Shown here: positions 1 through 22,860 of the stretch, piece by piece
Layout of the letters: each line of letters opens with the position of its first letter
Position numbering within the stretch: the stretch's first letter is position 1
Virus record (IMG/VR): IMGVR_UViG_2698536576_000001
DNA length: 22,860 nucleotides
Direction: 5' to 3' (one strand)
Source of the DNA: a virus
Lineage: Duplodnaviria > Heunggongvirae > Uroviricota > Caudoviricetes
The notes under the pieces: generated by a model
Told to the model about the DNA's origin: nothing
Database searches by the model: none
What the model saw: only the letters and a program-made list of their open reading frames with translations
Translations under genes and position numbers: made by a program

Positions 1-8836: not shown

Positions 8837-9580
8837 ATGACCACACCAAATCCACTGGCAAAGACGAAAGGTGCGGGGACGACGTTCTGGATGTATACCG
8901 GCAACGGCGATGCGTTTGCGAACCCTTTGTCGGACACTGACTGGCTGCGTCTTGCGATGGTGAAGGATCTGCAACCTGGCGAAATGACCGCTGATGCAGA
9001 AGATGACACTTATCTCGATGATGAAGATGCAGACTGGAAAACGACAACCCAGGGGCAGAAATCCGTTGGTGATACTTCGGCGACGCTGGCCTGGCGTCCG
9101 GGTGACAGCGGGCAGAAAAAACTGGTTCAGTTGTTCGACTCCGGTGAAGTCTGCGCGTTTCGTATCAAATATCCCAACGGCACTGTTGATGTTTTCCGTG
9201 GCTGGCTGAGCTCACTGGGTAAAACCATTGCCTCAAAAGACGTGATGACCCGCACTGTGAAAATCAGCGGTGTGGGGCGTCCGTATCTGGCAGAGGAAGG
9301 CACTGAAACCGTGAGCGTTACCGGGCTGACAGTATCACCGGCGTCTGCCAGTGTAAAAGTGGGAGCAACCACCACGCTGACCTTTACAGTAAAACCTGAC
9401 GGAGCCAGTGACAAAGCGATCAGTGTGCATTCGTCAGATCCACAGACTGCCACGGTTACCCTGAACGGACTTGTGGCCACGGTAAAAGGCGTGAAGCAGG
9501 GCAGTGTCAGCATTGTGGGCATGACCGCTGACGGGAATTTTGTGGCTGTGACTGCGGTGACTGTCAGCGCAGCAGGTTAA
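8837..9580 (+). CDS. V: major tail protein V (with C-terminal Ig-like/Big_2 domain)
   Basis: 247 aa; near-colinear similarity to lambda gpV (PNP...KGAGTT.W.Y.G.GD..ANPLSD.DW.RLA.VKDL.PGE.TA, YLDDEDADW, NGTVDVFRGW). Perfect RBS AAGGAGGTGG before the ATG at 8837. The ORF-track start at 8762 overlaps U. Confidence 0.92.
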   Translation: MTTPNPLAKTKGAGTTFWMYTGNGDAFANPLSDTDWLRLAMVKDLQPGEMTADAEDDTYLDDEDADWKTTTQGQKSVGDTSATLAWRPGDSGQKKLVQLFDSGEVCAFRIKYPNGTVDVFRGWLSSLGKTIASKDVMTRTVKISGVGRPYLAEEGTETVSVTGLTVSPASASVKVGATTTLTFTVKPDGASDKAISVHSSDPQTATVTLNGLVATVKGVKQGSVSIVGMTADGNFVAVTAVTVSAAG

Positions 9581-9600
9581 CAGGACGATACTCATCATTT

Positions 9601-9624
9601 GCCCCGGTTATGCGGGGCTTTTTT
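9601..9624 (+). terminator. putative intrinsic terminator/attenuator after V
   Basis: GCCCCG-GTTATG-CGGGGC hairpin followed by TTTTTT (9619-9624). Confidence 0.6.
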
Positions 9625-9640
9625 GCAGGTGGAGAACATG

Positions 9641-10027
9641 ATGTTTCTGAAACAGGACACGTTTAATTATGAAAAACAGTCCGTGGTGCTCAGTGAGCTG
9701 TCCGGGCTGCAGAGAATTGAATATCTGACGTTTGTTCAGCAGCGAACGGCAAAGTTTGATGCCGGGGAGGGAGAACTGCCGGAGGCTGAACGACAGATTG
9801 CTTTTCTGCGGATGGGGATGGATATCAATGCCTGGCTGGTTTCCCGCTCACTGTGGAATGCGGATCAGTCTAAGGATGTAGAGACGCTTTGCGCATCCGT
9901 TATTACAACATGGTCGTATGATGCCCTGGGTGCGGGGGCGGAGATGGTTCTGTCGCTGAGCGGTATGGGGGCCATTGATAATGCTGTGGATGATGAGCAT
10001 GAGGCGCTGACGCCGGAAAAGTCCTGA
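9641..10027 (+). CDS. G: tail assembly chaperone G
   Basis: Similarity to lambda gpG (MFLK...VTLSELS.LQRIE.L, TTW). GGAGA lies 5 nt upstream of the ATG at 9641. The ORF-track start at 9599 is inside the V terminator. Confidence 0.85.
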   Translation: MFLKQDTFNYEKQSVVLSELSGLQRIEYLTFVQQRTAKFDAGEGELPEAERQIAFLRMGMDINAWLVSRSLWNADQSKDVETLCASVITTWSYDALGAGAEMVLSLSGMGAIDNAVDDEHEALTPEKS

Positions 10028-10365
10028 CGCGGGAAATGCAGTTTGTCATGCGGCTTGCCCGGGAGTTCCGGCGTGCAGACTGGCGGCGGATGCTGTCGGA
10101 AATGTCGGCCACTGAGCTTGGTGAGTGGGGCGATTATTTCCGGATGCAGAGCTTCAGTGATGTGTGGATGGATGCGCAGTTTGCCTCGCTGAAGGCATTG
10201 ATCGTGAGAATGGTGTCCGGCAGCAGTGATGCTGCGGTGGCTGATTTCAGCCTTTTACCGGAAGAGAACGGGATACCGGAGCGAACGGACGAAGAACTGA
10301 TGCATCTTGGGGAAGGTATTTCCGGAGGTGTGCGTTATGGACCAGATAGCCAACCTGGTCATTGA
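9641..10365 (+). CDS. tail assembly chaperone G-T fusion via programmed -1 ribosomal frameshift (shift near 10015-10021)
   Basis: The -1 frame relative to G is open from 10003 to the stop at 10363-10365 and overlaps the last 8 codons of G. The only slippery-like heptamer in the overlap is G-GAA-AAG at 10015-10021. The architecture matches lambda G/GT. Confidence 0.6.
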
Positions 10366-13300
10366 TTTGGGGATTGATGCGGCAGAGTTTAAAAATGAAA
10401 TTCCCCGTATCAAAAACCTTCTGAATGGTGCAGCCAGCGATGCAGAACGGTCTTCTGCCCGTATGCAGCGTTTTATGGAGCGTCAGACTCAGGCCGCCCG
10501 GCAGACAACGCAGGCAGCTTCTTCGGCTGCAACAGCCGCATCCGTCCATGCGCAGACGGTGGAGAAGAACGCACAGGCTCATGAACGCATGGCCCGCGAG
10601 GTGGAGAAAACCCGCCAGCGCATGGAGGCACTGAGCCAGAAAATGCGCGAGGAACAGGCGCAGGCCATGGCTCTGGCGGAGGCTCAGGATAAAGCGGCTG
10701 CTGCGTTTTATCGTCAGATTGACAGTGTGAAACAGGCCAGTGCGGGGCTGCAGGAATTACAGCGTATTCAGCAGCAGATCCGACAGGCCAGAAACAGTGG
10801 CGGGATTGGTCAGCAGGATTATCTGGCGCTGATTTCTGAGGTTACTGCGAAAACCCGTGTTCTTACACAGGCTGAGGAAGAGGCTACCCGACAGAAAGTG
10901 GCGTTTATCCGTCAGCTTAAAGAGCAGGCAACCCGCCTGAATCTTTCATCTTCTGAGTTGCTTCGTGCTAAGGCAGCCCAGCTGGGGGTAAGCAGTGCTG
11001 CAGAAGTGTATATCCGCAAAATGGAGCAGGCAGGAAAAGCCACGCATTCGCTGGGTCTGAAAAGTGCAGCAGCCCGCCAGGAGATAGGCGTTCTGATAGG
11101 TGAACTGGCCCGCGGCAATTTAGGGGCGCTGAGGGGATCCGGGATAACGCTGGCTAACCGTGCCGGATGGATAGACACACTAATGTCACAGAAAGGCATG
11201 ATGCTTGGCGGGGTTATTGGCGGTATTGCCGCGGCCGTCTATGGTCTGGGTAAAGCCTGGTATGACGGTCAGAAGGAGGGGGAAGAATTTAACCGCCAGT
11301 TGTCGCTGACGGGGCATTATGCCGGAGTCACTGCCGGGCAGCTGTGGACGCTCAGTCGTGCTATTTCCGGGAATGGTATCACGCAACATGCTGCAGCCGG
11401 TGCGCTGGCTCAGGTGGTGGGGAGTGGTGCATTTCGTGGAAACGATATCGGTATGGTGGCGAGAGCTGCCGCACAGATGGAGCGATCGGTTGGCCAGTCG
11501 GTCAGCGATACCATAAATCAGTTTAAGCGGCTGAAGGATGATCCTGTAAATGCCGCGAAGGCTCTGGACAATGAGCTGCATTTTCTTACTGCCACTCAGC
11601 TTGAGCAGATACGCGTCCTTGGGGAGCAGGGGCGGTCCAGTGATGCTGCACGGATAGCCATGTCTGCACTGGCAGAGGAAACCGGTCGGCGTACTGCGGA
11701 TATTGATAATAACCTCAATGCGCTTGGCAGTACGCTGAAGTATCTGTCTGATTTGTGGAGTCGTTTCTGGGATGCGGCCATGAATATTGGTCGTGAAGAC
11801 TCGCTGGATGAACAGATTGCCGCTTTACAGGAGAAAGTGTCGCGGGCGAAAAGACTCCCCTGGACGGCATCATCTTCTCAGGTTGAATACGATCAGCAGC
11901 GTCTTAACGATCTTCAGGAGAAAAAACGCCAGAAGGATTTGCAGGATGCAAAAGAGCAGGCAGAGCGGAATTATCAGGAGCAACAGAAACGCCGTAATGC
12001 TGAAAATGCTGCACTGAACCGGATGAATGAAACGGAAGCAGCACGACATCAGCGTGAAATTGCGCGTATTAATGCCATGCAGTACGCCGATCAGGCTGTC
12101 AGGGATGCGGCGATACAACGTGAAAATGAACGTTACGAGAAAGCCCTGGCATCCGGTAAGAAAAAAACACGTGAAACCCGTAATGATGAGGCCACCCGGT
12201 TATTGCTGCAGTACAGTCAGCAACAGGCACAGGTGGAAGGACAGATTGCTGCTGCCAGACAGTCAGCAGGCATTGCCACGGAAAGGATGACAGAAGCGCA
12301 TAAACAGCTTCTGGCTCTGCAGCAGCGCATCAGCGACCTGGACGGGAAAAAACTGACGGCAGATGAAAAGAGTGTGCTGGCCCGTAAAGATGAACTGATT
12401 CAGGCACTGACGCTGCTGGATGTAAAACAGCAGGAGCTTCAGAAACAGACGGCACTCAACGAGCTGAAGAAAAAAACAATTCAGCTGACCAGTCAACTGG
12501 CTGAAGAAGAGCGCGCTCAGCGTCAGCAACATGACCTGGATATCGCCACGGTGGGTATGGGTGATCAGCAGCGACAGCGATATCAGGTACAACTGAGTCT
12601 TCGCCAGAAATACCAGCAACAGCTGGAGCAGTTGAGGCGGGATAGTGAGCAGAAAGGGACATATAACACGGATGACTACAGAAAGGCCGAGCAGGCGCTG
12701 ACGGAGAGCCTGAACCGACAACTGAATGAGAATCGCCGTTACTGGCAACAGCTTGAAGTTGTGCAGGGTAACTGGAAAAACGGAGTCCTGCGTGCATTTC
12801 AGGATTTTACCGTGGATGCAGATAATACGGCAGAAACAGCAGAACAGGTGTTCTCGTCAGCCTTCAGCAACATGGGAAATGGCCTGGCAACTTTTGTCAC
12901 TACCGGCAAACTCAATTTCAAATCCTTCACCTCTTCTGTGCTGTCAGATATGGCGAAAATCCTGGCGCAGGCAACCATGATGAAATCGATAAAAGGGATT
13001 GGCAGTGTACTGGGATTTGATCTCAGCAGCCTTTCCCTGAATGCCAATGGGGGGATTTATCAGTCTGCTGATTTGAGTCGTTACAGTGGCACGGTGGTTA
13101 ACCGTCCGACGTTTTTTGCTTTTGCAAAAGGCGCGGGTGTGATGGGGGAAGCGGGACCTGAAGCCATTCTGCCATTGCGTCGTGGTGCTGACGGTAAGCT
13201 GGGGGTTGTGGCGGATATTGGGGGTTCAGGTATGGCGATGTTTTCCCCGCAGTACAACATCGAGATCAATAACGATGGCACGAACGGGCAGATAGGTCCG

Positions 13301-13402
13301 GCTGCCCTGAAGGCGGTTTATGACCTCGGGAAAAAAGCGGCAGCGGACTTTATGCAACAGCAGGCCCGTGATGGTGGTCGGTTAAGTGGAGCATATCGGT
13401 AA
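10337..13402 (+). CDS. H: tail tape measure protein H
   Basis: 1021 aa. The N-terminus aligns with lambda H, and the C-terminal motif EINNDGTNGQIGPAALKAVYD matches lambda H as recalled. Long central Q/E/R/K-rich coiled-coil region. GGAGGTG RBS before the ATG at 10337. Confidence 0.92.
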   Translation: MDQIANLVIDLGIDAAEFKNEIPRIKNLLNGAASDAERSSARMQRFMERQTQAARQTTQAASSAATAASVHAQTVEKNAQAHERMAREVEKTRQRMEALSQKMREEQAQAMALAEAQDKAAAAFYRQIDSVKQASAGLQELQRIQQQIRQARNSGGIGQQDYLALISEVTAKTRVLTQAEEEATRQKVAFIRQLKEQATRLNLSSSELLRAKAAQLGVSSAAEVYIRKMEQAGKATHSLGLKSAAARQEIGVLIGELARGNLGALRGSGITLANRAGWIDTLMSQKGMMLGGVIGGIAAAVYGLGKAWYDGQKEGEEFNRQLSLTGHYAGVTAGQLWTLSRAISGNGITQHAAAGALAQVVGSGAFRGNDIGMVARAAAQMERSVGQSVSDTINQFKRLKDDPVNAAKALDNELHFLTATQLEQIRVLGEQGRSSDAARIAMSALAEETGRRTADIDNNLNALGSTLKYLSDLWSRFWDAAMNIGREDSLDEQIAALQEKVSRAKRLPWTASSSQVEYDQQRLNDLQEKKRQKDLQDAKEQAERNYQEQQKRRNAENAALNRMNETEAARHQREIARINAMQYADQAVRDAAIQRENERYEKALASGKKKTRETRNDEATRLLLQYSQQQAQVEGQIAAARQSAGIATERMTEAHKQLLALQQRISDLDGKKLTADEKSVLARKDELIQALTLLDVKQQELQKQTALNELKKKTIQLTSQLAEEERAQRQQHDLDIATVGMGDQQRQRYQVQLSLRQKYQQQLEQLRRDSEQKGTYNTDDYRKAEQALTESLNRQLNENRRYWQQLEVVQGNWKNGVLRAFQDFTVDADNTAETAEQVFSSAFSNMGNGLATFVTTGKLNFKSFTSSVLSDMAKILAQATMMKSIKGIGSVLGFDLSSLSLNANGGIYQSADLSRYSGTVVNRPTFFAFAKGAGVMGEAGPEAILPLRRGADGKLGVVADIGGSGMAMFSPQYNIEINNDGTNGQIGPAALKAVYDLGKKAAADFMQQQARDGGRLSGAYR

Positions 13403-13731
13403 TGGAGACGTTTCACTGGAAAGTGCGCCCGGATATGAATGTGGTATCAGAGCCGAAAGTGGTGACAGTGAAGCTGGGCGATGGTTATGAACAGCGTCGT
13501 GCGGCGGGACTGAATAACCAGTTGTCGACTTACAGCGTGACGATACGTGTTCGTAAATGTGAACACCCATCTTTAAAAGCCTTTCTGGAACGGCACGGTG
13601 GCGTCCGTGCATTTCAGTGGACGCCACCTTATGACTGGAAACCGATCAGGGTGGTTTGTCGTAAATGGTCGGCAAGCGTGGGGGCGCTGTGGGTAACCAT
13701 AACGGCAGATTTTGAACAGGTCGTGGCATAG
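13402..13731 (+). CDS. M: minor tail protein M
   Basis: 109 aa, the same length as lambda gpM, with clear similarity (F.WKV.P.M.V.S.P.V..V..GDGY.QR...GLN..L.TYSVT, HGG...F.WTPPY.W..I.V.C.KWS, FEQVV). Confidence 0.92.
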   Translation: METFHWKVRPDMNVVSEPKVVTVKLGDGYEQRRAAGLNNQLSTYSVTIRVRKCEHPSLKAFLERHGGVRAFQWTPPYDWKPIRVVCRKWSASVGALWVTITADFEQVVA

Positions 13732-13740
13732 GAGGCTCTG

Positions 13741-14439
13741 ATGCAGGATATTCCACAGGAAACACATCATGAGACGACACGCCTCACTCAGTCAGCCCAG
13801 GTGGTGCTCTGGGAAATCGATCTGACAGAGGTCGGTGGTGAACGTTATTTTTTCTGTAATGAGCAGAACGAAAAAGGTGAGCCGGTTATCTGGCAGGGGC
13901 GGCAGTATCAGGTATACCCCATTCAGGGGACGGGATTTGAACTGAACGGCAAGGGCAGTGCTGCCCGTCCGACACTGACGGTTTCTAACCTGCACGGCAT
14001 GGTCACCGGGATGGCGGAAGACCTGCAGAGTCTGGTCGGAGGAACGGTGGTCCGGCGTAAGGTTTACGCCCGTTTTCTGGATGCGGTGAACTTCGTCAAC
14101 GGAAACAGTGACGCCGATCCGGAGCAGGAGGTGATCAGCCGCTGGCGCATCGAGCAGTGCAGCGAACTGAGCGCGGTGAGTGCCTCTTTTGTACTGTCCA
14201 CGCCGACGGAAACGGACGGTGCCGTTTTTCCGGGACGTATCATGCTGGCCAACACCTGCACCTGGACCTATCGCGGTGATGAGTGCGGTTATCACGGTCC
14301 GGCGGTCGCGGATGAATATGATCAGCCGACGTCCGATATCACGAAGGATAAATGCAGCAAATGCCTGAGCGGCTGTAAGTTTCGCAATAACGTCGGCAAC
14401 TTTGGCGGCTTCCTTTCCATTAACAAACTTTCGCAGTGA
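13741..14439 (+). CDS. L: minor tail protein L
   Basis: 232 aa with a C-terminal Cys-rich motif, and very high similarity to lambda gpL as recalled (VVLWEIDLTEVGGERYFFCNEQNEKGEPV.WQGRQYQ...). RBS AGGAGG. Confidence 0.93.
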   Translation: MQDIPQETHHETTRLTQSAQVVLWEIDLTEVGGERYFFCNEQNEKGEPVIWQGRQYQVYPIQGTGFELNGKGSAARPTLTVSNLHGMVTGMAEDLQSLVGGTVVRRKVYARFLDAVNFVNGNSDADPEQEVISRWRIEQCSELSAVSASFVLSTPTETDGAVFPGRIMLANTCTWTYRGDECGYHGPAVADEYDQPTSDITKDKCSKCLSGCKFRNNVGNFGGFLSINKLSQ

Positions 14440-14444
14440 ATCCC

Positions 14445-15188
14445 ATGACAGAGACAGAATCAGCGATTCTGGCGCACGCCCGGCGATGTGCGCCAGCGGA
14501 GTCGTGCGGCTTCGTGGTAAGCACGCCGGAGGGGGAAAGATATTTCCCCTGCGTGAATATCTCCGGTGAGCCGGAGGCGTATTTCCGTATGTCGCCGGAA
14601 GACTGGCTGCAGGCAGAAATGCAGGGTGAGATTGTGGCGCTGGTCCACAGCCACCCCGGTGGTCTGCCCTGGCTGAGTGAGGCCGACCGGCGGCTGCAGG
14701 TGCAGAGTGATTTGCCGTGGTGGCTGGTCTGCCGGGGGACGATTCATAAGTTCCGCTGTGTGCCGCATCTCACCGGGCGGCGCTTTGAGCACGGGGTGAC
14801 GGACTGTTACACGCTGTTCCGGGATGCTTATCATCTGGCGGGGATTGAGATGCCGGATTTTCATCGCGAGGATGACTGGTGGCGTCACGGTCAGAATCTC
14901 TATCTGGATAATCTGGAGGCCACAGGGCTGTATCAGGTGCCGTTGTCATCAGCACAACCGGGCGATGTGCTGCTGTGCTGTTTTGGTTCATCGGTGCCGA
15001 ATCATGCCGCCATTTACTGTGGTGATGGCGAGCTGCTGCACCATATTCCTGAACAACTGAGCAAACGAGAGAGGTATACCGACAAATGGCAGCGACGCAC
15101 ACACTCCCTCTGGCGTCACCGGGCATGGCACGCATCTGCCTTTACGGGGATTTGCAACGATTTGGCCGCCGCATCGATCTTCGTGTGA
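14445..15188 (+). CDS. K: tail assembly protein K (JAMM/MPN + NlpC/P60 domains)
   Basis: JAMM motif HSHPGG...SEADRR and an NlpC/P60-like Cys/His pair (GVTDCYTLF, NHAAIY). Overlaps I by about 100 nt, as in lambda. First ATG is at 14445; an in-frame GTG at 14436 is the ORF-track start. Confidence 0.88.
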   Translation: MTETESAILAHARRCAPAESCGFVVSTPEGERYFPCVNISGEPEAYFRMSPEDWLQAEMQGEIVALVHSHPGGLPWLSEADRRLQVQSDLPWWLVCRGTIHKFRCVPHLTGRRFEHGVTDCYTLFRDAYHLAGIEMPDFHREDDWWRHGQNLYLDNLEATGLYQVPLSSAQPGDVLLCCFGSSVPNHAAIYCGDGELLHHIPEQLSKRERYTDKWQRRTHSLWRHRAWHASAFTGICNDLAAASIFV

Positions 15189-15733
15189 AAACGGGGGCTG
15201 AAGCTATCCGGGCGCTGGCCACACAGCTCCCGGCGTTTCGTCAGAAACTGAGCGACGGCTGGTACCAGGTACGCATTGCCGGGCGTGATGCAGGTGAAAC
15301 CGAATTGTCTGCCCGTCTTAATGAGCCGCTGGCAAATGGTGCCGTGATCCACATCGTGCCGCGTCTGGCGGGTGCTAAAAGTGGCGGTGTGTTTCAGGTG
15401 GTGCTGGGGGCGGCGCTGATTGCGGTGGCATGGTGGAACCCTGTGGGCTGGCTGGGTGCCGCGGCTGTATCGGGCATGTATGCGGCAGGGGCCAGTATGA
15501 TCCTGGGCGGAGTGGCGCAGATGCTGGCACCGAAAGCCAGGACGCCCACGGCAGCAAGTACAGATAACGGCAAACAGAACACCTATTTCTCCTCACTGGA
15601 TAACATGGTTGCCCAGGGCAATGTTCTGCCCGTTCTGTACGGTGAAATGCGCGTGGGGTCGCGGGTGGTCTCTCAGGAGATCAGCACGGCAGACGAAGGG
15701 GATGGTGGTCAGGTTGTGGTGATTGGTCGCTGA
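15086..15733 (+). CDS. I: tail assembly protein I
   Basis: 215 aa at the lambda I position, overlapping the 3' end of K. C-terminal hydrophobic/Gly-Ala-rich segment. Confidence 0.85.
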   Translation: MAATHTLPLASPGMARICLYGDLQRFGRRIDLRVKTGAEAIRALATQLPAFRQKLSDGWYQVRIAGRDAGETELSARLNEPLANGAVIHIVPRLAGAKSGGVFQVVLGAALIAVAWWNPVGWLGAAAVSGMYAAGASMILGGVAQMLAPKARTPTAASTDNGKQNTYFSSLDNMVAQGNVLPVLYGEMRVGSRVVSQEISTADEGDGGQVVVIGR

Positions 15734-15752
15734 TGAAAAACGTTTTATGTGA

Positions 15753-15779
15753 AACCGCCTCCGGGCGGTTTTGTCGTTT
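15753..15779 (+). terminator. stem-loop in the I-J intergenic region (possible attenuator)
   Basis: AACCGCC-TCCG-GGCGGTT hairpin (7-bp stem) followed by the T-rich TTGTCGTTT. Confidence 0.35.
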
Positions 15780-15793
15780 ATGGAGCGTTAGGA

Positions 15794-18700
15794 ATGGGTA
15801 AAGGCAGCAGTAAGGGGCATACTCCGCGCGAAGCGAAGGACAACCTGAAGTCCACGCAGTTGCTGAGTGTGATCGATGCCATCAGCGAAGGGCCGATTGA
15901 AGGTCCGGTGGATGGATTAAAAAGCGTGCTGCTGAACAGTACGCCAGTGCTGGACACTGAGGGGAATACCAACATCTCCGGCGTCACGGTGGTGTTCCGG
16001 GCCGGTGAGCAGGAGCAAACACCGCCGGAGGGATTTGAATCCTCCGGCTCCGAGACGGTGCTGGGTACGGAAGTGAAATACGACACGCCGATCACCCGGA
16101 CCATCACGTCGGCAAACATTGACCGACTGCGTTTTACCTTCGGCGTGCAGGCACTGGTGGAAACCACCTCAAAGGGGGACAGGAATCCGTCGGAAGTCCG
16201 CCTGCTGGTTCAGATACAACGTAACGGTGGCTGGGTGACGGAAAAAGACATCACCATTAAAGGCAAAACCACCTCACAGTATCTGGCCTCGGTGGTGGTG
16301 GGTAACCTGCCGCCGCGCCCGTTTAATATCCGGATGCGCAGGATGACGCCGGACAGCACCACAGACCAGCTGCAGAACAAAACGCTCTGGTCGTCATACA
16401 CCGAAATCATCGATGTGAAACAGTGCTACCCGAACACGGCACTGGTTGGCGTGCAGGTGGACTCGGAGCAGTTCGGCAGCCAGCAGGTGAGCCGTAATTA
16501 TCATCTTCGCGGGCGCATTCTGCAGGTGCCGTCGAACTATAACCCGCAGACGCGGCAATACAGCGGTATCTGGGACGGAACGTTAAAACCGGCATACAGC
16601 AACAACATGGCCTGGTGTCTGTGGGATATGCTGACCCATCCGCGCTACGGCATGGGGAAACGTCTTGGTGCGGCGGATGTGGATAAATGGGCGCTGTATG
16701 TCATCGGCCAGAATTGCGACCAGTCGGTGCCGGACGGCTTTGGCGGCACGGAGCCGCGCATCACCTGTAACGCTTACCTGACCACACAGCGCAAGGCGTG
16801 GGATGTGCTCAGTGATTTCTGCTCGGCGATGCGCTGTATGCCGGTATGGAACGGGCAGACGCTGACGTTCGTGCAGGACCGACAGTCGGATAAGGTGTGG
16901 ACCTATAACCGCAGTAATGTGGTGATGCCGGATGATGGCGCGCCGTTCCGCTACAGCTTCAGCGCCCTGAAGGACCGCCATAATGCCGTTGAGGTGAACT
17001 GGATTGACCCGAACAACGGCTGGGAGACGGCGACAGAGCTTGTTGAAGATACGCAGGCCATTGCCCGTTACGGTCGTAATGTCACGAAGATGGATGCCTT
17101 TGGTTGTACCAGTCGGGGGCAGGCACACCGAGCCGGGCTGTGGCTGATTAAAACGGAACTGCTGGAGACGCAGACCGTGGATTTCAGCGTGGGTGCTGAA
17201 GGGCTTCGCCATGTACCGGGCGATGTCATTGAAATCTGCGATGATGACTATGCCGGTATCAGCACCGGTGGTCGCGTGCTGGCGGTGAACAGCCAGACCC
17301 GGACGCTGACGCTCGACCGTGAAATCACGCTGCCATCCTCCGGTACCACGCTGATAAGTCTGGTTGACGGAAGTGGTAATCCGGTCAGCGTGGAGGTTCA
17401 GTCCGTCACCGACGGACTTAAGGTGAAAGTGAATCGGGTTCCTGACGGCGTTGCAGAATACAGTGTGTGGGGGCTGAAGTTGCCGACGTTGCGTCAGCGC
17501 CTGTTCCGCTGTGTGAGTATCCGTGAGAACGATGACGGCACGTATGCCATCACTGCCGTGCAGCATGTACCGGAAAAAGAAGCCATCGTGGATAACGGGG
17601 CGCACTTTGACGGCGACCAGAGCGGCACGGTGAATGGTGTCACGCCGCCAGCGGTGCAGCACCTGACCGCCGAAGTCACCGCAGACAGCGGGGAATACCA
17701 GGTGCTGGCGCGCTGGGATACGCCGAAGGTGGTGAAGGGCGTGAGCTTTATGCTTCGCCTGACCGTGGCAGCGGATGACGGCAGTGAGCGGCTGGTCAGC
17801 ACGGCCCGGACGACGGAAACCACATACCGCTTCACGCAACTGGCGCTGGGAAACTACAGGCTGACAGTCCGGGCGGCAAATGCCTGGGGGCAGCAGGGCG
17901 ATCCGGCATCGGTATCGTTCCGGATTGCCGCACCGGCAGCACCGTCGCGGATTGAGCTGACGCCGGGCTATTTTCAGATAACCGCCACGCCGTATCTTGC
18001 CGTTTATGATCCGACGGTACAGTTTGAGTTCTGGTTCTCGGAAAAGCGGATTACCGATATCAGGCAGGTTGAAACCACAGCCCGCTATCTTGGTACGGCG
18101 CTGTACTGGATAGCCGCCAGTATCAATATCAAACCGGGCCATGATTATTATTTTTACATCCGCAGTGTGAACACCGTTGGCAAATCGGCATTTGTGGAGG
18201 CTGTTGGTCAGCCGAGTGATGACGCATCCGGCTATCTGGATTTTTTCAAAGGCGAGATAGGGAAAACCCATCTGGCTCAGGAGTTGTGGACGCAGATTGA
18301 TAACGGTCAGCTTGCGCCTGACCTGGCTGAAATCAGGATGTCCATTACGGATGTCAACAATGAAATCACGCAGACCGTCAATAAGAAGCTGGAAGACCAG
18401 AGTGCAGCGATCCAGCAGATACAGAAGGTTCAGGTTGATACAAATAATAACCTGAACAGCATGTGGGCTGTGAAGCTGCAGCAGATGCAGGACGGACGCC
18501 TTTATATCGCGGGTATTGGTGCCGGTATTGAGAATACCCCTGACGGTATGCAGAGTCAGGTGCTGCTGGCGGCGGACAGGATTGCGATGATTAATCCTGC
18601 GAATGGCAATACAAAGCCGATGTTTGTTGGTCAGGGCGATCAGATATTTATGAATGAAGTGTTCCTGAAATATCTGACGGCTCCCACCATTACCAGCGGT

Positions 18701-19273
18701 GGCAATCCTCCGGTATTTTCCCTGACACCGGACGGGCGGCTGACGGCGAAAAATGCCGATATCAGCGGTAACGTGAATGCGAACTCCGGGACGCTCAACA
18801 ACGTCACGATTAACGAGAACTGTCGGGTTCTGGGAAAACTGTCCGCGAACCAGATTGAAGGCGATCTCGTTAAAACAGTGGGCAAAGCTTTCCCCCGGGA
18901 CTCCCGTGCACCGGAGCGGTGGCCATCAGGGACCATTACCGTCAGGGTTTATGACGATCAGCCGTTTGACCGGCAAATTGTTATTCCAGCGGTGGCTTTT
19001 AGCGGTGCCAGACATGAACGGGAGAATAGCGATACTTATTCGTCATGCCGCCTGATAGTGAAGAAAAATGGGGCTGAAATTTATAACAGAACGGCTCTGG
19101 ATAATACTCTGATTTACACGGGTGTTATTGATATGCCAGCAGGCAGTGGCGTAATGACACTGGAGTTTTCTGTATCAGCATGGTGGGTAAATGGCTGGTA
19201 TCCCACAGCAAGTATCAGCGATTTGCTGGTTGTTGTGATGAAGAAAGCCACTGCAGGCATCACGATTAGCTGA
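15794..19273 (+). CDS. J: tail tip / host specificity protein J (central tail fibre)
   Basis: 1159 aa. The N-terminus [37 protein letters not shown]... and most of the length match lambda gpJ as recalled, with fibronectin-type repeats in the middle. The C-terminal ~250 aa diverges from lambda J. The ORF-track start at 15749 is upstream of the RBS-supported ATG at 15794. Confidence 0.93.
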
Positions 19274-19292
19274 ATTTTAAAACCCAAATTCG

Positions 19293-19316
19293 GGCACCAG
19301 AAATGGTGCCTTTTTT
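19293..19316 (+). terminator. intrinsic terminator after J
   Basis: GGCACC-AGAAAT-GGTGCC hairpin followed by TTTTTT (19311-19316). Confidence 0.65.
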
Positions 19317-19331
19317 ATTTGTGGAGTGAAT

Positions 19332-21728
19332 ATGGCAGTACAGATTTCAGGTGTGCTGAAAGACGGTGCAGGAAAACCAATACAGAACTGCACTATTCAG
19401 CTCAAAGCAAAGCGTAACAGCACCACGGTACTGGTGAACACAGTGGCCTCTGAAAATCCGGATGAAGCCGGGCGTTACAGCATGGATGTTGAGTATGGCC
19501 AGTACAGCGTCATCCTGCTGGTTGAAGGTTTTCCGCCTTCACATGCCGGGACCATTACCGTCTATGAAGGCTCCAGACCAGGTACGCTGAATGATTTTCT
19601 CGGTGCCATGACGGAGGATGATGTCATGCCGGAGGCATTGCGTCGTTTTGAGGAAATGGTGGAAGAAGCGGCACGCAACGCTGAAGCCGCCTCTCAGAGC
19701 GCAGCGGCGGCAAAGAAATCCGAAACGGCTGCGGCATCATCGAAGAACGCGGCGAAAACCTCAGAAACGAATGCAGCTAACAGCGCACAGGCGGCAGCGG
19801 CCTCGCAGACTGCATCGGCAAACTCCGCGACAGCAGCCAAAAAATCAGAAACCAACGCGAAAAATAGCGAGACAGCCGCAAAGACGAGCGAAACCAACGC
19901 AAAGTCCAGCCAGACGGCAGCGAAAACCAGCGAAACGAATGCCAAAGCCAGTGAAACTGCGGCGAAAAATAGCCAGAATGCAGCAGCCGAAAGCGAGAGT
20001 GCGGCAGCTGGTTCTGCGACTTCAGCAGCTGGATCAGCAACTGCTGCGGCTAACAGCCAGAAAGCAGCGAAGACGAGCGAAACTAACGCAAAGTCCAGCC
20101 AGACGGCAGCGAAGACCAGCGAAACGAATGCCAAAGCCAGCGAAACTGCGGCGAAAAGCAGTCAGGATGCAGCAGCTGAAAGCGAGAGTGCCGCAGCTGG
20201 TTCTGCAAGTGCGGCGGCTGCTTCTGCCACTGCATCAGCAAACAGTCAAAAAGCTGCAAAAACCAGTGAAACCAATGCAAAGACAAGCGAGACTGCAGCG
20301 GCGAACTCGGCGCAAGCATCGGCAGCAAGCCAGACAGCAGCTAAAGCAAGTGAGGATGCAGCCAGAGAGTATGCAAGCCAGGCTGCGGAGCCGTATAAAC
20401 AAGTATTGCAGCCGCTTCCTGATGTGTGGATACCATTTAACGATTCGCTGGATATGATTACGGGTTTTTCGCCATCATATAAAAAGATTGTTATTGGTGA
20501 TGATGAAATAACGATGCCTGGCGACAAGGTTGTTAAGTTTAAACGCGCATCGAAAGCAACCTATATTAATAAATCTGGTGTGCTGACAGAGGCTGCCATT
20601 GACGAGCCACGGTTTGAACGTGATGGCCTGCTTATTGAGGGGCAAAGAACGAACTACATGCTCAATTCGGAAAGCCCTGCCAGTTGGGGGCGATCGTCAA
20701 ATATGGATGTTCCCGAAACCGGGACGGATAGTTTTGGTTTTACCTATGGAAAGTTTGTCTGTAACGATTCTCTGATTGGGCAAACCTCAGCCATTAATAT
20801 GGCATCAATTGCTGCAACAAAGTCAGTTGATGTCTCAGGCGATAATAAATACGTGACAACCTCATGTCGTTTTAAAACAGAACTGCAGGTAAGGTTGCGT
20901 ATCCGATTTGATAAATATGACGGTAGCGCAACAACTTTTCTTGGTGATGCGTATATTGATACACAAACGCTTGAAATTAATATGACAGGTGGTGCTTCCG
21001 GTAGAATTACGGCACGAGTCAGGAAGGAGGAAACTACAGGATGGATTTTTGCTGAGGCAACAATTCAGGCAATTGATGGTGAGTTAAAAATAGGCTCTCA
21101 GATACAGTATTCACCTAAGCAGGGAGGGGCAACCGTATCAGGTGACTATATTTATCTGGCTACCCCACAAGTAGAGAATGGGGCTTGTGTATCATCTTTT
21201 ATTATATCAGGAACGACGGCGGCGACTCGTGCGAGTGATATGGTTACGATCCCGACCGAAAACAACATTTATAACAGACCGCTTACTTGTTTGGTCGAGG
21301 TTAACAGGAATTGGGGCGATATTCCTCCTAATGTAGCACCGCGTATTTTTGATTTTTCTGGTGTGCCGCCTATTGAGTCAATCACATACGCTTTTAACAC
21401 AACCGAGAAATATTACGGTCAGCTTTATATGCAAACTTATAAAGCGTCGACAAGTAGTTACGTTTCTAGTTTGTTTACTGGTCGAACGGATGTTCGAAAA
21501 TTCATTGGTGGTTTTAATATTTATTCTGATGGTACTAAACGAGTAGTTTCTAACGGTGAGGCTACTAAAACCATGAAAACGGAATGGACGGGCGTAAAAA
21601 CGCGGACCTTTATTCGAATAGGAGGTCAAGCCACATCAGGGACACGTCATCTATTCGGCCATTTGAGAAATCTTCGTCTCTGGCATAAAGAATTAACTGA
21701 TGCGCAAATGGGGGAGAGTATTAAATGA
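19332..21728 (+). CDS. stf: side tail fibre protein (Stf-like N-terminus, repeat-rich shaft, unrelated low-GC distal domain)
   Basis: N-terminal ~120 aa match lambda Stf as recalled (MAV.ISGVLKDG.GKP.QNCTIQLKA.RNSTTV.VNTV.SENPDEAGRYSMDVEYGQYSVIL...GFPPSHAGTITVYE). Ala/Ser/Thr/Lys-rich repeat shaft. RBS GTGGAG before the ATG at 19332. Confidence 0.88.
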   Translation: MAVQISGVLKDGAGKPIQNCTIQLKAKRNSTTVLVNTVASENPDEAGRYSMDVEYGQYSVILLVEGFPPSHAGTITVYEGSRPGTLNDFLGAMTEDDVMPEALRRFEEMVEEAARNAEAASQSAAAAKKSETAAASSKNAAKTSETNAANSAQAAAASQTASANSATAAKKSETNAKNSETAAKTSETNAKSSQTAAKTSETNAKASETAAKNSQNAAAESESAAAGSATSAAGSATAAANSQKAAKTSETNAKSSQTAAKTSETNAKASETAAKSSQDAAAESESAAAGSASAAAASATASANSQKAAKTSETNAKTSETAAANSAQASAASQTAAKASEDAAREYASQAAEPYKQVLQPLPDVWIPFNDSLDMITGFSPSYKKIVIGDDEITMPGDKVVKFKRASKATYINKSGVLTEAAIDEPRFERDGLLIEGQRTNYMLNSESPASWGRSSNMDVPETGTDSFGFTYGKFVCNDSLIGQTSAINMASIAATKSVDVSGDNKYVTTSCRFKTELQVRLRIRFDKYDGSATTFLGDAYIDTQTLEINMTGGASGRITARVRKEETTGWIFAEATIQAIDGELKIGSQIQYSPKQGGATVSGDYIYLATPQVENGACVSSFIISGTTAATRASDMVTIPTENNIYNRPLTCLVEVNRNWGDIPPNVAPRIFDFSGVPPIESITYAFNTTEKYYGQLYMQTYKASTSSYVSSLFTGRTDVRKFIGGFNIYSDGTKRVVSNGEATKTMKTEWTGVKTRTFIRIGGQATSGTRHLFGHLRNLRLWHKELTDAQMGESIK
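19876..20300 (+). repeat. in-frame tandem repeat, 189-bp unit (63 codons), about 2.2 copies, inside the stf shaft
   Basis: Near-identical DNA copies start at 19876, 20065 and 20254 (GC(A/C)GC(G/A)AAGACGAGCGAAAC(C/T)AACGCAAAGTCCAGCCAGACGGCAGCG...). The protein shows AAKTSETNAKSSQTAAKTSETNAKASETAAK... twice. Confidence 0.85.
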
Positions 21729-22006
21729 AAGATTTAACACTTAAATTTGCCGACAGGGCCGATTTTTCGGCCTTTATGGATAGCACTGGCTATTATGATG
21801 ATGAGTCGATGCAGGATGATATTCTTATTGACGTGATAGGTAACGTGTACAAAGAAACCGGAGAACTGAATGAAGATGGCGAACCGGTATGTGTTAAGGA
21901 AGACGGATATTTTGTAAACGTGCGCATCATTAATGATTCGCAAATATCGTCATTATTCGATGAATACGTGGTTGCTGTTGAGCATCAACTTCGTGGCTGG
22001 ATGTGA
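21725..22006 (+). CDS. small acidic hypothetical protein (candidate fibre assembly/adaptor factor or DNA-mimic-like protein)
   Basis: 93 aa; the ATG overlaps the stf stop (ATGA). About 22 Asp/Glu against about 8 Lys/Arg; low-GC codon usage like the distal part of stf. Confidence 0.5.
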   Translation: MKDLTLKFADRADFSAFMDSTGYYDDESMQDDILIDVIGNVYKETGELNEDGEPVCVKEDGYFVNVRIINDSQISSLFDEYVVAVEHQLRGWM

Positions 22007-22015
22007 GGAAGAAAA

Positions 22016-22860
22016 ATGGCTACATCGACAGTAATTCCTGATGACATCAAAACGCTAAAATCCGACGTTAGCAAATTAAAAAACGATCAAGGAAGCTACG
22101 CAACAAAATTATATGTAGACAGCAAAGATGAAATCGTTGGTGACTGGTCTGCTTCATGGTATCAGCAGGTATTGCCAACTAGCGGAGCTATATTTGGGAG
22201 AAAACTCCGCTCAACTCACAGGACGGCAGGTGTTGAGGATGCGTATTGCGAACTATACCTCAAAAAATGGATAGACAGTCCAGGTAACGCAATGGCGCGC
22301 CTTAACCTGAACGATAACGGGACAAACATTTGCTGGGACTTTACCAACCTTTATGGCGGTACGATGATTTTTCCCGGTGACAGCGGATACCTCAAAATGG
22401 GTAACTGCCTTATGTCATACAGCAAGCGTGGAAGTAACGCGCTTATTAAATTTGATTACACCGACACATTACAGATCAAATATGCCAATCATGGGTCAAC
22501 CATGACATTAAACACACAGGGAACCGCTTATGCTGGTGTTACTGCTCAATTGTGGGGCAACTCCAGCCGTCCTGTTGTTTATGAAGTCGGTGTTGATGGT
22601 GGCGCTTATATGTTCTATGCGCAGAAAAATACCGATAACACCTATATGTTAAGCGTTAATGGTGCATGTCATGCCACCGCATTTAACCAGCATTCCGACC
22701 GGGATCTGAAAGACAACATTCAGGTGATCGATAATGCAACCGACCGCATCCGTAAAATGAACGGCTATACATACACGCTTAAAGAAAACGGTATGCCCTA
22801 TGCTGGTGTCATTGCACAGGAAGCTCTGGAAGCAATCCCAGAAGTTGTAGGTTCCGCAAT
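22016..22860 (+). CDS. tail fibre/tailspike-like protein with C-terminal peptidase S74 intramolecular chaperone domain (3' end beyond window)
   Basis: Hand translation from the ATG at 22016 (GAGGA 7 nt upstream) is open to the window end (at least 281 codons). From about 22694 it reads SDRDLKDNIQVIDNATDRIRKMNGYTYTLKENGMPYAGVIAQEALEAIPEVV, matching the conserved S74 motifs (SD.RLK.NI, GVIAQE...PE.V). Absent from the ORF track because it is incomplete. Confidence 0.75.
   Translation, partial: MATSTVIPDDIKTLKSDVSKLKNDQGSYATKLYVDSKDEIVGDWSASWYQQVLPTSGAIFGRKLRSTHRTAGVEDAYCELYLKKWIDSPGNAMARLNLNDNGTNICWDFTNLYGGTMIFPGDSGYLKMGNCLMSYSKRGSNALIKFDYTDTLQIKYANHGSTMTLNTQGTAYAGVTAQLWGNSSRPVVYEVGVDGGAYMFYAQKNTDNTYMLSVNGACHATAFNQHSDRDLKDNIQVIDNATDRIRKMNGYTYTLKENGMPYAGVIAQEALEAIPEVVGSA

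What the first reader, a model, noticed from the sequence alone, without database searches (positions are those of the whole stretch)
10003..10027. G-T -1 frameshift window with a non-canonical slip heptamer
The T frame opens at 10003 and G stops at 10025-10027, so the shift must occur within 8 codons. The only candidate heptamer is G-GAA-AAG (10015-10021), which differs at one position from lambda's G-GGA-AAG as recalled. A GGGAAAT lies just after the G stop and is unusable in the G frame. P-site re-pairing (GAA to GGA) would be weaker, so the G:GT ratio may differ from lambda, or this is a variant or sequencing difference.
Basis: partly seen in the sequence, partly recalled or inferred. Interest (0 to 1): 0.4.

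Follow-up and report, generated by a model that had tools for sequence, protein, structure and literature searches.

The report
N15-type G-T tail chaperone frameshift site
This is the ordinary -1 ribosomal frameshift site that joins the two tail-assembly chaperone genes (G and T) of a lambda-like E. coli prophage, and its "odd" slip sequence GGAAAAG is the commonest version in this phage family, not an error.

Summary
Gene G (9638-10027) stops at TGA 10025-10027. The -1 (T) frame opens at 10003. G_GAA_AAG (10015-10021) is the only repeat-type slip motif in the 22-nt overlap.

It lies at exactly the position of lambda's G_GGA_AAG. The same heptamer, in the same frame, is already annotated as the -1 slippery sequence in GenBank records of phages N15, phi80 and LLS.

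- Among 41 non-redundant lambda-like G-T junctions from Enterobacterales, 32 carry GGAAAAG and only 3 carry lambda's GGGAAAG.
- All 83 close relatives I checked carry GGAAAAG, so it is not a sequencing error.
- Synonymous sites inside the heptamer are fixed far beyond background: first G 39/41, GAA 34/34, AAG 38/41. This points to nucleotide-level selection on all seven bases.

The likely mechanism is tandem slippage. tRNA-Lys moves from AAG to AAA, and tRNA-Glu moves from GAA to GGA with a G·U pair in the middle position.

The window has no significant downstream RNA structure. It does have an SD-like GAGG 10 nt upstream, which is a possible stimulator but unproven.

Efficiency and the G:GT ratio cannot be determined here. 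Verdict: real, functional by homology, already known in kind, low interest.

The parts
8837..9580 (+). Major tail tube gene (lambda V homologue), immediately upstream of G
   Evidence: Pfam Phage_TTP_12 5e-67 plus Big_2. Annotated as major tail protein in mEp460.
9601..9624 (+). Intrinsic-terminator-like hairpin (GCCCCG...CGGGGC) plus T-run, between V and G
   Evidence: Terminator scan. The homologous feature is annotated in mEp460, Ayreon and N15.
9638..10027 (+). Gene G, tail assembly chaperone (0 frame). RefSeq starts it at ATG 9641.
   Evidence: Translation. PF06894 Phage_TAC_2 3.8e-40. TIGR01674 phage_lambda_G equivalog 7e-55.
10001..10004 (+). SD-like GAGG, 10 nt upstream of the heptamer. 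Candidate upstream stimulator (inferred, unproven).
   Evidence: Anti-SD duplex -5.6 kcal/mol. Position-specific peak of anti-SD complementarity at -18..-7 in the 25 loci without the N15-type structure. Same 10-nt spacing as the dnaX-mimic mRNA printed in PMC6924986.
10003..10024 (+). G/T overlap: the only stretch where a -1 shift can join G to T
   Evidence: T-frame stop at 10000-10002 and G stop at 10025-10027.
10015..10021 (+). Slip heptamer G_GAA_AAG (-1 frame GGA AAA G)
   Evidence: Sequence. Homologous to lambda G_GGA_AAG. Identical to the annotated slippery sequences of N15, phi80 and LLS. Conservation statistics.
10025..10027 (+). G stop codon TGA, one codon after the heptamer
   Evidence: In the family the G stop lies 0, 1 or 5 codons after the heptamer.
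10021..10365 (+). T segment read in the -1 frame after the slip (VLTREMQFV...PGH, stop 10363-10365). It is made only as the C-terminal part of a ~242-aa GT fusion.
   Evidence: Translation. PF06223 4e-15. TIGR01715 phage_lam_T equivalog 3e-40, with the profile starting at residue 5 of this segment. Alignment with the T segments of lambda, N15, phi80 and LLS.
10036..10038 (+). ATG used by database annotations as an independent start for T. Not conserved in relatives.
   Evidence: RefSeq and mEp460 CDS start. This codon's first base is C (CTG Leu) in 95% of 41 relatives (offset 21).
10337..13402 (+). Tape measure gene (lambda H homologue), overlapping the end of T
   Evidence: Pfam TMP_2, Tape_meas_lam_C and TMP_4. 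Annotation.

Best explanation
The window is the tail module of an mEp460/cdtI-like lambdoid prophage of E. coli. G_GAA_AAG at 10015-10021 is its programmed -1 ribosomal frameshift site.

Most ribosomes read GAA AAG UCC UGA and release gpG. A minority slip back one base while tRNA-Glu (on GAA) and tRNA-Lys (on AAG) occupy the P and A sites. tRNA-Lys re-pairs perfectly with AAA. tRNA-Glu re-pairs with GGA: first and third positions Watson-Crick, G·U in the middle.

Translation then continues GUC CUG ACG... to give a gpG-T fusion (...LTPEK-VLTREMQ...). As in lambda, this fusion links the tape measure protein to the tail tube protein during assembly.

What is shown:
- the frames, the homology and the gene order;
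- conservation of all seven bases at synonymous positions;
- the same site annotated in N15, phi80 and LLS.

What is inferred:
- tandem slippage (rather than Lys-only slippage);
- that the SD-like GAGG 10 nt upstream helps, in place of a downstream RNA structure;
- the efficiency.
For: Family and gene order:
- G and T are equivalog-level matches to lambda G and T. The gene order is V-G-T-H.

Homology of the site:
- Lambda's GCG GGA AAG | GTG TTC... aligns codon for codon with the window's CCG GAA AAG | GTC CTG....
- N15 (10027..10033), phi80 (10194..10200) and LLS carry GGAAAAG in the same frame, annotated as the -1 slippery sequence. HK225 and mEp043 also carry it.

Conservation:
- 32 of 41 non-redundant junctions carry GGAAAAG, although the flanking sequences diverge.
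- The Lys codon is AAG in 38/41, against 39% background (P=6e-13).
- The Glu codon is GAA in 34/34, against 61% background (P=7e-8).
- The first G, the third position of Ala, Leu, Pro, Thr, Val, Lys or Met codons, is G in 39/41 against 16.5 expected; 0 of 200,000 simulations reached that.
- All 83 close relatives have the heptamer. The module is present in 1844 of 5426 complete E. coli genomes.

Published support:
- A_AAG is the most shift-prone tetramer in E. coli (PMC4066793).
- N_NNA_AAG sites are used naturally, for example by IS1222 (PMC5009743).
Against: - No direct evidence of a GT product exists for this lineage.
- In a reconstituted E. coli system, G GAA AAG gave mainly 0-frame product and was classed as unfavourable compared with G GGA AAG (PMC6924986).
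- A_AAG alone is near background without a stimulator (PMC4066793).
- The window has no unusually stable or conserved downstream structure: z = -0.2 and -0.40, and no consensus structure.
- The SD-like element is only 4 nt long. Its enrichment is confounded by a conserved Glu codon and by shared ancestry.
Confidence: 0.88

Rival explanations
1. Only tRNA-Lys slips, on the A_AAG tetramer. The preceding G_GA plays no role and the P-site tRNA does not need to re-pair.
For: - A_AAG tetramer sites such as G_CGA_AAG (IS1222) and A_CGA_AAG work naturally.
- Family variants AGAAAAG, GGTAAAG and GGCAAAA have poor P-site re-pairing.
Against: - The first G of the heptamer is a synonymous third position, yet it is G in 39/41 against 16.5 expected.
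- The Glu codon is always GAA, never GAG (34/34).
- Both results are expected if the GAA-to-GGA re-pairing matters.
Confidence: 0.2
2. There is no frameshift. T is translated on its own from ATG 10036, as RefSeq/PGAP and most phage records annotate it.
For: Separate CDS annotations. An ATG exists at 10036.
Against: - That codon is CTG in 95% of relatives.
- The T-family profile and the alignment with lambda extend upstream of it, to the heptamer.
- The only purine-rich stretch before it (GGGAA) abuts the ATG, leaving no spacer (read).
- The heptamer is under nucleotide-level selection.
- From my own recollection, not checked here: no free gpT is made in lambda (Levin et al. 1993).
Confidence: 0.04
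3. GGAAAAG is a sequencing error or a decay mutation of GGGAAAG in a defective prophage.
For: It is one base away from lambda's heptamer.
Against: - It is identical in 83/83 close relatives from independent assemblies.
- It is present in viable phages: mEp460, Tritos, Ayreon, N15, phi80.
- It is the majority form across genera.
Confidence: 0.01
4. RNA polymerase slippage on the A4 run, rather than ribosomal slippage, produces a -1 frame mRNA.
For: The site contains AAAA.
Against: - From general knowledge: productive transcriptional slippage normally needs runs of about 7 or more A/T.
- Selection on the flanking G, G and final G fits codon-anticodon re-pairing, not a homopolymer.
Confidence: 0.02

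Closest known systems
Phage N15 genes 14/15, phi80 G-T and phage LLS genes 11/12 (annotated slippery sequence GGAAAAG)
   Same: Identical heptamer, in the same G frame, at the same position relative to the conserved start of T (ELxFxxxLAREF...). Same V-G-T-H gene order.
   Different: - T is only 41-42% identical.
- The G stop is 1 codon after the heptamer here, against 5 codons there.
- Those phages have a long-range stem starting 5 nt after the heptamer plus an inner hairpin (z -3.3 to -3.9). The window cannot form it: 4/10 and 9/15 pairs.
- They lack the SD-like GAGG that the window has.
Phage lambda G/GT -1 frameshift at G_GGA_AAG (Levin, Hendrix & Casjens 1993)
   Same: Homologous genes at equivalog level. 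The slip site is at the homologous codons, with the same A-site AAG-to-AAA slip. The GT fusion logic is the same.
   Different: The third base of the heptamer is A, not G. The P-site tRNA is therefore tRNA-Glu re-pairing near-cognately (GAA to GGA), instead of tRNA-Gly re-pairing cognately.
E. coli dnaX A_AAA_AAG frameshift with an upstream SD-like element and a downstream stem-loop
   Same: A-site A_AAG slip by the single tRNA-Lys. A purine-rich anti-SD-complementary element 10 nt upstream.
   Different: dnaX has a 5-6 nt SD-like element and an essential stem-loop. Here there is only GAGG and no significant structure, and the function of GAGG is untested.
A_AAG tetramer sites (IS1222 G_CGA_AAG; Bacillus cdd A_CGA_AAG)
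   Same: A non-X_XXY first codon followed by A_AAG.
   Different: Here positions 1-3 are conserved and allow 2 Watson-Crick pairs plus a G·U re-pairing.
Actinophage tail chaperone 'fivetwo' GGGGGAA and 'twofour' motifs in PRFect
   Same: Tail assembly chaperone -1 sites that depart from XXXYYYZ. tRNA-Glu re-pairs GAA to GGA through G:U (PMC10885494).
   Different: In those sites the GAA codon sits in the second (3') codon of the motif, where AAG sits here. The hosts and gene families are different.

Membership tests
Lambda-type tail assembly chaperone G/GT programmed -1 frameshift | The upstream ORF is a gpG-family chaperone | tested here: met
   PF06894 3.8e-40. TIGR01674 equivalog, 184.7 bits against a cut-off of 74.45.
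Lambda-type tail assembly chaperone G/GT programmed -1 frameshift | The downstream ORF is a gpT-family segment in the -1 frame, overlapping the 3' end of G, with no conserved start of its own | tested here: met
   - TIGR01715 equivalog, 136.8 bits.
- Frames and a 22-nt overlap.
- ATG 10036 is not conserved.
Lambda-type tail assembly chaperone G/GT programmed -1 frameshift | Located between the major tail tube gene and the tape measure gene | tested here: met
   V homologue at 8837-9580 and H homologue at 10337-13402.
Lambda-type tail assembly chaperone G/GT programmed -1 frameshift | A slip-prone heptamer inside the overlap, at the position homologous to lambda's | tested here: met
   Nucleotide-level selection shown.
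Lambda-type tail assembly chaperone G/GT programmed -1 frameshift | A GT fusion protein is actually made at a low percentage of G | not testable with these tools
   This needs a reporter assay, a western blot or proteomics.
Canonical X_XXY_YYZ tandem-slip heptamer | The first three bases are identical, so the P-site tRNA re-pairs cognately apart from wobble | tested here: not met
   G_GAA: the -1 codon GGA differs from GAA at the middle position.
Canonical X_XXY_YYZ tandem-slip heptamer | YYY-Z allows the A-site tRNA to re-pair (A_AAG) | tested here: met
   AAG to AAA. AAG is present in 38/41 relatives.
Structure-stimulated -1 PRF (downstream stem-loop or pseudoknot 5-9 nt after the site) | A stable and/or conserved downstream RNA structure | tested here: not met
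   - Window z = -0.2 (90 nt) and -0.40 (120 nt).
- No consensus structure in the family or in the window's subfamily.
- The N15-type stem is not formable in the window.
SD-stimulated -1 PRF (dnaX-like) | An anti-SD-complementary element about 10-14 nt upstream of the heptamer | tested here: inconclusive
   - GAGG at 10001-10004, spacing 10 nt, -5.6 kcal/mol.
- Position-specific enrichment in structure-less loci, Mann-Whitney P=2e-4, not corrected for phylogeny.
- It is only 4 nt long and overlaps a conserved Glu codon.

The most novel reading that the evidence does not exclude
Lambda-like G-T frameshift sites may come in two interchangeable designs. One has a long-range downstream stem plus hairpin and no SD-like element (N15, phi80, lambda). 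The other has no structure but an SD-like GAGG exactly 10 nt upstream, with the G stop 0-1 codons after the heptamer (this window and about 25 lineages). In this reading the near-cognate G_GAA_AAG is the family's preferred heptamer. Both slipping tRNAs (Glu and Lys) carry the same mnm5s2U34 modification, which would make the G:GT ratio doubly dependent on the host's tRNA thiolation state.
Probability: 0.25. Interest if true: 0.35.

Novelty: already known. Interest (0 to 1): 0.15.

Why it matters
For this window it mainly corrects annotation. G and T should be annotated as G plus a joined G-T product. At present T is given as a separate protein starting at a non-conserved ATG, as in RefSeq and most records of this phage type. 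The module is present in about a third of complete E. coli genomes.

More generally, the textbook lambda heptamer GGGAAAG is the minority form in its own family. A near-cognate heptamer that is poorly slippery in vitro is the one kept by selection. That is a useful calibration point for frameshift predictors that require strict X_XXY_YYZ motifs.

Tried and rejected
- I searched for a downstream stimulatory structure in the window. Single-sequence folds gave z = -0.2 and -0.40. RNAalifold on 41 family members and on the 16-member subfamily returned only a trivial 4-bp hairpin.
- I tested whether the N15-type structure could form in the window. It cannot.
- An Rfam scan of the whole window found no family.
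- Literature searches for 'GGAAAAG' or 'G GAA AAG' with 'frameshift' found no phage paper. They found only the EF-G in-vitro study.
- Xu et al. 2004 (Mol Cell) and 2013 (J Mol Biol) are not held. I could not check whether they list this heptamer or tested it.
- The first viral-contig scan returned only loci 100% identical in T. It was useful against the sequencing-error idea but not for diversity.
- Sequencing error, independent T initiation and transcriptional slippage were considered and rejected (see the rival explanations).

Full report
**Observation**

The sequence reads ...GAG GCG CTG ACG CCG GAA AAG TCC TGA in the G frame, with the stop at 10025-10027. In the -1 frame the last upstream stop is TGA at 10000-10002. 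That frame is then open from 10003 to TGA 10363-10365. G_GAA_AAG sits at 10015-10021. Inspecting every G-frame codon in the overlap shows A_AAG to be the only Z_ZZN or heptamer-like slip motif. GGGAAAT (10031-10037) is indeed beyond the G stop. All statements in the observation are therefore correct. The heptamer on its own is not rare, with four copies on the + strand of the window. Its significance comes from its frame and its homology.

**What the locus is**

- The 767-nt G-T region is 97-99.7% identical to phages mEp460, cdtI, Tritos, Ayreon and PhiR55_1.
- It is present in 1844 of 5426 complete E. coli genomes.
- G matches PF06894 and TIGR01674 (phage_lambda_G, equivalog).
- The post-slip segment matches PF06223 and TIGR01715 (phage_lam_T, equivalog).
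- The neighbours are the lambda-type tail tube and tape measure genes.
- This is the classical V-G-T-H tail module.

**Comparison with lambda and other annotated phages**

Lambda reads ...TCT GCG GGA AAG TGT..., and T continues from the final G of the heptamer as GTG TTC GAC GGT GAG CTG.... The window reads ...ACG CCG GAA AAG TCC..., continuing as GTC CTG ACG CGG GAA ATG.... The T segments align without gaps from the first post-slip codon. The two heptamers are therefore positionally homologous and differ only at base 3.

This exact heptamer, in the same frame, is annotated as the '-1 slippery sequence' in three GenBank records:

- N15 (NC_001901, 10027..10033);
- phi80 (FN582354, 10194..10200, with a joined G-T CDS);
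- LLS (PQ299149, 'minus-one programmed translational frameshift site GGAAAAG').

HK225 and mEp043 also carry it. Stx2_14040 has AAAAAAG, and another Stx2a phage has GGGAAAG.

**Survey of the family**

I ran a profile-based scan of one genome per species and analysed 60 of the 80 loci returned, setting aside the lambda-identical contaminant contigs described below. With the window, lambda, N15, phi80 and LLS these reduce to 41 junctions that are less than 90% identical over 247 nt.

| Heptamer | Junctions |
|---|---|
| GGAAAAG | 32 |
| GGGAAAG | 3 |
| GGCAAAA | 2 |
| AGAAAAG | 2 |
| GGTAAAG | 1 |
| GGGAAAA | 1 |

The flanking positions are mostly below 70% conserved. Heptamer positions 2, 4, 5 and 6 are invariant.

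Synonymous-site tests:

- The Lys codon is AAG in 38/41, against 39% AAG among upstream G-frame Lys codons (P=6e-13).
- The Glu codon is GAA in 34/34, against 61% (P=7e-8).
- The first G is the third base of Ala, Leu, Pro, Thr, Val, Lys or Met codons. It is G in 39/41 against 16.5 expected, and 0 of 200,000 simulations reached that value.
- These P values ignore shared ancestry, but the lineages span many genera.
- All 83 close relatives checked — 80 virus contigs plus the mEp460, Ayreon and LH85-a records — carry the heptamer. A sequencing error is excluded.

**Mechanism**

Selection on all seven bases, including the first G and the choice of GAA, favours tandem slippage. tRNA-Lys moves from AAG to AAA, which is cognate. 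tRNA-Glu moves from GAA to GGA, with Watson-Crick pairs at positions 1 and 3 and G·U in the middle. The same GAA-to-GGA re-pairing through G:U is noted for actinophage chaperone sites, and 'twofour' is one of the non-canonical motif classes PRFect lists, whose name fits GGAAAA (PMC10885494).

Published measurements bear on efficiency:

- In a reconstituted E. coli system, G GAA AAG gave mainly 0-frame product and was called the 'less slippery' sequence relative to G GGA AAG (PMC6924986).
- A_AAG alone is near background without a stimulator, but is the best tetramer (5.6%) with a pseudoknot (PMC4066793).
- G_GGA_AAG is among the three best heptamers.

The actual G:GT ratio cannot be derived from sequence.

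**Stimulators**

- The window has no unusually stable downstream fold: z = -0.2 over 90 nt and -0.40 over 120 nt.
- No structure is conserved across the family or across the window's subfamily.
- By contrast, 16 of the 41 junctions (including N15, phi80 and lambda) can form a 10-bp stem starting 5 nt after the heptamer. It encloses a 15-bp hairpin over the LAREFGRPDWRAML codons.
- In that group z runs from -0.9 to -4.4 (most below -2), and there are compensatory changes, for example columns 16/84: AU 14, GC 9, CG 3.
- The window forms only 4/10 and 9/15 of those pairs.
- The window has GAGG at 10001-10004, exactly 10 nt before the heptamer. That is the spacing seen in the dnaX-mimic mRNA.
- Across the 25 junctions without the N15-type structure, anti-SD complementarity peaks sharply at -18..-7. 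The mean is about -4 kcal/mol there, against about -1 elsewhere.
- It is stronger than in the 16 structured junctions (-5.0 against -2.1, Mann-Whitney P=2e-4, uncorrected for phylogeny).
- This suggests alternative stimulators, but it is confounded by a conserved Glu codon and by lineage. I treat it as a hypothesis.

**Rivals**

Independent initiation of T at ATG 10036 is how RefSeq and most records annotate it. It is unlikely for three reasons:

- that codon is CTG in 95% of relatives;
- T homology extends upstream to the heptamer;
- the heptamer is under nucleotide-level selection.

Lys-only slippage is weakened by the conservation of the first G and of GAA. Transcriptional slippage on A4 is implausible.

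**Verdict**

The finding is real and correctly interpreted as the G-T frameshift site. It is an already known kind of site, the N15/phi80-type heptamer, and in fact the family norm. No record of this particular phage lineage that I inspected annotates the joined product, so the practical value is in annotation. Interest is low. The modestly novel residue is the possible dichotomy between structure-assisted and SD-assisted sites.

Noticed in passing
L086 (N15) 706-775; L087 (phi80) same columns; L003 (lambda) about 623-695: In 16 of the 41 junctions (including N15, phi80 and lambda) a 10-bp long-range stem starts 5 nt after the heptamer. It encloses a 15-bp hairpin over the LAREFGRPDWRAML codons. 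z is about -2 to -4.4 in most, and there are compensatory changes (for example AGT/GCT to GGC/GCC). This is a candidate frameshift stimulator. I could not check whether it has been described.
   Followed up: partly
window 10001-10004; homologous -14..-11 in L098, L099, L103, L115, L118, L125, L137, L159, L165: An SD-like GAGG 10 nt upstream of the heptamer is enriched in junctions that lack the downstream structure (mean anti-SD duplex -5.0 against -2.1 kcal/mol). In that group the offsets -14..-11 read GAGG in 10 junctions and GAAG in 2. The test is not corrected for phylogeny.
   Followed up: partly
L096, L098, L100, L102, L105, L106, L121, L142, L158 around 1195-1204: In 9 of 41 junctions the G stop codon (TAA or TAG) follows the heptamer immediately. 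In 12 (including the window) it is one codon later, and in 20 it is five codons later. No other spacing was seen. A stop directly after the slip codon could itself promote slippage.
   Followed up: no
L100-L102 (Morganella), L096/L098 (Kluyvera, Ewingella), L137/L139/L141 (Pantoea), L142 (Providencia), L170 (Stx2_14040): Other heptamers occur at the homologous position: AGAAAAG, GGCAAAA, GGTAAAG, GGGAAAA and AAAAAAG. Several have even poorer P-site re-pairing than GGAAAAG.
   Followed up: no
window 10036-10365; L004 1938-2267; L001 1938-2267: RefSeq/PGAP and most GenBank records of this phage type annotate T as a free-standing 109-aa protein starting at a lineage-specific ATG, with no joined G-T product. 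Ayreon starts it even further downstream.
   Followed up: yes
window 9601-9624: A strong intrinsic-terminator-like hairpin plus T-run lies between the major tail gene V and G. It is also annotated in mEp460, Ayreon and N15. It would lower expression of G/GT and downstream genes relative to V.
   Followed up: no
L144-L150, L152-L156, L162, L164, L166, L167: Short, low-coverage contigs 99.6-100% identical to phage lambda occur in assemblies of unrelated organisms (Kitasatospora, Neobacillus, Oceanobacillus, Leeuwenhoekiella, Enterococcus, Marinifilum, Pseudoxanthomonas and others). This is almost certainly lambda control-DNA contamination. E. coli-type prophage contigs also sit in MAGs labelled Bacillota and Geobacteraceae (L089, L136).
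   Followed up: partly
window 4941-7160: A 739-aa ORF with a TTG start lies in the head-gene region and overlaps the end of the 526-aa ORF at 3608-5188. I did not examine it.
   Followed up: no

Follow-up and report, generated by a model that had tools for sequence, protein, structure and literature searches.

An old nine-heptad tandem duplication, rarely changing in copy number, is the probable origin of a 189-bp repeat in the shaft of a lambda-type side tail fibre

We conclude, with a probability of about 85%, that the 189-bp repeat in the side tail fibre gene (stf) of the window, the whole stretch of 22,860 nucleotides of Caudoviricetes virus DNA that was analysed, arose long ago by in-phase tandem duplication of nine heptads (63 aa), that these lie in the trimeric coiled coil at the proximal end of a lambda-type prophage Stf, and that the repeat is subject to rare unequal exchange.

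Comparisons with known families support the identification of the gene as a lambda-type side tail fibre gene of the PF08400 family. The mechanical ORF call opens at GTG 19326 and spans 19326-21728; the true start is likely the ATG at 19332, which is also where RefSeq begins the gene in a copy of 100% identity. Residues 3-133 of the product match Pfam PF08400 (E 1.8e-67), phrog_1419 covers its full length (1454 bits, 793-position profile) and aa 1-94 match PDB 9e7m, the collar of Ur-lambda Stf (E 2e-49). Alignment with lambda Stf gives 59% identity over 292 aligned positions with 26 gaps, extending from the collar to the start of the proximal coil. The gene lies directly downstream of gpJ (15749-19273), in which all J domains are present, in a lambda-like tail gene cluster that has Z, V, H, L and I upstream. 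The gene and its main parts are as follows.

19332-21728, plus strand: side tail fibre gene stf, 798 aa from ATG 19332 (ORF list and translation)
19332-19613, plus strand: N-terminal collar domain, aa 1-94 (match to PDB 9e7m/9mgh, Ur-lambda Stf N-terminus)
19632-20381, plus strand: predicted alpha-helical coiled-coil shaft, aa 101-350 (heptad table, AlphaFold2 helices, lambda Stf alignment)
20631-21233, plus strand: distal beta-rich domain, aa 434-634, resembling a gene-transfer-agent head spike fibre domain (NF048003, E 1.8e-12)

By analogy with lambda Stf, for which the role of the collar at the tail tip is described (PMC12617516), aa 1-94 would dock the fibre on the tail tip, and the C-terminal 450 aa would carry the distal and receptor-binding parts; AlphaFold2 pLDDT is 70-89 across approximately aa 450-610. 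Beyond the coil, the alignment with lambda Stf detects no similarity, and no Tfa gene was found directly 3' of stf, where the next gene is a 93-aa ORF matching phrog_1361, to which no function is assigned. Since Tfa and the lambda-like distal part vary within the PF08400 Stf family, their lack leaves membership intact.

Tandem periodicity at 189 bp, on which the earlier note had made its repeat depend, is evident both in Tandem Repeats Finder, which reports 19862-20300 with period 189, 2.3 copies, 83% matches, 0% indels and a score of 612, and in an offset scan, where offset 189 gives 83.6% identity and offsets at other multiples of 21 give 46-61%. In 2000 random reorderings of the 34 heptad blocks, the best 250-nt identity averaged 0.594 (sd 0.022, maximum 0.684), and none reached the observed 0.836. 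The scan, the shuffles and Tandem Repeats Finder thus bear out a real 189-bp tandem repeat in the side-tail-fibre shaft, in frame inside the intact 798-aa gene. Its units are the following.

19863-20051, plus strand: repeat unit 1, 63 codons, nine heptads (Tandem Repeats Finder and unit comparison)
20052-20240, plus strand: repeat unit 2, 63 codons, 85.7% DNA identity to unit 1
20241-20300, plus strand: partial third unit, a stub of about 20 codons (unit comparison)
19896-19963, plus strand: most conserved core of unit 1, with exact-identity runs of 14, 29 and 26 nt; the equivalent in unit 2 is 20085-20152

The 27 nucleotide differences between units 1 and 2 make 15 synonymous and 8 non-synonymous codons, leaving 55 of 63 amino acids identical, and the longest exact run common to both is 29 nt. 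The first 14 aa of the stub (NSQKAAKTSETNAK) are the same as the head of unit 2 and the remainder is divergent; its DNA is 76% identical over the first three heptads. The copy number, put at about 2.2 at the outset, is 2.3 here; the copies are not near-identical, at 85.7% for DNA and 55/63 for protein with the third a mere stub.

Tandem Repeats Finder also reports nested arrays of period 21 and 42 in the same stretch, and the short SETNAK-type repeats that had been called heptad-like are, by the heptad table, true heptads. Thirty-four of them run uninterrupted from 19668 to 20381 (238 residues with strict 7-residue periodicity); 31/34 have Ala at position 1, 32/34 have Ser at position 4, and position 7 is occupied by Ala (25) or Asn (7). 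Large hydrophobic residues are almost absent from the core positions. The AlphaFold2 monomer, a full-protein model built on a shallow alignment of 30 close relatives and used for secondary structure only, has helices at aa 101-221 and 242-350 at low confidence (mean pLDDT 49.7). The break at aa 222-241 in this low-confidence monomer corresponds to the Gly-containing heptads of unit 1, where the rod may truly be flexible. The coil also gave weak matches to SMC and NlpC/P60 proteins in NCBIfam, which were set aside as reflecting coiled-coil composition, not homology.

In Ur-lambda, Stf is trimeric and its residues 102-393 make up a proximal coiled coil; four side fibres per virion are known for that phage (PMC12617516). 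A homotrimeric fibre is known only for Ur-lambda and for EPclA (PMC12617516, PMC3368898), and is here a prediction; from these published homologues we infer that the window shaft, too, is a trimeric coiled coil. Residues ~101-350 would form a rod of Ala-x-x-Ser-x-x-Ala/Asn heptads with hardly any large hydrophobics, in which one unit of nine heptads would account for ~9.3 nm (63 x 0.148 nm); measured from the N-terminal anchor to the first proline, the coil would be ~28 nm long with one unit, ~37 nm with two and ~46 nm with three. Because the unit is an exact multiple of seven residues, its gain or loss preserves both the reading frame and the coiled-coil register and alters only the length of the rod.

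Among 53 distinct relatives, paralogous units are 0.79-0.87 identical whereas orthologous units are 0.93-1.0 identical, which places the duplication before the relatives diverged and implies that no homogenisation is under way. Exactly two units are present in 65 of 85 related loci, 14 of 16 phage records, 12 of 12 complete genomes in a spread sample and all of the best 40 complete-genome matches listed. The two-unit structure occurs at >=99% identity in 10 complete E. coli genomes, at >=80% coverage in ~970 complete genomes, and in the genomes of phage isolates, among them Tritos, HannyBb, 2G7b and ev207. On these comparisons, the two-unit form is the stable, predominant state and the duplication is old. 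Variable sites in the 53 relatives fall at the three main-frame codon positions in the ratio 35:27:100, a pattern that indicates purifying selection on the annotated stf frame.

Copy number would change when, on rare occasions, homologous exchange is unequal (or replication misaligned) at places where the two units are still identical, giving two reciprocal products: a deletion allele joining the head of unit 1 to the tail of unit 2, and a triplication allele whose middle unit joins the head of unit 2 to the tail of unit 1. One-unit alleles were found in phage IdasGreatGrand, several protein clusters and four distinct complete E. coli genomes, and three-unit alleles in two metagenome contigs, L153 and L155, both short-read assemblies. 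The single unit of IdasGreatGrand contains one switch, between unit nt 116 and 125. L153 and L155 likewise have one switch, between unit nt 34 and 101 as mapped by diagnostic sites in the L155 middle unit, with units 1 and 2 being 96.8% identical, and may descend from a single event; their crossover thus falls in the conserved core interval, 19896-19963 in unit 1. Among the one-unit protein clusters, the middle of the unit takes at least two forms, which may reflect separate events. A single clean hybrid junction in IdasGreatGrand and in the three-unit alleles is accounted for by unequal homologous exchange no less well than by replication slippage, the junctions alone not separating slippage from recombination. 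In this the locus resembles a minisatellite, with whole-unit alleles (1, 2 and 3) and hybrid junctions (IdasGreatGrand, L155), although the variants are rare.

Three-unit alleles were sought in three further ways. In viral contigs, an exact 13-mer marker at a spacing of ~189 nt gave 34 two-unit matches and no three-unit allele; a degenerate marker in metagenome contigs gave 48 matches, of which only L153 and L155 were stf-related and 46 were due to chance; and a three-unit query against complete E. coli genomes returned two-unit alleles, aligned as two overlapping pieces, in all of the best 40 matches, below which a three-unit allele of lower identity could rank. The other length variants observed, both in the loci and among complete genomes, amount to entire heptads (-49 aa, +105 nt, +168 nt). 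In a few protein clusters, coil length departs from a multiple of seven (-4, -12, -30 and -41 aa); these cases may be stutters, draft-assembly errors or artefacts of the boundary rule. The expectation in the earlier note that shaft length would differ between isolates is thus correct insofar as 1-, 2- and 3-unit alleles exist, but they differ only rarely and two units predominate.

A rather unlikely reading is that the coil DNA serves mainly as homology patches through which lambdoid prophages swap distal receptor-binding modules, the duplication being a by-product. The similarity of some relatives stops inside the coil (gene positions 356, 473, 630, 894 and 968), L153 and L155 carry the three-unit coil with distal parts that differ from each other, and engineered chimeras of the lambda Stf N-terminal part with foreign C-terminal fibres are functional (PMC11338833). 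However, the commonest breakpoints in the 85 relatives are downstream of the coil, at ~1331 (~30 loci) and ~2028 (29 loci), and module swapping does not account for the heptad phase kept in length changes. Such a role for the coil DNA is compatible with the duplication and rare exchange proposed above, and is not an alternative to them.

Any effect of shaft length on function is hypothetical, and it is improbable that length is a selected ruler in which nine-heptad steps of ~9.3 nm, made by unequal crossover in the coil, let lambdoid prophages fit the reach of the side fibre to the depth of O-antigen or capsule of the host or to the length of the central fibre. If this were true, the 1-, 2- and 3-unit alleles would not be neutral but adaptive, each going with certain hosts or distal receptor-binding modules.

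We consider it similarly improbable that the repeat is hypervariable and of the contingency type, with frequent slipped-strand mispairing making shaft length a fast-switching adaptive trait that differs routinely among isolates. The three allele sizes exist, the nested 21- and 42-nt repeats could misalign in many registers and an in-phase 49-aa deletion in one related locus (L082) uses a 147-nt offset. Contingency loci, however, are made of many near-identical short units that change at high frequency, whereas here there are two 189-nt units at 85.7% identity, whose longest exact common run has been given above. Paralogues are well below orthologues in 53/53 distinct relatives, with no homogenisation; two units are found in all 52 complete-genome matches inspected as well as in most loci and phage records; and none of the 34 viral contigs has three. 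The supposed proneness of the repeat to slipped-strand expansion or contraction is contradicted by the same observations, namely units 14% diverged, paralogues less alike than orthologues and two units in most relatives.

That the region is a beta-structured shaft (of the triple beta-helix or beta-spiral kind known from other phage fibres) and not a coiled coil is highly improbable: the scarcity of large hydrophobics at core positions is unusual for coiled coils, but the homologous PCoil is a reversible alpha-helical trimer by circular dichroism and electron microscopy (PMC3368898), the Ur-lambda cryo-EM and cryo-ET work models the region as coiled coil (PMC12617516), and both the AlphaFold2 helices and the strict heptad periodicity over 238 residues agree with this. 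Mis-assembly of a repetitive region as the source of the duplication or its copy number has next to no probability, for although contigs that end within stf, which is hard for short-read assemblers, leave many family proteins "partial" in databases, the two-unit structure recurs in the 10 and ~970 complete genomes and in independent phage isolates, and 27 differences between the units make collapse or expansion unlikely.

The spurious ORFs of this region had been attributed to the repeats.

19618-20457, plus strand (+1 frame): spurious 279-aa ORF, interrupted in 15 of 53 distinct relatives
19694-20134, minus strand: spurious 146-aa antisense ORF, a hypothetical protein in the CFT073 annotation
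19777-20040, minus strand: similar spurious ORF (ORF list)
20083-20328, minus strand: similar spurious ORF (ORF list)
20246-20527, minus strand: similar spurious ORF (ORF list)

Their cause is not the duplication but the stop-poor Ala/Ser/Thr/Lys/Glu codons of the whole 714-nt coil at 57% GC; each minus-strand frame has 3-6 stops in the coil, and 4-15 in a C-terminal stretch of the same size. This composition misleads automatic annotation. RefSeq splits the intact gene into a "pseudogene", one or two out-of-frame or antisense ORFs and a C-terminal fragment, and names the last 109 codons of the 19618-20457 ORF (20128-20457) "phage tail protein" or "hypothetical protein". We rejected that ORF as a real overlapping gene in view of its broken frame, the 35:27:100 distribution of variable sites, no family match and an Arg/Gln-rich product.

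Among the closest known systems, gpStf of Ur-lambda (Yu et al. 2025, PMC12617516; PDB 9e7m/9mgh for the collar) shares the collar, the position after gpJ and an Ala/Ser-rich heptad rod from approximately residue 101. The lambda coil is longer (~41 heptads against ~36 in the window protein) and lacks the large internal duplication of the window, its best self-offset identity being 0.37; the distal half of the window fibre, like a gene-transfer-agent spike fibre and with no adjacent Tfa, is unrelated to that of lambda. In the collagen-like tail-fibre proteins EPclA and EPclB of EHEC prophages (Ghosh et al. 2012, PMC3368898), the PCoil follows a PF08400 N-terminus and consists, as in the window, of Ala-x-x-Ala/Ser-x-x-Ser heptads with almost no Leu, Ile or Val, but precedes collagen triple-helix domains that the window Stf lacks; the available part of that study makes no mention of a 63-aa tandem duplication with reciprocal one- and three-unit alleles. 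Residues 129-178 of DpK2, the depolymerase of Klebsiella phage RAD2 (PDB 7lzj), are SETNAK-like heptads that align with the window repeat (E 0.0017), and its N-terminal "extended triple helical bundle" was seen at low resolution, with no atomic model (PMC8552709). DpK2 is the tailspike of a different phage type, unlike the window fibre, and the similarity may be partly compositional.

In streptococcal M proteins and the stalks of trimeric autotransporter adhesins, in-frame, heptad-compatible repeats alter rod length through intragenic homologous recombination. Such proteins usually have more copies, closer in sequence to one another, and their size variants are frequent and immunologically selected; the window Stf, by contrast, has two diverged units and rare variants.

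The repeat is a known, ordinary feature whose copy number (1, 2 or 3) rarely differs between isolates. The finding carries little weight for basic biology, since the heptad shaft of PF08400 proteins and length variation in multiples of seven are already published, and the two-unit allele is common in E. coli genomes. Split annotation of stf adds falsely to the number of hypothetical proteins and conceals fibre genes that are intact. The coil tolerates the gain or loss of nine whole heptads, thereby offering phase-preserving steps of ~9 nm for engineered lambda-type fibres.

The window represents a lambdoid prophage of E. coli, in which the side-tail-fibre gene stf comes directly after a complete gpJ gene and downstream of lambda-type Z, V, H, L and I genes. 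As in lambda Stf and the RefSeq annotation of the identical genome copy, stf most likely starts at the ATG at 19332 (MAVQISG…). Its product carries the Pfam 'prophage tail fibre N-terminal' domain PF08400 (E 1.8e-67), residues 1-94 align with the collar structure solved for Ur-lambda Stf (PDB 9e7m/9mgh, E 2e-49), and the alignment with lambda Stf, which runs from the collar through into the Ala/Ser-rich region, shows 59% identity over 292 aligned positions with 26 gaps. The stf copy in strain LH85-a is 100% identical, and those in nine more complete genomes are at least 99% identical. The gap between J and stf (19273-19332) is only 58 nt and contains no lom gene; lom is present at this position in lambda, IdasGreatGrand, PhiR40_1 and the CFT073 prophage. 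Elsewhere in the window, a single 739-aa ORF (4941-7160) encodes both a ClpP-type protease domain (aa 95-255) and a major capsid protein domain (aa 441-736), which sets the head genes apart from those of lambda, in contrast to the lambda-like tail genes.

Tandem periodicity at 189 bp within stf was confirmed in three ways. Tandem Repeats Finder detected an array at 19862-20300 with a period of 189, 2.3 copies, 83% matches and 0 indels (score 612), in which arrays of period 21 and 42 are nested. A direct offset scan gave 83.6% identity at offset 189, compared with 46-61% at the remaining multiples of 21. Since the background DNA is itself heptad-periodic, the control permuted the order of 34 heptad-sized blocks and scored the best 250-nt identity at any offset; this averaged 0.594 (sd 0.022, maximum 0.684), and the observed 0.836 was reached in 0/2000 shuffles. 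The repeat lies within the + strand ORF at 19326-21728 and, as its length is a multiple of three, is in frame, as the earlier note had proposed. The feature is thus real and was correctly placed. Its parts, in codon register, are as follows:

19863-20051, + strand, repeat unit 1
20052-20240, + strand, repeat unit 2
20241-20300, + strand, stub of a third copy, its first 14 residues being those at the head of unit 2

The previous estimate of 2.2 copies therefore amounts to two full units, the third being this stub only. The description of the copies as near-identical was too strong, however: units 1 and 2 share 85.7% DNA identity and 55/63 residues, differ by 15 synonymous and 8 non-synonymous codons, and have no common exact run longer than 29 nt. 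Because the same structure occurs in many complete genomes and phage isolates, the duplication cannot be an assembly artefact.

The repeat sits in a coil of 34 heptads without a phase break (residues 115-352, numbering from the GTG start), with Ala at heptad position 1 in 31/34, Ser at position 4 in 32/34, and Ala (25) or Asn (7) at position 7. Given this unbroken register, the 63-aa unit is exactly nine heptads, and the 42-nt arrays are two-heptad sub-repeats (AKTSETN AKSSQTA), so that the shorter SETNAK-type repeats previously noted within the unit are true heptads. Cryo-EM and cryo-ET have shown that each Ur-lambda side fibre is a trimer, with Stf laid out as a collar domain (1-91), flexible linker, proximal coiled coil (102-393), hinge and distal part (PMC12617516). 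The published account of PCoil, the coiled-coil domain of EHEC prophage tail-fibre proteins, describes alleles differing in length by multiples of seven (PMC3368898). Homology to such coils makes the predicted assignment of the repeat region to the fibre shaft well founded. A beta-structured shaft is contradicted both by the published biophysics of the homologues and by the strict seven-residue periodicity. A low-confidence AlphaFold2 monomer (mean pLDDT 49.7) contains helices at 101-221 and 242-350, and the break between them coincides with the Gly-containing heptads that close unit 1. Among lambdoid phages, coil length extends from ~21 heptads (phage-21-like Lambda_4C10) to ~41 (lambda). The feature is of a known kind, a PF08400 side-tail-fibre heptad coiled-coil shaft whose length varies by multiples of seven.

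To date the duplication, we compared the 65 related loci (53 distinct sequences) with a coil length equal to that of the window. Units 1 and 2 inside one locus are 79-87% identical, whereas identity between either unit and its window counterpart is 93-100%, which implies that the duplication is older than the divergence of these prophages and has not been homogenised. Variable sites are distributed 35:27:100 over codon positions 1:2:3, and this third-position excess demonstrates purifying selection in the annotated frame. Coil length is exactly that of the window in 65/85 related loci, and 14 more have two units, with the second lacking one heptad and a different coil end. Two copies are present in 14/16 phage records containing the unit, and the same length was found in 12/12 full-coverage rows of a spread sample drawn from ~970 complete genomes. 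The whole protein also matches the 793-position phrog_1419 profile from end to end, and the two-unit architecture is therefore the norm of this family. Unit divergence and the constant copy number together contradict the idea of a fast-switching contingency repeat.

Copy-number alleles nevertheless exist, so that the proposed lability of the repeat, with fibre length varying between isolates, is correct in kind but not in degree. Phage IdasGreatGrand has one unit, in which the diagnostic sites switch once from unit-1 to unit-2 states, at unit nt 116-125; four distinct complete E. coli genomes (AVS0655, CB209, MSB1_4I and FFFEB2) carry a one-unit allele. Single-unit protein clusters have at least two kinds of mid-unit state (KSSQDA versus KNSQVA or KNSQDA), a difference that could stem from separate events or from variation between lineages. 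Three full units occur in two metagenome contigs, L153 (OAWG01000135.1) and L155 (OBBR01000118.1). Their units 1 and 2 are 96.8% identical, and the middle unit is unit-3-like up to nt 33 and unit-1-like from nt 102 on, with a single switch inside a stretch where the units are identical. The three-unit allele was not found in the phage records, viral contigs or complete-genome rows inspected, and the best 40 rows from a three-unit query against complete genomes were all two-unit alleles. Unequal homologous exchange or misaligned replication would be expected to yield just such a reciprocal pair of one- and three-unit alleles. The remaining length differences among loci and complete genomes are whole heptads, namely a loss of 49 aa in locus L082, for which the nested repeats supply the 147-nt offset, and variants of +105 and +168 nt relative to the one-unit form. 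Coil lengths off multiples of seven (-4, -12, -30, -41 and -68 aa relative to the window) were seen in protein clusters P0044, P0046, P0117, P0119 and P0106, and could be coiled-coil stutters or stammers, or sequence errors in draft assemblies. Most database proteins in this family carry the label 'partial' and stop 100-280 residues past the coil; short-read assemblies therefore often break inside stf, probably because its N-terminal part is common to several prophages per genome (matching places per genome: median 2, maximum 14).

Downstream of the coil, the following features were located:

20631-21233, + strand, distal domain (aa 434-634), NCBIfam NF048003, gene-transfer-agent head spike fibre domain (E 1.8e-12)
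21725-22006, conserved 93-aa ORF, phrog_1361, with a 4-nt overlap with the stf stop codon
22016-22860, second fibre gene, after the 93-aa ORF, with a Peptidase_S74 intramolecular chaperone domain

Structure modelling predicts aa 434-634 to be a beta sandwich and gives no confident model for the last 180 residues (aa 619-798, 21186-21728). Unlike the collar and coil, the distal half is unrelated to that of lambda Stf, and its GC content (42.9% versus 56.7% in the coil, 19668-20381) suggests a different origin. The coil could serve as a homology patch for swapping distal modules. This is compatible with the data, in that some similarity breakpoints fall inside the coil and the three-unit coil is attached to two different distal parts in L153 and L155, but the commonest breakpoints are downstream of it, at gene positions ~1331 and ~2028. 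Further downstream in the identical genome copy (L001) are a tail-fibre-assembly pseudogene and a pinQ-type invertase gene, which may be remnants of an invertible fibre segment.

The repeats had also been held responsible for the spurious ORFs in this region, but these ORFs arise from codon composition rather than from the 189-bp duplication, since the whole coil is stop-poor: the +1 frame contains 0 stops in the coil versus 9 in an equal length of the distal part, and each minus-strand frame 3-6 versus 4-15. We rejected the +1-frame ORF as a real gene, as the frame is interrupted in 15/53 relatives and its product has no match in family searches. RefSeq (PGAP) splits stf, an intact gene of 798 aa (window 19332-21728), in both LH85-a (L001 3007-5403) and CFT073 (L169 1270-3669) into an N-terminal 'pseudogene', an out-of-frame 109-aa ORF named 'phage tail protein' (WP_077881232.1) or hypothetical protein, and a C-terminal 'phage head spike fiber domain' protein, although the continuous ORF is present in both; in CFT073 an antisense 146-aa hypothetical protein is additionally annotated. 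Lambda orf206b (L086 1248-1868 = NC_001416 20147-20767, minus strand), antisense to the coil-encoding part of lambda stf (orf-401), resembles the antisense ORFs of the window as the same sort of stop-poor artefact. An unusually long 562-aa antisense ORF wholly within gpJ (16583-18271, minus strand) is probably a similar compositional artefact.

The original interpretation was largely right in kind, with lability overstated. The block duplication is in phase inside a heptad rod, and units are rarely gained or lost, at homologous junctions. Each unit would lengthen a putative trimeric rod, in all some 37 nm long, by ~63 x 0.148 nm = 9.3 nm, and its gain or loss would leave both the reading frame and the coiled-coil register undisturbed. 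Useful by-products of the analysis are the demonstration of reciprocal one- and three-unit alleles and the recognition that stf is systematically mis-annotated in RefSeq.

Follow-up and report, generated by a model that had tools for sequence, protein, structure and literature searches.

A small acidic protein as a candidate dedicated partner of an exchangeable lectin-type fibre tip in coliphages

A fibre gene accompanied by an accessory gene of its own is a familiar design in phages. In phage T4, gp35 (372 aa) is the hinge between gp34 and gp36/37, i.e., between the proximal and distal half-fibres, and gp57A is a small acidic general fibre chaperone that forms an all-helical oligomer and is encoded away from the fibre genes. 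Closest to the locus described here are the Tfa/gpU/gpG proteins of lambda, Mu, and P2 (Caudo_TAP, PF02413), the S74 domains (PF13884; T5 pb1, DT57C LtfA/B, rV5 gp41, and K1F endosialidase), and the partners encoded downstream of fibre genes in Alteromonas phages (V22 gp26/gp27 and A5 gp8/gp9). According to a citation in PMC10579305, Mu Tfa remains at the tip of the fibre. S74 domains, one of which is borne by DT57C LtfA (PMC4728585), form helical trimers with tentacle hairpins (PMC10579305), and the Alteromonas fibre partners may have roles beyond folding (PMC10579305).

Here, we examined a small, strongly acidic open reading frame (ORF) that directly follows a side tail fibre gene in a 22,860-nucleotide stretch of Caudoviricetes DNA (IMG/VR record IMGVR_UViG_2698536576_000001), the whole of which is called the window below. 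The protein family that it encodes is nowhere described in the literature on BASEL I and II, DT57C, KanT1, phage 21, and IrisVonRoten. We asked which family the ORF belongs to, with which fibres it is found, and how its possible roles compare with those of the systems above.

The small gene and its neighbouring fibres

The features on which the analysis draws are the following, by window position.

19326..21728, + strand: side tail fibre gene stf, 800 aa, directly upstream of the small ORF
20376..21725, + strand: stf C-terminal module (aa 351-800), common to fibres that precede small-ORF homologues
21200..21700 (approximate), + strand: ConA/LamG-like lectin domain, about the last 170 aa of stf
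21710..21718, + strand: Shine-Dalgarno-like GGGGGAGAG, 6 nt 5' of the small-ORF ATG and within the stf end, read from the sequence
21725..22006, + strand: small acidic ORF, 93 aa, stop codon within the coordinates
22016..22860 (cut at the window end), + strand: second (distal) fibre gene, 346 aa in full-length relatives

An earlier note on this DNA had described the small ORF as 93 aa long with a net charge around -14 and as translationally coupled to stf through an ATGA overlap, and both descriptions hold. Its composition (D13+E8 versus K4+R3) gives a net charge of -14 (-14.4 at pH 7; pI 4.05), and its start codon (ATG, 21725-21727) overlaps the stf stop codon (TGA, 21726-21728) as ATGA, an arrangement kept in all 80 close relatives from IMG/VR. 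The ORF is intact in each of the 80. Among 43 distinct nucleotide alleles, variable sites fall at codon positions 1, 2, and 3 in numbers of 12, 16, and 27, with dN/dS of ~0.29, and the whole protein aligns to PHROG 1361 (E 2.9e-45; residues 1-93 versus profile positions 1-92 of 92), a family annotated as of unknown function. Because the frame and its ATGA overlap are intact throughout, the codon-position pattern and dN/dS are those given, and the family match is full length, the small ORF is a real gene rather than a chance frame, and one under purifying selection. Between stf and the small ORF we found no promoter or terminator signals above chance, with seven promoter-like signals found versus 5.8 +/- 2.9 expected. 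Net charge within the family ranges from -3 (SelmaRatti) to -18 (CarlMeissner), with most members at -8 to -14; acidity is hence a trait of the family, though not a universal one.

The partner fibre runs from an N-terminal lambdoid attachment domain through an Ala/Ser/Thr-rich repeat shaft to a conserved C-terminal module. Residues 3-133 match phage_tail_N of Pfam (E 1.8e-67), residues 436-636 match GTA_spike_fiber of NCBIfam (E 1.8e-12), and PHROG 1419 takes in the full length of stf. Identity within the C-terminal module is 37-86% over ~450 aa among nine fibres from six phage lineages, and all nine end in RHLFGHxRNxRxWxxxLTD. In the PDB, the module is matched by Rcc01080 (6tb9; E 5.1e-7), a GTA head spike fibre, and Laminin_G_3 was matched in five of five homologues, though too weakly to reach the Pfam threshold (E 4.9e-6 to 6.9e-3). 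A C-terminal 'galectin-like' domain has been predicted for Gp22, the IrisVonRoten homologue (PMC11990801).

On the other side of the small ORF, the distal fibre starts at the ATG at 22016 (MATSTVIP...), 9 nt past the small-ORF stop, and its N-terminal anchor is MATSTVIPDDIKTLK. This fibre belongs to PHROG 4563 and carries Pfam Peptidase_S74 at ~22694-22849 (E 7.4e-14), i.e., the S74 intramolecular chaperone domain in this window sits on the C-terminus of the distal fibre and not on the small protein.

Searches with the small protein itself returned no Pfam family at E <= 1, including Caudo_TAP and Peptidase_S74, no match in NCBIfam or PADLOC, and no solved structural relative by PDB profile or fold comparison. 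The best PDB profile match, telomerase p19 at E 0.3, was taken as chance, as was P0156, a repetitive adhesin-like protein of 2928 aa considered as a natural fusion, which has only 'GEP(L/V)CVKEDG' in common with the query. An AlphaFold2 model (pLDDT 85) gives an alpha/beta fold in the order b-a-a-b-b-b-b-a, with a conserved C-terminal tail (aa 82-93) of lower model confidence in which R90 and W92 are nearly invariant. The model is that of a generic small alpha/beta domain and is like no known fibre chaperone; a homology check against such chaperones had been proposed earlier, and the profile and structure-prediction runs together gave no match to one.

Distribution and exchange of the fibre-tip module

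Homologues of the small ORF follow fibres with the same ~450-aa C-terminal module in the lambdoid phages 21, Tritos, IdasGreatGrand, ev243, and PhiR47_1, and the same pairing occurs in KarlJaspers (Drexlerviridae), KarlBarth (Dhillonvirus), VogelGryff (Queuovirinae), IrisVonRoten and SelmaRatti (T5-like), and CarlMeissner (Vequintavirinae). By these comparisons, six phage lineages have the small ORF tightly linked to a single type of fibre C-terminal module, with the coupling kept. Even distant members (~30% identical) overlap the upstream fibre in four of four places (two on metagenome contigs, two on contigs built from public sequencing runs); the upstream fibre ending was recognised there as Laminin_G_3 by record in one place and by the C-terminal motif, read by eye, in two (L097 left out). 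Phage records number 219 for the fibre module and 181 for the small ORF, with near-identical organism lists, and two records sampled from beyond the small-ORF matches listed both contain a divergent small-ORF copy. The gene is also common, being present in about a fifth of the complete genomes of E. coli (1068 of 5426) and in many phages of the BASEL collection. Among the loci read, none has a Tfa-type gene following such a fibre; the only gene annotated 'tail fiber assembly protein' in ev243 (101 aa) stands apart, on the far side of a methyltransferase gene. In AKFV33, the counterpart is the small ORF136, and the proteomics of that phage covered four gel bands only.

What follows the small ORF is less constant. 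The order proximal fibre, small ORF, distal fibre is found in the window, in nearly all of the 80 close relatives, and in Drexlerviridae, Dhillonvirus, Queuovirinae, and T5-like loci, and third genes of these groups and of lambdoid loci have in common the anchor motif M[AV]T.T.IP.DI..LK. Distal fibres are alike only in this ~20-aa N-terminal anchor, and their variable C-termini range from 98 to 582 aa. Across relatives, the third gene is variable or absent, and an intact small ORF stands without an anchored distal fibre after it in phage 21, ev243 and its relatives, CarlMeissner, L093, and L096. The earlier placement of the ORF 'between the two fibre genes' therefore describes this window correctly but fails as a general rule, as many relatives are without a second fibre, and the minimal conserved unit is the fibre plus the small ORF.

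Pairwise comparisons of related phages show which parts change together. The window and phage Tritos are 95-100% identical in DNA on both flanks of the LamG domain, and only within it does identity drop to 31-72%; the LamG-like domain behaves as an exchangeable cassette. The two small proteins are 99% identical and pair with LamG domains that are only 46% identical; this rules out that the small protein is a chaperone specific to the variable lectin surface, and it would need to act on conserved elements instead. The identity of the small protein correlates more closely with that of the middle domain (rho 0.76) than with that of the LamG domain (rho 0.40). Between the window and PhiR47_1, the replacement takes in both the stf C-terminal module and the small ORF, and leaves a distal fibre that is 94-98% identical; the small protein is 38% identical in this pair and the anchor 96%. 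More widely, small proteins diverge down to 23% identity, while the anchor core is invariant.

The comparison of rV5 with CarlMeissner points to a further kind of exchange. The rV5 gp41 fibre and its CarlMeissner counterpart are 91% identical over aa 1-1049, and gp40, which follows in both phages, is 99.5% identical. Past aa 1049, rV5 gp41 continues into an S74 chaperone domain and has no small ORF, whereas the CarlMeissner fibre continues into a LamG-type module followed by the small ORF. A search of the rV5 virion proteome gave no peptides of a homologue, a result that carries no information because rV5 has the S74 allele in place of the gene. The DT57C locus is also without the small ORF. 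Thus, fibres with an S74 chaperone at equivalent loci (rV5 and DT57C) do without the small ORF, in a complementary distribution, and the small ORF moves with fibre-tip cassettes.

Candidate roles of the small protein

The small protein is probably an assembly or partner protein that acts in trans and is dedicated to this fibre tip, i.e., to the Stf C-terminal module, in which a GTA head-spike-fibre-like domain is followed by a ConA/LamG-like lectin domain. Translated, by coupling to stf, from the late mRNA that also encodes the fibre, it would bind a conserved part of the module, with the contact probably made by its C-terminal tail (..P-L-R-x-W-A), which is conserved but poorly ordered, and/or by an edge beta-strand. 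Such binding could help the tip to fold or trimerise, or could stabilise it, and the protein may remain attached afterwards. Physical binding, an assembly role, and presence in the virion are what we infer here from sequence comparisons. The earlier suggestion of a 'fibre assembly or adaptor factor' is supported by the linkage to a single fibre C-terminal module in six lineages, and its two halves fare differently, with an assembly or partner role favoured over that of an adaptor.

As an adaptor, the small protein would be a virion joint at the end of the proximal fibre, forming or completing a dock for the interchangeable distal-fibre anchor (T.IP.DI..LK), with a logic comparable to that of the T4 gp35 hinge; this is the chief alternative, and we regard it as rather unlikely. 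The gene order in the window, in nearly all of its 80 relatives, and in the loci of four other groups is what such a joint would lead one to expect, as is the confinement of likeness among distal fibres to the anchor. In DT57C, where the small ORF is missing, the proximal N-terminus and the distal part form one polypeptide. In IrisVonRoten, residues 1-26 of the distal fibre are matched only in records that match the full query from residue 1, and such records, where checked, have the split architecture, while aa 27-120 are also found fused inside larger fibres; a T-shaped distal fibre is predicted to attach to the proximal fibre of this phage (PMC11990801). Nevertheless, a distal fibre does not always accompany the small ORF, which stays intact without one in the phages named above (e.g., phage 21, ev243, CarlMeissner, and L096), and the small protein diverges far beyond the anchor that it would have to hold, both across the family and in PhiR47_1. 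The joint is also compatible with an assembly role, and the two are not exclusive. Its fullest form, in which the small protein would be a stoichiometric virion component and a portable joint that caps the lectin-tipped fibre and offers a socket to any T.IP.DI..LK-anchored distal fibre, seems to us doubtful. If true, both the two-segment or branched build of side fibres and the plug-and-play interchange of their receptor-binding proteins would rest on one small adaptor, in six unrelated coliphage lineages and in about a fifth of complete E. coli genomes.

Two further readings were weighed. A transient cap or regulator would mask the lectin-type tip during assembly and lysis and then be released, and masking would keep new virions off O-antigen/LPS debris. 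A 'transient chaperone cap' has been published for the fibre-plus-chaperone modules of unrelated phage families in Alteromonas phages (PMC10579305); the partner domain has a ConA/LamG-like lectin fold, and O-antigen is the presumed target of related fibres (PMC8594841). IrisVonRoten depends on its lateral fibres for infection of O16-positive K-12 (PMC8594841). Nine of 12 loci moreover have a basic LamG domain (pI 9.0-9.7), and the small protein is acidic. We nonetheless consider a cap very unlikely, given that the same small protein serves two strongly diverged LamG domains, that its identity follows the middle domain more closely, and that its net charge shows no complementarity to that of the LamG domain (rho 0.15, not significant), for which reason charge complementarity was dropped as an argument. 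The other reading, raised in the earlier note, is an acidic anti-defence protein that mimics DNA and blocks restriction or another DNA-binding defence. A small protein with the charge and pI given above, from a mostly acidic family, would suit such a role, yet the gene lies in a late structural operon, coupled to stf, with promoter-like signals at chance level, and nothing points to expression early or from a leading region, separately from the structural genes. The same fibre-locus position is found in the virulent phages examined, whose anti-defence genes presumably lie elsewhere. Pfam, PDB profile, and fold comparisons gave no sequence or fold similarity to known mimics, the model does not have a DNA-like surface-carboxylate fold resembling a solved mimic, and SelmaRatti encodes a member with a net charge of only -3. 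Beyond charge, then, nothing spoke for DNA mimicry; context disfavours it, and we think it extremely improbable.

Significance and comparison with known systems

The spike-fibre domain, LamG lectin, and small partner make up a fibre-tip cassette and offer a clean example of exchange between temperate and virulent phages. If the small protein is needed for fibre assembly or distal attachment, module swaps or engineering must include the small ORF, which is relevant as BASEL phages that carry it serve as models or are considered for therapy; annotation pipelines could also drop the 'hypothetical' label if such a role holds. The partner is non-homologous to Tfa, gp38, gp57A, and S74, and is so far uncharacterised.

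Among described systems, the DNA mimics Ocr, ArdA, and Arn are like the small protein in size and strong negative charge, but differ in genomic position and timing, sequence, and fold; net charge varies across the small-ORF family, most members being acidic. T4 offers two partial parallels, as the small ORF, like gene 35, lies between a proximal and a distal fibre gene in this window and its product, like gp57A, is small and acidic; however, we found no sequence or fold relation to either, and the small ORF also occurs without a distal fibre. The Alteromonas pairs are alike in that a fibre and a downstream small partner recur across morphologically unrelated phage families, although those chaperones are 195-240 aa long and S74-like, with no homology to the small protein detected.

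Like the S74 domain, the small ORF occupies the equivalent fibre-end position, and it is allelic with S74 in the sense that rV5 gp41 and the CarlMeissner fibre differ in this respect on a backbone otherwise 91-99% identical. Unlike the cleaved S74 domain, it is a separate polypeptide without sequence similarity, and its model is a mixed alpha/beta domain rather than a helical one. With regard to Tfa, the N-terminal domain of the window stf is common to lambda Stf. The earlier view that the ORF is unlike lambda Tfa proved sound, as the small protein has no match to Caudo_TAP or any other Pfam family, has 93 aa as against the 194 aa of a Caudo_TAP protein (rV5 gp32), and is predicted to adopt a different alpha/beta fold; a tip of GTA-spike-fibre and LamG domains is, we assume, also not of the lambda/Mu/P2 type. 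Like Tfa, however, the small ORF lies directly 3' of its fibre gene, shares a transcript with it, and moves along with the C-terminal receptor-binding cassette of the fibre. As a folding or stabilising partner that binds the tip, the small protein would thus stand, in gene position and in function, where lambda, Mu, and P2 have Tfa and where the fibres of T5, rV5, and DT57C have S74, while being homologous to neither.

The small acidic gene and its family

The small ORF is a real, very common and conserved gene, and an earlier note's description of it as a 93-aa acidic ORF, ATGA-coupled to stf and lying between two fibre genes, held.

Features of the fibre locus (window coordinates)
19326..21728 (+): stf, 800 aa; side tail fibre of lambdoid type (Pfam phage_tail_N, E 1.8e-67; PHROG 1419)
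21725-22006 (+): small ORF, 93 aa; 21 acidic versus 7 basic residues, net charge -14, pI 4.05
From 22016 (+): distal fibre, starting 9 nt after the small ORF stop and cut by the window end; Peptidase_S74 (S74) intramolecular chaperone domain

Its ATG overlaps the stf TGA as ATGA, with a GGGGGAGAG Shine-Dalgarno 6 nt upstream, and a promoter and terminator scan of this junction gave no signal above chance. Both the overlap and an intact ORF were found in 80/80 close relatives from IMG/VR. Among 43 distinct alleles, the numbers of variable sites at first/second/third codon positions were 12/16/27 (dN/dS ~0.29). A 501-bp probe around the gene matched 1068 of 5426 complete E. coli genomes, at up to 5 copies per genome annotated "hypothetical protein", including a strain LH85-a prophage 100% identical to the window across the probe. 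GC content is low in the small ORF (41%) and flanking fibre parts (43-45%) relative to gene J (56%) and the whole window (53%), which fits a horizontally exchanged module.

PHROG 1361 (unknown function) matches the small ORF end to end (E 2.9e-45). Searches of Pfam, NCBIfam, and PADLOC returned no match, in keeping with the earlier statement that the protein is unlike lambda Tfa in sequence. Only 51 clusters contained the family when 1.84 billion representative proteins were scanned exhaustively with HMMER, and a profile search gave 392 clusters (90% identity), none of them named or carrying Pfam domains; against all PDB sequences, the best profile match (E 0.3) was taken as chance. Acidity is consistent but not universal in the family, with net charges of -6 to -17 in the alignment, -18 in CarlMeissner, and -3 in SelmaRatti. 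From an alignment of 26 sequences, AlphaFold2 gave a confident model (pLDDT 85, pTM 0.72) of a small alpha/beta domain of order b-a-a-b-b-b-b-a. The C-terminal tail is modelled with lower confidence, yet R90 and W92, which rank among the most conserved residues, lie in it, a pattern that suggests a partner-binding segment.

We found no paper discussing the protein in the literature on BASEL phages, DT57C, KanT1, phage 21, and IrisVonRoten. The protein is "hypothetical" in the BASEL I and II annotations and "tail fiber protein" in RefSeq; the BASEL I and II models join the IrisVonRoten fibres without mention of it, and the BASEL text once cites "Gp23" where Gp22 seems meant.

Linkage to one fibre C-module

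Genomic company is the decisive evidence, and securely assigns the small ORF to the tail-fibre module. The protein was present in 181 phage records (tblastn), and in every locus read its gene comes straight after a tail fibre gene called "lateral" or "side", overlapping it or at most 2 nt away.

Loci with fibre and small ORF
Lambdoid temperate: phage 21, Tritos, IdasGreatGrand, ev243, PhiR47_1
Drexlerviridae: KarlJaspers
Dhillonvirus: KarlBarth
Queuovirinae: VogelGryff
T5-like Tequintavirus: IrisVonRoten, SelmaRatti
Vequintavirus (myovirus): CarlMeissner

These upstream fibres span 537-1479 aa and have differing N-termini, but all share the last ~450 residues of the window Stf (37-86% identity), ending RHLFGHxRNxRxWxxxLTD. 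The first part of this C-module has homology to the head-spike fibre of the Rhodobacter GTA (NCBIfam GTA_spike_fiber, E 1.8e-12; PDB 6tb9, E 5.1e-7), and its terminal part is a ConA/LamG-like lectin domain (Laminin_G_3, below the Pfam threshold, in 5/5 homologues), the IrisVonRoten Stf homologue having been described as "galectin-like" at its C-terminus (BASEL II, PMC11990801). The C-module occurred in 219 phage records, whose organism list nearly coincides with that for the small ORF, and both of two records sampled from beyond the small-ORF matches listed had a divergent copy. Four distant relatives (~30% identical; two metagenome contigs and two public-run assemblies) all overlap an upstream fibre-like gene, and in the three whose fibre endings were compared (L093, L095, and L096) these were stf-like, by recorded Laminin_G_3 in L096 and by eye from the motif in L093 and L095.

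Several loci depart from this arrangement or carry unexpected labels. Metagenomic contig L093 (116-2739) has two spike-fibre-type fibres in tandem, with the small ORF and a 73-aa ORF between them. In phage 1W (L092 5767-8183), three "mobile element protein" genes are inserted near the stf 3' end, cutting the LamG domain short, with the match ending at aa 406 of the 450-aa query, and splitting off a still intact small ORF; match patterns indicate the same type of insertion in 4A7, D2, 3W, and Lambda_4C10. Unannotated records labelled "Campylobacter phage" (MG065692, MG065635, MG065653, MG065676) or "Listeria phage" (OR847806) hold an E. coli-type fibre module (37-75% protein identity to the stf C-module) and small ORF, some with rV5-like or T5-like genome sizes; these are probably coliphage sequences or mislabelled.

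Mosaicism and the downstream gene

Sliding DNA identity between the window and three relatives located the exchanged segments.

Window compared with relatives
Tritos: differs only in the LamG cassette, ~21200-21700 (31-72%); both flanks, including the small ORF, 95-100%
PhiR47_1: differs in the whole Stf C-module and small ORF (42-65%); Stf N-terminus and distal-fibre start 94-98%
IdasGreatGrand: differs in the distal fibre; small ORF 81-92%

Across 12 loci, small-protein identity tracked the fibre middle domain (Spearman 0.76) more than the adjacent LamG domain (0.40), although the pairs are not independent and p-values mean little. Together, these patterns place the small protein with the fibre C-module and not the distal fibre; as very different lectin domains are compatible with it, the features it recognises must be conserved ones. 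The swapped cassette is the last ~170 aa of stf (LamG/ConA-like domain, 21200-21700), whose right-hand recombination anchor appears to be the conserved C-terminal motif plus the small-ORF start. Elsewhere, the stf shaft (19620-20460) is a long Ala/Ser/Thr/Lys-rich repeat (AAKTSETNAKSSQTAAK...) that gives rise to a number of long, spurious ORFs in alternative frames and on the complementary strand, and varies in length (IdasGreatGrand lacks ~180 nt). A strong terminator-like hairpin (8 pairs, then a T run; 19292-19311) lies between J and stf, at the position of an annotated terminator in phage 21 (L003 3905-3932).

The distal fibre follows the small ORF in the window and ~75/80 close relatives, with a conserved N-terminus (MATSTVIPDDIKTLK) and a variable C-terminus (346-aa and 234-aa alleles). 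Comparison of the window with the third genes of loci L001, L002, L004, L006, L008, L009, L090, and L091 showed that a ~20-aa anchor, M[AV]T.T.IP.DI..LK (22016-22093), is the only part common to distal fibres of five lineages, whose bodies (98-582 aa) are unrelated; its T.IP.DI..LK core is what opens the third genes of the Drexlerviridae, Dhillonvirus, Queuovirinae, and T5-like loci. The anchor is presumably a docking peptide. Residues 1-26 of the IrisVonRoten distal fibre were matched only in full-query-matching records, and those read have split fibre architecture. Other loci lack an anchored distal fibre: in phage 21 and ev243 only a 97-aa membrane protein comes after the small ORF, and the next gene is a conserved baseplate-region gene in CarlMeissner and an S24-peptidase-like gene in L096. 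Hence, the invariant unit is fibre tip plus small ORF.

In lambdoid relatives, the last gene of the fibre cluster encodes a predicted membrane protein of 95-97 aa (MDITPFLHALCAVAAQ...) that is highly conserved. Phage 21 and ev243 have it directly behind the small ORF, Tritos and IdasGreatGrand behind the distal fibre; here it would fall just past the window end.

Predicted membrane protein in lambdoid loci
L002 7375-7668
L003 6292-6585
L006 7007-7294
L007 6289-6582

Alternation with a known fibre chaperone

On backbones that are otherwise almost identical (rV5/CarlMeissner; DT57C/IrisVonRoten), virulent phages have one of two fibre-locus architectures: a single S74-ended fibre, or a LamG-tipped fibre plus small ORF, to which a separate distal fibre may or may not be added. 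The CarlMeissner fibre matches rV5 gp41 at 91% identity over residues 1-1049. Beyond this point the two diverge: rV5 has an S74 intramolecular chaperone in its tip, followed by a 99-nt spacer and gp40, and CarlMeissner has the spike-fibre/LamG module, the small ORF, and a gp40 99.5% identical to that of rV5. The DT57C fibre locus has no small ORF; its LtfA, which ends in an S74-type chaperone domain (PMC4728585), joins the IrisVonRoten Gp22 N-terminus to the body of distal fibre Gp24 and looks like a fusion of the two.

We consider the small protein probably a dedicated, translationally coupled accessory of the stf-type tip, which is the best-supported reading: it would assist assembly of the spike-fibre/LamG tip and possibly remain bound afterwards. 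The fibre assembly or adaptor role suggested earlier gains support from the tie to one fibre C-module in every locus read. The main rival is that the protein forms a structural joint to which the anchored distal fibre attaches. Gene order (fibre, small ORF, distal fibre) and the restriction of the anchor motif to split loci lend this rival support; it is unlikely and is weakened by the many loci without a distal fibre, though the joint and assembly functions are compatible. A cap that transiently covers the lectin domain, a concept as in PMC10579305, seems improbable. The DNA-mimic anti-defence role also raised in the earlier note, for which acidic charge is the sole basis, conflicts with the late-fibre position, coupling to stf, cassette behaviour, and the SelmaRatti homologue's net charge of only -3, and we regard it as very improbable.

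An accessory of the fibre tip would have practical value for receptor-binding-protein engineering and annotation. In lambda-type phages, the Stf N-terminal domain seen in the window is paired with Tfa. Given these S74 and Tfa pairings, the small ORF sits where other tips carry a folding helper, in cis or in trans, and, if an assembly factor, its product would be a new version of the well-known pairing of fibre and accessory protein, with no homology to the others.

Follow-up and report, generated by a model that had tools for sequence, protein, structure and literature searches.

A predicted distal side tail fibre subunit with a C-terminal S74 chaperone domain in a lambdoid three-gene cassette

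Described multi-protein fibres and the lambdoid locus

Lateral fibres in which a second fibre protein, bearing an intramolecular chaperone domain (IMC), is carried on the first and adds specificity have been described for LtfA/LtfB of phage DT57C and gp14/gp15 of phiEco32 (PMC4728585, PMC10713586), and the presence of two ltf genes (two-gene lateral fibres) was noted in 2016 for T5-like phages, including AKFV33 (PMC4728585). An AlphaFold-Multimer model of the IrisVonRoten (Bas32) cassette has Gp24 seated on Gp22, a proximal fibre with a galectin-like end domain that projects to the side (PMC11990801). For SIA3lw, a mass-spectrometric analysis of phage proteins identified the first protein, ORF42, as well as the S74 protein, ORF44 (PMC12752171). 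An S74 domain acts in cis on its own chain, as described for K1F and T5 pb1, and the catalytic pair of T5 pb1 is formed by Ser1264 and Lys1269 (PMC4690869).

The stretch of DNA analysed here (hereafter the window, 22,860 nucleotides) contains a complete and intact lambdoid morphogenesis module upstream of stf, comprising the genes for small and large terminase, portal, protease-capsid fusion, tail completion protein, major tail protein, tape measure, L, K and I, as well as a J gene whose 1174-aa product has all J domains present. The hairpin and T-run after J are convincing and constitute the only exception to the chance-level counts obtained in a promoter and terminator scan of positions 19000-22860. 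The genes stf, p93 and that of the S74 domain-containing protein, here called the S74 fibre, are co-oriented and tightly packed (Table 1). Stf is composed of an N-terminal virion anchor (aa 3-133, Pfam PF08400 phage_tail_N, E=1.8e-67), an Ala/Ser-rich repeat shaft and a distal region of approximately 430 aa (nt 20433-21725); aa 436-636 match the NCBIfam NF048003 GTA_spike_fiber domain (48.2 bits, cut-off 36), and Pfam and PHROG searches revealed no IMC in Stf itself.

A tfa gene, which the initial annotation expected after stf, is absent from the window, and p93 takes its place; lom is also absent. What is left of tfa in relatives is a truncated fragment that lies beside pin, at some distance downstream. 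We obtained no Pfam or NCBIfam match for p93, only PHROGs of unknown function (PHROG 1361), and its structure, predicted with a pLDDT of 79, is a small alpha/beta fold for which no informative structural neighbour was found. NCBIfam likewise yielded no family for the S74 fibre or for the 97-aa protein encoded downstream. In every locus read, across phage lineages, p93 follows an Stf distal domain of this type; the initial annotation was silent on this gene, which accompanies this stf distal domain more constantly than any other.

Table 1. Features of the stf-p93-S74 region in the window
Feature	Position (nt)	Strand	Basis or remark
Hairpin and T-run after J	19292-19311		Promoter/terminator scan
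stf, side (proximal) tail fibre, 798 aa	19332..21728	+	Pfam PF08400; PHROG 1419 over full length
p93, conserved 93-aa protein	21725..22006	+	Start overlaps stf stop (ATGA)
Shine-Dalgarno GAGGA of the S74 fibre gene	22005..22009	+	Direct reading; overlaps p93 stop codon (22004-22006)
S74 fibre aa 1-35: N-terminal motif MATSTVIPDDIKTLKSD (putative docking peptide), then short heptad coiled coil	22016..22120	+	
S74 fibre aa 36-226: beta-rich head, presumed receptor-binding part	22121..22693	+	
S74 fibre aa 176-226: beta module resembling T4 gp34, immediately ahead of the cleavage site	22541-22693	+	PDB profile search
S74 fibre aa 227-281: first 55 IMC residues, cut by the window end	22694..22860	+	Pfam PF13884
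Codon of scissile Ser227	22694-22696		
Codon of Lys232	22709-22711		

The same three-gene order is found in the cassettes of T5-like phages, namely Gp22/Gp23/Gp24 in IrisVonRoten, orf137/136/135 in AKFV33 and ORF42/43/44 in SIA3lw. Stf of the window is 46% identical to IrisVonRoten Gp22 over 746 aa, p93 is homologous to Gp23, AKFV33 orf136 and SIA3lw ORF43 (38%, E=2e-24, for the small middle protein of the IrisVonRoten-type cassette), and the third proteins have in common the N-terminal motif MxTxTxIPxDIxxLK and a C-terminal S74 IMC. Differences are observed in the length of the third protein, 346 aa in the window allele versus 557-580 aa in the T5-like cassettes, and in the anchor of the first, which is of the lambda phage_tail_N type in the window and a T5 Ltf anchor in the T5-like phages. 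The head of the S74 fibre gave no blastp alignment with Gp24 and Pfam identified no domain besides S74, and therefore no relation was detected to the published two-domain T-shaped head.

The relation to DT57C is different. The N-terminus of LtfB (MSRPLMPKSGAMAPYVV...) is unrelated to the motif of the S74 fibre, ltfA and ltfB are not separated by a 93-aa gene, and LtfA ends in an IMC, whereas Stf of the window does not. We considered and rejected an assignment of the S74 fibre as an LtfB orthologue, because the N-termini are unrelated (LtfB has a docking segment of approximately 45 aa in common with phiEco32 gp15, and the N-terminus of LtfB, MSRPLMPKSGAMAPYVVVNRD..., shows no similarity to MATSTVIPDDIKTLK) and the p93 gene is absent in DT57C. 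Functionally, the S74 fibre may resemble the branched LtfA/LtfB fibre without belonging to that system. We propose that the product of the S74 ORF is probably the distal subunit, with a receptor-binding function, of a side (lateral) tail fibre made up of several proteins.

The S74 fibre gene and its chaperone domain

The ORF starts with an ATG at position 22016, 9 nt past the stop codon of p93, and is open through base 22860 on the + strand (281 codons, no stops); no rival ORF of at least 50 aa was found on either strand within 22016-22860. Its product matches positions 1-281 of the 346 positions of PHROG 4563 ("tail fiber protein", E=3e-177), and therefore approximately 65 codons lie past the window end. 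In Escherichia coli LH85-a, which differs from positions 19300-22860 of the window (3561 nt) by a single nucleotide (22215 C>T), the gene of the prophage allele runs to a stop codon at 346 aa and encodes a complete IMC (...YTVDYSGVTGLLVQVARESDDRITALEEENAELRQRL...), and the last 65 residues are visible in L001. The initial annotation of a second fibre gene is thereby borne out, at a level well in excess of chance. As to the full reading frame, it is uninterrupted in LH85-a, while in the source genome it is open over the visible codons, and its intactness there is judged from relatives, because the window ends inside the IMC.

The precursor has a predicted mass of 38.1 kDa, from which a mature chain of 24.9 kDa and a freed chaperone of 13.2 kDa would result; the 226 aa of the mature chain agree with the approximately 225 aa estimated beforehand. 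A protein cluster 99% identical to the S74 fibre (P0001) has 2132 members and the RefSeq name "tail fiber domain-containing protein". The gene could be a decaying remnant of a defective prophage, without a functional product: its 3' end is beyond the window, a truncated allele of 194 aa is present in at least one relative, L055, and the protein database also holds N-terminally shortened forms of 254 aa. We regard this as extremely improbable, since all 281 visible codons are open and one nucleotide away from an intact 346-aa allele, the morphogenesis genes that precede it in the window are all intact, and dN/dS, 0.05-0.25 in those allele comparisons where it was measurable, indicates that the gene is under purifying selection.

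The C-terminal S74 domain put forward initially was confirmed by a Pfam search: PF13884 Peptidase_S74 (chaperone of endosialidase) aligned with aa 227-278 over profile positions 1-57 of 58 (E=7.9e-14, 52.1 bits, gathering cut-off 22 bits), in agreement with a predicted IMC. The motifs quoted in support of that domain, said to begin at about nt 22694, are present exactly and begin at that nucleotide, reading H226-S227-D-R-D-L-K232-D-N-I, with the predicted cut between the first two residues, and then GVIAQEALEAIPEVV. An alignment of 20 family members shows a conservation of at least 90% for both Ser227 and Lys232, and their Ser to Lys+5 spacing is equal to that of Ser1264/Lys1269 in T5 pb1 (PMC4690869). 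The IMC is C-terminal in the 346-aa LH85-a allele and in 19 relatives.

In a profile search of the PDB, the IMC part retrieved 6f45, an IMC-bearing chain (E=2e-6), and, from MYRF, the domain 7dc3 (E=2.4e-3); T5 pb1, whose sequence is distant, was not among the matches up to E=1. A PDB search with the single S74 fibre sequence matched the IMC part alone, weakly, and the profile search gave more. T5 pb1 and the K1F endosialidase (MEROPS S74) have the same C-terminal domain type, with a Ser/Lys+5 dyad, and differ in the mature part, which is a long fibre or an enzyme-bearing spike in those proteins and a very short fibre in the S74 ORF. With respect to a counterpart of the T5 Arg1250/Asp1239 folding sensor, which a neighbouring chain supplies, the 25 residues preceding Ser227 contain no arginine, and the closest invariant one is Arg185. 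In an AlphaFold2 model of the full-length homologue, aa 305-344 form one long helix (block-mean pLDDT 54-82). In solved IMCs, the terminal long helix is a trimeric coiled coil.

The fibre body and its exchangeable head

The N-terminal motif of the S74 fibre family is M-x-T-x-T-V-I-P-x-D-I-x-x-L-K-x-D. In the 20-sequence alignment, Thr13, Lys15 and Asp17 are invariant, Met1, Thr5, Ile7, Asp10 and Ile11 are nearly so, and the motif is followed by a varying number of TLKSDVS-type heptads. In this part of the protein, the profile search of the PDB matched trimeric coiled coils, namely P22 gp26 (E=1.6e-4), Lpp and fibritin.

Within the head, aa 36-175 constitute an exchangeable segment: in comparisons with some alleles, including L012, L049 and L077, dS is saturated in this segment (1.6-3.6), in contrast to values of approximately 0 in the flanking anchor and IMC. 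No relative of this segment was found in Pfam, NCBIfam or PDB sequence searches, and aa 176-226 matched the T4 gp34 structures 4uxe, 5nxf and 5nxh (E about 1e-5). The dS pattern suggests that the head is swapped by recombination between the conserved anchor and the conserved IMC. The AlphaFold2 monomer model of the P0001 full-length homologue, built from the 20-sequence alignment, is unusable (pLDDT 51.8, pTM 0.25), as expected for a chain of an intertwined trimer, and Foldseek retrieved no match for it in the PDB at E ≤0.001.

A related tip is found in a single-chain fibre. Stf of the lambdoid phage mEp460 (1202 aa) has an IMC at its own C-terminus, and its tip and IMC are 44.6% identical to aa 84-337 of the S74 fibre. 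The tip-plus-IMC is fused to the Stf shaft in mEp460, whereas the corresponding part is encoded by a separate gene in the window, behind a different Stf end domain and p93; thus, the tip-plus-IMC unit can be joined to a shaft or encoded on its own.

Annotations such as "putative lateral tail fiber chaperone" and "endosialidase chaperone", in HMD-P4, KurtStettler and ESCO3, imply another function, that of a trans-acting assembly chaperone of Stf that is not part of the virion, and the lack of both a Tfa and an own IMC in Stf of the window would be compatible with it. We consider such a function very unlikely. S74 domains act in cis (K1F, T5 pb1; PMC4690869), 226 of the 346 residues correspond to a coiled coil and a fibre-tip-like beta region (by homology to the mEp460 Stf tip and T4 gp34), the homologous third-gene S74 protein of SIA3lw was found among phage proteins by mass spectrometry (PMC12752171), and phage 21 makes this type of Stf without an S74 protein. 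The label "chaperone" is therefore unlikely to apply to the whole protein, since its IMC is cis-acting and two thirds of the chain are fibre.

Spread of the cassette and predicted assembly

The arrangement had been considered unusual downstream of a lambda-type stf, which does not hold: in a set of 5426 complete E. coli genomes, the p93-S74 stretch (positions 21700-22860) finds a match in 1069, 481 of them at a coverage of at least 80%, and 268 contain the entire stf-p93-S74 stretch in one piece; isolated lambdoid phages contain it as well. The order stf-p93-S74 is frequently found in place of stf-tfa and is no oddity. In a tblastn survey of 50,697 phage records, the Stf distal region was found in 208, p93 in 179 and the full-length short fibre in 17. 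The 208 records comprise AKFV33 and SIA3lw and, in addition, the genomes of about 137 kb of EdH4, nomo and pangalan, which we take to be rV5-like myoviruses; for these three, the match concerns the Stf distal region.

The cassette was identified in lambdoids (Tritos, 2G7b, HannyBb, PhiR63_1 and others, with high identity and the third gene annotated as tail fibre), in Nonagvirus (ESCO3, JenP1 and JenP2), in Drexlerviridae (tuinn, with a shorter third gene; the homologues of several relatives are annotated "chaperone of endosialidase") and in T5-like phages (HMD-P4, AKFV33, SIA3lw and IrisVonRoten). The third-gene motif is MVTKTVIPTDITKLKNE in IrisVonRoten Gp24 and SIA3lw ORF44, MTTYTNIPQDITKLKDE in AKFV33 orf135 and MATVTVIPSDITKLKND in tuinn, and Gp24, SIA3lw ORF44 and AKFV33 orf135 end in an SD(R/S)RLK...GxIAQE IMC. 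Across the lineages, the N-terminal motif of the third protein is constant and only the N-terminus of the first protein changes, being the lineage's own anchor (phage_tail_N in lambda-type phages; in T5-like phages, the gene lies right after that of the collar protein). Because the motif of the third protein is constant while the anchor of the first varies, its partner must travel within the cassette.

We also analysed IMG/VR prophage loci whose p93 has an identity of at least 91%; of 80 such loci, 78 extend far enough to be evaluated. The gene directly after p93 starts with the N-terminal motif in all 78 and encodes either the 346-aa fibre or an allele of 227-234 aa with the same motif and a C-terminus that, judged by eye from the sequence, is IMC-like. 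Among loci with an almost identical S74 fibre, the Stf distal domain is 41-100% identical, and strong conservation of the Stf distal region is restricted to its first ~110 and last ~35 residues. In phage 21 and Lambda_ev058, the Stf distal domain, p93 and the 97-aa membrane protein are present and the third gene is absent; therefore, the distal fibre is dispensable and p93 is not solely its adaptor, so p93 presumably serves Stf itself in some way.

These data bear on whether the S74 protein could instead be an independent short fibre, attached to the tail tip at a J or Stf attachment site, the virion having two separate fibre sets. The protein is complete as a fibre, with its own N-terminal motif and coiled coil, it is optional, as phage 21 lacks it, and the same S74 fibre occurs beside the divergent Stf distal domains mentioned above, all of which would be compatible with independence. 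Nevertheless, the motif is kept despite unrelated tail tips (lambda J-type, T5 collar/pb3/pb4, T1-like and 9g-like), only the N-terminus of the first gene adapts to the virion in each such phage, and the gene lies directly after stf-distal and p93 in every locus examined, which makes an independent fibre unlikely.

We thus return to the S74 fibre as distal subunit of the side fibre, for which an assembly pathway can be outlined. By inference from the K1F endosialidase and T5 pb1, three chains would assemble from the C-terminus, with the IMC templating the trimeric beta structure; the IMC would then cut itself off between His226 and Ser227, through the Ser227/Lys232 dyad, and leave one 24.9-kDa mature chain per monomer. 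Such an IMC would make a separate Tfa chaperone unnecessary. Comparative data and the published multimer model suggest that the mature trimer docks through its N-terminal motif into a conserved distal portion of the Stf trimer, and p93 may take part in this. Given that the same fibre accompanies Stf distal domains of such different identity, the docking site should be located either on p93 or in one of the two conserved ends of the Stf distal region (its initial ~110 or final ~35 residues), and these are our candidate sockets. Each side fibre would then have two binding modules, the variable lectin-like end domain of Stf and the exchangeable head, whose target would most likely be a surface polysaccharide, e.g. 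the O-antigen.

A dual or branched fibre module had been suggested for this locus. The dual-fibre reading is plausible and known in kind from homologous cassettes, and so is not new (IrisVonRoten Gp22/Gp23/Gp24 have been modelled, PMC11990801); with respect to geometry, an end-on distal extension beside the lectin-like Stf end domain is more likely than a side branch. A broader hypothesis, which we advance tentatively and regard as rather doubtful, is that the conserved N-terminal peptide, a conserved junction of the Stf distal region and p93 form a portable "plug and socket" by which receptor-binding heads with an IMC are swapped onto side fibres in at least four siphovirus lineages, p93 being a new fibre joint or chaperone that replaces Tfa for lectin-ended Stf.

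The gene family is best read as a predicted distal fibre subunit setting host range. The S74 fibre was already known, since the deposited sequences of many genomes and phages contain annotated genes nearly identical to it, and the current understanding of phage fibres is unchanged by its finding; the main use of the analysis is to correct the annotation, the names now in use spanning "hypothetical protein", "endosialidase chaperone" and "lateral tail fiber chaperone". The logic of the cassette, a lineage anchor on the first gene and, on the third, a constant plug motif and IMC around an exchangeable head, serves host-range prediction for E. coli prophages and the retargeting of lambda-based delivery particles. 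The S74 fibres of Tritos, 2G7b, HannyBb and PhiR63_1, already annotated as tail fibre, are 97-99% identical in protein sequence to that of the window, and their genes have the same neighbours (stf, the 93-aa gene, the 97-aa membrane protein gene and pin); the Stf distal domain of the window is a different allele, approximately 76% identical to that of Tritos Stf.

The cassette and the region downstream of the fibre gene

In relatives, the gene encoding the Peptidase_S74 fibre, the third gene of the cassette formed with the side tail fibre gene stf and the small gene p93, is followed by a gene coding for a 97-aa protein (a two-TM membrane protein according to the phage 21 annotation); next come a fragment of a truncated tfa and, after it, an invertase of the pin family. 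This gene order suggests that the cassette took the place of an invertible stf/tfa segment, its recombinase staying behind.

Features identified in the window and in related loci
Feature	Position	Strand	Remarks
Protease-capsid fusion gene	4941-7160	+	739-aa ORF
GC-rich hairpin GGGCACCAGAAATGGTGCCT and T-run	19292-19320	+	directly 3' of tail gene J
Stf distal region, GTA_spike_fiber domain	aa 436-636 of stf 19332-21728	+	NCBIfam NF048003
p93	21725-22006	+	93 aa; PHROG 1361 (unknown-function family)
stf in E. coli LH85-a (NZ_CP100486)	L001 3633-6029		RefSeq: pseudogene fragment and two separate CDS
227-234-aa gene in the slot behind p93	~6292-6995		L015, L031, L033, L060 and others (IMG/VR prophages)
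S74 fibre, prematurely stopped allele	L055 6292-6876		194 aa; one related prophage
Third-gene homologue of phage tuinn (Drexlerviridae)	L094 3792-4292		166 aa only
Region 3' of the fibre gene in relatives (beyond window end)	L001 7400-8511; L004 5584-6695

Stf and p93

The GTA_spike_fiber match of the Stf distal region scored 48.2 bits (cut-off 36). We noticed a strongly conserved C-terminal tail in this region (...RHLFGH(L/V/I)RN(L/F)R(L/I)WHK(E/A)LTD...) and a highly variable middle, with 41-100% identity among alleles, as would be expected of a putative second receptor-binding surface. Over 3561 nt, a single nucleotide distinguishes the DNA of E. coli LH85-a from the window, and the LH85-a stf translates to a single intact 798-aa ORF; the RefSeq pseudogene call looks like an annotation artefact of the Ala/Ser-repeat region.

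p93 was found in 179 phage records, and lies directly after a Stf distal domain of the window type in lambdoid, T1-like, 9g-like and T5-like phages; in phage 21 it is kept although the third fibre gene is missing. Its AlphaFold2 model (pLDDT 79) has a small alpha/beta fold, for which no informative structural neighbour was observed in the PDB. Stf chaperone, cap or joint are candidate roles.

Alleles of the third gene

In many related prophages, the S74 fibre gene behind p93 is replaced by the 227-234-aa gene, which shares the N-terminal motif of the S74 fibre and has a longer coiled coil. Its C-terminus (...STSSIRYKH...GLIAEEV...), judged by eye, resembles a chaperone domain that has diverged, and the mature part would be only ~115 aa. 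Since the L055 allele ends early, the S74 fibre gene does decay in some lysogens. The tuinn homologue has a stop inside the chaperone-like region (...GWYGLIAE*), followed by a 45-aa ORF, and may be split or truncated in a plaque-forming phage.

Other features of the morphogenesis module

Phages 21 and mEp460 have annotated terminators at the position after J that the hairpin and T-run occupy here; the window has no lom gene between J and stf. The 739-aa ORF, a protease-capsid fusion gene, matches PHROG 133 ('head maturation protease') over its full length and also major-head families; the portal gene ends only after the listed start of this ORF.
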